Of a stretch of 64,000 nt of DNA, positions 1-64,000 are shown in pieces. Source of the DNA: an uncultured Rivularia sp. (GTDB lineage: Bacteria > Cyanobacteriota > Cyanobacteriia > Cyanobacteriales > Nostocaceae); contig OY762007.1 of NCBI GenBank assembly GCA_963665115.1, positions 6,048,001 to 6,112,000 on the forward strand. The letters run 5' to 3'. The notes beneath the pieces are model-generated. The model was not told the DNA's origin and did not search any database. It saw only the letters and a list, made by a program, of their open reading frames with translations. Position 1 is the first letter of the stretch. Every line of letters starts with the position of its first letter. The position numbers and the translations under genes are program-made.

Positions 1-747
1 CAAAGAAATAGAATTAGTTAGTCCTCATAGTAATGAGGTTTGGTAGAGAAAAAACTCTATTTTTGTCATTGAGAAGTCGAATACAGTTAATATATAGCAA
101 GTAGCTAGATAATTAATATCGCTAAAAACGCCGTAAAAGGCTAAAAATTGACTTATTATCACAGTATTTATAACTATTGTGCAACTTTATTAACTGTCAC
201 CGAAGTATTTTGTATTACTATTCTCTTGAATTCAAAATTATATAAGCATAGTTATAAAAATTTCTCTATAAAGGAATTATTCTCAGTATATACCTTGTTT
301 TTATCCAGTTAAAGAAAAAATCCACATAACAAATTACTTATCTCTTGATTACTCTTATTTTGTCAAAGATTTGACGACTTATAACAGTCACTTATCTTAT
401 TTTTCTACTTACATAGAATTTGAATATTTTCAATATAGTTTGTATATCAAATAATACATCCGATTAAGATTTTCTTTGTATCAATAAAAACGTTTCGACT
501 ACACAATTTTAAAATAACTTGATTGATTAATTTTTGTCGTATTTTTTTGTATCACTTATGATGGGTAAGAACATCGAATCCCGGACAAATTAGAGTTTCG
601 TAAAACGCCAAATTTATTCAAGGAATAAGAATTATTTATTCATCAAAGTGCATCGATAATCATCAGTTAATCAAGAAGTTTATCTGGATAAAACTTTGAT
701 ATTTCTCTCCTAAATCCACGTTGTTAAATAACTAATTGAGGTCAATG

Positions 748-921
748 CGAAGGAAGAGGGAAGAGGGAAGAAGGAAGAAGTTTTTAGTTTTGGAATCTGA
801 TTGAACTCCTTCCAAATTTTAGCCGCTGTAAACGATGGGGCTTGCAACCTTCCGGAAAAGTTAGAAGAATCGCCAACTTCCTTCTTAGAGGTCGTTCGCG
901 TAGCGTCTGTGCTAGGAGAAA
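748..921. repeat. Heptamer (GGAAGAG-type) tandem-repeat element followed by a short dispersed-repeat-like motif (GTTCGCGTAGCGTCTG..GGAG)
   Basis: About 4 GGAAGAR units at 752-780 then a GC-richer core; resembles the short tandem/dispersed repeats of heterocystous cyanobacteria. Confidence 0.55.
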
Positions 922-945
922 GACTTTTGGTCAAGATATATAGTG

Positions 946-968
946 GTGGCAATTTAATATATTGCCAC
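946..968. promoter_or_regulatory. Inverted repeat upstream of the replication operon, possible operator
   Basis: GTGGCAAT (946-953) N7 ATTGCCAC (961-968), about 75 nt before the 1045 ATG. Confidence 0.3.
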
Positions 969-1044
969 TATTGTTGAAACCATTATATGGAGGGCGCGTT
1001 TTTCCATCACTACGACTTATGGTGGACTATTCGCGTAAATAAAA

Positions 1045-1425
1045 ATGACAAATTCGAGTCAACTATTCTCTAAAAAATATCTTCAAGATGGAGATTTTTT
1101 AGTAGCTATTGAGCGCATAAAAATAAAGCACAAATTATTTAGAGTAGTTGCTTATAAATTAGCAACTGGGGAAACTGCTATTACAACTCGACAAATGGCA
1201 GTTTCTGTTAAAAAACCATGCTACACGGCTCGTCAATTCATGCGGAAGATGGGAGTTGAGCCAGTTCGAGTTCAAATGCCCAATCGCTCGGTTACAGATA
1301 TGATTTCCATTTCAATTGTCATGGCTTTCTGGAAATCTCTCAACGAAGAGGGTGAGGGGAATCCACTTACCAAAATAGGTCAAAAATATTTGGACAAATA
1401 TTTAACCGAATCTGAAGTCAGTTAG
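1045..1425 (+). CDS. Hypothetical protein, possibly DNA-binding, first gene of the replication operon
   Basis: 126-aa ATG ORF, basic, co-oriented with the rep-like gene and dnaB. Confidence 0.6.
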   Translation: MTNSSQLFSKKYLQDGDFLVAIERIKIKHKLFRVVAYKLATGETAITTRQMAVSVKKPCYTARQFMRKMGVEPVRVQMPNRSVTDMISISIVMAFWKSLNEEGEGNPLTKIGQKYLDKYLTESEVS

Positions 1426-1487
1426 AGAGGAGGAGGGGAAGAGGAGGGAGGGAGTGAGAGAGTGAGGGAGGGAGGGAGGGAGGAGTG
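1424..1487. repeat. Purine-rich GAGTGAGR/GGGA tandem repeat tract
   Basis: Near-pure G/A tract right after the stop codon; the same unit recurs at 6041-6078, 9600-9630 (reverse) and 13233-13310. Confidence 0.75.
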
Positions 1488-1547
1488 ACAATTGTGATGA
1501 CAATTTTTTGACTTCTGGCTTCAAGCAAACTAAGCAAATCTAGTTAT

Positions 1548-2471
1548 ATGGTACTTCAAAAACAGCCAAATGCTATCTCAGATGGCATTCACAAGAGTGT
1601 GGAAACAAACGGTTTTTATCAAATACCTAATTCAATGGCTATCAAAGCTATTCGTGGGAAACTTACTGCTGCTGATTGGGCTTTATGGTCTTATTTACAA
1701 ATGATAGACCCTTTTGGAGACAAGATGATTGAATTACCAAAAATTCCAGAAATAGCTGAAGCTATAGGAATAAGCTCGCGACAAATCAAACGCTCTCTTT
1801 CGCGTTTGGAAGAATTAGAGCTTTATGTTTGGGAACCGATTTTAGTTCGCGGTCAAAATTTAGCTGGTAAAAAAGCGAAAGAACTTTGTCAACAGAAAAG
1901 AATAAATAAATCCTCTGAAAAAAATAAAATGACAGATTTGTCCGACTCTGGACAATCCTGTCCAAATGATGACAGAATTGTCCAAACCATGACAGATTTG
2001 TCAAAAAATGGACAGAATTGTCCAAATCGAGAGCCAGAACCCTTGCCTAGCAATGGTTCTAAATCCCCTCAGACTTATTCAGACTTTATACAGACTCTCT
2101 CAGAAGGCGAGAGAGAGAATTTTCTGGAATTTTCAAAAAAGAAAGCAGCTTTATTACCCAAACCTCCGCAACTACCTATCAAGTGGATTGAAGCTAACTT
2201 TGAAGATTTACATTGCCAATGGTTGGACACGAAGAAGCAAAATTGTAAATATAACTTCGAGGCTTACAGCGAATCGCAGCACCAAATGTGGTACGGACAA
2301 CTGCAAGTTGTTGTGGAAGGAGCAATCAAGCTCGGTGATGACAAGAATTTGCAGCTATTTTTCAAAGATGATTTTTACAAATGCTGGTTTAATTGGGCGA
2401 AATCAACCCGTGCAGATGTCCGCGAACTTTTAGCAAATAGTCCAATACTGCAACAGAAGAATTATGAGTGA
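1548..2471 (+). CDS. Putative replication initiator (N-terminal winged HTH), lambda O-like organisation
   Basis: HTH-like segment IPEIAEAIGISSRQIKRSLSRLEE; overlaps the dnaB start; contains an internal 20-bp-period palindrome array. Confidence 0.65.
   Translation: MVLQKQPNAISDGIHKSVETNGFYQIPNSMAIKAIRGKLTAADWALWSYLQMIDPFGDKMIELPKIPEIAEAIGISSRQIKRSLSRLEELELYVWEPILVRGQNLAGKKAKELCQQKRINKSSEKNKMTDLSDSGQSCPNDDRIVQTMTDLSKNGQNCPNREPEPLPSNGSKSPQTYSDFIQTLSEGERENFLEFSKKKAALLPKPPQLPIKWIEANFEDLHCQWLDTKKQNCKYNFEAYSESQHQMWYGQLQVVVEGAIKLGDDKNLQLFFKDDFYKCWFNWAKSTRADVRELLANSPILQQKNYE
1931..2022. repeat. Five GACA-N4-TGTC palindromes at exact 20-bp period (iteron-like origin candidate)
   Basis: Units start at 1931, 1951, 1971, 1991 and 2011 (GACAGATTTGTC, GACAATCCTGTC, GACAGAATTGTC, GACAGATTTGTC, GACAGAATTGTC). 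Confidence 0.85.
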
Positions 2472-3810
2472 AAATCTAAGTTTTGTTAGTAGCGACAAAA
2501 TACCTCCTCAAAATATCGAAGCGGAGGAAGCGATTTTGGGTGGTATACTGCTTGACCCCGGAGCGATTGCTAGGGTTAAAGACATTCTTGTTGCAAAAGC
2601 TTTTTACATCAGCGCCCATCGGGATATTTATATCGCTGCCCTAGAACTTCATGGCAAAGGTAATCCCACGGATTTACTTGCAGTTATTAATTGGCTATCT
2701 GACCATAATCAACTTGCAAAAATCGGTGGTAGGAATAAATTAGCGTCCCTTGTAGACCGGACTGTATCGGCAGTTAACATCGATGCCTTAGCGCAATTGG
2801 TGATGGATAAATACTACCGAAGGCAATTGATTCATGTAAGCGGCGAAATTTTCGAGTTGGCGCACGACCAAACTCAAGAGATAGGTAAACAGTTAGAAAC
2901 AGCATTTTCAAAGGTTTTAGAGGTAAATAACAGCGCTATCGCGTCACAATCAGAGCCAACCTCATTGTCGTCTATCCTGATGAATGCTTTTGAACGAATC
3001 GAATCAAGAAATATCGGTACAAGGTCATCCGGGATAACAACTGGGTTTTGTAACCTAAATGCAATGCTAGGAGGATTAAAACCAGAAAAACTTATAACAA
3101 TCGCCGGTCGTCCGGCAATGGGCAAATCATCATTTTTAGGCAATTTAGCTTTTAACATTTCATCGCTAGAATCACTGCCAACCGTAATTTTTAGTCTTGA
3201 GATGGGTAGGGAAGAATGGGGTGATAGATTTTTATCTCAAGATGTTTCTATCGAATCGATTCATCTGCAAAATGGTTCTATTAGTAAATCTCAATGGCAT
3301 CCTTTAGCGAAATCGATTAGTAAGTTAAGCGAACTGCCTATTTACATTGACGATTCGCCTGTATTAACAGTTAATTTGATTCGTTCCAAAGTTAAACAAC
3401 TTATTGCTAAATACAGTCGCATTGGTATGGTTGGAATTGACTATTTGCAATTAATGGAAGGAACGGATGGTGATAATTATAATTTAGCTTTTCAAATAGG
3501 AAAAATTACCCGAGGGTTAAAACAATTAGCACGCGAATGTAACACTACTGTTGTCATATTGTCACAGTTAAATCGTGGTGTAGAAAGTCGAAATATCAAA
3601 CGTCCTGTGATGTCAGACTTAAGAGAATCTGGGCGAATTGAAGAAGATTCGGATTTAGTTTTACTCCTTTACCGTGATGAATATTACCACCCCGATACGG
3701 TTGATAGAGGTATTGCAGAAATAATTGTTGCTAAAAATAGAGGCGGACCAACAGGAACTATAAAACTGCTATTTGACGCACAATTTACTTGTTTTAAAAA
3801 TTTGGCTTGA
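2464..3810 (+). CDS. dnaB: Replicative DNA helicase DnaB (mobile-element copy)
   Basis: PPQNIEAEEAILG N-terminus, Walker A GRPAMGKS, DYLQL, SQLNR, SDLRESG.IEEDSD, KNRGGPTG. Confidence 0.96.
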   Translation: MSENLSFVSSDKIPPQNIEAEEAILGGILLDPGAIARVKDILVAKAFYISAHRDIYIAALELHGKGNPTDLLAVINWLSDHNQLAKIGGRNKLASLVDRTVSAVNIDALAQLVMDKYYRRQLIHVSGEIFELAHDQTQEIGKQLETAFSKVLEVNNSAIASQSEPTSLSSILMNAFERIESRNIGTRSSGITTGFCNLNAMLGGLKPEKLITIAGRPAMGKSSFLGNLAFNISSLESLPTVIFSLEMGREEWGDRFLSQDVSIESIHLQNGSISKSQWHPLAKSISKLSELPIYIDDSPVLTVNLIRSKVKQLIAKYSRIGMVGIDYLQLMEGTDGDNYNLAFQIGKITRGLKQLARECNTTVVILSQLNRGVESRNIKRPVMSDLRESGRIEEDSDLVLLLYRDEYYHPDTVDRGIAEIIVAKNRGGPTGTIKLLFDAQFTCFKNLA

Positions 3811-3821
3811 GGAAGTGAAAA

Positions 3822-4157
3822 ATGAAGATGCTTTTTGATGTAGAACAATACAAGCAACCCAAAAAACAAAGTTATACAGGCGATTGGAATGGTGTTAGAT
3901 ATGACCCCACCTGGGATGAACCCGATGACATACCTGAGTTAAAAAACGAAGTTTCCACACCTGTGGAAGTTTTACAAGAAAAAGAAGAAATACCTCATCA
4001 TACTTCCTTAAACTGCTCGCGGGTAGTACGTAAGAAAAAATCTTCCGATTGCTGGTACACACCACCCTATATCCTTGAATTAGTAGTTCAGGTGCTTGGA
4101 GAAATAGACCTAGACCCTTCTCAAACCTATGCTCAAGGAAGCTTTAGCAGAATTTGA
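3822..4157 (+). pseudogene. 5' fragment of a phage/plasmid-type DNA N6-adenine methyltransferase
   Basis: DCWYTPP...GEIDLDP motif of the phage Dam-like family; similarity stops at about 4117 and the NPPY catalytic motif is absent. Confidence 0.65.
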
Positions 4158-4857
4158 TGCGCCAACAGGAAAGGTAAATGCCAACTTAATCGGTTACGAG
4201 TGTTTTCCTGAAGGTGGTGGAATTTATGCCATGTATTGCAAAAATACGGGTGAAGCAATAAGACGCAAAGTCATCGGTTTGGTGATGTTGGGATATCGAA
4301 ATGCCTCTGCAATCATATCTCGGCGCGGTATTTTGAATCGGGGTAAAACTGCTACATTGGGTATGGCTAAGATGGTAGAAAAAGTTATTGAAGGTACATC
4401 AGGGTTAGAAGCACAAGAATTGATTGAAGCGATTGTAGCTGCTGGTGATGAACCGAAGCCACAACATTTTTACCATCTATATAGTTCTAGTAATCTTCGA
4501 GATACTCAAATTGAAAAGATTATATCTGTTGTAAATTCTTCTAGAGCAGAATATGCGATTGCGCTTGTGAATTGGTTAAAAGAGGTACTGCCGAATAACA
4601 ATGAATTGGATGAATTAATTATCTGTGGTGGTACGGCTGATTATTTGCGAGAAGAGTTAGACGCAGTTTTTCCAACAATACCTATAGTTTGGCATGGAAA
4701 TGTGAACATTCCGCAAACACTTAACGAACAATGGTTGGGGAATCGTTTAGCTGATGTATGGGCGCTTTCGGTTTACCACGGTATTAAAGTTAGAGCAGTT
4801 ATGAGAGAGGTGATGAGTGGGAAAGGAGGAGAAAGCAAAGGGTTAAAAGATGGTTAG
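4129..4857 (+). pseudogene. 5'-truncated ParM/StbA-family actin-like plasmid segregation ATPase
   Basis: PEGGG connect motif, MLGYRNAS, ICGGTA adenosine motif and RLADVW are present; the N-terminal phosphate-1 DxG motif is missing and an in-frame stop lies at 4111-4113. Confidence 0.7.
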
Positions 4858-5318
4858 AAAAAAGGACTTCACATGGCGGTATCAGCCACCTCTGGATTCA
4901 GATAGAGCGACAATGCTTAGCTATATTCAAAATGAAGGGCCTACATCCATTTCAAAATAAAACCGTAATGATAATGACTGCTCTAAATGCATATTACATG
5001 GCTTTAGCACTGTACAGCGAAGGTAGTTATTCTCGCGAAACTTTGGAATTGATATTTCTGGATTCGGTAAAGGCGATCGCAAATCATCTTCAGTACGTCA
5101 GCATTGCGATAAAAGTAGACGAACACGCAGTTACAGATGTTTTATGCACTGTATTTGGAGGATTAGAGACAAGAAAAACTCAAAAAGATACGCCATTACA
5201 ATATAGTACACAATTACCACCATCAGACCAAAATGAAGAATCATCTGATTTAAATTTACAAGCATGGAATTTAGCAGGAATGACAACAGATAGCGAAACC
5301 TTTAACCCCGGAAATTGA
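4850..5318 (+). CDS. Hypothetical protein downstream of ParM (possible partition adaptor), frameshifted near 4939
   Basis: The ATG at 4850 overlaps the ParM stop and reads MVRKKDFTWRYQPP...YIQNEG; removing one base in GGGCC joins it to the 4932..5318 ORF. Confidence 0.55.
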
Positions 5319-5320
5319 TT

Positions 5321-6040
5321 ATGGCAAGAATACATTTAGTTGATGGTGAAAAGGGAGGAGTCGGGAAGTCGCTGTTTACCCGCGTTATGGTGCAGTATGC
5401 AATTGACCATAAATTGGAACATACTTTGGTGGATGCAGATATAACGAATCAAGATGTGAAACGCTTCTATGATTATGCTGTTGATGCTGAATTTAGTGAA
5501 GCTGTAAACAAAGGGGATAAAGCCGACATAATTTTTGAATTAGCTAGGAAAAAACCCGTTATAGTTAATCTTCCCGCGAATGTATTTCCAAAAGTTAATA
5601 ATTGGATAAAAAACGGACGTTTATTGGAAGTTGCAGATAAATACGGTGTAGATATTTGTAAGTGGTTTGTCTGTGATGGTGGTTTTGAATCTATAGATTT
5701 ATTCAAACAATCCATAAAATTGTACAAAGATAAAATGCTTCATGTGTTTGTCAAGAATTTAGGTAAAACAGATGATTGGAGTTTTTTAAAGGATAACCCG
5801 TCCTTTAAAGAGTTGTGTAAAAAGCATGAAAAGACTTTAAAAATAATTGAATTTCCGCTTCTGTATCCGGGAGATAGATATTTTATCGACTCTAATAAGT
5901 TTCGGTTTGATGCAAAAGAAATTGAAGAAATAATGCCTATAATGTCACAGCAAAGATTATTTACTTTTTTAAGCGAATCAAATCAAGCTATTGAAAGTAC
6001 TCAAAGGTGGAAAAAAAGGCAGATGGCAGAAGGTAAATAA
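5321..6040 (+). CDS. MobD-like / ParA-MinD-family P-loop protein
   Basis: Deviant Walker A DGEKGGVGKS, VDAD and IVNLPA motifs; recalled as typical of cyanobacterial plasmid mobilisation regions. Confidence 0.7.
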   Translation: MARIHLVDGEKGGVGKSLFTRVMVQYAIDHKLEHTLVDADITNQDVKRFYDYAVDAEFSEAVNKGDKADIIFELARKKPVIVNLPANVFPKVNNWIKNGRLLEVADKYGVDICKWFVCDGGFESIDLFKQSIKLYKDKMLHVFVKNLGKTDDWSFLKDNPSFKELCKKHEKTLKIIEFPLLYPGDRYFIDSNKFRFDAKEIEEIMPIMSQQRLFTFLSESNQAIESTQRWKKRQMAEGK

Positions 6041-6078
6041 AGAGTGAGGGAGTGAGAGAGTGAGGGAGTGAGGGAGAG
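6041..6078. repeat. GAGTGAGR octamer tandem repeat
   Basis: AGAGTGAGGGAGTGAGAGAGTGAGGGAGTGAGGGAGAG directly after the stop codon. Confidence 0.75.
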
Positions 6079-6154
6079 GTAATTGAATGGAGTTTTAATG
6101 GAGTTTTAGACCCTCCTGTCTCAATAAAAATTACTCATACATGAGGTAAGTAAT

Positions 6155-7153
6155 ATGAATTACGACCTTCAAATTTTATACGAAACCAATCAAGCTTTTA
6201 ACTGCGATGTAGTCACTGCTGATGAAGAGAAATATATGGGAAGACTATATATTCTTACTACAGACGATACTACCTTGAAAAATTTAGGAATTAAAGAAGA
6301 ATGGTACCTTGCTCACGAAGAAGCTGATGTATTAGTTAGCGGACATATTAATAGTGATGGTAAGTGGAGTTTATCAACCTGGAGAAATTTAGAACCAAGT
6401 TTTGAATATACAACTCGTAACAAAATATTTGACCAAGTGTTTAGTCCTGAATATGTTTGGAAACTAATGCATTTTCGTGAAGAAAATATCATAAGCATAT
6501 CTCAAAAAACAAGTATTCCTGACAGCTTTAATGATAGTGATGATAATAATTCAAATGGAATGAATAGAAAATATTTAGGTATTATGCCAGGACAACTAAA
6601 CATTACTACAGAGAATTTGAATATATTACAGGGTTTAATTATGCATTCATATGATTCTTCATCAGTTAATTTAGAGCAAGATTTAGAAACCGAGATTATT
6701 TCTGTATATAACGAGCAAGAATCAGCAATAAAAAGCACAAACATAAATGAAATTATGAACCACTTTCAACGAGAATATGCTCCTTTATTAGATGAAAAGG
6801 AATTATTTCATGCTCAGATAGATTTAACCGAAAGAATCATGGATGAATATGAGAAACGCCAAAAAGACGAGTTTGTCTTTACACCTTTAGGAATTGTCAC
6901 AATAAATGCCGAAGAAAGTTGTTGCAGTTTAAAAGATTCAGAAGATGGTCATACTATATTTACTGCGACTTTTGATGCTGATATTATTCACGGATTAAAT
7001 GATACTGATGCTCTTAAGATTGAAATGATTTTACATCAGTTTGATAGAGAAGATTTTCGACGAGCGAGAAGTATGCTTCAAGAAGAAAAGTTAATTCATC
7101 AAGAAAACGGTTCCCAACTCAACCGAAATGCAGGAATAGATTATGATTTATAG
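6155..7153 (+). CDS. Hypothetical acidic protein
   Basis: 332-aa ORF with a GAGG RBS; no motif recognised. Confidence 0.7.
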   Translation: MNYDLQILYETNQAFNCDVVTADEEKYMGRLYILTTDDTTLKNLGIKEEWYLAHEEADVLVSGHINSDGKWSLSTWRNLEPSFEYTTRNKIFDQVFSPEYVWKLMHFREENIISISQKTSIPDSFNDSDDNNSNGMNRKYLGIMPGQLNITTENLNILQGLIMHSYDSSSVNLEQDLETEIISVYNEQESAIKSTNINEIMNHFQREYAPLLDEKELFHAQIDLTERIMDEYEKRQKDEFVFTPLGIVTINAEESCCSLKDSEDGHTIFTATFDADIIHGLNDTDALKIEMILHQFDREDFRRARSMLQEEKLIHQENGSQLNRNAGIDYDL

Positions 7154-7808
7154 TTTACGAAAAGCGAAAAATGAAAGTTATCTGAATAAGTTACTTGAAG
7201 GAAAAGATGCGGACTTTCAAAGAAGAGTTTTAGCTGTAGCTGTTGAACATGGGTTATCTACAAGTGACCCTTTATTTCTAATAATGATTTCCACTGGTCA
7301 ACTTCAAGTTTTGTTGGAAGATAAACCGAGTGAATTAGACCAATTATTTAAACGTTGGTCGGAAGCAATTTACGAACATTTGGAGAAAGCAAAGCGTACT
7401 GCTGTAAGTGGTCAGGAAGTGGAAATCCGTTCGATGGTAAACCGGCTTATTAAGCATTGTGAGTCGAAAGAGAGAAGCCGTTTAGTAGTAATGTTACCAG
7501 CGATAGGGCTAATAATAGCAGCAATTGGGTTTGGTGTTTTGACTGGGTTATCTGTTCCGGTATGGCTGGCTGGTGGTTATGCGTCTGGAAAGCCGAAGTT
7601 ATTAACAGTTGAACAAGTTGAAAGTTTACGGTGGTTAAAAAGTTCTCAAGGTCGCTTAGCAAGGAATATTGTTACTTGGAATTCTGAAAGTTTGAGCAAT
7701 TTAAATTGCACTAATAATCCGGAGCAAAGGGCTGTAGTTAATAATGCTAAAGGCAAACATATTACTCGTAAAAGTGATTATTGTTTATTGCGGGTTAAAT
7801 CACCTTAA
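7143..7808 (+). CDS. Membrane-anchored plasmid protein (DUF6753-like)
   Basis: DPLFLIMISTGQLQVLLEDKP segment, one hydrophobic TM stretch, W..S.QG.LA..I..WN motif; family assigned from recall. Confidence 0.55.
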   Translation: MIYSLRKAKNESYLNKLLEGKDADFQRRVLAVAVEHGLSTSDPLFLIMISTGQLQVLLEDKPSELDQLFKRWSEAIYEHLEKAKRTAVSGQEVEIRSMVNRLIKHCESKERSRLVVMLPAIGLIIAAIGFGVLTGLSVPVWLAGGYASGKPKLLTVEQVESLRWLKSSQGRLARNIVTWNSESLSNLNCTNNPEQRAVVNNAKGKHITRKSDYCLLRVKSP

Positions 7809-7849
7809 CTCAATAAAATGCTGGTTTTAATCAATATATTTCGGAGGAA

Positions 7850-8651
7850 ATGATGGAAGAATTAACTTGTTACTATAATCAACAAGAATATTGTCAACTA
7901 CCAGAAAATAAACAATTAGATACTAATTCGCCACTCATTTATAAAGACAGTAATTTTAAAAATATCGATAAAATTCGTGCAGTTGTTGTTGAAGACCAAG
8001 AACTAATAGTTATCGGTATCAAGAAAGCATTAGAGCAATATGAAAACATTGAAATTGTTGGAGATGCTTTTAATGCAAAACACGGTTTGACGCTGTTAAA
8101 TAACCTAAAACCTAAAATTGCCATTGTTGATATTTGTTTACCGGATTTTGATGGGATTCAACTAACCAGAGAAATCAAAAGAAAACATTCAGGGGTAAAA
8201 GTCATAATCCTAACTTCGCACTCAGACAGAGAAACTGTGTTGAAAGCATTTGCTGCGGGTGCTACTTCTTATTGCATGAAAGATATTAAATTTGCAAAAT
8301 TAATCGAAGCGATATATCTTACCTGCCTTGGCTACAACTGGATAGACCCCGGCTGTTACCCATTTTGTACTCCAGCAAGCTCAGAAAAATCCCATATGTT
8401 TCAACCGGGATGGTTCCAGAAGTTATGACGATTTAGATGAAGAAATGCTTGACCTGTACACTCTGACAGGCAGGGAATTGCAGATATTAGACCTAATTGT
8501 GAATGGGAATACTAATGCGGCGATCGCCAATCAACTTCATATCACAATCGGAACCGTGAAAAGCCACGTTCGCAATATTCTCAACAAAATTGGTGCAGAA
8601 GACCGTACTCAAGCAGCTGTTCATGCTTTGCGTTACGGCTTAGTGGATTGA
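7850..8651 (+). CDS. NarL/LuxR-family response regulator, frameshifted at the C-run 8347-8350
   Basis: Receiver domain (VVED, VDICLPDFDG, LTS, YCMK) and LuxR HTH (LTGRELQIL...TVKSHVRNILNK); removing one C gives the continuous WIDPAVTHFVLQQ...EEMLDL. Confidence 0.88.
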
Positions 8652-8680
8652 AAAAATTATTACAACAAATGAGGTAAATT

Positions 8681-9550
8681 ATGGCTCAGTTTGATTTGAA
8701 TAATATCCTACAGCAAATAGAACAAGAAATTGAAATCGATGCCCAAGGTCGTGGGAAAGCTAGCATCCGGGCTACCGCTAGATTAGCTGGTGTAAGCGAT
8801 ATGGCATTAAGAAAAGCTTTTACCAGTGCGAACCTAGAGCCAAATGAATTAGCGAAAAAGCTTATAGGTCAAGGTTTTGATGCTGCGAACCTTCAGGATT
8901 GGTCTACATATAGAATACCTGACATTGCCATTTCTACAATTTTAGAATATTACGCTTTCGATGCCCGCAGGTATTGCACGGAACAAGCCAGGTTGACATA
9001 TAAAGCTTTCGCCACCGTTGGAATTCGTAGTTGGATACAGCAAATTAAAAATTGGCAGCAATCCAAACAAGAAGTTGTTTCAGACCAGCCTAGTGTAAAA
9101 GATATTTCGGAAGCAATTTCATCAGTTTTCTGCTTAGGAACAATTAACCCGAATCTCGTACAGGGTTTAATTGCCAATGAAATAGGTAAAGCATATCCTC
9201 ACCTCAAAGCCCAAATGGAGGCTGTAAAGCAATTGCTACCAACTCCTGTTGAAGATGAGTTAGTCACTGTTACTAACCTTGCCAAACTGTATATGGAGCA
9301 TGGAGGTAAAAAATTGAATCAAAATAATAGCAGCCAAAGTAATGCAAAGCTTATGAATAAAATTTTGATAAACAAGGGGATGCAATTCAAAAATCCTAAT
9401 TCCGATGCGAAAAAGAATGGACAACCTTTATATTTACCAACTGAGTTAGGTAAGCAGTATAGTAAAGTCATATTACAAGAAGCAAATAGAAGCAATAAAA
9501 CAATTCAACAATTGCGGTGGTTTCCGGCGGTTTTGGGTTTGATTGATTAG
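8681..9550 (+). CDS. Putative DNA-binding protein, phage antirepressor-like
   Basis: N-terminal HTH-like SIRATARLAGVSDMALRK; C-terminal winged-helix-like MNKILINKGMQ...PTELGKQY...QLRW. Confidence 0.5.
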   Translation: MAQFDLNNILQQIEQEIEIDAQGRGKASIRATARLAGVSDMALRKAFTSANLEPNELAKKLIGQGFDAANLQDWSTYRIPDIAISTILEYYAFDARRYCTEQARLTYKAFATVGIRSWIQQIKNWQQSKQEVVSDQPSVKDISEAISSVFCLGTINPNLVQGLIANEIGKAYPHLKAQMEAVKQLLPTPVEDELVTVTNLAKLYMEHGGKKLNQNNSSQSNAKLMNKILINKGMQFKNPNSDAKKNGQPLYLPTELGKQYSKVILQEANRSNKTIQQLRWFPAVLGLID

Positions 9551-9639
9551 ATATTACATACTTCTGATGCCATAAATTCCGTATACTCTTTTCCTTTCCT
9601 TCCCTCTCTCCCTCTCTCACTCCCTCCCTCGATTAATGC

Positions 9640-12600
9640 TTACCCTTGCTGTAAACCTTTCTGCTCTTGGAAAGCACCATGCTCAAAACTTTTCTTCTCA
9701 TCCTCTGTAAAATTGCATACTAAAACTGGTTTTCCTCTTTGTGCCTTGTATAAAGTCCCGCGATGATTTTCCTTCTCATCAACAATCCGCAGCATTTCTG
9801 AAGGTATATGGTGAATAACTCGATATTTACCATCCCCAAAAGTTGCTGTTTGTATTTCCTCATCAGCATTCGCGGGATTTTCTTTTAAACTCGCAAGAGC
9901 CTGTTTTAACATCTGCTTTTCCCATTCTTCGCGTTTTACTGATACGGAAGTTTCTGGAAGAGGTAAAGGAGATAAATTTGAATTATTTTCTTTGGAGGCT
10001 GCTATGTGTGTATTATTCTCAACAGAATTTGTTTCATGAATCGCTTTAACTTCAACTTGTTGAGTTTTTGACTCCTTTATTTGATTTTTATTGCCGATTT
10101 CATTAATCAACTCTCGTAATTCATTCAACTCAATTGCGATAAATTTAGTTCTTTGTCCATTTTGTAACTGGTCGTATTCTAGAGGGAAATTTAATGTATC
10201 TTTGATTCTAGCTGCTGTTTTCTGTTCTGAAACCTTTGTAGGAACAGTAACACAAAAATAAAGTTCTTCAATATTGTCCTTGTTAGCGATACCAATCAAG
10301 CTTTCAACACCAAATTTTTTATCAATCTCCTCAGATAGTTTCTGAAAAACTTCTGGTTCTATATTTTTTTCTTTCAAAAAAGATTCAAAATATTCATTTT
10401 TTATAGGTAATACACCTAAAGATGCTTCCGAGTCATGCAATAAACCTTTGTTCTCTTTCTCGTGATAAATTTCATTGAGAATTTGTTTTAATTCATCTAA
10501 TAAACTTTTTTTATTGTCTGTAACTAGAGGTTCTTCTTTTATCCAAGTTTGAGGATATTGGATTGTTTGGGGGTCAACTTTTATATGAGCAATAGTAGCA
10601 GGTGATGATTCAAGCTTTCCTTCAAACTTAAATCCTTCGATTTGAATACCTCTTGAATTCAATTTTTCACTTAATACTTTGAATGATTCTTTATCAATTA
10701 CTCCCAAAGGTTTATCATCAACTAAAGCAATGGGTTTAACGGAAGAACCAACATTAGAAAGTTTAATTTTTACTATGCCTTGCTCTCCATTCCATTCTCT
10801 TGAAACTGCATCATATTTTTTCAACTGTCCCACTTTCAATTGATTACCTTTGGTACTTGTGATAACAACCGATGCGCTTGGTGGAGAAGTGATTTCTGCA
10901 CTAAAAGAAGTACCGATAGGTAACTGTGCTGATTCGCTACGAAATACCCCCAATTTTTTATCTTCAGCTACTAACCAACGTTTATTTTGTGTTGGATTAG
11001 CAGGGGTCGGGTGCTTGTTCGATAGTACATTCAACTTTTTCACCTACCCATTTACGTCCCAAATGTTCGTTACAGGGTTTATGGGTTCCCACAACTGCGA
11101 ATTCAGTAAATTGCAGTTTTTCTAATCTTCCAATTATTTCTTCTCCAAATACAGCGAATGCAGCTGATGTTTTGTTAAATCCATATTTTGCATCATCTTT
11201 GCTCGTTGTTGAAATCTGCCACATTGCAGCTGCAACTGCTTCTTTTTCTGAGTCAGGAATAGTTTCACGAGTTGTAGTTGCGAATTCTTTTACTTGTTTG
11301 AAAGCTGCTCTAACTTGACTTGATGTCAATCCAGGTTCAATTTTTTTGGTTAAATTTTTGAATTCGGTGAATGGTTTAATACGACCTTGAAATTGCTCTA
11401 AAGAAGTTTCTGAAATATAACCTAAGTGTTTGCGCTGTTGCTGACCGTTGGTTTTTACCTTCGGTTTTCCGCGTTCGTCGAGTACAGGTGCTATAGCTAT
11501 CCATTTGTTATCGACTTTATTGAAGTGATTTTTATTTTCTATTAATGAAATATTAAGTTTTCGATTCTCAAAGATATTTGGATGTTTTTTCTGAGATAAA
11601 CCAACAATTTCTATTTGAAGACCTTTAGGATTAATTGCAACAATTTTTAAACCTGGTGCTTGTTTAACTTCTTTACTAATTTGAATTGCACGACGAATCA
11701 ATGAATCGTATATTTTCTTTATATTAACTGCTTTTTGTTTCTGTGCGGGTGTAAATTCAACTCCATTAAAAAAGTTTTGAAACTGTTGGGTTGAACGCGG
11801 TACAATTGCGCTTTGTGCGAATGCTTCATTGGTTATACTCGCCATTTTATCGATAGCGGAGTGACCTTTGACATTCATTGTCTTTTTAGTATAAATTTCA
11901 TTATTATTTCTATCTTCAACCCACGGAGCAATATCAAAGCTTTTGATAATGTTATTACAGGCATTTACTATTTTTGGGTCGGAGCGATTAGCACTTTTAC
12001 CTCTATCAACTTCGATTTGTAGCTGTCCTCCTAAAGTTCCTACAACATCGTGATAAAATTTACCAATTTTTTCTAAAATATGTTCAATTTTTGATTCGGG
12101 GATTCGAGGTAGACTTTTATTGTGTTGTGGTAGTTTATTTATTTCAGTTTTATTTTGAGCTTCTGGTTGACACAACTGTGCTAATTCAACTATTTGCGTT
12201 CGGAGATTTTCTGGATATTGAATTGGGTGAGTGTGATGGTTTTCGGCTTTTAAAATTTCTACTGCTGCACAAGAAATATCTTTAATGAATTTCTGGGCTT
12301 CTTTCGGTGGAATTGAGATACATTCATTTTCAAGAGCAATTCCTTTCATGCATAAATTAGCAACTATGCCAATTTTATTCTCCATCGCATCTAACGCTAT
12401 TTGCTCAAAAGAACCCTTATATGCTTTTTTCTCTGGCTTAACTATTTCGGAATAACGGTTTTCTTTTAGTTGCTTCTGTTTAATTTCTGCTGTCGTGTGA
12501 GGGAAGTCAGATGATAAGGCGATCGCCATTCTATCTCCGTCACAATCGGATAGCGAATGCTTTAATCCTTGGGGTGACATTTTTATCGTGCCAATATCGT

Positions 12601-14086
12601 GCGGTTCGTTTGGTAAATGACGATTGATATAAACGTCCACCGTGTTGGAATTAGCAGTGGGACCGCGATAAACGGTTAAGGAAGCACCATCTGGGAATTT
12701 AGGGTAACAAACTTCATTTTTCTCTAAATCATGACAAGTTTGCGCCATTGCTGAATCAAATTTGATAAATCTTCCTGTAGCGCAATCCATATACTGTTGT
12801 TTCAAGTGTTCTTGAAGTTTATCTATGATTTTGGGATGCTCCAATAATTGACAATGTTCTTTCAAATCTGCTTTGAGAATGCGATATATCAAGTTTTGCT
12901 CGCAATCATTTGACAAAAACATATCATCAATTAGATTTTCAATATCTCCTAAATCAAAGCTTTCAAAATCAATCAAATCTTCAGATTCTGTCTGAGCTTG
13001 TATTTGATGTTTACATTTAGCATCTATTGAATCGATATAGTCTTGAGCGATTTTTCTGGGGTCATTAGCCATATCTTTGAGTTCTTCCAAACGTCTTTGC
13101 AATCGTGGAAGAACATCACCTTCTACTCCTCTAGGAAAAGAATTCCAAAATTGAGCGCCCGTGGAAGTGATACCGTGATATGCATTGGTCTTGTTTCCAA
13201 TTCCCATCTTCATTAGGTATTCCCCAGGTTTTAGAGGAGTGGGGGAGGGGGTGATGGGGGGAGTGGGGGAATGGGAGAGTGAGGGAGTGAGGGAAGTGGG
13301 AGTGAGGGATTGGTCTACAACAATATTCGTTCTTTCTGTACCTGCTGTATACTCTCGTTCATTCCCTCTCTCTCTCCCTCCCTCCCTCTCTCGCTCTTTC
13401 CCCCTCTCTCCCGCTCTCCCACTCCCCCACTCCTCTTTCTGTACTCGTCCTTTGAGTTGTTCGCTCGAAATTACCAAATCATATCCATTCCCTACCTGAC
13501 TTAAATCCCGTGGCGCAAATGTACCTTTTCCCAATTGCCAAGTTTTATTAATGTCATTATTTTGGTTAAGCCCAGCACGTCTTTCTTTGATACCAAACCG
13601 AGTTTGAAATGGTGTTTCTGGCTCATTACCTAAAGACTTATGTAATACAGCATCTATTTTCCCATCACCATCACCAACTAACTTAATTGCTTCAGAATTT
13701 GGCATCACCCCACCATTCTCACCAGTGTCAGCATCCACAACTAAAACTCGTAAATTTTCTCGTTCAGAAAAACTTTGACAGGGTGTAAACATATTGGAAC
13801 CATATGCAGCACCGAAGTGGGGTTCGTCAAAAATCTTTTCTCGCAATTCCTCATCCATAAAGTAGAAGCGATTATCGGCTGCAAATTGCAGTGTTAATCC
13901 TTCTGTTGTAAATTGTTTGAGGTCTTCTTCTGTTGATAATCCCTGATATACTATTCCCAACTTGAAAGTAGAACTTTGAGCAAAGTATTCTGCCAAGCAG
14001 TGTTCAATTGTTTCTGTAATTGGTTCTCCGTCCGCGATAATTGGTTTACCCGTTTTTGTGCAGAAGTGGGAGAGGGTAATTGCCAT
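9640..14086 (-). CDS. Large single-subunit two-barrel RNA polymerase (cellular RdRP/YonO-like), about 1480 aa, frameshifted near 11005
   Basis: Ordered motifs GDGDGKI, FQTRFG...LGKG, YRGP and catalytic SDCDGD (12533-12547), then GIVAN and EVDRGK; removing one base of the G-run at 11004-11007 joins ORF 10997..14086 to 9640..11043 (EQAPDP-ANPTQNK). Confidence 0.75.
13233..13436. mobile_element. 204-bp MITE-like inverted-repeat element inserted in frame in the polymerase gene
   Basis: Perfect 15-bp terminal inverted repeats AGAGGAGTGGGGGAG (13233-13247) and CTCCCCCACTCCTCT (13422-13436); arms of purine/pyrimidine octamers; length equals 68 codons. Confidence 0.7.
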
Positions 14087-14154
14087 AACCTTCTATGCCT
14101 CAATTCATCAAGTTACCTTCAAATCTAGTTTTTACGGATTGATGCATAGTAGTT

Positions 14155-14184
14155 CTTTAGTGAAGAATATTTCTATCACTAAAG
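14155..14184. promoter_or_regulatory. Palindrome in the divergent intergenic region upstream of the polymerase gene
   Basis: CTTTAGTGA (14155-14163) / TCACTAAAG (14176-14184), with inner AGAA/TTCT pairing. Confidence 0.4.
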
Positions 14185-14263
14185 TAGTATTTTTGTTCTT
14201 AAAGCCTTAGTTTTTGTTTACTATGGGGATTAAGTAACAAACATTCTTTGAGGATATTGAGTT

Positions 14264-14518
14264 ATGGATAGTGCGAAAAAAGTAGTATTACAACCGAATG
14301 TTTGGGATACAGATAATTTGGGAGATTTAGTTGCCGAAGGGGTTTTGGGCAGTGATGATTTGTCTTTACACGGTGTTGTTCAAGCGCAGAATGAAGAATA
14401 CGAGCGTAAGGAGCGAGAATGGCAAGAAGAAAATGAAAAATATTTAAACTCTATTGATTGGGAAAGTAAAGCAGTTAAGTATGAACCAACAAAGGAAGAA
14501 GAGGAGGAAGTTTTTTAA
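14264..14518 (+). CDS. Small acidic hypothetical protein
   Basis: 84-aa ATG ORF with a GAGG RBS; very E/D-rich. Confidence 0.6.
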   Translation: MDSAKKVVLQPNVWDTDNLGDLVAEGVLGSDDLSLHGVVQAQNEEYERKEREWQEENEKYLNSIDWESKAVKYEPTKEEEEEVF

Positions 14519-14648
14519 GAATATAGACAAATTTCAACGAAAAAATATCAAGAGTATTTGGTCTTGGCTTGCTTTTTAGCTTGCATACTACAAAGAAAGC
14601 TAAAGCTTATTTTCAGTACTTGATAAGAAGTAATAACTTAAGAAAAAA

Positions 14649-14663
14649 TCCCCCATCGGGGGA
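14649..14663. terminator. Hairpin between convergent genes, probable terminator for the minus-strand gene
   Basis: TCCCCC-ATC-GGGGGA preceded by an A-run (a U-tract on the minus strand). Confidence 0.5.
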
Positions 14664-14683
14664 AATGTTATTTAAAATCAGCA

Positions 14684-14947
14684 CTACTGCACGGTGATTG
14701 CACGTACCAAAATACTCATTACCTCTCCTGGATTAGAAGTTGGTAACAACGGAGTCCAATCCCGTACATTTGCATAGCCAAGTTGATGTAAAACCTGAAT
14801 TGTCGCTATTACTGCTTTACGGGAGCCAGTTAGTATATGCTTGATTCTTTCTGGTTCCGGAGGTTGAGATATTATAGGCTGAGGACTCACAATAGCTTTT
14901 TGTTGATTTCTCGCATCACTCAGAAAATTTCGATACTCTGATTTCAT
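14684..14947 (-). CDS. Conserved cyanobacterial hypothetical protein
   Basis: 87 aa with an HILTGS..AV..TI..LH.LGYA...DW..L.P...GEVMSIL pattern recalled from small cyanobacterial proteins. Confidence 0.7.
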   Translation of the reverse strand: MKSEYRNFLSDARNQQKAIVSPQPIISQPPEPERIKHILTGSRKAVIATIQVLHQLGYANVRDWTPLLPTSNPGEVMSILVRAITVQ

Positions 14948-14971
14948 TATTTATTCACCGCTATTACGATT

Positions 14972-15241
14972 TCATTTTTGACTCCCCGTGAGGGGTTTTA
15001 CTAGCTGCAAGTATTCAGTTTCGAGGCAATTATTTGTCCTGAAATAAAGTCGAAACGAACCGTCCCCGTATTGCTTTAATCCTTGTTCACAGAAATGAAT
15101 TTATTGTCTTTGAAGCCATTGAATAATGCTTTCGTAATTATCAGTTAAGAAAAGTGCAGGAAAATAAATTCGTCCGGTTTTAACTCCAGTTTTTGGGTGA
15201 GTAAATATTTGAAATTGCGGCTCGCTTAAAACTTCAGCCAT
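14972..15241 (-). pseudogene. Hypothetical gene with an in-frame premature TAA at 15101-15103
   Basis: MAEVLSEPQF...WLQRQ*IHFCEQGLKQYGDGSFRLYFRT...LTGSQK*; the frame stays open for 42 more codons after the stop. Confidence 0.55.
14984..14995 (-). promoter_or_regulatory. Mini-hairpin CCCC-GTGA-GGGG, putative hairpin promoter 1
   Basis: 36 nt upstream of the 14947 ATG; same architecture as 16620 and 17347. Confidence 0.5.
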
Positions 15242-15329
15242 TACTATTACTTTGTGAAAATACTTTGAATAATTTTGAAAGCTTGTGATAGATAAATTGA
15301 AGTACCTTGACACAAGATTTCCTAAAAGA

Positions 15330-16067
15330 TTAATTAGATAGTGACTCGGAATATTTCACGAAATTCGAGATTTTCCAGTTCAAACCATGCACTTTATCAG
15401 CAATATTTGGCTTAGAAGAATTGCCATCACATAGCATACAAAATTCACATTTTATAATGTCATTTTCAGTGTGACGACAAAGGATTTCGTTATCACTTAA
15501 AGGTGCATCGGGAGCCATAATCCTAAAAGTTCTCCAGCCTTTACTTTGAGCAATACGAGCTTCCGATTCGCTTTGTACTGAAGCCATCAAATATGTTTGC
15601 CAGCGTTTGTCGCAGTCATTGCGAAACCATTGATGTGTGTAGCCAGTATATCCAACAGATGCAGAAATAATCGGTTCCCAGACATCGAATGGTACTGCTG
15701 TAGGGTCGCCATATGAACCAATTCTGATAGGATAACGATAATACTTTAAAAGTTCTATTTCATTTTTGCTGAGTTTTGAGTAAGTACCTGCTACATATTT
15801 TCGGTACATATTATTTATTGGAGCGAGATTGACATAGCAGCTTCCTGTTTTGCTCAATTTTAAACTACAAGAGCCACAAATACCTCGATCCAAACCTTGC
15901 TTTGCAGCAAAAGTGGGAACGAATTCTTGTTGTAAAACCCAGCTTTGAATCATCCTTCCGGTTTTGCGATTTGAACTAGGAGAAACAAAGCCTGTCAAAA
16001 TCAGAACTATAGGAGAACCGTCAATTAAAGATGCCCCTTCCCAAACTATATAACTATTTTTCAACAT
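15330..16067 (-). CDS. Cys-rich phage/plasmid protein, possibly Fe-S binding (Gp88/DUF7227-like)
   Basis: SNRKTG, CGSC...GSCYV, IRIGSYGDP, GYTHQW, LMASV, GWRTFR and C-terminal C..C.LCDG motifs; family assigned from recall. Confidence 0.6.
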   Translation of the reverse strand: MLKNSYIVWEGASLIDGSPIVLILTGFVSPSSNRKTGRMIQSWVLQQEFVPTFAAKQGLDRGICGSCSLKLSKTGSCYVNLAPINNMYRKYVAGTYSKLSKNEIELLKYYRYPIRIGSYGDPTAVPFDVWEPIISASVGYTGYTHQWFRNDCDKRWQTYLMASVQSESEARIAQSKGWRTFRIMAPDAPLSDNEILCRHTENDIIKCEFCMLCDGNSSKPNIADKVHGLNWKISNFVKYSESLSN

Positions 16068-16152
16068 ATTAATAGCGGACAAATATTTTGATTTTTCTGA
16101 AGCGAAAAGTATTTGAAATGATGATGTATGTGAAATAATCTACGACACCAAA

Positions 16153-16182
16153 AAGGGGAATAAAATCAACTTTATTCCCCTT
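16153..16182 (-). terminator. Rho-independent terminator after the 16207..16584 gene
   Basis: AAGGGGAATAAA-N6-TTTATTCCCCTT stem followed by a T-run on the minus strand. Confidence 0.7.
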
Positions 16183-16206
16183 GAATTCTGGTTTATAATT
16201 TCAGTA

Positions 16207-16584
16207 TTAATTCTCGGCTTTCATTTGAGGATTAACACTTGCATTTACCCTCTGGGCATATTCCCTCCTGCGCTGCCAAGATAATTCGTTTAGTACTACT
16301 AAATCTTCCTTAGTTTTACCAAATTTACGATTAGCGAATTCAAGCAGTTGTTCAAGGGAATAGCGCTTTTCTTCTACTTTTCCAAAATCAGTTGCGAAGC
16401 GCTCTTTAAATACATCCCAATTAAAGTTTTGAAAACTGTTTTTAGCAAGAAGTCCGCATAAAGACCGTATGGAATAGTAGACTTTAGAGTAAAGTCTTTC
16501 TGAGTAATCGCTAACTGAATACTCGCCTAAAACGGAATCATCGATTGCTTGAAAGTTTGGTGCAGAGGATTTACGTGTAGCCAT
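16207..16584 (-). CDS. Hypothetical protein
   Basis: 125-aa ATG ORF with an AGGAG RBS and a downstream terminator. Confidence 0.7.
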   Translation of the reverse strand: MATRKSSAPNFQAIDDSVLGEYSVSDYSERLYSKVYYSIRSLCGLLAKNSFQNFNWDVFKERFATDFGKVEEKRYSLEQLLEFANRKFGKTKEDLVVLNELSWQRRREYAQRVNASVNPQMKAEN

Positions 16585-16619
16585 AAGACAGATATCTCCT
16601 AAATTTTCATTGCTCTATT

Positions 16620-16631
16620 GGGCGTAAGCCC
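16620..16631 (-). promoter_or_regulatory. Mini-hairpin GGGC-GTAA-GCCC, putative hairpin promoter 2
   Basis: Intergenic, 35 nt upstream of the 16584 ATG. Confidence 0.55.
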
Positions 16632-16671
16632 TCTTTCTATTGGATTATTTCAGTACGTTAAGTTTCGGTAA

Positions 16672-16917
16672 TCAGCACCAAGATGAATCGTGATAATCTG
16701 CCATTAAATCCTTGATTTCACAGTTGTGCTGATAATCAATTTCTAACTGTTGAAAGTCTGTATCTAATGCTAGATTTTTCAATTCTTGTATCATTTCTTT
16801 AACATGATTTTCATCACTGATACCTGAGTAGTAAACTTTGATAAATTTGTCAGCTTTAGTCATGAATTGTTCTAGATTTGTGACGAAACCCTGTTCTGTT
16901 TCAATTGCTTGAATCAT
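16672..16917 (-). CDS. Small acidic hypothetical protein
   Basis: 81-aa ATG ORF with an AGGAG RBS. Confidence 0.65.
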   Translation of the reverse strand: MIQAIETEQGFVTNLEQFMTKADKFIKVYYSGISDENHVKEMIQELKNLALDTDFQQLEIDYQHNCEIKDLMADYHDSSWC

Positions 16918-16947
16918 GATTTTCTCCTATAAACTATTTGAAGCGAT

Positions 16948-17310
16948 TTAGTATTCGTTTGGAAGCATGAGGACTTTTTCAACCAGATAGAGCTTGATAT
17001 GATTCAATGGAAAATCTGTATATTCAATTTCTTGCCGTAATACTTCTTGATTCGTATCCCATTCGCATATCAAAATTCCGGAATTATCTTGAACTTGTAA
17101 ATGCCAAATTTGAAATTCTCGGAGTTTTGGATTCGATAGGAATTGTTTCGTTTGATGTGAAGCGATTGCATCTAATAACCAATAGCAGTTAGCTTCTTGC
17201 GCTAGGTATTGGATTCCTTCAGTGTATTTTAAGCCGAGCCAGTGTTTGTAGAGAGTGACTGAACCATAAAATTGTTTTAGCTCGATGGTTATTTCTTGTG
17301 AAGTTTTCAT
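16948..17310 (-). CDS. DUF6876-like plasmid/phage protein
   Basis: F.GS...YKH...YTEG..YLA....YWLLDAIAS...QEIEYTDFPL..IKLY.....LMLPNEY pattern; family assigned from recall. Confidence 0.7.
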   Translation of the reverse strand: MKTSQEITIELKQFYGSVTLYKHWLGLKYTEGIQYLAQEANCYWLLDAIASHQTKQFLSNPKLREFQIWHLQVQDNSGILICEWDTNQEVLRQEIEYTDFPLNHIKLYLVEKVLMLPNEY

Positions 17311-17346
17311 TTTTTCAAAATCATTTTACGAACTTCACAACTTCAT

Positions 17347-17358
17347 CGGCGTGAGCCG
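17347..17358 (-). promoter_or_regulatory. Mini-hairpin CGGC-GTGA-GCCG, putative hairpin promoter 3
   Basis: Intergenic, 36 nt upstream of the 17310 ATG. Confidence 0.55.
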
Positions 17359-17749
17359 TAAAACGATAACTGCTGATAATAGATGCCAGCAGTTAAAAGA
17401 TTTTAAAAATCTTTTATGAAAACATTTTTTTTATTTAATATATTTTTTTATAAACTAAAATAAATTTCGATGGCTATAGATAGTTAAATGATGATGTTTT
17501 GTCAGATAGAGACTTTTTTCTCATCGTGGTAGTTCAATACCTTTAATTATATTTTCGGACGATTTTGAACGTACAAATTTTATCAATTATTTATCTCAAA
17601 ATCCAAAATTATTGAATGACTACGACCAAAAAGTTATACATCAAGATATTAGCGAGAAAGATTCTAAAGTGGTAAATTTCTGCTATCGAGTCAAACATTT
17701 GTACGAGCAATGGAAAATAACATGAATCTTACACGTACCTAATTTCATA

Positions 17750-17890
17750 TTACTCAAGCTCGTCGGGAAAAAACGCTGCGTCTGCTGTTTCCACTGTACT
17801 TACAACTAAGGCTCTATCCAGAAATTCATTACGACGTTCCCAAGATGTTTCAGCTATTAGCAAGCAACCATGACAAGCACAACTCTTCAA
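17750..17890 (-). pseudogene. drmB: C-terminal remnant of DISARM DrmB (DUF1998)
   Basis: Manual translation LKSCACHGCLLIAETSWERRNEFLDRALVVSTVETADAAFFPDELE* matches the DrmB C-terminal ACHxC...ETSC..xN..LDR motif, with the last Cys replaced by Trp. Confidence 0.7.
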
Positions 17891-17960
17891 TAAATTTTAC
17901 TTACCTCCAATTTAATTATGGATAATGCCTCATGATTAATTTTGAAGTAAAGTTAGATGA

Positions 17961-18180
17961 GAAGGGAGAAGGAAGAGGGCAGAGGGCAGAAGGGAACCCT
18001 ATAAGTAAATTTAAGGGTTTCAAACAAGGACACCTTTTTTCTTGTACTACGTATCCCGAAAAAAATATTGTGAGTTTTGTCACAAATAAATAATGGTGCC
18101 TTTTAACCCGATAACAGAGGGCGAAAAACTATTTATTATTTATTCCTTCTGCCTACTGCCTACTTCCCTCTGCCTTTCCT
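17961..18180. mobile_element. About 220-bp element with inverted GGCAGAG-type heptamer arms (MITE-like)
   Basis: Left arm GGAAGAGGGCAGAGGGCAGAAGG; right arm CCTTCTGCCTACTGCCTACTTCCCTCTGCC; unique core between them. Confidence 0.6.
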
Positions 18181-18406
18181 TGGTAACGTTTGATAAACTT
18201 GAGTAAACTTTTAGCTAGCTAAAGCTAACTTTTAATAATTTTTGCTTCTATAGATAGATATACTGTCCGACCCTAGACTAAAGAATATAAGTATACTGAA
18301 CTTTAGTTAGATTTAACTGATGAACATTTTTAATATTTTTATGTTCAGAAGTTCATGCAAATAACTTTCATTAATCTGAATAAAATTATTAGTAGGTGTA
18401 TATACA

Positions 18407-18708
18407 ATGCCAACTCTAACTAATGAGCCTCATAACGATATCGTTTACTCCTTAATCAAGAAAGCAAAGCATTCCAAAATACCTAGAGATATCAGCTACT
18501 ATAGTCAAGATTTCGACGGTAAAATAATAGAAAAAAACGAATTGATATTTTGCAATATACGATGGATCAAGGTTACTTGAAATGTGAAATGGTAAATGAA
18601 CCTAGCGCTTTTGAAGAAGGGAATGAAGCGCCGTTTGCTGTTTGCAAAAATGCACAAATTACTCGAGAAGAATTAAACCTATTGAGATCTGATTTCTTCA
18701 GGGTATAG
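18407..18708 (+). pseudogene. Small frameshifted hypothetical gene (about 100 aa)
   Basis: MPTLTNEPHNDIVYSLIKK...KIIEK continues in another frame as IDILQYTMDQGYLKCEM...DFFRV*; the shift lies near the A7 run at about 18531; AGGTG RBS. Confidence 0.45.
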
Positions 18709-18714
18709 TCTTGC

Positions 18715-18901
18715 AAGAAGTAAGAAGTAAGAAGTAAGAAGTAAGAAGTAGTACCATTCCCGTTCAAGGTAGAGGATTCAAATAATAAGATAGATAACGC
18801 GGGTTTTTATTCGTCTTTAAAAAACGAGGCTTCGTACATGAACGAGCGGGCAATATTTCTTACTTTTTACTTTTTACTTCTTACTTAAGCCCAGAGGGCT
18901 T
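18715..18901. mobile_element. Element with inverted AAGAAGT heptamer arms and a terminal hairpin (MITE-like)
   Basis: (AAGAAGT)x5 at 18715-18749; reverse-complement-like TACTTYT units at 18857-18886; AAGCCC-AGA-GGGCTT hairpin at 18887-18901. Confidence 0.65.
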
Positions 18902-18922
18902 TGGGTTTAGGAGAAAAAACAT

Positions 18923-20503
18923 TCAACTAAACATCAAATCCAAAAACGATATACTTTTAAATTCCTTTCTTAAAGTATGACTTTCACCTACCTGAGTGGG
19001 TGGGACAAAAGTATATCCGGATGGTATTAAAAAATCATATTCTTGTGCTAATTGCTTTGCTTTTTCTGAAGCTTGATATCCTGGTGGTAATTTCCGTTTG
19101 TGACATTGCCTTAAATGAGGACTAATACTTGCTATTGCTCTAGATATATTATCCGGATTACCAAAGTTTTCATCAAAATCCCTATCATACTTGATACGAG
19201 AAACGTATTGAATACGATGTCTATTAATTGATGATGATTTTCCGAATCCGGTTCCAGAAGTCGGCGATAAAGATGGTTTTCTTAATACTTTTCTCGCAAC
19301 TAAAATATCACGGTATGCGATTGTAGTAAGAAATTTAAGAATTTTAACTTCTGCATCAAAATCGGGATAATTCCCCATTATTTCCACGTTTCGCTGCTTG
19401 GCATTAATTTTACCGACAACAACTAAGCAGTTATTTGGATTATCATCAATATATGCAAGAACTATTTTAATTAAGCATAGCAAACCACTATTATCTTGAG
19501 GATAGAAAATAATTTCTTCTAAACCGTTTTTATTAACGATAATACTGGTGGGTTGATGTATTGAAAATTCTCTGTTAACTACAGCTTCTGCCAACACCTT
19601 TGGGCAATTATCAAATGCTGTTTGACTAGGTATATTGCATAAGCTGGATACAGTAATTGTATATAATTTATGGTTGAGTTCATCACTATCATCAATAATT
19701 TTATCCCACCTATCACCATTAAGCAAATAGGCATATGCGGGTATGTTTCGCACCAAACTAGTTAACAAAACAAGTTGACTATTCGTATTAACTTTGAATT
19801 CTTGCCATATTAGATTATCTTCAATTAGTGCAATTGGAAGTTCTAATTTTTTAGTTTCTATAAAATGATTTTTAACTAAGTGCATCGTATCGCATACAAT
19901 AGAAGCGGGAGCTTCATATTCTATGTATGTTTGAATTAATGAAGATAGTTTATCTAATTTATTGATAGGAATATTAGCTTCATGAGTTAATTTTAATTTT
20001 ATCTCTTTTTTCAACTTATTTAATCTGTTTCTATATAACCATTTTGTAGCCTGAATGTAGCTGATTGAATGAGTTTGTGAATATACCATCCAATCATTCA
20101 TCAACTTACACCATTTCTGTACTTCAATTTTGCTCATAAGCCGATACCTATGTAAATTTGCTCCTGATTGAATATATAAATTAAGTTCTTTTTGTTGACG
20201 AAGGATGTCTAACCATTTTTGGACAAAATCACGATTTTCTTTTTTACTTACGTTAAATATTAAATCAAAGAAAAATAAATCAGTATTTTTATCTTTCAAT
20301 TTATGATATGAGTCTAGTAAAAATAAAGCCCAACATATCATTCCATAGGGTGTATCCTCTATGCCAAAGCTAACTTTCCCATAAGGACTTTTCCATTTAT
20401 TAATTAGTTCAAGAAATTCTTTCTTCTTAATTTCTGTGTATGCTAAGACAGCTAGTTCCTTATTTTCATTTGAAATTATTCTTGGAACTATCTTGATTTT
20501 CAT
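18923..20503 (-). CDS. Hypothetical protein with a C-terminal PHLRxxHxR...FVPP motif
   Basis: 526-aa ORF with a GGAGG RBS; no function recognised. Confidence 0.7.
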   Translation of the reverse strand: MKIKIVPRIISNENKELAVLAYTEIKKKEFLELINKWKSPYGKVSFGIEDTPYGMICWALFLLDSYHKLKDKNTDLFFFDLIFNVSKKENRDFVQKWLDILRQQKELNLYIQSGANLHRYRLMSKIEVQKWCKLMNDWMVYSQTHSISYIQATKWLYRNRLNKLKKEIKLKLTHEANIPINKLDKLSSLIQTYIEYEAPASIVCDTMHLVKNHFIETKKLELPIALIEDNLIWQEFKVNTNSQLVLLTSLVRNIPAYAYLLNGDRWDKIIDDSDELNHKLYTITVSSLCNIPSQTAFDNCPKVLAEAVVNREFSIHQPTSIIVNKNGLEEIIFYPQDNSGLLCLIKIVLAYIDDNPNNCLVVVGKINAKQRNVEIMGNYPDFDAEVKILKFLTTIAYRDILVARKVLRKPSLSPTSGTGFGKSSSINRHRIQYVSRIKYDRDFDENFGNPDNISRAIASISPHLRQCHKRKLPPGYQASEKAKQLAQEYDFLIPSGYTFVPPTQVGESHTLRKEFKSISFLDLMFS

Positions 20504-20870
20504 CGCTATCTATTTTCCTCCAAGTTTATAAACACCCTGCTTGCCAGTGTATTTATTTGGCAATAGTTATAGAAGATTGTTTTGTAAGAATAAAACTTAT
20601 ATATTACATAAGCTTTGACAAAGATTCAATTTAAACAGCTATATTTATTTATACTTTTGTAAAGAAGAATTAAAAGTATTTGATAACAATTCCTGTTATG
20701 ATTTTTTAGGTAGAAGTGAAAAATTTGAAAAGCAACGTAGGTTATAAATATAGTCTACTACCTACCTTTGGTACCAGTATCGACTCGTTAAGATATCAGT
20801 AATTGTGATATTTGGTACATCGACAGCTTTTAAAAATATCATCGATTAACTTAGATAATGTTCATTAGCT

Positions 20871-23015
20871 ATGCAGCATTTAGTTACTATCGCTCGCCAA
20901 ATGCATTTTGGCAACAAATCCGATATATTCGGGGTTTTTAAGAGAAATCGCAATCGAATTTTACCATTTACACTCAGCCTGTTGTTTGCATTGATTTTAG
21001 GATGCCAAACTCTAGGAACTCAGGTAAAAACTACTGAAATATTGTGGGATACCTACGGGATACCGCATATTTATGGTCAAGATGTAAAGAGTGCGTTCCG
21101 TGCTTTTGGATGGGCACAAATGCAAAGCCACGGTAATTTACTTTTACGTCTCTACGGACAAGCAAGAGGACGTGCAGCCGAATACTGGGGAGAGGACTAT
21201 ATAGATTCAGACCGATGGGTATTGACAATGGGAGTACCCGAACGCGCTCGCGTTTGGTATGAAGCACAAGATGCATCTTTCCGTAGTTATTTAGATGCTT
21301 TTGCAAATGGTATCAATACTTACGTTAAATCAAATCCAGATGCAATTGATGATGAGGTTGAAATTGTTCTGCCAGTTAGAGGAGAAGATATACTCGCTCA
21401 TCTACAAAGAGTACTCAACTTTACATTTGTAGTCAGTCCAGAACAAGTTGCGGGTATGAGTAACGATGAATCAAAAGCTGGTTCTAATGGGTGGGCGATC
21501 GCACCTTCTCGTTCGGCATCTGGAAATGCTATGCTGCTGGCAAATCCTCACCTTCTTTGGTCGGATTTATTTTTATGGTACGAAGCTCAAATTACTGCAC
21601 CGGGAATCGACGCTTATGGAGCATCGCTTGTGGGGATTCCTGTTTTAAATATTGCTTTCAACGATAATTTGGGTTGGACTCATACCGTTAACACTCATGA
21701 TGGGTGGGATGCGTATCAACTAGAGTTAGCTGGTGATGGCTATCGTTTTGATGGTAAAGTTCGTCCCTTTGAAACGAGAACTGTTTCCTTGAAAGTAAAA
21801 CAAAACGATGGGACACTAAGCGAAAAACCATTGGTAGTCAAAAGCTCTGTTCACGGACCTGTTGTGTCAGAGAAAGATGGTAAAGCTACTGCACTGCGTG
21901 TTGTCGGTCTAGACCAACCAGGAGTATTGTCACAGTGGTGGGATATGGCGCGATCGCAAAATTTGGCAGAGTTTGAAAAAGCCCTCAAACGTTTGCAGCT
22001 ACCTATGTTTACGGTGATGTATGCTGACCGAGAAGGGCATATTATGCACTTATTTAACGGACAAGTTCCAGTACGCGAACAAGGGGATTGGAAATATTGG
22101 CGAGGTCAAATTCCTGGGAACACATCAAAAACTCTATGGACGAAAACTCATCCTTATGAGGATTTACCTCGGATTATTGACCCGGATAGTGGTTGGTTAC
22201 AAAATGCCAATGACCCACCTTGGACAACAACTTTTCCAGCCGCTATAAAAGCAGATAAATATCCGTCTTATATGGCACCAAATTTTATGGATTTCCGAGC
22301 GCAAAGTTCTGCTTCAATGTTAGCTGAAGATGAAAAAATAACCTTTGATGAAATGGTTAAGTACAAGCATTCAACAGACATGGAGTTTGCACAACGGATT
22401 CTAGATGATTTAATTCCAGCGGCGCGAGAGTATGGTGGTGAATTAGCTCAACTTGCAGCCACTGTCTTAGAAAAGTGGGATAGACAAGCGAATGCAGATA
22501 GTCGGGGAGCGGTATTGTTTGCTTACTGGGCACAAGAACTAGATTTTGATGAAGCCTTTAGTAAACCCTGGACGAAAGACTCACCATTGACTACACCCGA
22601 TGGATTAGCTAATTCTAAGAGTGCAGTCGCATTATTGGAAGCAGCAGCAACAAAGGTAGAAAAAGTTTATGGAAAATTAGATGTTGCTTGGGGAGAAGTT
22701 TTCCGGTTGAAACATAGGAATGTGAATTTACCAGGTAATGGGGGCGATGGAGACTTAGGAATTTTCCGAGTTGTCAACTTTGCTCCCTCAGAAAATGGTC
22801 GATTTCAACCCGTCGCTGGCGATTCTTATGTTGCTGCGATTGAGTTTTCTAAACCTGCCAAGGCAATGGCGCTTATGAGTTATGGTAATTCATCTCAACC
22901 AGGCTCGCGTCATTCTGTTGACCAGTTACAACTTTTTGCTCAAAAAAAGTTACGTCCGGTATGGCGTACTAAAAAGGATATTGAGGCTAATTTAGAATCT
23001 CGTAAAGTATTTTAA
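20871..23015 (+). CDS. Penicillin-acylase-family Ntn hydrolase (PvdQ-like acylase)
   Basis: WDTYGIPHIYG, autocleavage site GSNGWAIAP, LLANPHL, QNANDPPW; N-terminal hydrophobic export signal; start codon uncertain. Confidence 0.92.
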   Translation: MQHLVTIARQMHFGNKSDIFGVFKRNRNRILPFTLSLLFALILGCQTLGTQVKTTEILWDTYGIPHIYGQDVKSAFRAFGWAQMQSHGNLLLRLYGQARGRAAEYWGEDYIDSDRWVLTMGVPERARVWYEAQDASFRSYLDAFANGINTYVKSNPDAIDDEVEIVLPVRGEDILAHLQRVLNFTFVVSPEQVAGMSNDESKAGSNGWAIAPSRSASGNAMLLANPHLLWSDLFLWYEAQITAPGIDAYGASLVGIPVLNIAFNDNLGWTHTVNTHDGWDAYQLELAGDGYRFDGKVRPFETRTVSLKVKQNDGTLSEKPLVVKSSVHGPVVSEKDGKATALRVVGLDQPGVLSQWWDMARSQNLAEFEKALKRLQLPMFTVMYADREGHIMHLFNGQVPVREQGDWKYWRGQIPGNTSKTLWTKTHPYEDLPRIIDPDSGWLQNANDPPWTTTFPAAIKADKYPSYMAPNFMDFRAQSSASMLAEDEKITFDEMVKYKHSTDMEFAQRILDDLIPAAREYGGELAQLAATVLEKWDRQANADSRGAVLFAYWAQELDFDEAFSKPWTKDSPLTTPDGLANSKSAVALLEAAATKVEKVYGKLDVAWGEVFRLKHRNVNLPGNGGDGDLGIFRVVNFAPSENGRFQPVAGDSYVAAIEFSKPAKAMALMSYGNSSQPGSRHSVDQLQLFAQKKLRPVWRTKKDIEANLESRKVF

Positions 23016-23094
23016 GAGTTTAATGTAGAGGCAGGCTTTGAAATCTATGTTCAGCCTGCCCCTGTATTTAAGAGTATCTCGGACGCACGGGGAT

Positions 23095-23751
23095 ATGGTG
23101 AAGATTTTATCAGGGATGTTTTTTGGATTTATATTGATTTGCTTTTCATCCGTTGCTGTAGCATCAGAGAAATTGCAAACGGAAATAACACAAGAAGATT
23201 TACGAATAATAGACAAGCTAGTACAAATTGCCCAAAAGAACTCTCATGAGGTGAGAAAGGCGAAACATGAAATGGGATTGGATGCTTTTACTGATACTAT
23301 CAGTATAGAATTATCACCATCTCAAAGTAGAACAAGTTACAGAACACCAGATTTTTCATCTGAAGAGGAACGAAGTTTTTCTATTAGTTTGAGCATAGAA
23401 CCGATTAAAATCTTTACTGCTATAGATAAAATGCCTGTTATGAAGGCTCGTTTGCGAGAAACTAAACGGCAAACTCGTTTGAAAGTAATGAAACAATATT
23501 TTGCTTACTTACAAGCACGTCAAGCCAGCAAAATCGCCGCTTATCAGATGCAAAAATTTCAGGAGCGCGAACGCATTGCCAGTAATGTTTCTTTAGGAAG
23601 TTCTCAGCAGTTAGATAATGCTGACTATGTTGCAGTAGCTACGGATATGTTAAATAAAAATATGCAAGAAAAACTCGCTTTAGAAGAATTGGCTGAAGTG
23701 GTTGGTTTATCTGCTCAAAAGATAGAAAATATTCTTAATAACCAAGATTAA
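23095..23751 (+). CDS. Exported helical protein, possibly a short TolC/OEP-like protein
   Basis: Signal-peptide-like N-terminus and a coiled-coil V.KQYFAYLQA pattern reminiscent of OEP repeats. Confidence 0.45.
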   Translation: MVKILSGMFFGFILICFSSVAVASEKLQTEITQEDLRIIDKLVQIAQKNSHEVRKAKHEMGLDAFTDTISIELSPSQSRTSYRTPDFSSEEERSFSISLSIEPIKIFTAIDKMPVMKARLRETKRQTRLKVMKQYFAYLQARQASKIAAYQMQKFQERERIASNVSLGSSQQLDNADYVAVATDMLNKNMQEKLALEELAEVVGLSAQKIENILNNQD

Positions 23752-23863
23752 ATGGGGCGTTTACGAATAAAAATATAGCTAAATATTACAAAGCTATAAA
23801 AGGCATTTCAGGTTTCACCTTTATTAGGTCTTTACTTAATGTAGTCAACTTGCGCTTAGCTAA

Positions 23864-24628
23864 TTATGCATAAGTTATTGTCTTCAAGTATTTAGCTAAA
23901 TTTTCAAGTAAAAGTGATTGGGCTGAGTGTATAAAAAAGTGGTCTCCAGAAAATAATTGCAATTGGAACGAATTTTGTGTTTGCTCGCGCCACCCTCCTA
24001 GTTCTTGTAAAGTTACTTCTTGGTCTTCTAATCCACCAAAAGCAGTGATTGGAAATTCAAATGATGGCTTTTGAGTGTAAACGTAGGTTTCTAAAACTGC
24101 AAAATCAGCCCTTAGAATAGGGGCAAGTATTTGCATCAATTCGGTATTTTCCAACACTGAAGCAGGTGTACCGTTTAGACGGCGAAGCTCTTGAAAGAAC
24201 TCAGCTTCTGGGAGTGCGTGGATAGGTGGTTTTGGTGACGGAATTTGAGGAGCGCGACTAGCAGAAACAAATAGTCGGATTGGCTTTTTAGCATATTCTT
24301 TACGAAGATGGCGAGCAAGTTCAAAACTGACTAATCCACCCATACTATGACCGAAAAAAGCGAATGGTTTATCTAAATATGGGAGGAAAATCGGAGCAAT
24401 CGCGTTAACTAAAGCTTCCATTCGCGTAAATGGAGATGATTTCATCTGTATTCCCCGTCCTGGAAGTTCTACAGGACAAATTTCGATATTTTTAGGTAAA
24501 CTCTCAGCCCATGTACGAAAAACTAAAGAGCTACCACCTGCATAGGGAAAACAAAATAACCTCAAGGAGGCTTGAGGTGATGGTTTTGGACAGGTAATAT
24601 AGGAATTGAACTGACGTATGGTTTTCAT
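23864..24628 (-). CDS. Type II thioesterase
   Basis: LFCFPYAGG, GHSMG, LRADF and GDHFF motifs. Confidence 0.95.
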   Translation of the reverse strand: MKTIRQFNSYITCPKPSPQASLRLFCFPYAGGSSLVFRTWAESLPKNIEICPVELPGRGIQMKSSPFTRMEALVNAIAPIFLPYLDKPFAFFGHSMGGLVSFELARHLRKEYAKKPIRLFVSASRAPQIPSPKPPIHALPEAEFFQELRRLNGTPASVLENTELMQILAPILRADFAVLETYVYTQKPSFEFPITAFGGLEDQEVTLQELGGWREQTQNSFQLQLFSGDHFFIHSAQSLLLENLAKYLKTITYA

Positions 24629-24720
24629 CCTTTCTAAGTACTAATGGGAGCAATCGTTACAGACCGGCGGGGTTTGCTGTTCGCTTCACTAAGGTTAGCT
24701 GTAAAAGTCTTTTGGTGAGG

Positions 24721-24809
24721 ATAGGGAACAGGGAACAGGGAACAGGTCTGCATGTGAAAATTATAAAATTGGTCGAGGCTCAAAACCCTCGTCACTCCCT
24801 ACTCCCTAT
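24721..24809. repeat. Short element with inverted heptamer arms (AGGGAAC x3 / ACTCCCT x2)
   Basis: ATAGGGAACAGGGAACAGGGAACAGG ... CACTCCCTACTCCCTAT. Confidence 0.55.
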
Positions 24810-24858
24810 ATTTCTCAAAATTGAGGATTGTGACTATTCGTAAAAAAATACGGAAAAT

Positions 24859-25083
24859 TTAACTGCTAGATGCTGTTTCCTCCATTTTTTTTCGGAGACT
24901 TAGCGGTCTCATGTCAGTCCAGACTTCTTTTATGTAATCTAAACATTCTTGTTTGAGTCCATTTTTTCCAGCATCTTTCCAACCAAGCGGATTATCACGC
25001 TCCGATGGCCAAATGGAATACTGTTCTTCATGATTAAATACAACTTTGTAAATTGTTGTGTCTTCTTTATCATCTTGATACAT
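24859..25083 (-). CDS. mbtH: MbtH-like NRPS accessory protein
   Basis: [10 protein letters not shown]...P.GW...CLDYI...WTDMRPLSL signature. Confidence 0.96.
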
Positions 25084-25133
25084 AATTAACCTCTTGATAT
25101 TTAACTAGTACGTGAAGGTAGAAAGAAGTAAAA

Positions 25134-25460
25134 TTACTGTTCGACTGGCTCTAAATGTCCTTGACCGTTCAAAGTCACTAAGTCAATATCTGCAATACAT
25201 CTGACTTTTTCATAGTCTAGTGTCAAATTACCAACTAAGTGAACTTTTCCCGTTTGATTATCGAAGTCAGCTTCATTTAATACAGATGCTTCCAGGTCGA
25301 GCCTTACACCTAAATCGGTACCTCCTTGTGTATTTGTAAATTTGATATGTACATACCCTCTGTCAATGCTTTCTTTAAGTGTTGTAGCTGTTTTTTCAGG
25401 TCGCAAACTTGCTTCAATTGGATGTTCCCCTTCTGACAATCTTTGTACTAATTCGTTCAT
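25134..25460 (-). CDS. Small protein associated with MbtH in NRPS clusters, function unknown
   Basis: ATG at 25460 with a GGAG RBS; GYVHIKFT.T.GGT.LG...G.LTLDY..VRC.ADIDL..L.G.G.L pattern recalled from NRPS loci. Confidence 0.7.
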   Translation of the reverse strand: MNELVQRLSEGEHPIEASLRPEKTATTLKESIDRGYVHIKFTNTQGGTDLGVRLDLEASVLNEADFDNQTGKVHLVGNLTLDYEKVRCIADIDLVTLNGQGHLEPVEQ

Positions 25461-25482
25461 GGAAATGTCTCCTAATTCAGAA

Positions 25483-25812
25483 TTATTTTTCGGAAGAACT
25501 TTCAGATGCTTGTACTTGTACTGCTTCATAAACAGGAATCTCGAATTCAAGAGTTTTCTGACAAAACTCTTTCCATTCAGGTGTTACATTATCAAAGATA
25601 ATATTCTCGTCTTTGTAGATTCCATCTGTAACTACGTAGTTTTCTTGTAAATATAAAAAATCATCATCCGTTAACACTCTTTTAACTTCTACCTCATTAC
25701 CATCTATCTCTTGTCTTTCTTTTCTTGCATTTTCTAAATTCTCTGTCCATTGCTCAAATTGACGTAGTTTTTTGATTGAATATGCTTTGCAGTATTTTCC
25801 CATTGTTGCCAT
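25483..25812 (-). CDS. Conserved NRPS-cluster hypothetical protein
   Basis: ATG at 25812 with a GAGGTG RBS; MGKYCKAY...LRQF..W...YLQENYVVTDGI..DE.IIFD.VTPEW..FC pattern. Confidence 0.7.
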   Translation of the reverse strand: MATMGKYCKAYSIKKLRQFEQWTENLENARKERQEIDGNEVEVKRVLTDDDFLYLQENYVVTDGIYKDENIIFDNVTPEWKEFCQKTLEFEIPVYEAVQVQASESSSEK

Positions 25813-26291
25813 TTCATCACCTCTATAAGTTATAAAAAACAATCATTATTTTCAACTTAGAACACAGTTTAAAAAAGTTACGAAGCTATTTTTTAATATA
25901 ACTCATAATCTGTATTATTAAGATTGTAGTTTCATGCAATTATTAAATAGTAAAAATGATAATCTAAATTAAATATTTTAGGCATAAACATAATACAATA
26001 AAAATATAGTCCATAATATATTCTTCCTTATAAGAATATTAATAAATAATTTTATATGTGATTTTAAAATTATCTTTATTAACTTTATAAATTTAATAAT
26101 AAATGACAATATACAAGAATAATATTATCGATTTGCATGATGTTCATACTATAAAAATAACAAAACTAAATTTATTAGTTCAACTGAGCCGACAAGCGAT
26201 GGTTGTCATTGATTTTAATGTTGACACAGACTCTGTTTATACTGTTAGTAGAGTCAGATATATTGGTAATAAGATGTTATTAAGAAGAAAA

Positions 26292-27632
26292 TTATTCGCT
26301 ACTACTAAGCTGTGAATATGCAACATCATGATCGGGTACAATTCTCTCCAAATTCCGCAACAGAGGAACATAAAACCCAATTAATCCTACCAGAAACATA
26401 CACACCGCACACATTACATACAACAGCGCTATCCCCGCCCCAGCACCAGTACCAAATATTTCTCCAAAAATACCTACTAGATAACCACCTTCAGTTAATG
26501 CCGGTGTGAAAACCCTATCTGCCAAAGGTCCAGCTATTAAATAAGCAAATGCTGAAGCAAATTGTAAAGCTAATGAATTCATTGCAAAAACCCTTCCCTG
26601 TATATTGGGAGCAACTTTTGCTAACCAAATTGCTTTATCTGAACTACCATTCAAAGGAAAATTAAAAGAAGAACAAAACTGCGAGGGAATCCAGATCCAA
26701 GCTGTTCGACCTAGACCAAAAACGATTTTACTTAAACCCGCACCAATCATTCCTAATAAAATACCTTTAATTTTACGTTTAAAGCCGCCCCAGGTACTAA
26801 TAATGATTGCACCTGTTACGCCACCAAAACCTGCCGCAGAGGCTAAACTACCCAATACCAAAGTATCATTTCCTGTTCGTGATAAAATCATTGGTGCATA
26901 TAGGGAATTCCCAATATCATGAGCAAACCAGAATAAAAAAGTAAATACTAACAGAGCTAACAAGCTTTTGCGAGCGAGAATATAGCGCAAACCAAATTTC
27001 AAATCCTGCCAAATAGGGCTTGGATTCTCATGCTCATTAGTTTGTGTTGGTTTCGGGATGCGTACAAACAATAAACTACTTATAGCGATCGCAAAAGTGG
27101 AAATATCAATCATCCAAATCCCTAATAACCCAATTACTTTATAAAAATACCCAGCTAAAGCAGGTGCGATAATATCACTTCCATAACTTAATAAAAATTC
27201 TAGACTACTGGCACGAGTATAGTGTTGTTTTGGCACTAACAACGATACTGATGCTGAGTATGCTAAAAACTGAAGTTGAGTAAAAACGCTGACAATGGCG
27301 CTAGTTAAGTAAAGATGCCAAATTTGGAGATAATTAGTTAGATACAGGAACATGATAATTAATGTTGCTATTAACGCAACCGTATCACCCACCATAAAAA
27401 GTAATTTCCGATTAAAACGGTCTACAATTGCTCCGCTTAGAGGAGCGATCGCCATGCTTGCCAGTGTACTAAAAAAACCTATTAGGGTAAGGGTTGTTGC
27501 CTTACCTGTAAATTCCCAGGCCCAAATTGCGATGGCAAAACGGCTCATATTGCTACCGATGCTAGAAACTAGCTGTCCTGCCCATAGAATAAAGAAGTTA
27601 CGCATACTGGTGGGATTATTTTGATTATTCAT
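26292..27632 (-). CDS. MFS exporter (EntS/macrolide-efflux-like)
   Basis: About 12 hydrophobic segments; GAIVDRFNRK motif A; QGRVFA. Confidence 0.92.
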   Translation of the reverse strand: MNNQNNPTSMRNFFILWAGQLVSSIGSNMSRFAIAIWAWEFTGKATTLTLIGFFSTLASMAIAPLSGAIVDRFNRKLLFMVGDTVALIATLIIMFLYLTNYLQIWHLYLTSAIVSVFTQLQFLAYSASVSLLVPKQHYTRASSLEFLLSYGSDIIAPALAGYFYKVIGLLGIWMIDISTFAIAISSLLFVRIPKPTQTNEHENPSPIWQDLKFGLRYILARKSLLALLVFTFLFWFAHDIGNSLYAPMILSRTGNDTLVLGSLASAAGFGGVTGAIIISTWGGFKRKIKGILLGMIGAGLSKIVFGLGRTAWIWIPSQFCSSFNFPLNGSSDKAIWLAKVAPNIQGRVFAMNSLALQFASAFAYLIAGPLADRVFTPALTEGGYLVGIFGEIFGTGAGAGIALLYVMCAVCMFLVGLIGFYVPLLRNLERIVPDHDVAYSQLSSSE

Positions 27633-27728
27633 TCAGTTAGGTTCTTTCATTTTTTACAGAGACATTCTGACTGCTTCTTAATTGCAAAATTCGCATAAGT
27701 TCTGTTCCAATACCTTTTATAAAGAAGG

Positions 27729-29144
27729 TCAACTTTTTACAAGAACAGGTAGAAAACCTGCTTCTCGAAGTTCCCCAATACTTTCTTTTACTGCCCCAAT
27801 TACATAACTAATATCTTCATTTGTGTGAGCGGTAGATAAATAACCACCTGCTCGAAGTAGATACACTCCTTTGCTCAGTAGGTAATAGCGTAACAAGTCC
27901 ATACTCTGTGAAGTCGCAGAACTTTCCTCGGATGTAGAACTTTCCTCCGAAGCAAGACCGAAAAGTGAACCAAAATTAGCCATTCGTATAGGTAATTCTT
28001 CTTTCTCAAAGCAAACATTCAGTGCTGTGACAAACTCGGATGTGCGTTGATTCAATTGGTTCTGAAGGCTTTCTCCCTGAATCTTTAGGTATTTGAGAAC
28101 AGCCCGTGCAGCTGACATTGCTAAAGGATGTTTACAAAAAGTACCTGCAAAGAATGTTGTTTTAGCATTCGGGGAAGAATCATCTCCATAATTCCACATT
28201 CCACCATCGATGGCATCCATATAACTTGCTTTACCAGCAATAATTCCAATGGGCATACCACCGCCAACAATCTTTCCATAGGTGGCTATATCGGCTTTAA
28301 TTCCAAACCACGCTTGTGCACCACCAGGATGAATACGAAATCCAGTTACCATTTCGTCACAAATCAATGCAATCCCTGCTTGTTCAGTTAATTGGCGCAA
28401 TTGCTGAAGAAATATTTTGGGTTGTAAATCAGGTCGCATGGTTTGCACTGGTACAACTAAAACAGCTGCTAATTCTTGTTCATGGGCTTGAATAATGCTG
28501 AGTGATTGGGGATTGCCATAATCTAGGACTAAAACGTCTTCTGCAATATTTGCCGGAATCCCTGGAGCAATTGGTACTGTGCCCAGATTTTGACCTATTT
28601 TCTCTAATTTTACTAAAGTCCCATCAGAATGACCGTGATAAGAACCTGCAAACAACGCTATCTTATTTCTACCCGTGACTGTTCGTGCTAAACGTATCGC
28701 AGTCATGACTGCTTCTGTACCTGTATTGCTAAAGGTAACTCGCTCCATTCCTGTAAATTCGCAAATTAACTCAGCCACTTCACCCGCCATATCTGATTGT
28801 GGACCAAGTTGTATACCTTTTTCTAATTGCTCTTGTAGAACTTCTTTGATAAAAGGTGGATTATGCCCAAACAAATTAACACCCAATCCCATCATCAGAT
28901 CTATATATTCGTTCCCATCCACATCCCATATCCGTGAACCTAGAGAACCTTTGGCCACAATAGGATAAAATATTTCCTTAAATGGTAAATTAAAACCTGC
29001 TGATACTCTATGATCGGCTAGAACCGGACGATATTGTTGTGTAAGGTGTTTTGATTTTTTTGTTTTTTGAATGTAAGCTGCAATAAATTTCTCCATATAC
29101 TTGTGGGAAGTTTGGTTTGGTTTATCTTTGATGTTATTTTGCAT
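27729..29144 (-). CDS. Class III PLP aminotransferase (PKS/NRPS-associated type)
   Basis: DVDGNEYID, NTGTEA, YHG, DEMVTGFR, TYGKIVGGG and AGTF motifs. Confidence 0.93.
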   Translation of the reverse strand: MQNNIKDKPNQTSHKYMEKFIAAYIQKTKKSKHLTQQYRPVLADHRVSAGFNLPFKEIFYPIVAKGSLGSRIWDVDGNEYIDLMMGLGVNLFGHNPPFIKEVLQEQLEKGIQLGPQSDMAGEVAELICEFTGMERVTFSNTGTEAVMTAIRLARTVTGRNKIALFAGSYHGHSDGTLVKLEKIGQNLGTVPIAPGIPANIAEDVLVLDYGNPQSLSIIQAHEQELAAVLVVPVQTMRPDLQPKIFLQQLRQLTEQAGIALICDEMVTGFRIHPGGAQAWFGIKADIATYGKIVGGGMPIGIIAGKASYMDAIDGGMWNYGDDSSPNAKTTFFAGTFCKHPLAMSAARAVLKYLKIQGESLQNQLNQRTSEFVTALNVCFEKEELPIRMANFGSLFGLASEESSTSEESSATSQSMDLLRYYLLSKGVYLLRAGGYLSTAHTNEDISYVIGAVKESIGELREAGFLPVLVKS

Positions 29145-29165
29145 TTTTGTAAACTAATAAAGCAT

Positions 29166-32100
29166 TTACTGGGGGGGATTAAAAAAGCCGCTTTGAATCA
29201 AGTAAGAAAAATAAGTACTAAGTAACTTTGCATCTACTGGTGGACAAACAATGGAAGTATCTACAAGTCCATCGGTTGTATTCTGACAATCAAACTTTAA
29301 TTCTGCTGAGTTAGAATTCTGTTCTGAAGACTCTTGTTTGAGGGCATCTTCAGTCTCTTTATTAGCAAAAAAAGGTATCAATGGGTACAACGGATTGTCC
29401 AGAGAAGTTTCAGAAGCATTGATAAGTTCTGTTTGCCATTGATTGTAAGACATGGGCACGAACGAGTAGCCAAACTCACGTATCCATTTAAAAAGCTCTG
29501 AGGAGCCGATAGGTTGGTGATTCGATAAATGAAAGATTTTATTAAAGCATTGTCTCTGGCTTGATAAATGAATTAAAGCTTTGCTCACATAGTCTACAGG
29601 AGTCATGTCAACAGTAGTCTTTACATCTGGTACGCACTTCATTTGTATAAAGCCTTTGAGCATTCTATACAAACGGTCGCTTGTGTTACAAACACCTGTT
29701 TTACTGTGTCCCGATACACGTCCCTAGCCTGTAAATAGAAACAGGAATACCTCGATTGTATGCAGTAGAAACTAATTTTTCGGCAACCCATTTAGTTTGA
29801 GCATAGCCACCAGAAGGAATTTGACTATGACTAAAGTTATGCAATTCTTGAATTTTTTTGACTTGTGCATGCCCTTCGGAAGACAATACACTCAATGTTG
29901 AGATGTAATGTACGGGTTTAACTTTAATTTTACTAGCTAATCTTAAGATTTCTTGCGTTCCCAGGACATTAGTTGCTTTCAAGGCAGAATACGAATAAAC
30001 AAGATTAATTGCCGCAGCGTTGTGATAAATGACATCAATTTTCTGAGCCATCAGTTTAAATTGTTGCTCAGAAAGACCTAATAACGGCTTAGATAAGTCT
30101 CCAATCACTGGAATGATGCGGTTGCTTAAAGATTCATCCCAAATCAAATTAGATTCAAGATGTTTTTGCAACTTTTTCTTCCCTGATTCAGCATTGGCAG
30201 CACGTATTAAGCAATAAATATTAGCATTAGTTTCTTGTAAAAGTTCATATAGTAAAAATGCTCCAACAAACCCTGTTGCTCCAGTCAAGAATATATGAGA
30301 TGGCTGATTTGGATACTCAAAAGATGTTTCAGCACGGATTGTAGAATCTAGTACAGCTTCAGCATTTAAAACTTCAAGTGTGATTTTGCTTGCCGCAATA
30401 GAAGTTTGGGTTTGAGCAGTTGATGGGATTTTACTTAAAGCTGAAGGATGTTCCTCAGTTCTAAAAGACTGACAATGGACGATGATTTCCCGCAGCCCCT
30501 TAATGAAACTTTCAGCTAGACGCTCAATGGTAGCTCGGTGATGAATTGCCTTGCTATATGTCCAATTTATCTGTAATTGACCTCCTGTGACAATCCCATT
30601 AACATCAAGTAAATAGCTTCGGTTAGACAGCAAGCTACGTTCTGTTTCTGTAGATTCTGGGGCTGGTATAAATAAAGATGAATCCCCGAATAACTGGTCA
30701 GACTGACCCAAATAATTAAATCTAATTTCTGAAGAAGGTATGCAATCTCGTAAAGTCGCAGCTTCTTCACCACCGAGATAGCGCAGTAAACCATAGCCTA
30801 TTCCACGATTCGGAATACTCCGAAGCTGAGTTTTAATAGTTTCTAAAGCAGATTCTATGCCATTTGTCTCTCTAATATCTAAGAATACCGGAAAAATAGT
30901 ACTAAACCAACCCAAAGTTCGGGATAAGTCTACATCATCGAAGATTTCTTCCCTTCCATGACCTTCCAAATCAACCACTAGTGAGCGCACACCAATCCAC
31001 TTTTCAACAGCTTGTATCAGTATTGTGAGTAGAACATCGTTAATTTGAGTCCGATAAGTTGCTGACACTTCTTGTAATAAAGCTTGAGTTTCTTGTTGAC
31101 TCAAAGCCATCGATATAGTTTCAGCTAAAGCTACAGTGTTATCGCCATCAGGAAAGTCTAAGGGTAATTGGACACTTTGTCGAGGAATCTTAGTTAACCA
31201 GTAATTTAGTTCTTGTGGTATTACTTGAGACTGGGTATATTCTTGCAGTCGTTGTGCCCAATGTTTGAATGAAGTGGTTTTAGGAGGCAGTGCGATCGCC
31301 TTTCCTTGACTAATCTGTTGGTAAGCAGTTTGTAAGTCTTCTAACAAAACCCGCCAAGATATGCCATCGACGACCAAATGGTGAATAATAATTAACAGGC
31401 GTTGAGACTTACCAGTGCCTAAATCAAATAGAGCAACTCGTAGCAGAGGACCATTACTTAAGTTCAGGCTCCTATGGAGTGTAGTGGCTGTGTTAGAAAT
31501 GGCTGACTTTTGCTTGAGCTCTGACATGGTTGATAAATCAAGCAAGGTAAATGGTACAACTTCATCAAAGTCAGTATTAACCTGCTGAGTGTCTGTTCCC
31601 TGATAATCATAACGCAGGCGCAGAGCATCGTGATGCTTTAACAATTGCTTTACTGCTTGTGCCAATAAGAGCGGTGAGAGAGCTTGTCGAACTTCCAGCA
31701 AAACTGCTTGATTCCAGTGATGCATCTGGGGAAAATTCTGTTCAAAGAACCAGCGTTGAATAGGGGTAAGAGGAACTGAACCTGTTACTAGCCCTTGTTC
31801 AGCTTGAATCACTTTATTACTTCCCGCAACCTCAGCTAGTCCGGCAATGGTTTGGTGTTCAAAAAACTGCTTGGGTGTCAGTCGCAAACCAGCCTGGTTA
31901 GCTTTGGCGATAATCTGCATACTAAGAATAGAATCTCCGCCCAACTCAAAAAAATTATTATAAATTCCTACCCGTTCGAGTTTAAGAATTTTAGCCCATA
32001 TACCGGACAACAACTTCTCAGCAGTATTACGAGGTGCAACAAAATTTTCTGCCAAATCAGGTCTGCTATCGGGTGCTGGCAATCCCTGACGATTTACTTT

Positions 32101-34965
32101 GCCATTAGGTAAAAGTGGCAGAGTTTTTAGCCGAATGAAGGCAGACGGAACCATGTAGTGTGGTAGCCTTTCTAGTAAAAAATCTCGTAGGTCAGGTGTT
32201 GTAAGGGTAGATTGTTTTTCAAGTACTACATATGCTACCAGAGACTTGTTTCCTGGTCGATCCTCACGAGCCAGTACCACAGTTTCTCGAACAGTAGGGT
32301 GTTGTTTGAGTGCAGATTCAATTTCCCCTAGCTCAATGCGAAAGCCATGAATTTTGACTTGGTTATCAATCCGTCCGAGAAACTCAATATTGCCGTCTGG
32401 TAAGTAGCGAGCTAAATCACCTGTTTTGTACAAGCGCTGTGTGAAACCAATCTCTTGTGTTTCTGCAAAGGGATTAAAAATAAATTTTTCATTTGTTAGC
32501 TCCGGCCGGTTTAGATAGCATCTAGCTACTCCCGCACCCCCAAGGTATAATTCTCCGGGTACGCCAATAGGCACTGGTTGTAGCAAAGAATCCAAGATAT
32601 AAATTTGAGTGTTAGCAATTGGACGGCCGAGAGGAATATTCTCAGAATAATCAATAGTTTGCTCAAGCTTGATTGGATAAGTTAATATGCCAACAGTGGC
32701 TTCTGTTGGCCCGTAGTGGTTAAAAATAAAGCATTCGGGAGCCAATTGCTGTATTTGTTTAATCAATTTACCTGTGAGAGCTTCACCACCAATAATCAAT
32801 CGCTTTTTAGGTAAAATTCGTTCAGGGTGAGAAGATGTTAGTAAAGCACTCAGATGAGAAGGAACAATCTTTAGGCAGTCTATGGAATGACGATGAAAAT
32901 AGTTTGCTAAAGTCTCAGGATTGGAAGCATATTCTGATGGCACTACATATAGGCATCCACCAGTACATAAGGCAGGAAAGATAACAGTGTTGCCCAAGTC
33001 AGCAGCAAATGTAGAAACGGTAGCAAATCTACTGCATACCGAAAGATTTAGTCTGTCTTGAATTGCATTTATATAGTTGACAAGTTGTTGATGCTCAACA
33101 GCAACTCCTTTAGGTTTGCCTGTTGAACCGGAAGTGAAGAGTACGTAGACTAAATCTTTAGTTGTTACAAAGTTGTTCGGCTTGCTAGTTCTCTCTTGAG
33201 CAATCACTTCCCAGTTTGTATCTAAGGATACTATCTGAGTTTTTAAATCTGGATTTTTTTTAACTAATGCCCCTTGTGTCAAAATTACAGGTACCCGAGC
33301 ATCTTGCAATCGGTACGCTAAACCCTCTGGAGGTAGTTCTGGATCGAGAGGAAGATAGGCTCCACCAGCTTTGAGGATAGCCAGTAGAGCGATAACTATT
33401 TCAAGCGATCGCTCTAAATAAACTCCTACTAAAACTTCTGGTTTAACTCCTTGGCTTTGTAGATAGTTAGCTAATTGATTGGCGCGTGCGTTTAACTCGT
33501 AGTAAGTTAGTTGTTGTTCTTCAAACACAACAGCAATTTTATCCGGTGTCTGTTCTGCTTGTTCCTCAAATATCTGGTGAATACACTTGTCTTGTTGGTA
33601 TTGTTTTTGGGTATTATTGAATTCAACTAACAGTTGTTGTCTTTGGCGCGCGCCAAGAATATTTAGCCTCGCAATAGAACTTTCTGGATTTTGAATTACA
33701 CTTGTTAATAAGTTTTGAAACTGTTCTGATAATGTTTTGATATCTTGCAGATTATATAAGTTTGAATCGAAATAAAACTGGGCAATTAAATTATCAGACT
33801 GAAGAAGGCAAGTTAATTTAATCTTAAATTTATCAATACAAGAGTACTGCTTGTATAAAGAAAACAACAGATTCTCAGCAGATAATTCCGGATATTCTTC
33901 AAATTCAAAACTAAATGGACAAAAAGACTGTGAGTTTACAGTTTCTTGCCAGGTAAAATATTCTTGTGATTCGTAGGCACTATTTACCAGTTTATTTATT
34001 TTTTTTAGTATTTCGCTAAATTGAAATTCTGCTTCTAAATTATAAGAAAGCGGTAAATGTTTGGATAACAGTCCTAAAGCTTGATTTAATTCTTCGTATT
34101 TTCTACCATCGCCAGTAACACCAATAAATATATCCGACTGTCTAGTAATTTTCCAAATTAATATCAACCAACAAGCTAGCAGAAAATCAGATTTATTAAC
34201 CTTATATGTGTTAGTTATTGATTCTATCTGTTTGATTAAATCATTACTGATATTTAAAGAAATATATTCAGGCTGAAATTGTGAAATTGTAGTTTGTTTA
34301 TTTTCAAACCAAAGTTTTACATTATTAATCAAACTCACATCTTGCTTACGCCAATATTCTTTGCCTAATTCTGACTCATTTGACTCTAAAAGTTCATTTT
34401 GCCATTGTGCAATATCCGCATATTGCATTGGTTCATCAAGAATATGTTTCTCTCCTGAGCAAGCTGCATATGAACTACTAATTTTGTTAAGTAAAATTTT
34501 GAGAGTAAAGCTATCCGCAATTAATGCAGATAAACTTAACATTAATATATATTTTGTCGGAGATAAAGTAATGATATATATCTGTAAAGGTAAATCCTTT
34601 TCTAACTGAAAAGGTCTTCCTTTTAATTCAGTAAATAGAGACTCAATTTTATTTTCTTGTTCTTTTTGAGGCAAACCAATAAAATTAAATTCGTTGATAT
34701 ATTTATTAATACAAATATCAGAAGTGTCAGCTATCACTTGTAATGGTACTGTCATCCCAGGAAGGCAATGAAAATTAGTCCGAAGAATCTCATAGCGATT
34801 GACAACATTCTGCAATGCAGTTTTTAAAACCTCAATATTTAAATTACCTGTGATTATAACTGCACGTTGAACACGTAATGGTAATTGGCTATCACTTTGT
34901 TGTAAAAGCCACAAATGCTTTTGCTGGGGAGATAATTCAAATCCTTCTAGTTGTTCTTTTTGCAT
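29166..34965 (-). CDS. Terminal NRPS: interface-type C - A(Asp) - PCP - E - thioester reductase; frameshifted at 29722-29724
   Basis: First C-like domain has LSALIAD instead of HHxxxD; A code read as DLTKIGHVGK; PCP GGDSI; E domain HHLVVDGISW/EGHGRE; R domain TGATGFVG and GYAQTKW; removing one C gives YRLGRVSGHSKTG joining ORF 29166..29672. Confidence 0.9.
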
Positions 34966-35010
34966 ATTAATACCACCATTATATTAACAATAAACTTCTT
35001 GGTCACTATT

Positions 35011-36048
35011 TTATTCAGCCATTGCCACTACAACCTTACGCGAACCCTGAAATGGCATTCTTCCATGTGCATAAAGCATATTATCTAGTAATAATACATC
35101 TCCTTCCTGCCAAGGAAATATAATTGATTCTTGCTGATAAATTTCCCTGATTTCTTCTAATATAGAAGTTTCAATAGCAGAACCATCACCGTAATAAACA
35201 TTGCGGGGTAAATCTTCTTCTTTGAAATTAGTTAAAAGCTGTGCGCGAACAGTCGGTTCTATATTTGAAATATGAAATAGGTGAGCTTGATTAAACCAAA
35301 CTATTTCTGATGTTTTAGGATGCTTGGCAATAACTTGACAAATTTGACGAGTTTTTAAGTCAATACCAGAAGTATTGCTATCTCGCCACTCTAATTCAAT
35401 TCCTTCCTGATGACAATATGTTTCTACTTCTAACTTGTTATTAGTATTAAATACATTTTGCCAGGTTAAATCTAATCCTACTCCATAGTTTCGTACATAC
35501 ATGACCTGTTTTTGCAGAAATTTTTCTTTAATTTTTGCGTCTATACGAGCAAAAATTTTGCGACTATCAGCAATCGGTGTCTCTCCTCCTTGTAAAGCCT
35601 TATTAATACAACAAAACGCAATTTTCATCGGCCATTTTCGAGAGTAAGACATTTCATTATGGAGCGGAATAAAATGAGTTGCAGGGTATTCAGTAGAAGT
35701 ATAAATATTTCCCGTGACATGACTGCGTGGTGTGGAACGGTAAGAATATTCCAGCAAGTTCTCAGAAATAGTTTGTATAAATTTTTGAAATTCAGTTACA
35801 TTATTTAACTGAAAACCACGAAAAAGTATACCTCCTTGTTTCAATAATTGATTTTCAATCCAAGTCCGATTATGTTGAGTCCAAACTGCCAAATTTAAGT
35901 TATCCACATTTGGTTGAACAATTAAGGGAAGAGAATTATCTGATTGTAAATAAGATGTTTTAATTAATTCATCTTGGGACACACTAATAGATTTACGACT
36001 GATAGTTCCCAATTTTTTTAGATTTTTCTTAAAGCCTGTATTATTCAT
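35011..36048 (-). CDS. Stand-alone Fe(II)/2-oxoglutarate Asp beta-hydroxylase (SyrP/TauD-like)
   Basis: YRSTPRS, YTSTEYP, LHNEMSY, GGETP, WFNQAHLFH and DNML.AHGR motifs. Confidence 0.9.
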   Translation of the reverse strand: MNNTGFKKNLKKLGTISRKSISVSQDELIKTSYLQSDNSLPLIVQPNVDNLNLAVWTQHNRTWIENQLLKQGGILFRGFQLNNVTEFQKFIQTISENLLEYSYRSTPRSHVTGNIYTSTEYPATHFIPLHNEMSYSRKWPMKIAFCCINKALQGGETPIADSRKIFARIDAKIKEKFLQKQVMYVRNYGVGLDLTWQNVFNTNNKLEVETYCHQEGIELEWRDSNTSGIDLKTRQICQVIAKHPKTSEIVWFNQAHLFHISNIEPTVRAQLLTNFKEEDLPRNVYYGDGSAIETSILEEIREIYQQESIIFPWQEGDVLLLDNMLYAHGRMPFQGSRKVVVAMAE

Positions 36049-36064
36049 TGTTGATTGTTCCTGA

Positions 36065-39000
36065 TTAATTCCGAATTATTTTTCGCTTAGTCATTTTTAA
36101 TTTTTGCTGTTCTGTAACTTGAAGTTCTTGTTTTTGTATTTTCTGTTGTTCTTCATCGCTTTGAGTCAATATTGTCGCAATTTCATCTAATGTTGTATCT
36201 GGCTGCGCGACAACATGATTTATTACTGTTTTAAAATGTTCAATTAACCGAGAAATAGTAGCTTCGTCAAACAAGTCTGTTTTATACTCAAATTTACCAT
36301 TAAGCCCTTCTGAACTTTCCCCAATTGATAAAAGCAAATCATGTCGCACGGTATCCCTTTCAATCTCTAAGGTAGTGAGGCTTAAACCGGGTAATTCCAA
36401 CTGTGGCATTGGAGCATTCTGGAGGACAAACCATGCTTGGTATAGTGGATTCTGATTTAAATTTCTTTCTGGCTGTAGTTCTTCTACCAGTTTTTCAAAA
36501 GGCAAATCTTGGTGAGCATAGGCTTCTAATGTAACCTGACGCGATCGCGCTAATAATTCCCGGAAACTGGGATTGCCAGATAAGTCGATACGTAGCACCA
36601 AGGTATTAATAAAAAATCCAATCAGTTTCTCTATTTCAACTCGATTGCGGTTGGCAATTGGTGAGCCAACTCGGATGTCTTGAGTACCGCTAAAGCAATG
36701 AAGCAACACTTGGAAAACTGCCAGCAGCGTCATGAATAAAGTTGCCCCTTGTTGACGACTAAGCAAATTGATTGCTTCGGTTAAAACTTTAGACAATGTA
36801 AATGATTGCTTTGCACCCTGACTATTTTCAACCCTTGAGCGCTTTGGTGATTTGGGCAATGCTAGCCGAGGATGAGTATTACCTAGTTTTTGTTTCCAAT
36901 AATCGAGCTGGTTTTGCAATACCTTTCCTTGTAACCATTGGCGTTGCCAAATAGCAAAATCTGTATACTGGATACTCAGTTCGGAAAGAGGAGAAGGCTT
37001 TCCGGCACAAAAAGCTGGATATAGGGCTGCTATTTCCTCTATTAATACTCCTATTGACCAAGCATCAGAGACGATGTGGTGCATTGTCAATAGTACTATG
37101 TGTTCTTGCTCCCCAAGACGTAATAGTTTTACTCTGAGTAAATGGTCGCTGTTAAGATCGAAGGGTTGTTGAGCTTCTTGATAAGCCTGTTGTTTAATTT
37201 CGGCTTGTTGTTGAAAAGCACTTAAGGAACTAATATCTATTATTGGTAATGTTAAAGTTTTGACTTTAGAGATGATAGCTACTGCTCGTCCTTCTAAGGT
37301 TTGAAAATTGGTTCTAAGCACTTCATGACGGCGGACAATTTCGTTGAAGCTTTGTTTTAATGCATTGTGATTTAATTCTCCTTCTAATCGGACAGCCGTA
37401 GGAATATTGTAGGAGGAACTGTTAGGCTCTAGCTGGCTTAGGAACCATAACCTCTGCTGGGCAAATGATAGTGGTAATTCTGTAGCTCTTTTGTTGATTC
37501 GCTCAAGGGGTGGTATTTCCAATCTATAGCCAGCTTGGCTAGCTTTATCAATTTCTTTTGCTAACCCAGCTATCGTTGGTTTTTCAAATAAATAACGTAA
37601 AGGAAGCTCTACTTGGAATATTTGCCGGATTTGAGACATTACACGAGTAGCGATTAAGGAATGTCCTCCTAATTCAAAGAAATTATTATCAATACCTACT
37701 TCTTCTATACCAAGCACTTCTGCCCAAATACCCGCTAATAAATTCTCAATTGGTGTGGAAGCAGGGACTATATTAGATGATGATACTTGTGTTAATTCAG
37801 GTACAGGTAATGCTTTGCGGTCAACTTTGCCATTAGGTGTTAATGGTAATGCCTCTAATAAAAGTAAAGCATTTGGAATCATGTAGTTTGGTAACTTTGA
37901 TTCTAAAAAGCTACGTAGCTCAGGAATTGTCAGTGTTTGTTCAAGATGAGCAACTACATAAGCGACTATTTGTTGAGAATCTATTGAATCTTTCCTGACT
38001 ACAACTACAGTTTCTCGTACTGCTGGGTGTTGGCTAATTACTGTTTCAATTTCTCCGAGTTCAATACGGAAACCACGTATTTTTACTTGGTTGTCAATCC
38101 GTCCTAAATATTCAATATCTCCACTCGGTAGATAACGTGCTAAGTCCCCAGTTTTATACAGACGTGTTGTTTCTGTACTAAAGGGGTTAGGGATAAATTT
38201 CTCTGCACTTAAATCGGGACGGTTGAAGTAACCCCGTGCAAGCCCTTCGCCACCAATACACAACTCACCCGCTATACCCACAGGAACTAGTTGACTGTAT
38301 TGGTCTAGGATATAAAGTTGTGTATTCGCAATCGGATTACTAATCGGTATTATCTGACTATCAGTCTTAATCTGGGATGCTGCCGACCAAATAGTGGTTT
38401 CTGTCGGACCGTACATATTCCATAAAGAGTTACATCTCTCAAGTAACTTATTTGCCAAATGTCCTGGTAAAGCTTCTCCACCACAAAGAATTTTTAATTG
38501 AGGATTACCATCCCAACCTGCTAACACAAGTAACTGCCATGTTGCTGGTGTCGCTTGCATGACTGTAGCTTTTGAATCTATCAATTTTGCTAATAACTGA
38601 GTTCCATCTAAGGTCATTTCCCGACTTGCGACTACCAAGCGAGCGCCTACGATGATTGGCAAGAAAAGTTCTAATGCGGCAATATCAAAGGAATAGGTAG
38701 TTACTGCTAGTAATATGTCATCAGATGTTAATCCTGGCTCTTGCTTCATCGAGTACAAAAAGTTACTCAAGGCACTGTGGGGAATTTGTACGCCTTTAGG
38801 TTTACCTGTGGAACCAGAAGTATAGATGATATAAGCGAGATTATCAGTAGTAGTTAGCGCACATAAATTTTCTTGGCTTTGTTGTGCGATCATCTCGTAA
38901 TCATGATCTAAACAAATGACTTGAGCTTCGTGTTGCGGTATCGCTTCTAGAATTGAGGCTTGAGCTAGTAATACTGGTGCTTGAGTATCTTCTAGTATAA

Positions 39001-42000
39001 ATTTTAATCTTTCTTTTGGATAGCTAGGGTCAAGGGGTATGTATGCACCACCGGCTTTGAGGATGGCTAATAATCCGATAACCATATCAAGGGAGCGCTC
39101 TATACAAATTCCCACTAGAACTTCTGGTTTTACTCCCAGTAAGCGCAAATGATGTGCCAGTTGATTTGCTTTAGCGTTTAGTTCGCAGTAAGTTAATTTT
39201 TGGTCTTCAAAAACTACAGCCACCGTATTTGGTGTTCTTTCTACCTGAACTTCAAATAGTTGATGTAAAAATAGTTCCGGTTGCTCAATAGTTTTACCCT
39301 TGCTCCATTTTAATAACTGCTGTTCTTCAGTAGTGGTCAACAAAGGTAATTCCCCGAGGTGCTGCTGAGGATTAGCCACAATTTCTGTTAGTAAAACCTC
39401 AAAATTTGTAGCTAAACGTGAAATCGTTATTTCATCAAATAAATCAGTATTGTATTCAAAATTAGCAATCAATCCCTGCTCTACATATTCTATAACTAAA
39501 GTCAGGTCAAACTTCGCTGTTATGCCGTTGTTTTCTAAAGACTCTACCTTTAATCCAGGCAACTCTAATTTTCTCATTGCTGCATTTTGCAACACAAACA
39601 TTACCTGAAACAAAGGATTATGGCTCAAATTACGTTCCGGCTGTATTTCTTCTACTAATTTCTCGAAGGGCAAATCTTGATGAGCATAAGCTCCTAGTGC
39701 TACGGAACGTACTTGTTTTAGCAAATCGCAAAAACTAGGATTACCAGCTAAGTTACTTCGCAATACCAAAGTATTAACAAAAAAGCCAATTAAATTTTCA
39801 ATTTCTGTTCTGTTTCTATTAGCAATAGGCGAACCAACTAGAATATCAGTTTGACCCGTGTAGCGATACAATAAAATTTTAAATGCTGCCAACAATGTCA
39901 TAAACAAAGTGACATCTTGTTGTTTTGACAGAGTTTTTAATTCTTCTGCTAAGCTTTTTGGGAGAACAAATGATAAAGTTTTTCCCGCATAAGTCCGAAC
40001 TGTAGGACGAGGGTGGTCAGTAGGAAGTTGTAATATAGGCAATTCACCTGATAATTGTTTCTGCCAATAAGTTAGTTGATTTTGAAACCTTTCTTTCTCT
40101 AACCATTGTCTCTGCCAAACCGCAAAGTCTGCATATTGTATAGGTAACTGTGGTAAGTAGGAAGGTCTACCAGAATAAATATCTGTATACAGTGTCGCTA
40201 CTTCCCGAATTAATATATCGTTTGACCAACCGTCAGAAATAATATGATGTAGCGTCAATAAAATTACATATTCTTCTACATCTAATTGCAGCAATTTCGC
40301 TCGTAATAATGGCGCTTGAGTAAGGTCAAATCCCGTTTGTGCTTCTTCTTTGGCAAGGTTATATAGTTCTGCTTCTCGTCGTTGAGATGGAAGCTTTTGT
40401 AAATCTATAATTGGTAATTTTAAGTTTATAAAATCAGAAATTTTTTGGATTGGTTGACCATCTGCGATGCCAATACTTGTTCGCAACATTTCATGTCGCC
40501 TAATAATTTCGTTAAGGCTTGCCCGGAGTGCATTTATATTTAGTTTCCCTTGTAAGCGCAATGCTCTAGGCAAATTATATGAGGAGCTACCCGGTTCAAA
40601 CTGGTCAAAAAACCAAAGTCTTTGTTGAGCAAAAGATAGGGGGAGATTCTTATCTCTAGAAACAGGAGTAATGGTTACAATTTCGTGGTGTTCTCCCACG
40701 GGTGCTTCAATTTGCGCTGCTAGTGCTGCTAAATTTGGCGATTCAAATAGTTGCGGTAAAGAAATCTCTGCGCCAAAGCTAGTACGGATGCGAGAAATAA
40801 CCTGAGTCGCTAATAGAGAATGTCCGCCCAATTCAAAGAAATTATCGTTAATACTTACCTGGGGTACACCTAACAATTGCGTCCAAATACCCGCTAATAC
40901 TTCTTCGACAGGAGTACGAGGAGCAATAAAGCTAGTTTTTCTGCTGGCTACTTCTTCTGGCGCAGGTAAAGCATTACGGTCTAATTTACCATTCGCTGTC
41001 AGAGGTAAAGCTTTGAGGAAGATAAAGGATACGGGTATCATATACTCTGGCAACTTAATTTTTAGAAAGTCGCGGAAGTTAATATCCGATGATGTCCCAG
41101 ATTGAGGAATTACATAGGCAACTAGGCGCTTTTCTCCTAATAAGTCATCTTTAATAATGACCGCACTTTCTCGTACTTCTGGATGTTCGTTGAGGGCTGT
41201 TGATACCTCACCTAGTTCAATGCGGTAGCCTCTTATTTTTACTTGATCGTCGAAACGACCAAGAAATTCTAAGTTACCATCCGATAGATAACGAGCGCGA
41301 TCACCTGTTTTGTACAATCGCTGTTGAGTATCACTGAAGGGATTATTAATAAACTTTTCATTAGTCAACTCAACATGATTTAAATAACCCCGTGCTAAGG
41401 ATTCACCGCTAATATATAGCTCTCCTGCTACCCCTAAAGAAACTGGTATTAGGTGTTTATCTAATACATAAACCTGGGTGTTAGCAATAGGTTTACCGAT
41501 AGGAACCGTTACAGCTTCCTGAATTTTCCTACTGATTGGGTAAGTAAGTACCCCAACTGTAGTTTCTGTAGGTCCGTAGTGATTAAGAATTCTACAATGA
41601 GGTGCATTTTTCTCTATTTTCTCAATCAAATTCCAATCAGCTGCTTCACCACCGAGAATAAGTAGCTGATGGGGTAAAATTTCCATACACTCGGAACTTA
41701 ATAAAGCTGCTAAGTGGGAGGGAACTATTTTCAAACAGTCGATAGGATGACGACGAAAGTAGTCTGAAGCAGCAATTGGATCGGATGCTCGTTGCCAAGT
41801 TACAATATGTAAACATCCACCACTACACAAACAAGGGAAAATTACGGTATTACCTAAATCTGCGGCGAAGGTAGAAACAGTTGCATAACTAGCATTATCA
41901 GGAAGTTGCAGTTTTGGCAAAATTCCGTATAAATAATTAAGTAAATGTTGATGCTCAATAGCAACACCTTTGGGTTTACCTGTGGAACCGGAAGTGTAGA

Positions 42001-43801
42001 TTACATAAGCTAAATTTTCCGTTTTGACATTATTAACGGGGTTTTGCGTACTCTCCTGGGAAATCAATTGCAAATCTGTATCTAAGCAAATCTGTGCGAT
42101 ATTGAAATTGCTATCTTCTTGTCCCAAATCCTTAATTAATACTGACGCTTGAGCATCTTGTAAGCGGAATTGTAGAGCCTCTTGTGGAAGGGTAGAATCG
42201 AGTGGGAGATAAGCACCACCAGCTTTGAGAACAGCTAATAAAGATATTATAAATTTGGGCGATCGCTCTACACAAATTCCTACTACTACTTCTGGTTTAA
42301 CTCCCTTCTTAAGTAAGTAGTGAGCTAACTGATTAGCTTTAAAATTTAATTGTGCATAGGTTAGCTCTTCATTTTCAAATACAACAGCAATTTGATTGGG
42401 TGTTTTTTCTACCTGTTCTTCAAATAACTGATGAATACCTTTTTCTCGCTGGTAATCGCTCTGGGTTTGGTTAAACTCAATTAATAATTTTTGTCGTTCG
42501 TTGTTACTGAGTATTTCTAGCTGACTGATAACTATTTCAGGATTATTGATAACATTGATTAATAATGCTTGGTAATTTTGAGCTAATCTTTGAATTGTTT
42601 CTTTATCAAAGTAGTTAATATCATAGAAAAACTCTGTGAGTAAACTGTTATTTCGCTGTAAACAAGCGAGTTTTATTTTAAAAGGTTCAATAAAGCTACA
42701 GATTTCTTGTAAGGTAAATGAGACTTCTTCATCATAATTATTTCTATAAATATTTTCAAACTCAAAACCTATAGGAAAAGCAATAAATTTGTCTTCTTCA
42801 GTGTCAGAGACAAAATAATCTTGCCATTCAGCAGCATTTTCTAAAGTTTGCGATACTACTGTTAATACTTCTAAAAAATTTAAATTAGGTGTAAATTTAG
42901 TTTTAATTGGTAGCCAAGTGGCTAATAAGCCAAATACGTCATAGAGTTCTTCATAATCACGGCGCTCGCTTGCTGTACCGATAACAATTTCTGATTCTTC
43001 TGTTAGTCGGCAAACTAATATTTTCCAACAAGCTAGTAAAATTAAATCAGCTGTTTTATCGTACTTTTGAGCAAAATCGTAAATTTTATCAAGTAATTCT
43101 TGATTAATAACTAATTTATAACTATCAGTGACAAATTCATCATTCTTTCCTTGTCGTTCTAATGGTAATTTTAATGCTGATAAAGAGCTAATTTTCTGTT
43201 GCTGCCAATATTCTTCAGATGCAGGAGCATCTTCATCATCAAGTAATTGATTTTGCCATTCAGAAAATTGTACATATTGTACATATTCTTTGCTAAATGC
43301 CTTACCTTGACTACATTGAGCGTAAGCTTGACTAATTTGATTAACTAAATTTTTGATTGTTCTAGTATCAGCACATAATGCAGGTAAGGAAATAATTAAA
43401 ATATGCTGAGTATCTGATAGCTTAATTAGATATAAACGAAGTAGTACTTGAGATAGAGTTTGATATTCTTGTCTTTCTTGCCAGAGTAATTCTTTAGCTT
43501 TACTAGAAATATCTTTCTCAGAAAAAGCACTTAAATCTAAATATTCCCAGTTAAACGAATTTCTATCTTCAATTACCATCACTGGAGTTCTTACTCCAGG
43601 TGGACGATAAAAATTAGTTTTGAGTATGTCGTGATGATTAACAACTTGTTCAGTAGCTGTTCGTACTATTTCCGGCTGAAGATTTCCCTCAATCAAAATA
43701 CTTGATTGCGAACAAAAAGCAGAACCATTTTTTTTATGTAAATGCCACAGTCTTTTTTGCTGAGGTGCAAGTTGAAAACCGCTAATTGCTTGAGTTTTCA
43801 T
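36065..43801 (-). CDS. NRPS: interface-type C - A(Asp) - PCP - C - A(Gly) - PCP - C
   Basis: First domain LPALCAD; A codes read as DLTKIGHVGK and DILQLGMIWK; two GGHSL PCPs; HHIISDG and HHIVSDA C domains. Confidence 0.92.
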   Translation of the reverse strand: MKTQAISGFQLAPQQKRLWHLHKKNGSAFCSQSSILIEGNLQPEIVRTATEQVVNHHDILKTNFYRPPGVRTPVMVIEDRNSFNWEYLDLSAFSEKDISSKAKELLWQERQEYQTLSQVLLRLYLIKLSDTQHILIISLPALCADTRTIKNLVNQISQAYAQCSQGKAFSKEYVQYVQFSEWQNQLLDDEDAPASEEYWQQQKISSLSALKLPLERQGKNDEFVTDSYKLVINQELLDKIYDFAQKYDKTADLILLACWKILVCRLTEESEIVIGTASERRDYEELYDVFGLLATWLPIKTKFTPNLNFLEVLTVVSQTLENAAEWQDYFVSDTEEDKFIAFPIGFEFENIYRNNYDEEVSFTLQEICSFIEPFKIKLACLQRNNSLLTEFFYDINYFDKETIQRLAQNYQALLINVINNPEIVISQLEILSNNERQKLLIEFNQTQSDYQREKGIHQLFEEQVEKTPNQIAVVFENEELTYAQLNFKANQLAHYLLKKGVKPEVVVGICVERSPKFIISLLAVLKAGGAYLPLDSTLPQEALQFRLQDAQASVLIKDLGQEDSNFNIAQICLDTDLQLISQESTQNPVNNVKTENLAYVIYTSGSTGKPKGVAIEHQHLLNYLYGILPKLQLPDNASYATVSTFAADLGNTVIFPCLCSGGCLHIVTWQRASDPIAASDYFRRHPIDCLKIVPSHLAALLSSECMEILPHQLLILGGEAADWNLIEKIEKNAPHCRILNHYGPTETTVGVLTYPISRKIQEAVTVPIGKPIANTQVYVLDKHLIPVSLGVAGELYISGESLARGYLNHVELTNEKFINNPFSDTQQRLYKTGDRARYLSDGNLEFLGRFDDQVKIRGYRIELGEVSTALNEHPEVRESAVIIKDDLLGEKRLVAYVIPQSGTSSDINFRDFLKIKLPEYMIPVSFIFLKALPLTANGKLDRNALPAPEEVASRKTSFIAPRTPVEEVLAGIWTQLLGVPQVSINDNFFELGGHSLLATQVISRIRTSFGAEISLPQLFESPNLAALAAQIEAPVGEHHEIVTITPVSRDKNLPLSFAQQRLWFFDQFEPGSSSYNLPRALRLQGKLNINALRASLNEIIRRHEMLRTSIGIADGQPIQKISDFINLKLPIIDLQKLPSQRREAELYNLAKEEAQTGFDLTQAPLLRAKLLQLDVEEYVILLTLHHIISDGWSNDILIREVATLYTDIYSGRPSYLPQLPIQYADFAVWQRQWLEKERFQNQLTYWQKQLSGELPILQLPTDHPRPTVRTYAGKTLSFVLPKSLAEELKTLSKQQDVTLFMTLLAAFKILLYRYTGQTDILVGSPIANRNRTEIENLIGFFVNTLVLRSNLAGNPSFCDLLKQVRSVALGAYAHQDLPFEKLVEEIQPERNLSHNPLFQVMFVLQNAAMRKLELPGLKVESLENNGITAKFDLTLVIEYVEQGLIANFEYNTDLFDEITISRLATNFEVLLTEIVANPQQHLGELPLLTTTEEQQLLKWSKGKTIEQPELFLHQLFEVQVERTPNTVAVVFEDQKLTYCELNAKANQLAHHLRLLGVKPEVLVGICIERSLDMVIGLLAILKAGGAYIPLDPSYPKERLKFILEDTQAPVLLAQASILEAIPQHEAQVICLDHDYEMIAQQSQENLCALTTTDNLAYIIYTSGSTGKPKGVQIPHSALSNFLYSMKQEPGLTSDDILLAVTTYSFDIAALELFLPIIVGARLVVASREMTLDGTQLLAKLIDSKATVMQATPATWQLLVLAGWDGNPQLKILCGGEALPGHLANKLLERCNSLWNMYGPTETTIWSAASQIKTDSQIIPISNPIANTQLYILDQYSQLVPVGIAGELCIGGEGLARGYFNRPDLSAEKFIPNPFSTETTRLYKTGDLARYLPSGDIEYLGRIDNQVKIRGFRIELGEIETVISQHPAVRETVVVVRKDSIDSQQIVAYVVAHLEQTLTIPELRSFLESKLPNYMIPNALLLLEALPLTPNGKVDRKALPVPELTQVSSSNIVPASTPIENLLAGIWAEVLGIEEVGIDNNFFELGGHSLIATRVMSQIRQIFQVELPLRYLFEKPTIAGLAKEIDKASQAGYRLEIPPLERINKRATELPLSFAQQRLWFLSQLEPNSSSYNIPTAVRLEGELNHNALKQSFNEIVRRHEVLRTNFQTLEGRAVAIISKVKTLTLPIIDISSLSAFQQQAEIKQQAYQEAQQPFDLNSDHLLRVKLLRLGEQEHIVLLTMHHIVSDAWSIGVLIEEIAALYPAFCAGKPSPLSELSIQYTDFAIWQRQWLQGKVLQNQLDYWKQKLGNTHPRLALPKSPKRSRVENSQGAKQSFTLSKVLTEAINLLSRQQGATLFMTLLAVFQVLLHCFSGTQDIRVGSPIANRNRVEIEKLIGFFINTLVLRIDLSGNPSFRELLARSRQVTLEAYAHQDLPFEKLVEELQPERNLNQNPLYQAWFVLQNAPMPQLELPGLSLTTLEIERDTVRHDLLLSIGESSEGLNGKFEYKTDLFDEATISRLIEHFKTVINHVVAQPDTTLDEIATILTQSDEEQQKIQKQELQVTEQQKLKMTKRKIIRN

Positions 43802-43865
43802 ATTTATTAAGGATTATTGTACGCAGAGTATATTTTTTCGGGATTTGCTAACAAAGTTGGTACGT

Positions 43866-46800
43866 TTAGCAAATATTAATATTTTTACTATTTATTATTT
43901 CTCCCATTGAGACAACTATTTTACGTTGTCCTGTATAGGGGTTTCTGCCGTGAGCAGCCAGCATATTATCTAACATAATTACATCATTCTGCTGCCAAGA
44001 AAAGCTAGTTTTTGATTGCTGATATACTGTATTGATTTCGGTAATTTCTTCTTCTGCAATTACTGTACCATCTCCAAAGTAAACATTACGAGGTAGCTTT
44101 GACTCTCCAAATATAGATAAAAGCGATTCTTGTACTTCTGTATCTAAATAGGAGATATGGTGTAATTGAATTTGGTTGAAAAAGACAGATTCGCTAGTTC
44201 TAGGATGTACTGCTAAGGCTGGACGAATTTGTCGAGTAACTAATCCATCATTACTATACCATTCAAATTCAATTCCTGCTTGGCGACAGTAATTTTCTAC
44301 TTCGCTTTTATCTGTAGTTTGAAAGAAATTTTGCCAACTAACATCTAATTTTTCAGCGTAGTTTCTCACGTACATTAGCTGTTTGGTAGCTAGTTTTTCT
44401 CGTAATTGAGGGCTTAGTAGTTGATAAGCTTTTCGACAGTCTATAATTGGAGTTTCTCCACCTAACATAGCAGGTTGAACGCAGTAAAACCAAATTTTTA
44501 AAGGAAAACAATGTAAATGGGAACTTTCATTATGGAAAAGTATAGTTTTATCTGCTGGATAAGGTGTAGAGCCATATACTTTGCCACCTTCACCTATGCG
44601 AGGTAAGTCGCCATATTCGGCAAATAAATCGGGACAAATAGCTTGGGCGAAATTTTCAAATTCTGATACTGATTTTATGTTAAAACCTCTAAATAAAATC
44701 GCTCCATGTTTTAATAATTGTTTTTCAAGATATTCTCGGTTATTCTCAGACCAAGAGATTGAATCAAATTCTACACTATTAGGTTGAATTACGAGAGGAA
44801 ATTTTTGCTCATCTGTTAGATAATTTGTTTTAATCAATTTATCTAATGACAAATTAACAGCTTTAGGAGCAATACTCATAAATTTTTGTCTTTTAGCTGC
44901 TTTACGTTTCTGTTGTTGCATAATTTGTTGCGCTTTTTCTGCTTCCGTAAACATTTCCAATGTATTGATATGGCTTTGAGGTTGGCTAACAATGCTATTG
45001 ATTAATGTTTTCCAGTGATTAGTTAAGCGAGTGATAGTATCAGCAGCAAATAAATCGGCGTTATATTGCCATTCACCTTCTATACCTTGCTCGGTTTCTT
45101 TAATAAATAGAGCTAAATCAAATCTGGCTATTTTGCTTTCTACTTCTATTGGTTCTAAAATAAGTCCTGGTAATTCTAGCGCTGAAGTTGGTGTATTTTG
45201 CAAGACAAATAACACCTGAAATAATGGAGCCTTGTTGCTTAAGTGACGCTCGGGTTTTAATTCTCTAACTAACTCGTCAAAGGGTAAATCTTGATGAGCA
45301 TAAGCTGATAATGTCTGAGTACGAACTCTTTCTAATAACTCTGGGAAGGTAGGATTTCCGCTTAAGTCAGTGCGTAAAACTAACAAGTTAACAAAGAATC
45401 CGATTAATTGTTCAATTTCTGCTTGATTCCGGTTCGCAACATCTGTTCCAACAACAATATCATCTTGATAACTATAGCGCTGTAATAAAATTTTGAAACT
45501 CGCTAGCAGTGTCATGAATAAAGTTACACCTGCTTGTTGGGAAAGCGATCGCAATTCCTGCATCACCTCATTAGGTATCAAAAATGTGTGACTAGCACCC
45601 CGGTTCGTTTTTACTTCTGCACGGGGACAAGTTGTAGGTAGCTGCAATACAGGTAGATTTGCTAATTGCTGCTTCCAGTAAGTAAGTAAACTTTCTAATC
45701 TTTCACCTTGCAAATGTTGACGTTGCCAAACTGCAAAGTCTGCATACTGGATAGATAATTCTGAGAGTGGAGAAGCTTTCTGGGCAGAAAAGGCTTTATA
45801 TAATGCTGCTAACTCCTTTATTAATACACCGATTGACCAACCATCAAAAACTATATGGTGGATAGTAAACAGTAAAATATGTTCTTGTTCACCCAGTTTC
45901 CAAGAGAGTGCATCTGAGTAAGGGAGCTTGGTTAAAATCAAAGGGACGTTGAAATTCTTTTGCACTCAAACTGTTAATTTCCGCTTCTCGTTCGACTTCC
46001 GTCAAATTCCCTAAATTAACTACAGGTATTTTTAGCTGCACGTTGGGAATTATTACCTGTACAGGTTGCCCATCAACTAAAACAAAAGTAGTACGTAAAG
46101 CCTCGTGACGATGAATAATTTGGTTAATGCTTTCTTTTAAAACTTTTATATTTAAATTACCCGTAAGGCGAACCATTGCGGGCATATTGTAAATATAGCT
46201 ACCAGGGTTTAGCTGTTCTAGTAACCATAATCTAGCTTGAGCAAAAGATAGAGGTAAATTGCCATCACCAGGGACAGGCATAATTGCAGAAATACTCTTG
46301 GTGCTTACTTGCTCAATCTCTTTAGCGAGTTCTGCTATTTTTGGGAATTTAAATAGATGCTGAAGAGGTATATCCACCTCCAAGGTTTTGCGAATACGCG
46401 AAATAACTTGAGTTGCTAATAAAGAATGTCCCCCTAGTTCAAAGAAGTTATCGTAAATACCAACTTGGGAAATGTCCAGAACTTGAGTCCAAATTCCGGC
46501 TAGTACTTCTTCTACTGGATTACGGGGAGCAACAAAAGTGCTTTCTAATTCTCTGTTAGCATCTTTTAATAGAGGTAGTGCTTTACGGTCAACCTTACCA
46601 TTGGGTGTAAGTGGCAGTGCCTCTAGGGTGATAAAAGCTGTTGGCACCATGTAGTTTGGTAGCTTTGACTCAGAGAAACTACGTAGTTCATGAGTTACCA
46701 GTGTTTGTTCTTTTTCAGAAACTACATAGGCGACTATTTGTTGAGAATCAACCTCATCTTCCCTGACTACAACTACTGTTTCTCGTACTGCGGGGTATTG

Positions 46801-49800
46801 GCTAATTACTGATTCAATTTCTCCAAGTTCAATGCGGAAACCACGTACCTTAACCTGGTTATCAATCCGACCAATGTACTCTATATCTCCACTCGGCAGA
46901 TAACGTGCTAAATCCCCGGTTTTATACAGACGTGTTGCTTCTGTACTAAAGGGATTAGGGATAAATTTCTCCGCACTTAAATCGGGACGTTTGAAGTAGT
47001 CTCTTGCAAGTCCTTCCCCACCAATACACAACTCACCCGTTACACCTACAGGAACTAATTGACTGTACTGGTCTAGAATATAAAGTTGCGTGTTCGCAAT
47101 CGGATTACTAATCGGTATTGTCTTACTATCAGTTTTAATCTCAGATGCTGCCGACCAAATAGTGGTTTCCGTCGGACCATACATATTCCACAGACAATCA
47201 CACCTTTGTAATAATTGACTGGCTAAGTTAGCAGGTAAAGCTTCGCCACCACAGAGAATTTTTAATTGAGGATTACCATCCCAACTAGCTGCCAAAAGTA
47301 GCTGCCATGTTGCTGGCGTGGCTTGCATGACTGTAGCTTTTGAGTCTATAAGTAAGGCTGATAACTGCATTCCATCGGAGACAATTCCCTGACTTGCGAC
47401 TACCAAGCGAGCGCCTACAATGATTGGTAAGAAAAGCTCTAATGCGGCAATATCAAACGAATAAGTAGTTACTGCTAGTAATGTGTCCTCCGATGTTAAC
47501 CCTGGGGCTTGCTTGATCGAGTACAAAAAGTTATTTAAAGCACTGTGGGGAATTTGTACACCTTTTGGCTTACCTGTAGAACCGGAAGTATAGATGGTAT
47601 AAGCTAGGTTATCAGTAGTTAGTTCAGAAGGCAAATTTTCCTGGCTTTGTTGTGCAATTGCCTCGTAATCATCATCTAAATAAATGACTTGAGCTTTATG
47701 TTGCGGTATTGTTTCTATAAACGAGGCTTGAGTTAGTAATACTGGCGCTTGAGTATCTTCTAGTATAAAACTTATGCGTTCTTGAGGATAGTTTGGGTCT
47801 AACGGTACATATGCACCACCTGCTTTGAGGATGGCTAATAATCCGATGACCATATCAAGGGAGCGCTCTACACAAATCCCCACCAATACCTCTGGTTTTA
47901 CTCCCATTGAGCGCAGATGATGCGCTAGTTGATTGGCTTTGGCGTTTAATTCGCAGTAGGTTAATTGTTGGTCTTCAAATACTACTGCTACCGATAGGGG
48001 AGTTTTTTCTACCTGTACTTCAAATAATTCGTGGATACATTTATCTTGAGGATAGTCAACTAAAGTATCATTCCACTCCCGCAGCAATTGATGCTGCTCA
48101 GATTCTACTAACAATGGTAACTCTGACAAACGTTGTTTTGGATTAGCAACAATCCCTTTGAGCAACGTTTGCAAATGAGCAGCCATTCTTTGTATAGAAC
48201 TTTCTTCAAATAAATCAATATTGTATTCTAAGCTTCCAACCAAACCCGACTCGGTTTCTGTCATATATAGGGTTAAATCAAACTTAGAAGTATCACTATC
48301 ATCTTCCAAGGGAGTTAAAGTCAAACCAGGTAACTCTAAAGCCGATATCGGCGTATTCTGAAGTACAAACATCACTTGAAATAGTGGTGCATGACTTAAA
48401 TCTCGTTGTGGTTGTAGTCGCTCAACTAACAACTCAAAAGGTAAATCTTGATGTGCATAAGCTCCTAGTGTAACCTCTCGCACCCGCAAGAGGAACTCTT
48501 CAAAACTTGGATTTCCTCCTAAGTTAGTTCGCAACACCAAGGTATTGACAAAAAATCCAATTAACCCCTCAATTTCTGCTCGATTACGATTAGCAATCGG
48601 TGAGCCAACTACAATATCTTCAACGGCTGTATAACGCCATAGCAGTGTTTGGAATCCTGCTAACAGGGTCATAAATAATGTAGTTCCCTGCTGCTGGCTT
48701 AACTTATTTAAAGCTGCGGATAATTCTTTTGATAATTCAAATGAATAATTCGCACCACGGTAAGTTTGAATTGCTGATCTTGGGTGGTCTGTGGGTAATT
48801 CTAATACTTTTGGTGCGTTTTCTAACTGTTTGAGCCAATAAGATATCTGAGTTTCGAGTACTTCTCCTTGCAGCCATTGTCGTTGCCAAGCTGCAAAGTC
48901 TACATACTGTACTGGTAGTTCTGCTTTTGAAGTGGGTTCTTCATTACAGAAGTTAGAATAAAGTGAAGAAAATTCTTGTATTAATACACTTATTGACCAA
49001 CCGTCAGAGACGATATGGTGCATGGTTAGTAGTACTATGTGTTCTTGCTCACCAAGATGTAAGATTTTTATTCTCAGTAGATGGTCGCTACTGATGTCAA
49101 AAGGTTGTTGTGCTTCTTGTGTAGCTTGTTGTTTTACTTCGGCTTGTTGTTGAAAGGCTGACAAGGAGCTAATATCTAGTATTGATAATAATGTTAAAGG
49201 CTTTTCTTCGGAGATAACAGCTACTGCTTGCCCTTCTATTGAAAGGAAATTGGTTCTAAGCGCTTCATGACGGCGTACAATTTCGTTGAAGCTTTGTTGT
49301 AGTGCTTCTATATTTAATTTTCCTTCTAAACGAACAGCAGCAGGAATGTTGTAGAATGCGCTGTCTGGTTCTAATTGAGCTAAAAACCACAGTCGCTGTT
49401 GAGCAAATGATAGTGGTAATTGTTGGGTTCGTGGAATCCGCTCAATACCCGTCGCTTCAACTGGTGAATCTAACTTAATCACTTTATCAATTTCTTTTGC
49501 TAACCCAGCTATCGTTGGTTTTTCAAATAAACAACGTAAAGGCAAGTCTATTTGAAATACTTGCCGGATTTGAGAAATTACACGAGTTGCAATTAAGGAA
49601 TGTCCTCCTAATTCAAAGAAGTTATTATCAATACCTACTTCTTCTATACTAAGTATTTCTGCCCAAATACCCGCTAATAAATTCTCGATTGGTGTGGAAG
49701 CAGGGACTATATTAGATGATGCTATTTGTGTTAATTCAGGTACAGGTAATGCTTTGCGATCAACCTTACCATTAGGTGTTAATGGTAGTGCCTCTAATGT

Positions 49801-52800
49801 CACAAAAGCTGTTGGTACCATGTAGTTTGGTAGCTTTGACTCTAAAAAACTACGTAGTTTAGCAATTGCCAGTGTTTGCTCTTGTTGAGCAACTACATAA
49901 GCAACAATTTGTTGAGAATCTACTGAATCTTCCCTTACTACAACTACCGTTTCTCGTACTGCTGGGTGTTGGCTAACAATTGCTTCAATTTCTCCGAGTT
50001 CGATACGAAAACCACGTATCTTGACCTGGTTATCAATCCGACCAATGTAATCTATATCTCCACTGGGCAGATAACGTGCTAAATCCCCGGTTTTATATAG
50101 ACGCGCCGTTGATTCATTACTAAAGGGATTAGGGATAAATTTCTCTGCACTTAAATCGGGACGGTTGAAGTAGCCTCTTGCAAGTCCTTCGCCACCGATA
50201 CACAACTCACCCGCTACACCCACAGGAACTAGTTGACTGTATTGGTCCAAGATATAAAGTTGGGTATTGGCAATCGGATTACTAATCGGTATTATCTTAC
50301 TATCAGTTTTAATCTGGGATGCTGCCGACCAAATAGTGGTTTCTGTCGGACCGTACATATTCCATAAAGAGTTACATCTCTCAAGTAACTGAAAAGCCAA
50401 ATGTCTTGGTAAAGCTTCGCCACCGCAGAGAATTTTTAATTGAGGATTACCATCCCAACCTGCTAACACAAGTAACTGCCATGTTGCTGGTGTGGCTTGC
50501 ATGACTGTAGCTTTTGAATCTATAAGTAAGGCTGATAACTGAGTTCCATCTGAGGCAATTTCCCGACTTGCAACTACTAAGCGAGCGCCGACAATGATTG
50601 GTAAGAATAGTTCTAATGCGGCAATATCAAAGGAATAGGTAGTTACTGCTAGTAATATGTCATCAGATGTTAATCCTGGCTCTTGCTTCATCGAGTACAA
50701 AAAGTTACTCAAGGCACTGTGGGGAATTTGTACGCCTTTAGGTTTACCTGTGGAACCAGAAGTATAGATGATATAAGCGAGATTATCAGTAGTAGCTAGC
50801 GCACATAAATTTTCTTGGCTTTGTTGGGCTATCAGATGCCAATCACTATCTAAACAAACTACTTGAGCTTTGTGTTGCGGTATTCCCTCCAGAAGCGACG
50901 CTTTAGTCAGCAATACCTGCGCTTGAGTATCTTCTAGTATAAATTGTAATCTTTCCTTGGGATAGCTAGGGTCTAGAGGTATATATGCACCACTTGCTTT
51001 GAGTATAGCTAATAGTCCGATGACCATTTCGAGCGAGCGCTCTATACAAATCCCTACCAGTACTTCTGGTTTTACTCCGTGCGATCGCAAGTGATGTGCT
51101 AATTGATTTGCTCTTTTGTTTAGTTCGCAGTAGGTTAATTGTTGGTCTTCAAATACTACAGCCACCGTATTTGGTGTTCTTTCTACCTGAGCTTCAAATA
51201 ATTCATGGATACATTTATCTTTGGGATGATCAACTTTTGTATCATTCCACTCTCGTAGCAATTTATGCTGCTCAGATTCGGTTAAAAATGGTAACTCTGA
51301 CAAACGCTGTTGTGGATTAGCAACAATTCCTTCAAGCAACGTTTGCAAATGACTCACCATTCTTTGTATCGTATTTACCTCAAATAAATCGGTATTGTAT
51401 TCTAAGTTTCCAACCAACCCCTCCAATGTTTCTGTCATATATAAGGTTAAATCAAACTTAGAAGTATCACTATCGCCTTCCAAGGGAGTTAAAGTCAAAC
51501 CAGGCAACTCTAAAGCGGAGATTGGAGCATTCTGAAGCACAAACATCACTTGAAATAGTGGCGCATGACTTAAAGAACGCTGTGGTTGTAATCGCTCAAC
51601 TAACAACTCAAAAGGCAAATCCTGATGTGCATAAGCTCCTAATGCTACCTCTCGCACCCGTTTTAATAGCTCTTCAAAACTGGGATTTCCTCCTAAGTTA
51701 GTTCTCAACACTAGGGTATTGACAAAAAATCCAATTAACCCTTCAAGTTCTGCTCGATTACGGTTAGCGATCGGTGAACCAACTACAATATCTTCTTGGG
51801 CTGTATAACGCCATAGCAGTGTTTGGAATCCTGCTAATAGGGTCATAAATAATGTACTTCCCTGCTGCTGACTTAATTTATTTAAAGCTGTGGATAATTC
51901 TTTTGATAACTTAAATGAATAGGTCGCACCCCGGTAAGTTTGAATTGCTGGTCTTGGGTGGTCTGTAGGTAATTCTAATACTTTTGGTGCCCCTTCTAAC
52001 TGCTTGAGCCAATATGATACCTGAGTTTTTAATACAACTCCAAGCAGCCATTGTCGTTGCCAAGCTGCAAAATCTACATACTGTATTGGTAGTTCTGCTG
52101 AGGTAAGGGGTTCTCTATTACAGAGTTGAGAATAAAATGTTGCTAATTCTTCTACTAATACACCTACTGACCAACCGTCAGAGACTATGTGGTGCATGGT
52201 TAGTAGTACTATGTGTTCTTGTGTGCCAAGACGTAATAATTTTACTCTTAGTAGATTGTCACTTTTGATGTCAAAGGGTTCTTGTGCTTCTTGTGCAACT
52301 TGTTGTTTTACTTGGGCTTCTTGTTGCCAAGCACTCAATGAGCTGATATCTAGGATTGATAATGTTAAAGGTTTTTCTTCGGAGATGGAAGCTACTGCTT
52401 GCCCTTCTATTGTTTGAAAATTAGTTCTGAGCGCTTCATGACGGCGTACAATTTCATTGAAGCTTTGTTGTAATGCTTCTACATTTAATTCTCCTTGTAA
52501 CCGGACAGCCCCAGGAATATTGTAGAACGGGCTATCTGGTTCTAATTGAGCTAAAAACCACAGTCGTTGTTGGGCAAATGACAGTGGTAATTGTCGCGAA
52601 CGTGGAATCCGCTCAATACTCGTTGCTTCAACTGGTGAATCTAACTTACTCGCTTTTTCTATTTCTTTTGCTAGTCCTGCAATTGTTGGTTTTTCAAATA
52701 AATAGCGTAAAGGAAATTCTATTTGAAATACTTTTCGGATTTGAGAAATCACACGAGTTGCAATTAAGGAATGTCCTCCTAATTCAAAGAAGTTGTTATC

Positions 52801-55800
52801 TATACCTACTTTTTCTATACCAAGTACTTCTGTCCAAATACCCACTAATAAATTCTCAATTGGCGTGGAAGCAGGGACTATATTAGATGATGATGCTTGT
52901 GTTAATTCAGGTACAGGTAGTGCTTTGCGGTCAACTTTACCATTAGGTGTTAGGGGTAATTCCTCTAATGTGACGAAAGCTGTTGGCACCATGTAGTTTG
53001 GTAACTTTGATTCTAAAAATTCCCGTAGTTCGGTAATTGCCAGTGTTTGTTCAAGATGAGCAACTACATAAGCGACTATTTGTTGAGAATCTACCTTATC
53101 TTTCCTTACTACAACTACAGTTTCTCGTACTGCTGGGTATTGGCTTATTACTGCCTCAATTTCTCCCAATTCAATGCGGAAACCGCGTATTTTTACTTGA
53201 TTATCAATACGACCAATGTAATCTATATCTCCACTGGGCAGATAGCGTGCTAAGTCCCCAGTTTTATACAGACGTGTTGCTTGTGTACTAAAGGGATTGG
53301 GGATAAATTTCTCCGCACTCAAGTCAGGACGGTTTAAGTAACCCCTAGCTACTCCTACACCACCAATATAAACTTCACCCGCTACACCCATCGGAACAGG
53401 TTTAAGATATTTATCAAGTATGTAAATTTGAATATTGGCAATTGGTTGACCAATGGGAACTGTATTTTGGTCACTAAGATTATCTTTTTTACACTGCCAA
53501 TAAGTGACATCTACAGCAGCTTCTGTCGGACCGTAAAGATTATGTAGTTGAGCATTAAGTCGATTGAAAAACCGTTCTTGCAGTTGGGCTGGTAAAGCCT
53601 CACCACTTGCAATTACTCGCACTAGAGATTGGCATTTTTCTAAACCTTCTACCTCCAGAAATACTTGCAACATTGACGGCACAAAATGTAAAGTCGTAAT
53701 TCGCTGCTTTCTAATTAAATTAACTAGGTAGCTGGGGTCTCGATGACCTTCTGGTTGAGCTACTACTAAACGCGCACCCGTAATTAACGTCCAGAAAAAC
53801 TCCCACACTGATACGTCAAAACTGAAGGGAGTTTTCTGTAAAACAGCATCTGCTGACGTTAATTGGTAAGTATCTTGCATCCACAATAAGCGATTACAAA
53901 TACCATTATGGCTATTCATCGCACCTTTGGGCTTACCTGTGGAACCGGAAGTGTAAATTACGTAAGCAAGGCTATCAATTGTGGTATTGGATACAGGATT
54001 TTCTGTGCTTTCCGAAGCGATTTGTTCCCAGTCACTATCAATGCAAATTACTTGAGCTTGATGAGAAGGTAGGCTTTCTAATAAGTATTGTTGTGTTAGT
54101 AATACGCTTGGTTGCGAGTCTTCTAACATATAAGCCAAGCGTTCTTGAGGATAGTTAGGGTCTAGGGGTACATATGCACCACCTGCTTTGGGGATGGCTA
54201 ATAGTCCAATGACCATATCAAGGGAGCGCTCTACACAGATCCCCACTAATACCTCTGGTTTTACTCCCAGTAAGCGCAAATGATGTGCTAGTTGATTGGC
54301 TTTAGCGTTTAATTCGCGGTAGGTTAATTGTTGGTCTTCAAAAACTACTGCGATTGCATTACTGATTTTCTCTACCTGCGCTTCAAATAATTCATGTATA
54401 CATTTATCTTGGCAGCAATCAGTAGTTGTATTATTCCAATTAACTAAAAGAGTTTGACGCTCAGCTTCTGTTAATAGCGGCAATTCCGATAAACGCTTCT
54501 TTGGTTGGGAAACAATACCCTCAAGCAAATTAGTAAAATGCCCTACCATTCTCTCAATGGTTGAGGCATCAAACAAATCTGTGTTGTACTCCCACCATCC
54601 CCAAAGTTCTGGCTTTGAATCCACCAAATTTAACGTTAAATCAAATTTTGCTGTTCCATTGTGGTTCTCAAGCCACTTTAGAGTTAGATCGGGTAGTACT
54701 AAATCTTTTTTAGTATCTTCTTGCAAAGCAAAAGTTACTTGAAACAATGGGGTATGACTGAGATTTCGTTCAGGGTGTAGTTCTGCCACCAATCGTTCAA
54801 AAGGTAGCTCTGCATGGGCATAAGCTTCTACACATACTTCGCGCACTCTACTCAGTAATTCTAAAAAGCTTGGGTTTCCAGAAAGGTCAGTACGAAGCGC
54901 AAGGGTGTTTACAAAAAAACCGATTAACCCTTCAATATCACCGTGGTTCCGATTAGCAATTGGAGAACCAATACAGATGTCTTCTTGACTTGTATAGCGG
55001 TACAATTGTACTTTAAATGCTGTTAACAAGGTCATAAATAAACTAACACCTTGTTGGTTGCTCAAAGTCCTCAGTTGATCGCTCAAGTGTGATGATAGCT
55101 TAAAAAATTTAGCTGCTCCTTTAAAACTTTGTACTGGAGGTCGCTGATGGTCTATTGGCAAAGATAAAGTGGTTGGAGGATCTGCAAGTTGTTGCTTCCA
55201 ATATGAAAGTTGAGTTTTTTCTCGTTCCCCTTGTAACCATTGACGCTGCCAAATCGAATAGTCTGCATATTGAATGGATAGCTCTGCAAGTGGAGAAGAT
55301 GTTTCAGCCGAAAAAGCTTCGTATATCGCTGCTAATTCTTTATTTAGCACTTGTATTGACCATCCGTCGCAAATAATGTGGTGGAGGACTAACAAAAGTA
55401 TATATTTATGTTCGCCAGTATGTAATAACTTCACCCGCAGCAAAGGAGTGGATGTTAAGTCGAAAGACTTGTGAGCAATTTCAGCAGTTAAGCGCTCAAT
55501 TTCAGCATCTTGCAATGCTTGTGGTAAGTCACTCAAGTTCACCACTGGCAATCTTATACTTAACGTGGGATGAATTACTTGAACTGGTTGCTCGTCTAAA
55601 GTTTCAAAAGAAGTACGTAGAGATTCATGACGTTTTACAATTTCATTAAAACTCTTCTCTAATGCTGCAAAATTCAGAATACCTTTTAGCTGTATACAAG
55701 CAAATTCGTTGTAGACAGAACTTTGAGGTTCTAATTGTTGAAGAAACCATAGTCGCTGCTGGGGTGCGGACAAAGGAACTGGACTTTGCTGAGTACGACG

Positions 55801-55929
55801 AGGAATTACTATTTGTTTAGTATCGGACTGATGCTCACCACGTAAGCGCTTTTCTAAAATTGCTCGTTTAGCAGGTGAGAGATTAGAACGTCGTTTAATA
55901 ATTTCATCTGTTTTACTTTGCATAATCAT
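43866..55929 (-). CDS. NRPS: C-A(Ser)-PCP-C-A(Gly)-PCP-C-A(Gly)-PCP-C-fused beta-hydroxylase; frameshifted near 45900
   Basis: A codes read as DVWHISLVDK and DILQLGMIWK x2; three GGHSL PCPs; removing one base gives LRCTLLKLGEQEHILLFTIHHIVFDG joining ORF 43866..45965; C-terminal TauD domain FHNESSH...AHGR. Confidence 0.92.
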
Positions 55930-56247
55930 ATTTCTATAAATTTATCAACCTTTGTTACAAATAACTAAATCAATTACCTTAAAATTTACATATAATAATG
56001 GTGCAGCTTGAATTCGAGTTAAATCATTTTCAAAAATAACTGAACTACAATTCTTCTCAGTTTCCTTGAAATCAGCTAATTTAGAAGAACTACACATTAT
56101 TTTACTACGATTATTTAATACTATCTCTGCCAAAAAATGAATCTTACTTCTTTACGCTAGACTCCTTAACATATTGAAAATAAATTATTTCTACTAATAT
56201 CATATTGTTCTCATCCTTATCTTTGAAACAAAGTTTTATATTATATC

Positions 56248-59200
56248 TTAGTTTAATTCCTCCAATTCTCTTAAGATATTATCCTCAATAGCTAAGGCTA
56301 ATTCGGATATAGTTGGTGCTTCAAAGACAACACTTAATGATAGTTCTACTTGATAATATTTACGAAGTTGCGAAATCATCTGAGTCGCCATTAATGAATT
56401 TCCACCTAAATCTAAAAAATTATCATTAATACCAACTTTTTCAAATCCTAATAATTCCTTCCAAACATTTGCAATTTTTTGCTCAACTTCATTGCGAGGA
56501 GCGACATAAGTACTCTCTTGAAGATTTCGTGAATGTCTTATATGAAATGATTGATTATGATTATCCGATTTTGAATTCGGATGATTTAAAGAAATATTAT
56601 TCTTGTCAATCAGTAATTGTAGATTTCGAGTTGAAACTATAACTTGAGAAAGAGAAATGCCTAAAATTCGGTCAAACGCATCAATTGCTTCTGTAGATAG
56701 CATACCATTCTCAATAGTTTCTCTTCTTAATTTTTTGAATTCATCAGAGATATCAGATTTAACCGCCATGCCAACTTCTTTCCATGCATCCCAGTTAATA
56801 GCTACTGTAAATTGATGATTTTGACGAGTGTTAAAGTGAGCAAATGTATCTAAAAAGTTATTAGCTGCACAATAATCGACATCACCCAATCCACCTAAAA
56901 CCGAACTGAGACTTGAGATGAGTACCCAAAAGTCTAAGTTTATATTCTTGAGAAGATTGTGAAGTACTAGAGTTCCTTTTATTTTGGGGTCAGCAATATT
57001 TCTTCGTTTACTTAATGACTTGTTTTGGATTAATTCAATATCAATATCGGTAAATGCTGCTGCATGAATGACCCCATTAATTTCACCAAATCTTTCTATA
57101 CTTTGGTAAATAACCTGTTGCATCTGCTCATAATTAGTCACATCAGCAGATAATACGAAAACTTCTGCTCCTAATGTTTCTAATTCCTGTATTTGTTTAA
57201 TTTTTATGCTAGTAGCATCGGAAATATCATTGCTAGCTAACCATTGATTCCAATCCTCTCTTAATGGTAATTCCGAGCGTCCAATAAGAATTAGTTTAGC
57301 TTGTATTTTCTGAGCAAGGTATTTACTAAGTTCTAATCCTACTCCTCCCAGACCACCCGTAATTAAATATACACCTTGTTGACGTAATTGTGTTTTATTG
57401 TTGGTAGAAGATTTTTCTAAGTATATAGGTTCAAAGACTTGTACCCAACGATGATTATTTCGATAAGCAATAATTAATTCCTCTGAATTTAATCCAAATT
57501 CTGCAATTAATTCCTTAACTAAATTTTCAACTTTTAAATCAGATATTACTACATCAATTTGACTGCATTTAATGCCAGGATATTCTTGCGGTATAACCTT
57601 ACAAGGAGCTAAAATTGTAGCTTTTATTGGTGATAACTTTTCATTACCAGTCACATCATAAAGATTATTAGTGATAACTGAAATTTGAATATTTTTACTA
57701 ATATCTTGTTTTTCTAAAGCTTGCACTAAATAAATTAAACTCCAAAAACCGTTATTTTGAATTGTTTCTATTGGTTGGTTTAATGAATTACTGACACTCC
57801 ATAAATGAGTTATAACTTTTGGTATTTTTCCTTGTTTATAAATAGTCTGGAGCAAAATATTATAGTCATCCTGGTTCTTTGGATTAATAGTATAAGTGTT
57901 GCAATCAATTTGCTTAAATTCATCGCTAATTAATACTGCAATGGCATCTTGTTGTTTTTGTCGCAATTGTTGGACTATTTCAGAACCGATTCCGCATTCA
58001 TCAACAAAAACTAAGTAACAACCCGATACTATTTGCCCAGTTTTTAACAAAGGAACTCGTTTCCAAGAAGGAACATAAAACCAGTCAGCAATATTTGAAT
58101 TTTTAGTCAGATTTTTTTCGTGCTTAGTTAATAATGGGATTCGTTGTTCGGGTTCAATCCAGTAACGTTGTCGTTCAAAAGGATATGTTGGTAAAGGAAC
58201 GCGATGACGACGCTCGCGCTGATAAAATTCCGACCAATTGATGGGAACACCTTTCAACCAAAGCTGCCCTAAAGTATTAAGTATAAACGCTACGTCTGAG
58301 TTTTGCTCTTTAGGATGCCGTAAAGAAGGTAATACAACTTCTCCCATTGCTTCCTGAGAATGCTGTTTAACCAGAGTACATAATGTACGTCCCCGGTCCG
58401 ATTTCTAACAGAATACGATTTGGCTCTTCCAATAATGTAGATACACCACCACAAAACTGTACTGTTTGCCGTAAATGCTGCGCCCAATAATTTGCATCTG
58501 CTGCTTGTTCTGCTGTAATCCAGGTTCCCGTAACATTAGAAATAAAGGGAATTTTGGGATAATTCAGTTTAATTTTTTTAACTGCCTTGATGAATAGTTC
58601 TAATGCAGGTTCCATCATTTGAGAATGAAAAGCATGAGATGTATGTAAACACCGACACTCTACACCTTTAGCAGTTAATTGTTCGTGTAAGGTCTTTATA
58701 GCATCGTGAGTTCCTGAAACTACGCATAGTGAAGGTGCATTACTGGTAGCTAATGATAACTGTTCGTTTAATAAGCTTTTAACTTCAGCTTCTGGTAAGG
58801 GAACGGACAGCATAATACCCGGTGACATTTGCTGCATTAATTTTCCCCGATTAGCAACTAAAAGTAGAGCATCTTCAACTGACATCACACCAGCTATACA
58901 AGCAGCGACATACTCACCAATGCTGTGTCCTATCATGGCTTGAGGAGTTATACCCCAAGACATCCACAATCGAGCTAAAGCATACTCAATTACGAATAAT
59001 GCTGGTTGCGCGAAGTTAGTTTGCTTCAGTTTTTCTGCTGCTATTTCCCGCTTTGAGTCTTCCGGATAGATGAGCGATCGCAAATCTAATTCCAATGGTT
59101 TCATTAAAATTGAACAGCAATTATCTACTATCTCGCTGAATGTTGTTTCAGTTTGATAAAGTTCCCAAGCCATATTTATATACTGGGAACCTTGTCCGGA

Positions 59201-60799
59201 GAACATAAAAGTAATAGGATGCTCGCTAGTTTCCTCAAAGTGAGTAAAAACTTTTTTCGGCTCTAGTGGTTCTAATGCATTAATAGCATCCTCGTTGTTC
59301 TGACACACCAAAACTCTACGGTGATTGAACTCAGCACGTCCTATTTGTAATGTGTAGGCTACATCAGCTAGTTTTAACTCAGGATGTTGTCTAAGTTGTT
59401 TTACTAAATTTTCTGTAGCTGTTTGCAATGCTGATTCAGTTTTCGCTGAAAGTAATAACAACTGCCAAGGACGAGAATTAGTAGACTCTTCAAGGGCTGG
59501 AGCTTCTTCTAAAATTAGGTGAGCATTTGTACCCCCTATACCCAAAGAACTTACACCAGCACGACGAGGAGTACCGTTTTTCTCCCACTGGGAAAGTTGA
59601 GTATTAACAAAGAAGGGACTGTTATCAAAATCAATCTGAGGATTTGGCTGCTCAAAATGTAAGCTGGGTGGTATTTGCTTATGTTTGAGAGCCAAAGCAG
59701 TTTTGATTAAACTCGTAACCCCTGCTGCTGCATCTAAATGACCGATATTCGTTTTGACTGAACCAATTGCACAAAATTGCTTTTTATCGGTGCTTTCGCG
59801 AAAAACATTTGTTAAAGCAGAAATTTCAATGGGATCTCCTAAAACGGTTCCTGTTCCATGAGCTTCAATATAGCTAATGGTTTCAGGTTCCACATCTGCT
59901 AAACCTAGTGCTTCTGCAATCACTTGAGATTGTCCGTTAACACTCGGTGCAGTGTAACCAACTTTACCCGAACCATCATTATTGATAGCGCTACCTTTAA
60001 TGACAGCATAGATATTGTCACCCGAAGCGATCGCCTCAGCTAAACGCTTTAAAACCACTACTCCAGCACCATTACCAATAATCGTTCCTCTTGCTTTAGC
60101 ATCAAAAGCGCGACAGTGACCGTCAGGAGATAAAATTCCTCCTTCTTGATGCAAATACCCTGTTTTTTCGGGAATGCGAATAGATACTCCACCTGCTAAA
60201 GCCATATCGCATTGGTAATTCAATAGACTTTGACAAGCAAGGGTTGTTGCCACTAAGGAAGTAGAACAAGCAGTTTGTACCGTCAAACTTGGACCAGTAA
60301 GGTTTAATTTATAGGAAACGCGAGTAGCAAGAAAATCTTTATCGTTACCTATCATTTTCTGGAAACTGTTAGCTGACCCAATTTGGTCGCGGTTTAAGTT
60401 AAATGATTGATAATTATTTAAACTAGCACCAGCATAAACACCAATTCTATTGTCACTATTTTGGGAACTATAGCCAGCATTTTCCAATGCTTCCCAGGCA
60501 CATTCCAAAAACAAACGATGTTGGGGATCTGTTACTTCTGCTTCTTTTGGGTTAAAACCAAAAAATGAAGCATCAAATAAATCAATATCTTCTAATGTTG
60601 TTCCAACTTTTAAATAGTCAGGATGATTAAGAAATTCCCCAGAAACTCCAGATGCAATTAATTCTTCATCTGTAAACGTATAAATTGACTCAACTCCATC
60701 ACATAAATTCTGCCAAAAGCTGGAAACATTTTTCGCACCGGGAAAACGCCCAGAAATACCAATAATAGCAATACCTTCGAGAAAATTAGAGTTACCCAT
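56248..60799 (-). CDS. Type I PKS module KS-AT(malonyl)-KR-ACP; frameshifted at 58391-58394
   Basis: KS TACSTS, HGTGT, NIGH; AT GHSIGE and HAFHS; KR TGGLGGVG and YCAAN; ACP GGNSL; removing one C gives EIGPGRTLCTLVKQ joining the two ORFs. Confidence 0.92.
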
Positions 60800-60802
60800 A
60801 AT

Positions 60803-63800
60803 TTAATTCTTTTTACCCTGCTTACTTAATAAGCGCTTCTGGCGATTGATAGCTTCAATTTGCTTTTGAGCGCGACTACGTGTTCCTTTAAAAGAAAGCT
60901 GTTGTTTTTGATTTAAATATTCTGCTAATGAGTAAATAGTAGGATTTTGAAACATCGTTACTACTGATATATCTCGCTGCAAAATTGCACTCAGTTTATT
61001 ATTTACTTGCAGCATCAGTAATGAATTACCACCTAAATCGAAAAAGTTATCATTAATACCTATTTTGTCTAGATGCAGCACTTCTTGCCAAAGCTTGGCA
61101 ATCTGCTGTTCCGTTTCAGACTGGGGTGGCTTAAAAGTGGCTGTTAACTCTGGACGCTGATTATCAGGTACGGGTAAAGCACGACGGTCTATTTTGCCAT
61201 TAGGTGTCAAAGGTAAAGCATCTAGGATTACAAAGCTAGAAGGAAGCATATATTCGGGGAGTTTTTGTTTGAGAAAGCCTCGTAATTCATCTACAGAAGG
61301 CTTAGTATTCTCATGAGTAACCAGATATGCAATTAAACGACAGTCATTTGGTGTATCTTCCCTAGCTACTACTACCGTTTCCCTTACCTGGGGATGCTGC
61401 TGTAATAAAGCTTCAATTTCTCCTAGCTCAATGCGATTTCCACGAATTTTGACTTGATAATCTATTCTGCCTAAAAATTCAATGTTTCCATCTTCGCGAT
61501 AGCGTGCTAAATCTCCCGTTTTGTAAAGCCGTGCGTTTAAACTGAGATTTTGACTAGAAGAATTCCTATCTAATTGTAAACCATTAAATGGATTAGGGAT
61601 AAATTTTTCTTCAGTTAATTCTGGTCTATTCAAATAACCTCGTGCTAATCCCACTCCACCGATATGTAACTCGCCGGGAACCCCTATAGGAACAGGCTTT
61701 AAGCGTTTATCTAAGATAAATAGCTGTGTATTCGCAATTGGACGACCAATAGGAACAATATTTTCATTTTGAGCAGATTTACAGCACCACGCACTCACAT
61801 CAATAGACGCTTCCGTTGGTCCGTATAAGTTATGTAATTCAGCTTCAAAACTCTCGAAAAACCTTTGCTGTAATTCAGAAGATAAAGCTTCACCACTACA
61901 AATTACACGCTTGATACTTTTACAGTTTTGATGTTGTGGTTCCTCTAGAAAAACTTGCAGCATAGAAGGAACAAAGTGAAGTGTAGTTATTTTTTGTTGT
62001 GATATGAGTTCCGCTATATACCCCGCATCTTGATGACCTCCTGGTTTCGCTATAACTAAAGATGCACCCGTTAATAATGTCCAGAAAAATTCCCATACCG
62101 ATACATCGAAACTAAAAGGAGTTTTTTGTAATACTCGGTCTGATGATGTTAATTGATAAGCATCTTGCATCCACAGTAAGCGATTACACGCACCTTGATG
62201 AGTATTCATTACTCCCTTGGGTTTACCTGTAGAACCAGATGTATAAATTACATAGACTAAATTTTCTGGCTTTACATCGCTGGCTGGATTTTGAGAACTG
62301 TAATTTGTATTTGTATATATTGAACCTTCAGTATCTATACATACTAATTGGGCTTGATGTGGTGGGATTTCATTTTCCAAATGCGGTTGAGTTAACAATA
62401 CTGATACCTGAGCATCTGCCAGCATGAATTCCAGTCGTTCTTTGGGATATGCTGGGTCTAACGGTAAATATGCTCCTCCAGCTTTCAAAATAGCTATTAA
62501 ACCTACCACCATTTCAATAGAGCGTTCCATACAAATACCAACAACTGTGTCTGATTTCACACCCTGTTGCTGCAAGTAATGGGCTATTTGATTGGCTCGG
62601 CTGTTCAACTCCTGATAGGTTAATTGTTGCTGTCCAAAGATGACAGCAATATCAGATGGTGTTTTCTCTACTTGTTTCTCAAATAACTGATGAATACACT
62701 TATCTTGAGGATAATCTGTCTTAGTATCATTCCACTCAACTAATAACTGCTGTACTTCAGGTGGTGTTAATAATGGTAATTCTGAAATACATTGTTGGGA
62801 ATCGGTAACTATACTTGACAGCAAAGTTTGGAAATTTCCCAGCATTCGGGTAATAGTATTTGCATTAAATAAATCCGTATTGTACTCGCAAGTTGCAACT
62901 AATCCTTCCTGAGAGTCCTCCATAAACAATGTCAAATCAAACTTGGATGTACCGTTATGAACTTCCTCATAACTAACTGATACATCAGGTAAATCTAAAC
63001 TCGGCATTGGAACATTTTGCAAAACGAACATCGCCTGAAACAGTGGATTGTAGCTCAGGTCTCTATTTGGCTGTAGTTCTTCTACTAATTTTTCAAAAAG
63101 TAAGTCCTGGTGAACGTAAGCTTCTAAAGCTGTTGATTTCACTTGCGCTAATAACTCTTGAAAACTAAGCTTGTCAGATAATTCTGTACGCAGTACTAAA
63201 ACGTTGACGAAAAATCCGATTAGTTGCTCAATTTCTGCTTTGTTACGATTAGCAATCGGCGAACCCACAATAATATCAGTCTGGCCTGTATAGCGATACA
63301 GCAAAATTTTGAAGGCAGTAAGCAAGGTCATAAACAAAGTTACTCCCTGGTGACGGCTCAAATCCTTCAGTTCTTGTCTCAGAGTTTGGGGAAGAACTAA
63401 TTTTGCGATTGCACCTTTAAAAGTTTGAACTGGGGGTCGCGGACGGTCAGTTGGTAAATTCAGTACGCTTAGTTCACCCTCTAATTTTTGTTTCCAATAA
63501 GTCAGTAGTGGTTGAGTACGTTCCGAATCAATTGATTTGCGTTGCCAATTAAGAAAATCTCTATATTGGATAGGTAATTCCGGAAGTTTGGGAAGTTCGT
63601 TTTTAGAATATGCATCATATAGCCCAACTAGTTCTTTGATAAAAATGCCTATAGACCAACCATCTGCAATTATATGATGCAGAACAATAATTAAATGATA
63701 ATTTTTGTCACTTATTTGTACAAATTTTGCACGAATTAGCGATTTAGAAGATAAATCAAAAGGCTGTTGTGCTAACTCTGTAGTTAAACGCTGTGCTACG

Positions 63801-64000
63801 CTATTGCGTTCGTTTTCTGGCAATGAGCGTAAATCTTCAAAGAATAAATTTAAGGGTTCAGCTTGATTAATAACTTGAACGGGCTGTCCATCATTCAACG
63901 TAAAGCTTGTACGCAATACTTCGTGTCGTCTGACAATTTCGTTTAAACATTCTTGTAAGATTGCTTGATTAACAGAACCTTTTAAATTAATAACTACAGG
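60803..64000 (-). CDS. NRPS, 5'-partial: C-A(Ser)-PCP
   Basis: The frame is open to the window edge (PVVINLKG...RRHEVLRT); HHIIADG; A code read as DVWHISLIDK; PCP GGNSL. Confidence 0.92.
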   Translation of the reverse strand, partial: PVVINLKGSVNQAILQECLNEIVRRHEVLRTSFTLNDGQPVQVINQAEPLNLFFEDLRSLPENERNSVAQRLTTELAQQPFDLSSKSLIRAKFVQISDKNYHLIIVLHHIIADGWSIGIFIKELVGLYDAYSKNELPKLPELPIQYRDFLNWQRKSIDSERTQPLLTYWKQKLEGELSVLNLPTDRPRPPVQTFKGAIAKLVLPQTLRQELKDLSRHQGVTLFMTLLTAFKILLYRYTGQTDIIVGSPIANRNKAEIEQLIGFFVNVLVLRTELSDKLSFQELLAQVKSTALEAYVHQDLLFEKLVEELQPNRDLSYNPLFQAMFVLQNVPMPSLDLPDVSVSYEEVHNGTSKFDLTLFMEDSQEGLVATCEYNTDLFNANTITRMLGNFQTLLSSIVTDSQQCISELPLLTPPEVQQLLVEWNDTKTDYPQDKCIHQLFEKQVEKTPSDIAVIFGQQQLTYQELNSRANQIAHYLQQQGVKSDTVVGICMERSIEMVVGLIAILKAGGAYLPLDPAYPKERLEFMLADAQVSVLLTQPHLENEIPPHQAQLVCIDTEGSIYTNTNYSSQNPASDVKPENLVYVIYTSGSTGKPKGVMNTHQGACNRLLWMQDAYQLTSSDRVLQKTPFSFDVSVWEFFWTLLTGASLVIAKPGGHQDAGYIAELISQQKITTLHFVPSMLQVFLEEPQHQNCKSIKRVICSGEALSSELQQRFFESFEAELHNLYGPTEASIDVSAWCCKSAQNENIVPIGRPIANTQLFILDKRLKPVPIGVPGELHIGGVGLARGYLNRPELTEEKFIPNPFNGLQLDRNSSSQNLSLNARLYKTGDLARYREDGNIEFLGRIDYQVKIRGNRIELGEIEALLQQHPQVRETVVVAREDTPNDCRLIAYLVTHENTKPSVDELRGFLKQKLPEYMLPSSFVILDALPLTPNGKIDRRALPVPDNQRPELTATFKPPQSETEQQIAKLWQEVLHLDKIGINDNFFDLGGNSLLMLQVNNKLSAILQRDISVVTMFQNPTIYSLAEYLNQKQQLSFKGTRSRAQKQIEAINRQKRLLSKQGKKN

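Follow-up and report, generated by a model that had tools for sequence, protein, structure and literature searches.

Template-strand mini-hairpins ahead of leading-region genes as candidate promoters of a two-barrel polymerase in cyanobacterial conjugative elements

Introduction

In the 64,000-nucleotide stretch of DNA of an uncultured Rivularia sp. that has been analysed here (the window), a gene for a putative single-chain polymerase lies next to a run of small genes, and this arrangement raises the question of whether a mobile element could express its first genes with an enzyme of its own. The cyanobacterial YonO-like/RdRP-like family was noted earlier by bioinformatics (PMC2919709, PMC5467207 and PMC3417536, each available in part), and it is common, yet has been an orphan since that description. 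In a literature search carried out mostly without subscription journals, no paper on the promoters of this family was found, and no function for it was found in the literature examined. A candidate promoter makes the polymerase directly assayable with short oligonucleotides.

Results

The polymerase and its element

The polymerase gene and the features around it are the following:
4129..7808, plus strand: mobilisation-type context, with a partition protein (4129), a TraL/MobD-like ATPase (5315) and DUF6753 (7143)
9640..14086, minus strand: predicted two-barrel (RdRP/YonO-like) single-chain polymerase gene, about 1480 aa if unbroken
12533..12547, minus strand: catalytic DCDGD motif (aa 514-518), located with a 20-sequence alignment
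14264..14518, plus strand: gene for an acidic product of 84 aa, oriented divergently to the polymerase gene and retained next to close relatives of the polymerase

One extra base at 11003, absent from two of three near-identical public assemblies, splits the polymerase gene in the present assembly into two frames on the minus strand, an ORF of 1029 aa (10997-14086) and another of 467 aa (9640-11043), which are considered a single gene because full-length homologs (1452-1478 aa) aligned over both in 5/5 cases tested. Residues D514, D516, G517 and D518 were invariant in the 20 aligned sequences. Pfam and PDB sequence searches with the polymerase gave no match. The top Foldseek matches of its predicted model (pLDDT 80) were RDR2/QDE-1 (E 1.4e-10), Thermus phage single-chain RNAPs were matched with E 2e-7 to 4e-7, and no T7-like structure was found among the listed matches. 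PF05183 is present on 67% of the members of the corresponding Atlas cluster, which is a lead only. The original prediction of an RdRP/YonO-like polymerase is supported by this fold and the DCDGD motif, and the assignment to the RdRP/QDE-1-fold two-barrel enzymes was confirmed with the predicted model. The family is present in 82 of the 151 genomes of the host's family and on 96 PLSDB plasmids; no relatives were found in the viral contigs searched.

Residence of the polymerase gene in an integrated conjugative element was confirmed, with coupling-protein and mating-pair genes represented by VirD4-like (E 1e-30), TrbI/VirB10 and FtsK-like matches. Queries with MOBV, MOBP and MOBF relaxases gave no match in the window element, and a MOBP relaxase is carried at the corresponding place by its close relatives. 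The window copy is not a clean example, being frameshifted in the present assembly and belonging to an element without a detected relaxase.

The gene block and its hairpins

The block of small genes contains these features:
17347..17358, plus strand: mini-hairpin CGGC-GTGA-GCCG on the template strand, 36 nt from stem end to the DUF6876 ATG
17334..17338, minus strand: RTGAA element 8 nt past hairpin 17347, predicted initiation region
16948..17310, minus strand: DUF6876 gene (PF21781, E 4e-44), 120 aa, heading the block
16672..16917, minus strand: 81-aa gene without its own hairpin, TCGCTTCA upstream
16620..16631, plus strand: mini-hairpin GGGC-GTAA-GCCC on the template strand, 35 nt from stem end to the ATG of the 125-aa gene
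16606..16610, minus strand: RTGAA element 9 nt past hairpin 16620
16207..16584, minus strand: 125-aa gene, family unassigned, with homologs in 40/151 family genomes
16153..16182, minus strand: terminator-like hairpin 3' of the 125-aa gene
15330..16082, minus strand: 250-aa gene, phrog_2554 (function not known), without a hairpin, TCGCTTCA upstream
15101..15313, minus strand: 70-aa gene without a hairpin in the window
14984..14995, plus strand: mini-hairpin CCCC-GTGA-GGGG on the template strand, 36 nt from stem end to the ATG of the 87-aa gene
14971..14975, minus strand: RTGAA element 8 nt past hairpin 14984
14684..14947, minus strand: 87-aa gene, final gene of the block
14649..14664, minus strand: terminator-like hairpin at the block end, ahead of the polymerase gene

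The three template-strand hairpins that had been proposed at a fixed distance from an ATG were recovered at 14984, 16620 and 17347, with spacings of 35-36 nt; no hairpin was found upstream of the polymerase gene itself. This absence, the frameshift and the RTGAA elements add to what had been noticed at first. In the 8.69 Mb genome, N7-10-RTGAA follows 58 GC-rich hairpins with a 4-bp stem, 10 of them with a TYAC loop, and the window hairpins exceed chance because all 10 fall within four copies of the window gene block, although these ten represent three orthologous positions and not independent events, independence being provided by other genomes. A strict 25-nt pattern was searched in 301 genomes of the order, giving 7 matches in the window's genome and one in each of 11 others (the control level); the exact window form is lineage-specific, since the pattern repeats only in the window's genome.

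The motif across polymerase loci

A de novo search in 80-83 polymerase loci gave C-TNAC-G as the top loop before ORFs (55 distinct sites, versus 6 for the next). The conserved hairpin lies 28-50 nt ahead of genes, and 30-45 nt ahead of many of the small ones. In a set unselected for pairing, 102 CTNACG sites were found before 1278 ORFs, versus 14 for the reverse-complement loop. The next three stem pairs beyond this core were kept in 90, 77 and 57 of the 102 sites, with all four pair types, and the fifth was at chance (22/102), so that the stem covariation noticed at first in the window is supported; alignment A3 was selected for pairing, and no covariation statistic has been drawn from it. 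For comparison, the host genome has 51 CTNACG sites in 6532 ORFs, 19 of them paired.

All of the sites scored (32/32 and 24/24, total 56/56) share the orientation of the relaxase, and the hairpins keep the relaxase strand in both orientation groups between which the polymerase gene flips. For MOBP elements, an established convention links relaxase orientation to the transferred strand, and by this convention the relaxase-co-oriented template would be the strand that is transferred. The 56/56 agreement places a stable hairpin of the GCGNNAGC type on the template strand, which is likely also the transferred one. As to the nick, a candidate motif was seen upstream of mobV. GCGNNAGC is described as an extraordinarily stable DNA mini-hairpin (PMC13037366, available in part).

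Co-occurrence of hairpin and polymerase

As anticipated, the hairpin was enriched on plasmids with the polymerase: the core precedes 47/1387 ORFs on 9 polymerase-positive plasmids versus 4/633 on 5 negative ones, in a scan that covered about 104 of the 190 kb of W03; W05, W12 and W16 were typed for polymerase only. These negative plasmids are few, mostly MOBF and of unmatched lineages, and since the plasmids are related to one another, the correlation could arise from shared inheritance alone. DUF6876 genes were preceded by the hairpin on 5/5 polymerase-positive plasmids versus 0/6 copies on negative ones. Of 30 loci for which homology to the 125-aa protein was the sole selection criterion, 27 had the core 32-40 nt upstream, and the polymerase is present in 36 of the 40 genomes with the 125-aa gene versus 47 of the 111 without it. 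Hairpins were also found ahead of the ssb genes of plasmids W06, W07, W08, W15 and W19. When an AT-rich plasmid was tested blind for the GC core, the score was 1/18, and the 13/18 obtained with weaker 2-3 bp stems is a post hoc count. Frpo-type promoters are silent in vegetative growth and induced on transfer; on pCC7120beta, none of the five motif genes is in any of 54 transcription units, but a 57-kb stretch with three of them is silent anyway.

Discussion

Proposed mechanism

The reading considered probable, from sequence comparison and structural modelling, is that the element's own predicted polymerase transcribes leading-region genes from single-stranded DNA by means of the hairpins. The single-chain two-barrel enzyme, as the putative reader, would recognise the GCGNNAGC-type mini-hairpin on the DNA single strand that reaches the recipient in conjugation, and would start RNA some 9-12 nt downstream, presumably at RTGAA/TGTTG. 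The products would be short-leader mRNAs of leading-region genes made without host sigma factors, and conversion to double-stranded DNA would silence the promoters. On W07 and W15, both MOBP plasmids, the gene for the polymerase is directly behind the relaxase gene and would be the last to arrive; its product would therefore need to be synthesised in the donor and carried across. Such carriage into the recipient, by analogy with the virion polymerase that N4 carries, is a speculative step. More tentatively, the elements may send their polymerase, as a protein, across the mating pore along with the T-strand; its reading of GCGNNAGC hairpins would drive an early programme that is phage-like and independent of sigma factors, and might also prime the second strand, with enzyme/promoter variants co-evolving as orthogonal pairs.

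Alternative explanations

The main rival, although rather unlikely, is that the polymerase is a primase and the hairpins are ssi signals for RNA primers of the complementary strand after transfer, with mRNA secondary or absent. The strand placement and the co-occurrence data fit this explanation too. Such mini-hairpins are present in the primase origins of G4, St-1 and alpha3 and in the RepB' ssiA, and GCGTTAGC, the sequence of St-1/alpha3, is exactly complementary to the common GCTAACGC variant (PMC13037366). A primase role was suggested by Iyer and Aravind, as cited in the accessible part of PMC3417536, and one polymerase homolog has a Prim-Pol fusion and another a RecD-like helicase fusion. 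However, priming needs neither the fixed 28-45 nt spacing to start codons nor 12 hairpin copies each heading a small gene, as found on W09, and the units are closed by terminator-like hairpins.

Somewhat less likely still, the hairpins could be single-stranded promoters read by host RNAP or another element factor, as in Frpo, with the polymerase as a co-inherited passenger. Frpo-type promoters employ host RNAP (PMC9849209, available in part), and hairpins do occur without the polymerase: at two convincing sites on polymerase-free W10, in a block copy at 6.293 Mb in the window's genome with no polymerase nearby (another copy is 80 kb from one), and in draft genomes G312 and G372, in which hairpins are intact and the polymerase was looked for and not found, G372 being in 330 contigs and the absence in G312 resembling a recent deletion. 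Conversely, pCC7120alpha (W01) has the polymerase and only three doubtful cores in 372 ORFs (pairing 6/17, no excess), and copies whose polymerases share only 32% identity have block proteins that are 67-96% identical. Against a passenger role, no -35/-10 boxes were found in or near the 8-12 nt hairpin, which is too small to contain them, and sigma70-like sites (9 found versus 12.8 expected) include none serving the three window hairpins. Furthermore, DUF6876 genes of polymerase-free plasmids have no hairpin. As judged from the loci compared, the motif variant tracks the polymerase subfamily and not the host: long polymerase forms go with TNAC plus GAA (59/87; 9/15), and the short 885-aa form with TAYC plus TGTTG (12/18), a variant common to Anabaena and Planktothrix plasmids.

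It is improbable that the motif acts in RNA, as a UNAC-loop hairpin in the 5'-UTR serving stability or the binding of a protein, or in double-stranded DNA, as an operator to which a repressor or activator of the plasmid binds. UNAC RNA tetraloops are a known motif, the fixed ATG spacing suits a leader element, and the coding-strand hairpin folds nearly as well, since nearest-neighbour DNA folding favours the template strand by only 0.3 kcal/mol. Nevertheless, stem covariation speaks against a double-stranded operator, strict relaxase co-orientation has no reason at the RNA level, and the triloop variant ahead of ssb on W18 (template GCGAAGC) obeys DNA mini-hairpin rules. No upstream promoter was found, and Rfam gave no family at the hairpins, with only sub-threshold miRNA matches on a low-complexity inverted repeat. 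Two other sources were rejected: mimicry of the host CRISPR repeats, which hold CCCC-TCAC-GGGG (20/33 all-GC matches), as other sites differ in stem and lack the repeat handle; and dispersed TNAC-loop repeats, common in the genome but without spacer-TGAA and ATG spacing.

If transcription by the element's polymerase is true, plasmids would have a second route to early expression on single-stranded DNA, one that does without host RNAP, and a defined DNA template would be assigned to the bacterial enzymes related to the RNAi polymerases of eukaryotes. In cyanobacteria the motif would flag genes of the leading region, which are anti-defence candidates, and orthogonal pairs of polymerase and 8-nt promoter could be useful tools. 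Should the polymerase also be delivered, this would be the first plasmid-borne single-stranded DNA transcription system and the first known promoter of a bacterial RdRP-like enzyme.

Comparison with known systems

The best structural matches are QDE-1/RDR2, with QDE-1 structures that include complexes with a DNA template, and the Thermus phage proteins P74-26 gp62 and P23-45 gp64, but identity is 10-11% and TM 0.33-0.42, and their roles are in eukaryotic silencing or lytic phages. TraC and Sog are co-transferred plasmid primases, and plasmid primases resemble the present system in being large element-encoded enzymes near the relaxase. Primase signals (G4/St-1/alpha3 origins, RSF1010 RepB'-ssiA) share identical mini-hairpin sequences on single-stranded DNA (PMC13037366, in part), whereas their enzymes are DnaG or AEP and the signals are not placed ahead of start codons. 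YonO of the B. subtilis prophage SPbeta is likewise a single-chain two-barrel enzyme with DxDGD, but it transcribes late phage genes, and in the accessible portions of PMC2919709, PMC5467207 and PMC3417536 its promoter is not established.

Frpo/ssi of F and ColIb-P9 also lie ahead of leading genes including ssb and are predicted to be active only on incoming single-stranded DNA (PMC9849209, in part). Frpo is a long stem-loop that rebuilds -35/-10 for host sigma70 RNAP, in contrast to the 8-12 nt hairpin without boxes described here, one per gene or small unit and tied to the element polymerase. The N4 virion RNAP uses a single-stranded template with a template-strand mini-hairpin that has a C:G closing pair and a G...A loop (PMC4496689, in part), and the same closing pair and G...A loop are found in the cyanobacterial hairpins, with a loop usually of 4 nt and not 3. 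The N4 hairpin has a fixed spacer to the start; here a conserved element lies 8-10 nt past the hairpin. In N4 the enzyme is T7-like and its hairpin combines a loop of 3 nt with a 5-7 bp stem, whereas the present enzyme is predicted to be two-barrel, with loops mostly of 4 nt and stems of 2-4 bp, and is carried on conjugative elements.

Polymerase gene and its genomic setting

The polymerase gene, the block of small genes beside it and the neighboring features in the window are the following:

1045-3810: replication-initiator-like gene and DnaB helicase, at the place of the MOBP relaxase region of relatives
7850-8651: NarL-type response regulator in two ORFs (receiver 7850-8428, HTH 8445-8651); homologs in the genome match the two parts as neighbors
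8681-9550: 289-aa gene convergent with the polymerase gene, its product weakly resembling the BstA abortive-infection family (phrog_6287, E 1.5e-8)
9640-14086, minus strand: polymerase gene
13235-13434: low-complexity purine/pyrimidine inverted repeat, an in-frame insertion in the polymerase gene encoding a disordered loop (aa 217-281) and the source of spurious Rfam miRNA matches
14984-14995, 16620-16631 and 17347-17358, plus strand: template-strand mini-hairpins
16082-16110 and 16917-16960, minus strand: second short motif, TCGCTWCA, ahead of two hairpin-less block genes
16207-16584, minus strand: 125-aa gene
16948-17310, minus strand: DUF6876 gene
17370-17410: inverted repeat with a 7-bp stem (coding strand: ACTGCTG...CAGCAGT), immediately upstream of the first hairpin and conserved in the three other block copies, whose similarity stops there
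29701-63916, minus strand: very long ORFs (up to 3346 aa), a length that suggests a biosynthetic cluster

The polymerase is encoded by a single gene split into two ORFs (1029 and 467 aa), as all five homologs tested (1452-1478 aa) span both, and alignment to homologs places the frame change near 11005. An extra base at 11003 was present in one and missing from two of three near-identical public assemblies, all from one study and with one run possibly the source of the window DNA, which makes the break either a variant or an error of assembly. The DCDGD motif was invariant across a 20-sequence alignment. Pfam and PDB sequence searches gave no match; the best structural matches of the AlphaFold model (pLDDT 80) were RDR2 and QDE-1 (E 1.4e-10), followed by single-chain RNAPs of Thermus phages.

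The family was found on 96 plasmids, all listed hosts being cyanobacteria, and in 82 of 151 genomes of the host's family; a search of viral contigs revealed no relatives. In the passages of PMC2919709, PMC5467207 and PMC3417536 that concern it, it appears only as a predicted YonO-like family. In distant homologs (P0107, P0115, P0142, P0150, P0193) the polymerase is joined to a SLOG (cpYpsA), Prim-Pol/PriCT-2 or RecD-like helicase domain, and Acidobacteriota is the commonest phylum of related Atlas clusters. Plasmid W06 (L210-L217) carries long (1498-aa frame) and short (787-aa frame) polymerases a few kb apart.

In the genome (8.69 Mb, single contig), which has its closest protein relatives in Rivularia/Calothrix-type Nostocales, an integrated conjugative element bears the polymerase and hairpin block at one of its ends. 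VirB10-like, FtsK-like and VirD4-like genes lie upstream, followed by replication initiator, DnaB, partition protein, TraL/MobD-like ATPase and DUF6753. The same genome contains five transfer modules related to one another and four paralogs of the polymerase (32-47% identity). Close relatives of the element have a MOBP relaxase beyond MobD; relaxase queries gave no match in the element itself, and this copy may be immobile.

Hairpin motif

The three hairpins of the original prediction are present 35-36 nt ahead of an ATG, each with an RTGAA element 8-9 nt past it. The genome has 10 such composites, all of them within four copies of the gene block. No sigma70-like site serving the window's hairpins was found; behind two of the three hairpin-headed units there are terminator-like stems.

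When GC-rich hairpins of 4 bp located ahead of ORFs were counted without bias in 80 polymerase loci and three plasmid stretches, the C-TNAC-G loop was found at 55 distinct sites, against 6 for the next loop. When CTNACG was selected before 1278 ORFs without regard to pairing, 102 sites were obtained (14 for the reverse-complement control); the next three pairs were kept in 90, 77 and 57 of them with all pair types, which bears out the proposed stem covariation, and the fifth was at chance level. The host genome had 51 CTNACG sites in 6532 ORFs, 19 of them paired. The conserved template-strand core, SCG-NN-AGS, is by its sequence the GCGNNAGC DNA mini-hairpin, described in PMC13037366 as extraordinarily stable with a sheared G-A pair.

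Two CRISPR arrays of the genome (G000:C1 1448688-1460124) have a repeat with a CCCC-TCAC-GGGG hairpin identical to site 14984. TCGCTWCA also precedes DUF6876 on polymerase-free Acaryochloris plasmids (L176, L142) and is the loop of a longer stem in L038, L048 and L049; genome-wide it was not enriched (16 vs 15 for the complement).

Association of hairpin and polymerase

The anticipated enrichment was observed: on nine plasmids with the polymerase, 47 of 1387 ORFs had the core ahead of them. The count was 4 of 633 on five plasmids without it, controls that are few and unmatched in lineage, and 19 of 6532 in the host genome. DUF6876 genes had it on 5/5 positive plasmids (W03 and W04 judged by eye from upstream sequence, the script having picked an earlier ATG) vs 0/6 copies on negative plasmids, one with only 36 nt of upstream sequence available. 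It was found at 27 of 30 loci chosen by homology to the 125-aa protein, and the polymerase in 36/40 genomes with this gene vs 47/111 without it, kin not being independent. The core heads ssb, a textbook leading gene (PMC9849209), on five plasmids, and its triloop form precedes ssb of W18; in W20 polymerase and ssb are both broken and the ssb hairpin has decayed.

The hairpin variant tracks the polymerase form. TNAC and GAA are the partners of long polymerases, and TAYC and TGTTG accompany the short 885-aa form on plasmids of Anabaena and Planktothrix; on W09 a tandem series of 12 genes is headed in this way. A blind GC-core test on an AT-rich plasmid with the short form gave 1/18, and T[AT]TC loops with at least 2 closing pairs, a pattern picked post hoc, occurred at 13/18 (shuffle mean 0.6, maximum 5); protein may be needed to fold these weak stems.

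Reading of the hairpins by the host RNAP or another factor is rather improbable. There are exceptions that count against the link to the polymerase. Plasmid W01 has the polymerase, and a clear motif set was not found there; Microcystis plasmid W10 has two good sites and no detectable polymerase, and one block copy in the window's genome has none nearby. Genomes G312 and G372 keep hairpins, and the polymerase was sought there and not found; G312 is 95-99% alike to W08 and lacks its polymerase-bearing segment. On W10 (L168 and L167), a distinct GGTGTAAA lies downstream of one triloop hairpin and of two cores alike.

Strand and proposed mechanism

As a rule the relaxase gene enters the recipient last, and by this rule genes pointing the same way would have the transferred strand as their template. 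Sites lay on the relaxase strand in 32/32 cases at 19 loci with polymerase and block in the same direction and in 24/24 at 15 convergent loci, groups defined by MobD orientation (relaxase itself observed in 12/19 and 14/15, respectively). Complete plasmids gave 3/3 (W04), 4/4 (W07), 5/6 (W15), 4/5 (W06) and 3/3 (W03). For the MOBV nick there is a candidate motif only. That the hairpin acts as an RNA element or a dsDNA element is very doubtful.

The polymerase probably binds the mini-hairpin on the ssDNA that enters the cell and initiates RNA synthesis some 9-12 nt beyond it, so that the mRNA leaders would measure about 25 nt; once the duplex forms, transcription would be switched off. On W07 and W15, with the polymerase gene behind the relaxase, the protein would have to come from the donor. 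In a Nostoc PCC 7120 transcript table (PMC10287535 supplement, 54 pCC7120beta rows), none of five motif genes, the relaxase or the polymerase was transcribed, which is compatible with transfer-only expression, weakly because a long stretch is silent anyway.

Comparison with known systems

According to PMC13037366, the GCGNNAGC mini-hairpin occurs in G4/St-1 primase origins and ssiA as well as in N4 promoters; priming in place of transcription is nevertheless judged unlikely here, transcription being preferred. A literature search for this polymerase-hairpin pairing found no description; its separate parts and analogies are already known. As described in PMC4496689, N4 vRNAP binds a hairpin and starts RNA downstream of it, the mode of action proposed here for an enzyme of a different fold.

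Follow-up and report, generated by a model that had tools for sequence, protein, structure and literature searches.

Three short hairpins in the window, the whole 64,000-nt stretch of DNA analysed here, belong to a family of mini-hairpins that occupy a narrow position on the template strand upstream of genes in elements encoding a single-chain two-barrel RNA polymerase. With a probability of roughly 70%, we interpret them as DNA mini-hairpin promoters of the type known from coliphage N4, read by the element's own polymerase and probably on transferred single-stranded DNA. If so, the hairpins would offer a concrete candidate promoter and regulon for the cyanobacterial two-barrel polymerases, enzymes listed since at least 2010 with neither a template nor a promoter assigned in the portions of the sources available to us (PMC2919709, PMC5467207, PMC3417536).

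Mini-hairpins in the cassette of the window

Read on the template strand, the motif consists of TTCA, 9-10 nt and then a 4-bp stem with a C-G closing pair and a GTNA loop. Its occurrences and the surrounding genes are as follows (positions in the window):

14684..14947, - strand: 87-aa gene, no family
14971..14974, + strand: TTCA box of site 1, read as TGAA in the mRNA sense; RNA is predicted to start here
14972..15241, - strand: 89-codon gene broken by an in-frame stop
14984..14995, + strand: mini-hairpin 1, CCCC[GTGA]GGGG, template strand of the 87-aa gene
15330..16067, - strand: 245-aa Cys-rich gene (phrog_2554), hairpin in 0/24 orthologues
16207..16584, - strand: 125-aa gene, no family
16606..16609, + strand: TTCA box of site 2
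16620..16631, + strand: mini-hairpin 2, GGGC[GTAA]GCCC, template strand of the 125-aa gene
16672..16917, - strand: 81-aa gene, no family, without hairpin here, hairpin in 7/25 orthologues
16948..17310, - strand: DUF6876 gene, 120 aa
17334..17337, + strand: TTCA box of site 3
17347..17358, + strand: mini-hairpin 3, CGGC[GTGA]GCCG, template strand of the DUF6876 gene at the cassette head
17368..17394, no strand assigned: 8-bp inverted repeat just upstream of hairpin 3 and separate from it

The sequence-only reading had located all three hairpins correctly, including the T on either side of each, their distance of 35-36 nt from the start codons (36 nt for the ATG at 14947, 35 nt for that at 16584 and 36 nt for that at 17310) and the TTCA 9-10 nt towards the gene (gaps of 9, 10 and 9 nt at sites 1, 2 and 3). 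It was also right to place the first hairpin within a pseudogene, at its 3' end: the 89-codon gene at 14972-15241 has an in-frame stop, its stop codon overlaps the TTCA box of site 1, and it is intact at two other copies of the cassette. In centroid folds of the three sites the mini-hairpin is the sole common structure. Hirao-type DNA mini-hairpins, discussed below, have unusual thermal stability; nearest-neighbour energies, at -3.9 to -4.7 kcal/mol, barely separate the two strands. The DUF6876 gene stands on other plasmids beside ArdA, ArdC, RadC, SSB and antirestriction genes.

Scanning the 8.69-Mb genome, CRISPR arrays excluded, for perfect C-GTRA-G hairpins with 4-bp stems, we obtained 77, among which 11 have TTCA at the right distance. 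Ten of these 11 sit in four copies of one mobile-element cassette; at one of the 10, an insertion has widened the distance to the ATG to 79 nt. Of 20 distinct upstream regions of orthologues, 12 have hairpin 1 with at least three pairs; hairpin 2 recurs in 23 of 27 (stems GGGC/GCCC, GAGC/GCTC, TGGC/GCCA and AGGC/GCCT) and hairpin 3 in 27 of 29. The operon-internal 245-aa gene serves as an internal negative control.

Position, strand and pairing at polymerase loci

The generic motif definition was made after the variants on the PCC 7120 plasmids had been seen, a first strict pattern having missed these sites because pCC7120alpha has a GTA triloop and the beta plasmid has shorter stems. At 80 polymerase loci (1081 ORFs), the motif has its maximum 30-39 nt before start codons, with 78 template-strand versus 4 coding-strand matches, whereas the same count on the own chromosome is flat (35 versus 25 in 7426 ORFs). 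The 89 distinct sites precede 22 unrelated protein families; their second stem pair is G-C in 82%, the third is Watson-Crick in 75 and the fourth in 51, and TTCA lies at a gap of 9-10 in 51. In a permutation test with one site per family, the third pair was Watson-Crick in 17.75 of 22, compared to 6.2 after shuffling, and pairing is thus kept across the 22 families. We conclude that stem covariation and a sharp positional and strand bias support the proposed signal, recognised by its structure and kept at a fixed spacing. A pattern search across 41 relatives was not counted as evidence, since pairing could not be enforced in it and its background was high.

The earlier description of the loop stands in part: the C-G closing pair holds, but GTRA is too narrow, as any third base is tolerated (GTNA) and GNA triloops, on stems of 2-4 bp, occur in other clades. 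C or T occupies loop position 3 in 20% of loops. The 30-39 nt zone holds 83 distinct perfect stems irrespective of loop; C[GTNA]G accounts for 38 of them, and the complementary loop occurs in none. The tolerance for GTNA and the GNA triloops fit DNA mini-hairpins rather than RNA GNRA loops.

A two-barrel RNA polymerase and element-specific loops

A gene that had escaped the sequence-only reading, and that probably encodes the reader of the signal (10997-14086), adjoins the cassette in two parts:

10997..14086, - strand: single-chain two-barrel RNA-polymerase-like gene, N-terminal 1029 aa
9640..11043, - strand: out-of-frame C-terminal part of the same polymerase gene

This frameshifted gene is intact at two other loci, and close homologues are single proteins of 1450-1480 aa. 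An intact 1264-aa paralogue lies at C1:5915622-5919416, and All7191 of PCC 7120 is intact as well. The residues D514-x-D516-x-D518, K187 and K212 are invariant in 40 sequences, the family consensus at the catalytic motif is DFDGD, and DxDxD is found in 72 of 76 polymerase ORFs. A structure model (pLDDT 80.9) matched RDR2, QDE-1, P74 gp62, gp96 and the phi14:2 vRNAP in Foldseek with E values from 2.6e-10 to 2.5e-4, and a model of the C-terminal part gave only weak, uninformative fold matches. A PDB sequence search with the single polymerase protein returned no match, and a PDB profile search returned only matches of E about 2 on the DFDGD region of Pol IV. As judged by motif and modelled fold, the neighbour gene is an RdRP/YonO-like two-barrel polymerase, for which template-dependent RNA synthesis is predicted. 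The DxDxD motif, the invariant lysines and the RDR2/QDE-1-like fold are common to the YonO-like/RdRP-like cyanobacterial polymerases, a family already noted in sources whose available parts leave the YonO promoter sequence open and propose enzymes of selfish elements as primases (PMC2919709, PMC5467207, PMC3417536). We found the polymerase on 96 plasmid records, including both large PCC 7120 plasmids, so that a genetic model is at hand; none of the phage records matched the short version of the polymerase.

Hairpins and polymerase occur together. Five polymerase-bearing plasmids have 38 template versus 10 coding matches in 921 ORFs, compared to 7 versus 6 in 576 ORFs of four plasmids without it. 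When 10 genomes were sampled by DUF6876 instead, the hairpin was present in eight, with the polymerase 3-88 kb away in seven of these, and two genomes had neither. Counted from the polymerase, 47 of 76 have a site within 10 kb, with many loci lacking one in that range. Exceptions are G280, where the hairpins are accompanied by no more than a broken polymerase fragment, located on a different contig, and two carriers without polymerase: pPSE7367.01, with a weak GCC[GACA]GGT before DUF6876, and an Acetobacter plasmid, with a GCA-loop hairpin about 110 nt before DUF6876.

Loop versions (GTNA, GTA, GAA, GATA and GGTA) differ by element. Across 15 hand-picked elements, 93 of 99 sites share the loop class of their element, compared to 46 (maximum 59) after shuffling. 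An element has up to 15 sites, and two elements in one cell differ in loop class in PCC 7120 and likewise in G250. Loop class changes nine times on a 35-row polymerase tree and hence does not follow simple clades. Both the co-occurrence and the loop uniformity could alternatively stem from co-inheritance with another element factor.

Proposed promoter function and its alternatives

In the mechanism that we favour, the single-chain two-barrel polymerase of the element would bind the C-G-closed mini-hairpin on the template strand, and RNA synthesis would begin at the TGAA box, about 10-12 nt from the hairpin. Where the element is conjugative and of the window type, the hairpin strand is probably the transferred strand. 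The hairpins may then fold while the single strand enters a new cell, and establishment genes (DUF6876, SSB and others) could be expressed early with neither a sigma factor nor the host polymerase.

The nearest precedents are the promoters of the N4 virion RNA polymerase, which are likewise short G..A-loop hairpins on a single-stranded template, serve the first genes and are used by an element-encoded polymerase (PMC13037366, PMC13434306), whereas the function here is predicted. The mini-hairpin that this enzyme uses, GCGNNAGC/GCGNAGC, is poorly bound by SSB, and the Hirao mini-hairpin d(GCGNNAGC)/d(GCGNAGC) has the same consensus core as the hairpins here, GC-GN(N)A-GC with a C-G closing pair; it is a chemical motif with few natural uses, those named in the available part of the source being the G4 origin, ssiA and N4, and not cyanobacterial plasmids (PMC13037366). 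As in N4 (PMC13037366, PMC13434306), the gene is preceded on its template strand by a G..A-loop hairpin, and triloop versions (GAA, GTA) also occur in the cyanobacterial family. N4 promoters differ in having a 3-base loop and a 5-bp stem, whereas in the window the loops have 4 nt and the stems 4 bp, and over all clades the stems have 2-4 bp with mostly 4-nt loops. Moreover, the N4 enzyme is T7-like and the one here is RdRP/YonO-like (PMC13037366, PMC13434306), and the carrier is a virion in N4 and a plasmid or integrated element here. Within the literature covered, which left out subscription journals and bioRxiv supplements, we found nothing linking cyanobacterial two-barrel polymerases to hairpin promoters.

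Gene orientation is compatible with transfer of the hairpin strand. Hairpin genes point to the 5' side of the relaxase gene in six of six elements examined, and this geometry would fit a leading-region template in these relaxase-bearing elements, in which neither oriT nor nic was located. The Frpo/ssi single-strand promoters of plasmid leading regions (PMC11541004) likewise precede genes of the establishment type and lie 5' of the relaxase gene; they occupy the transferred strand, as the hairpins here may do. No relaxase was found in the window's own element, Planktothrix p3 (11 sites, short polymerase) has no coupling protein, and some carriers of hairpins and polymerase have no transfer genes. 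Three of 27 sites in G225 and G250 C12 are on the minority strand, so there must be a further route besides conjugative single-strand transfer. We put forward only tentatively a more ambitious version, a private phage-like early transcription system in cyanobacterial conjugative elements, in which the polymerase enters along with the transferred strand and uses element-specific mini-hairpins while that DNA is naked and single-stranded; a C-terminal translocation signal common to polymerase and relaxases was not found among the ORFs compared.

The sites could also be priming signals, at which the same polymerase would make short RNA primers for second-strand synthesis of transferred DNA and not mRNA. 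This alternative draws on the proposal that RdRP-like enzymes of selfish elements are primases (PMC3417536), on the mini-hairpins of the G4 and ssiA priming sites (PMC13037366) and on the location of the hairpin sites mostly on one strand, but we consider it unlikely, because priming needs neither a 30-39 nt spacing to start codons kept in 22 unrelated families nor up to 15 sites per element, and because the hairpin precedes the operon-internal 245-aa gene in 0/24 orthologues. Priming and promoter roles may coexist.

Marginally less probable is that the hairpins are single-strand promoters or activator sites for the host RNA polymerase or another element factor, the two-barrel gene being a fellow traveller. 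Direct binding of polymerase to hairpin is our inference, a few hairpins have no polymerase nearby, and Frpo promoters on transferred DNA are read by the host polymerase (PMC11541004). Frpo, however, mimics duplex DNA for that enzyme, whereas the hairpin here spans 12 nt, and the window sites have no long stem, no duplex-mimicking structure with host promoter boxes, no -35/-10 match and no fit to the sigma-70 consensus. Unlike Frpo with the host polymerase (PMC11541004), the hairpins track an element-encoded one, and different loop versions occur within one cell. The link spans MOBV, MOBP and transfer-less elements, in which the polymerase is the common gene noticed so far.

The table of PCC 7120 transcription units lists no unit or TSS starting at the eight alpha or four beta sites; polymerase genes also lack a gene-start TSS in it, so the missing TSS does not discriminate. 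On pCC7120alpha, forward starts would be expected near 34144, 35714, 36480, 40624, 41479, 74773, 75086 and 75772. The hairpin-bearing element genes are silent in laboratory PCC 7120, as expected of double-stranded operators at which an element repressor silences them in established cells (zygotic induction), and the constant core GCGTNAGC could be readable in duplex DNA. We nevertheless hold operators to be improbable, given that the arms vary and stay complementary, that the conserved part is an asymmetric spacer, and that loop length shifts between 3 and 4 nt with G..A and the C-G closing pair retained. An RNA-level element or CRISPR-repeat mimic is the least credible proposal: GTGA and GTAA are GNRA loops and hairpin 1, CCCCGTGAGGGG, equals the hairpin of 20 repeats at C1:1.448-1.460 Mb, yet only the 12-nt hairpin and flanking T match, at one of three sites and without the repeat flanks, the stems of the other sites are unrelated, the mRNA would carry the complementary loop, and C or T at position 3 in 20% of loops and the triloop versions do not suit RNA. 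No full repeat with flanks, as in a solitary CRISPR repeat, was found at the sites, and Rfam gave only a chance MIR408 match and nothing relevant.

If the N4-like promoter reading is correct, hairpin promoters would no longer be confined to one T7-like phage enzyme but would also serve the two-barrel superfamily, which takes in the cellular RNA polymerases and the RNAi polymerases, and they would be a second solution besides Frpo for expressing establishment genes before a plasmid is double-stranded, by which an incoming element could switch on its first genes without host machinery. Should the version with a delivered polymerase also hold, two-barrel polymerases would gain their first structure-defined promoter, along with a set of naturally orthogonal polymerase-promoter pairs; the element-specific loops suggest orthogonal expression parts.

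Separately, a repeat similar to the inverted repeat at 17368..17394 is present at the other three copies of the cassette in the genome.

Hairpins and cassette in the Rivularia genome

When we re-read the window sequence, the three mini-hairpins of the sequence-only reading, their flanking T bases, their TTCA boxes and their distances to the start codons were all in place on the + strand, the template strand of the downstream genes, beside a polymerase gene that adjoins the cassette:

14984-14995, + strand: site 1, 36 nt from ATG, TTCA gap 9 nt
16620-16631, + strand: site 2, 35 nt from ATG, TTCA gap 10 nt
17347-17358, + strand: site 3, 36 nt from ATG, TTCA gap 9 nt
10997-14086, - strand: polymerase, 1029-aa ORF
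9640-11043, - strand: polymerase, out-of-frame C-terminal continuation

Leaving out two CRISPR arrays, the 8.69-Mb chromosome carries 77 perfect C-GTRA-G hairpins. A correctly spaced TTCA accompanies 11 of them, and four copies of a single cassette (DUF6876, 81 aa, 125 aa, 245 aa Cys-rich, 89 aa, 87 aa) account for 10 of the 11. The orphan fourth copy has lost the closing pair of its second hairpin, and at another locus (L002:18370-18450; G000:C1:5924370-5924450 on the chromosome) a ~40-nt insertion with its own GC-rich hairpin leaves the site 79 nt from the ATG, despite which the TTCA box is still at 9 nt. The left 18 kb of the window is part of an integrated element, with TrbI/VirB10 and type IV coupling protein genes immediately left of the window, then a replication initiator, DnaB and a TraL-like gene; we found no relaxase in this copy of the element, which is a decaying example of the system.

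Several neighbouring features were recorded. An 8-bp inverted repeat (17368-17394) precedes the DUF6876 hairpin by ~10 nt, is conserved at the three other cassette copies and could be an operator or terminator. The 245-aa Cys-rich protein (15330-16067; phrog_2554, E 2e-67), a conserved cassette member that belongs to no Pfam family, may by its resemblance be an Fe-S enzyme. The genome's CRISPR repeat (20 copies, G000:C1:1448695-1460117) shares its 12-nt hairpin with site 1, probably by convergence on a stable hairpin, and GAAGC[GGGA]GCTTC (19902-19915, template strand), a 5-bp G..A-loop hairpin inside a 526-aa gene with no TTCA box, is probably due to chance. A large NRPS/PKS cluster (20871-63916) with TauD domains, an acylase, MbtH and an MFS exporter is siderophore-like and unrelated to the hairpins; within it, a 3346-aa ORF overlaps the 699-aa ORF that follows, and the condensation domain of the latter lacks part of its N-terminus, which suggests a frameshift near 45900.

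Position and covariation across polymerase loci

Of 147 confirmed polymerase loci we scanned the best 80 (1081 ORFs); there, a generic motif defined simply as two G-C pairs flanking GN(N)A gave 1, 8, 5, 78, 28 and 11 template-strand and 4, 3, 2, 4, 2 and 2 coding-strand matches per 10-nt bin from the ATG; on the window's own chromosome it was flat (35 vs 25 in 7426 ORFs). Because many of these loci are kin, we reduced the set to 89 distinct tetraloop sites upstream of 22 protein families. The search demanded neither the T at loop position 2 (92% of distinct sites), nor the Watson-Crick third (75/89, all four pair types) and fourth (51/89) pairs, nor TTCA at gap 9-10 (51/89). When each family contributed a single site, the third pair was kept in 17.75 of 22 vs 6.2 shuffled and the fourth in 11.2 vs 5.8 (median p 0.01), and pairs five and six were at chance level. 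The covariation proposed from three stems holds, and orthologous loci keep paired stems: the site is retained upstream of DUF6876 (27/29), the 125-aa gene (23/27; two-sided changes GGGC/GCCC, GAGC/GCTC, TGGC/GCCA) and the 87-aa gene (12/20). Among orthologues of the 81-aa gene, 7/25 have a hairpin upstream; among those of the operon-internal 245-aa gene, 0/24 do.

Association with a two-barrel polymerase

Among 40 aligned homologues the consensus is DFDGD, with D514, D516, D518, K187 and K212 invariant, and the predicted structure (pLDDT 80.9) matches RDR2, QDE-1, Thermus phage gp62/gp96 and crAss phi14:2 vRNAP; by these residues and model matches, the window gene is a YonO/RdRP-like single-chain two-barrel polymerase. 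PMC2919709, PMC5467207 and PMC3417536 record this family in cyanobacteria, where it is not known to have a role. Close homologues are single 1450-1480-aa proteins, and the family matches 96 plasmid records. Four loci occur in the genome itself: two intact, the window's frameshifted one, and a truncated one whose cassette remnant lacks the hairpin. Adjoining the polymerase is a 289-aa gene (8681-9550), one segment of which is BstA-like (phrog_6287, E 1.5e-8).

Five polymerase-bearing plasmids gave 38 template vs 10 coding matches (921 ORFs) and four without it 7 vs 6 (576 ORFs), with pCC7120alpha, pCC7120gamma and pREB8 counted without their last 8, 2 and 0.7 kb. On the complete 144-kb pTCL26-01_B, a scan of the 150 nt ahead of each annotated gene gave seven tetraloop sites, all on one strand of one 11-kb block, and no other hairpin. 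Sampling in reverse by DUF6876 matched 16 of 251 genomes, of which 10 remained after the window's genome and five distant ones had been set aside; eight had the hairpin, seven of these with a polymerase gene at a distance of 3-88 kb and the eighth (G280) with only a broken fragment elsewhere, and the two without a C-G-closed hairpin also lacked the polymerase, one being only 75% complete. In a polymerase-less, 75% complete genome (L093/L108, G111:C122), a T-A-closed variant, AGCT[GACA]AGCT, lies 39 nt upstream of DUF6876. Eight DUF6876 plasmids were fetched: two had polymerase and hairpin, and five had no polymerase, two of these with a weak or misplaced hairpin; on pLBX, DUF6876 belongs to a MOBF module, has no hairpin and is ~200 kb distant from the polymerase genes. 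We conclude that the hairpins are a genuine DNA signal, both widespread and covarying, and that this signal is tied to a polymerase family that has long been an orphan.

Loops differ between elements: pCC7120alpha has GTA triloops (8 sites) and pCC7120beta of the same cell GTNA; Planktothrix p3 has 11 template vs 0 coding sites (GGTA in 9/11), genome G225 12 vs 0 (all GATA), and contig 12 of genome G250 15 vs 2 (14 with GAA), another G250 element using GTTA. In a hand-picked set of 15 elements, the majority class of the element concerned accounts for 93 of 99 sites (null 46, maximum 59), and on a 35-row FastTree polymerase tree with long branches the class changes 9 times. Because loop class is near-uniform within each element, these data point to an element-encoded reader, for which the polymerase is a candidate.

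A candidate promoter and its strand

The upstream zone holds 83 distinct perfect stems of any loop, 38 being C[GTNA]G and none having the complementary loop; any base is tolerated at loop position 3, and GNA triloops occur in other clades. The core is the GCGNNAGC/GCGNAGC mini-hairpin, to which PMC13037366 ascribes extraordinary stability, poor SSB binding, and use both by the virion RNA polymerase (vRNAP) of coliphage N4 and near priming sites. Since start-codon spacing is conserved and the three sites have no sigma-70 promoter match, the sequence favours a promoter, and we put at roughly 0.7 the probability that the hairpins are promoters read by the element's own polymerase. A priming signal, which the mini-hairpin's use near priming sites would allow, is unlikely beside this start-codon spacing; a reader other than the polymerase is slightly less probable given the association across plasmids and genomes. 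An operator is very improbable. Standard folding energies are nearly equal for both strands, and a wobble test on the sites singled out neither; most likely the hairpin forms in template-strand DNA, and an RNA or CRISPR element is scarcely credible.

Read by the polymerase, transcription would begin in TGAA, leaving leaders of ~25 nt; that of site 2 contains AGGAG. In pTCL26-01_B, pCC7120alpha (130-170 kb apart), pCC7120beta, pBOCT2 and two own-genome elements, hairpin genes are located 5' of the relaxase gene and oriented toward it, and because the relaxase gene generally lags in transfer (PMC11541004), the strand that carries the hairpins is predicted to be the one transferred. The cargo includes SSB, DUF6876, a strawberry-notch helicase, DUF5895, DUF4326 and RNase H. 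The transcription-unit table for laboratory PCC 7120 (PMC10287535) contains no unit starting at any of 12 sites and no gene-start TSS for the polymerase genes, which fits a transfer-induced programme but also simple silence. No C-terminal translocation tail shared with relaxases was found among the ORFs compared. The hairpins are predicted to work like N4 promoters and to be placed like Frpo, the plasmid leading-region single-strand promoter, yet by the criteria tested belong to neither family; in the literature covered (subscription journals and bioRxiv supplements excepted), no report links these polymerases to hairpin promoters.

A clade of ~90-120-kb elements (L204-L213, L160-L164; genomes G139, G225, G250; Planktothrix p3) has a short two-barrel polymerase of ~880 aa, HU, DNA ligase, DUF5131, a DUF3854 replicon and as many as 15 small genes headed by hairpins. 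Planktothrix p3 lacks a coupling protein, the scanned parts of G225, G250 and G139 yielded no recognisable transfer genes, and the clade gave no phage match. These elements, with three minority-strand sites, complicate the transfer-based picture; their hairpins may extrude from duplex DNA, as PMC13434306 describes for N4.
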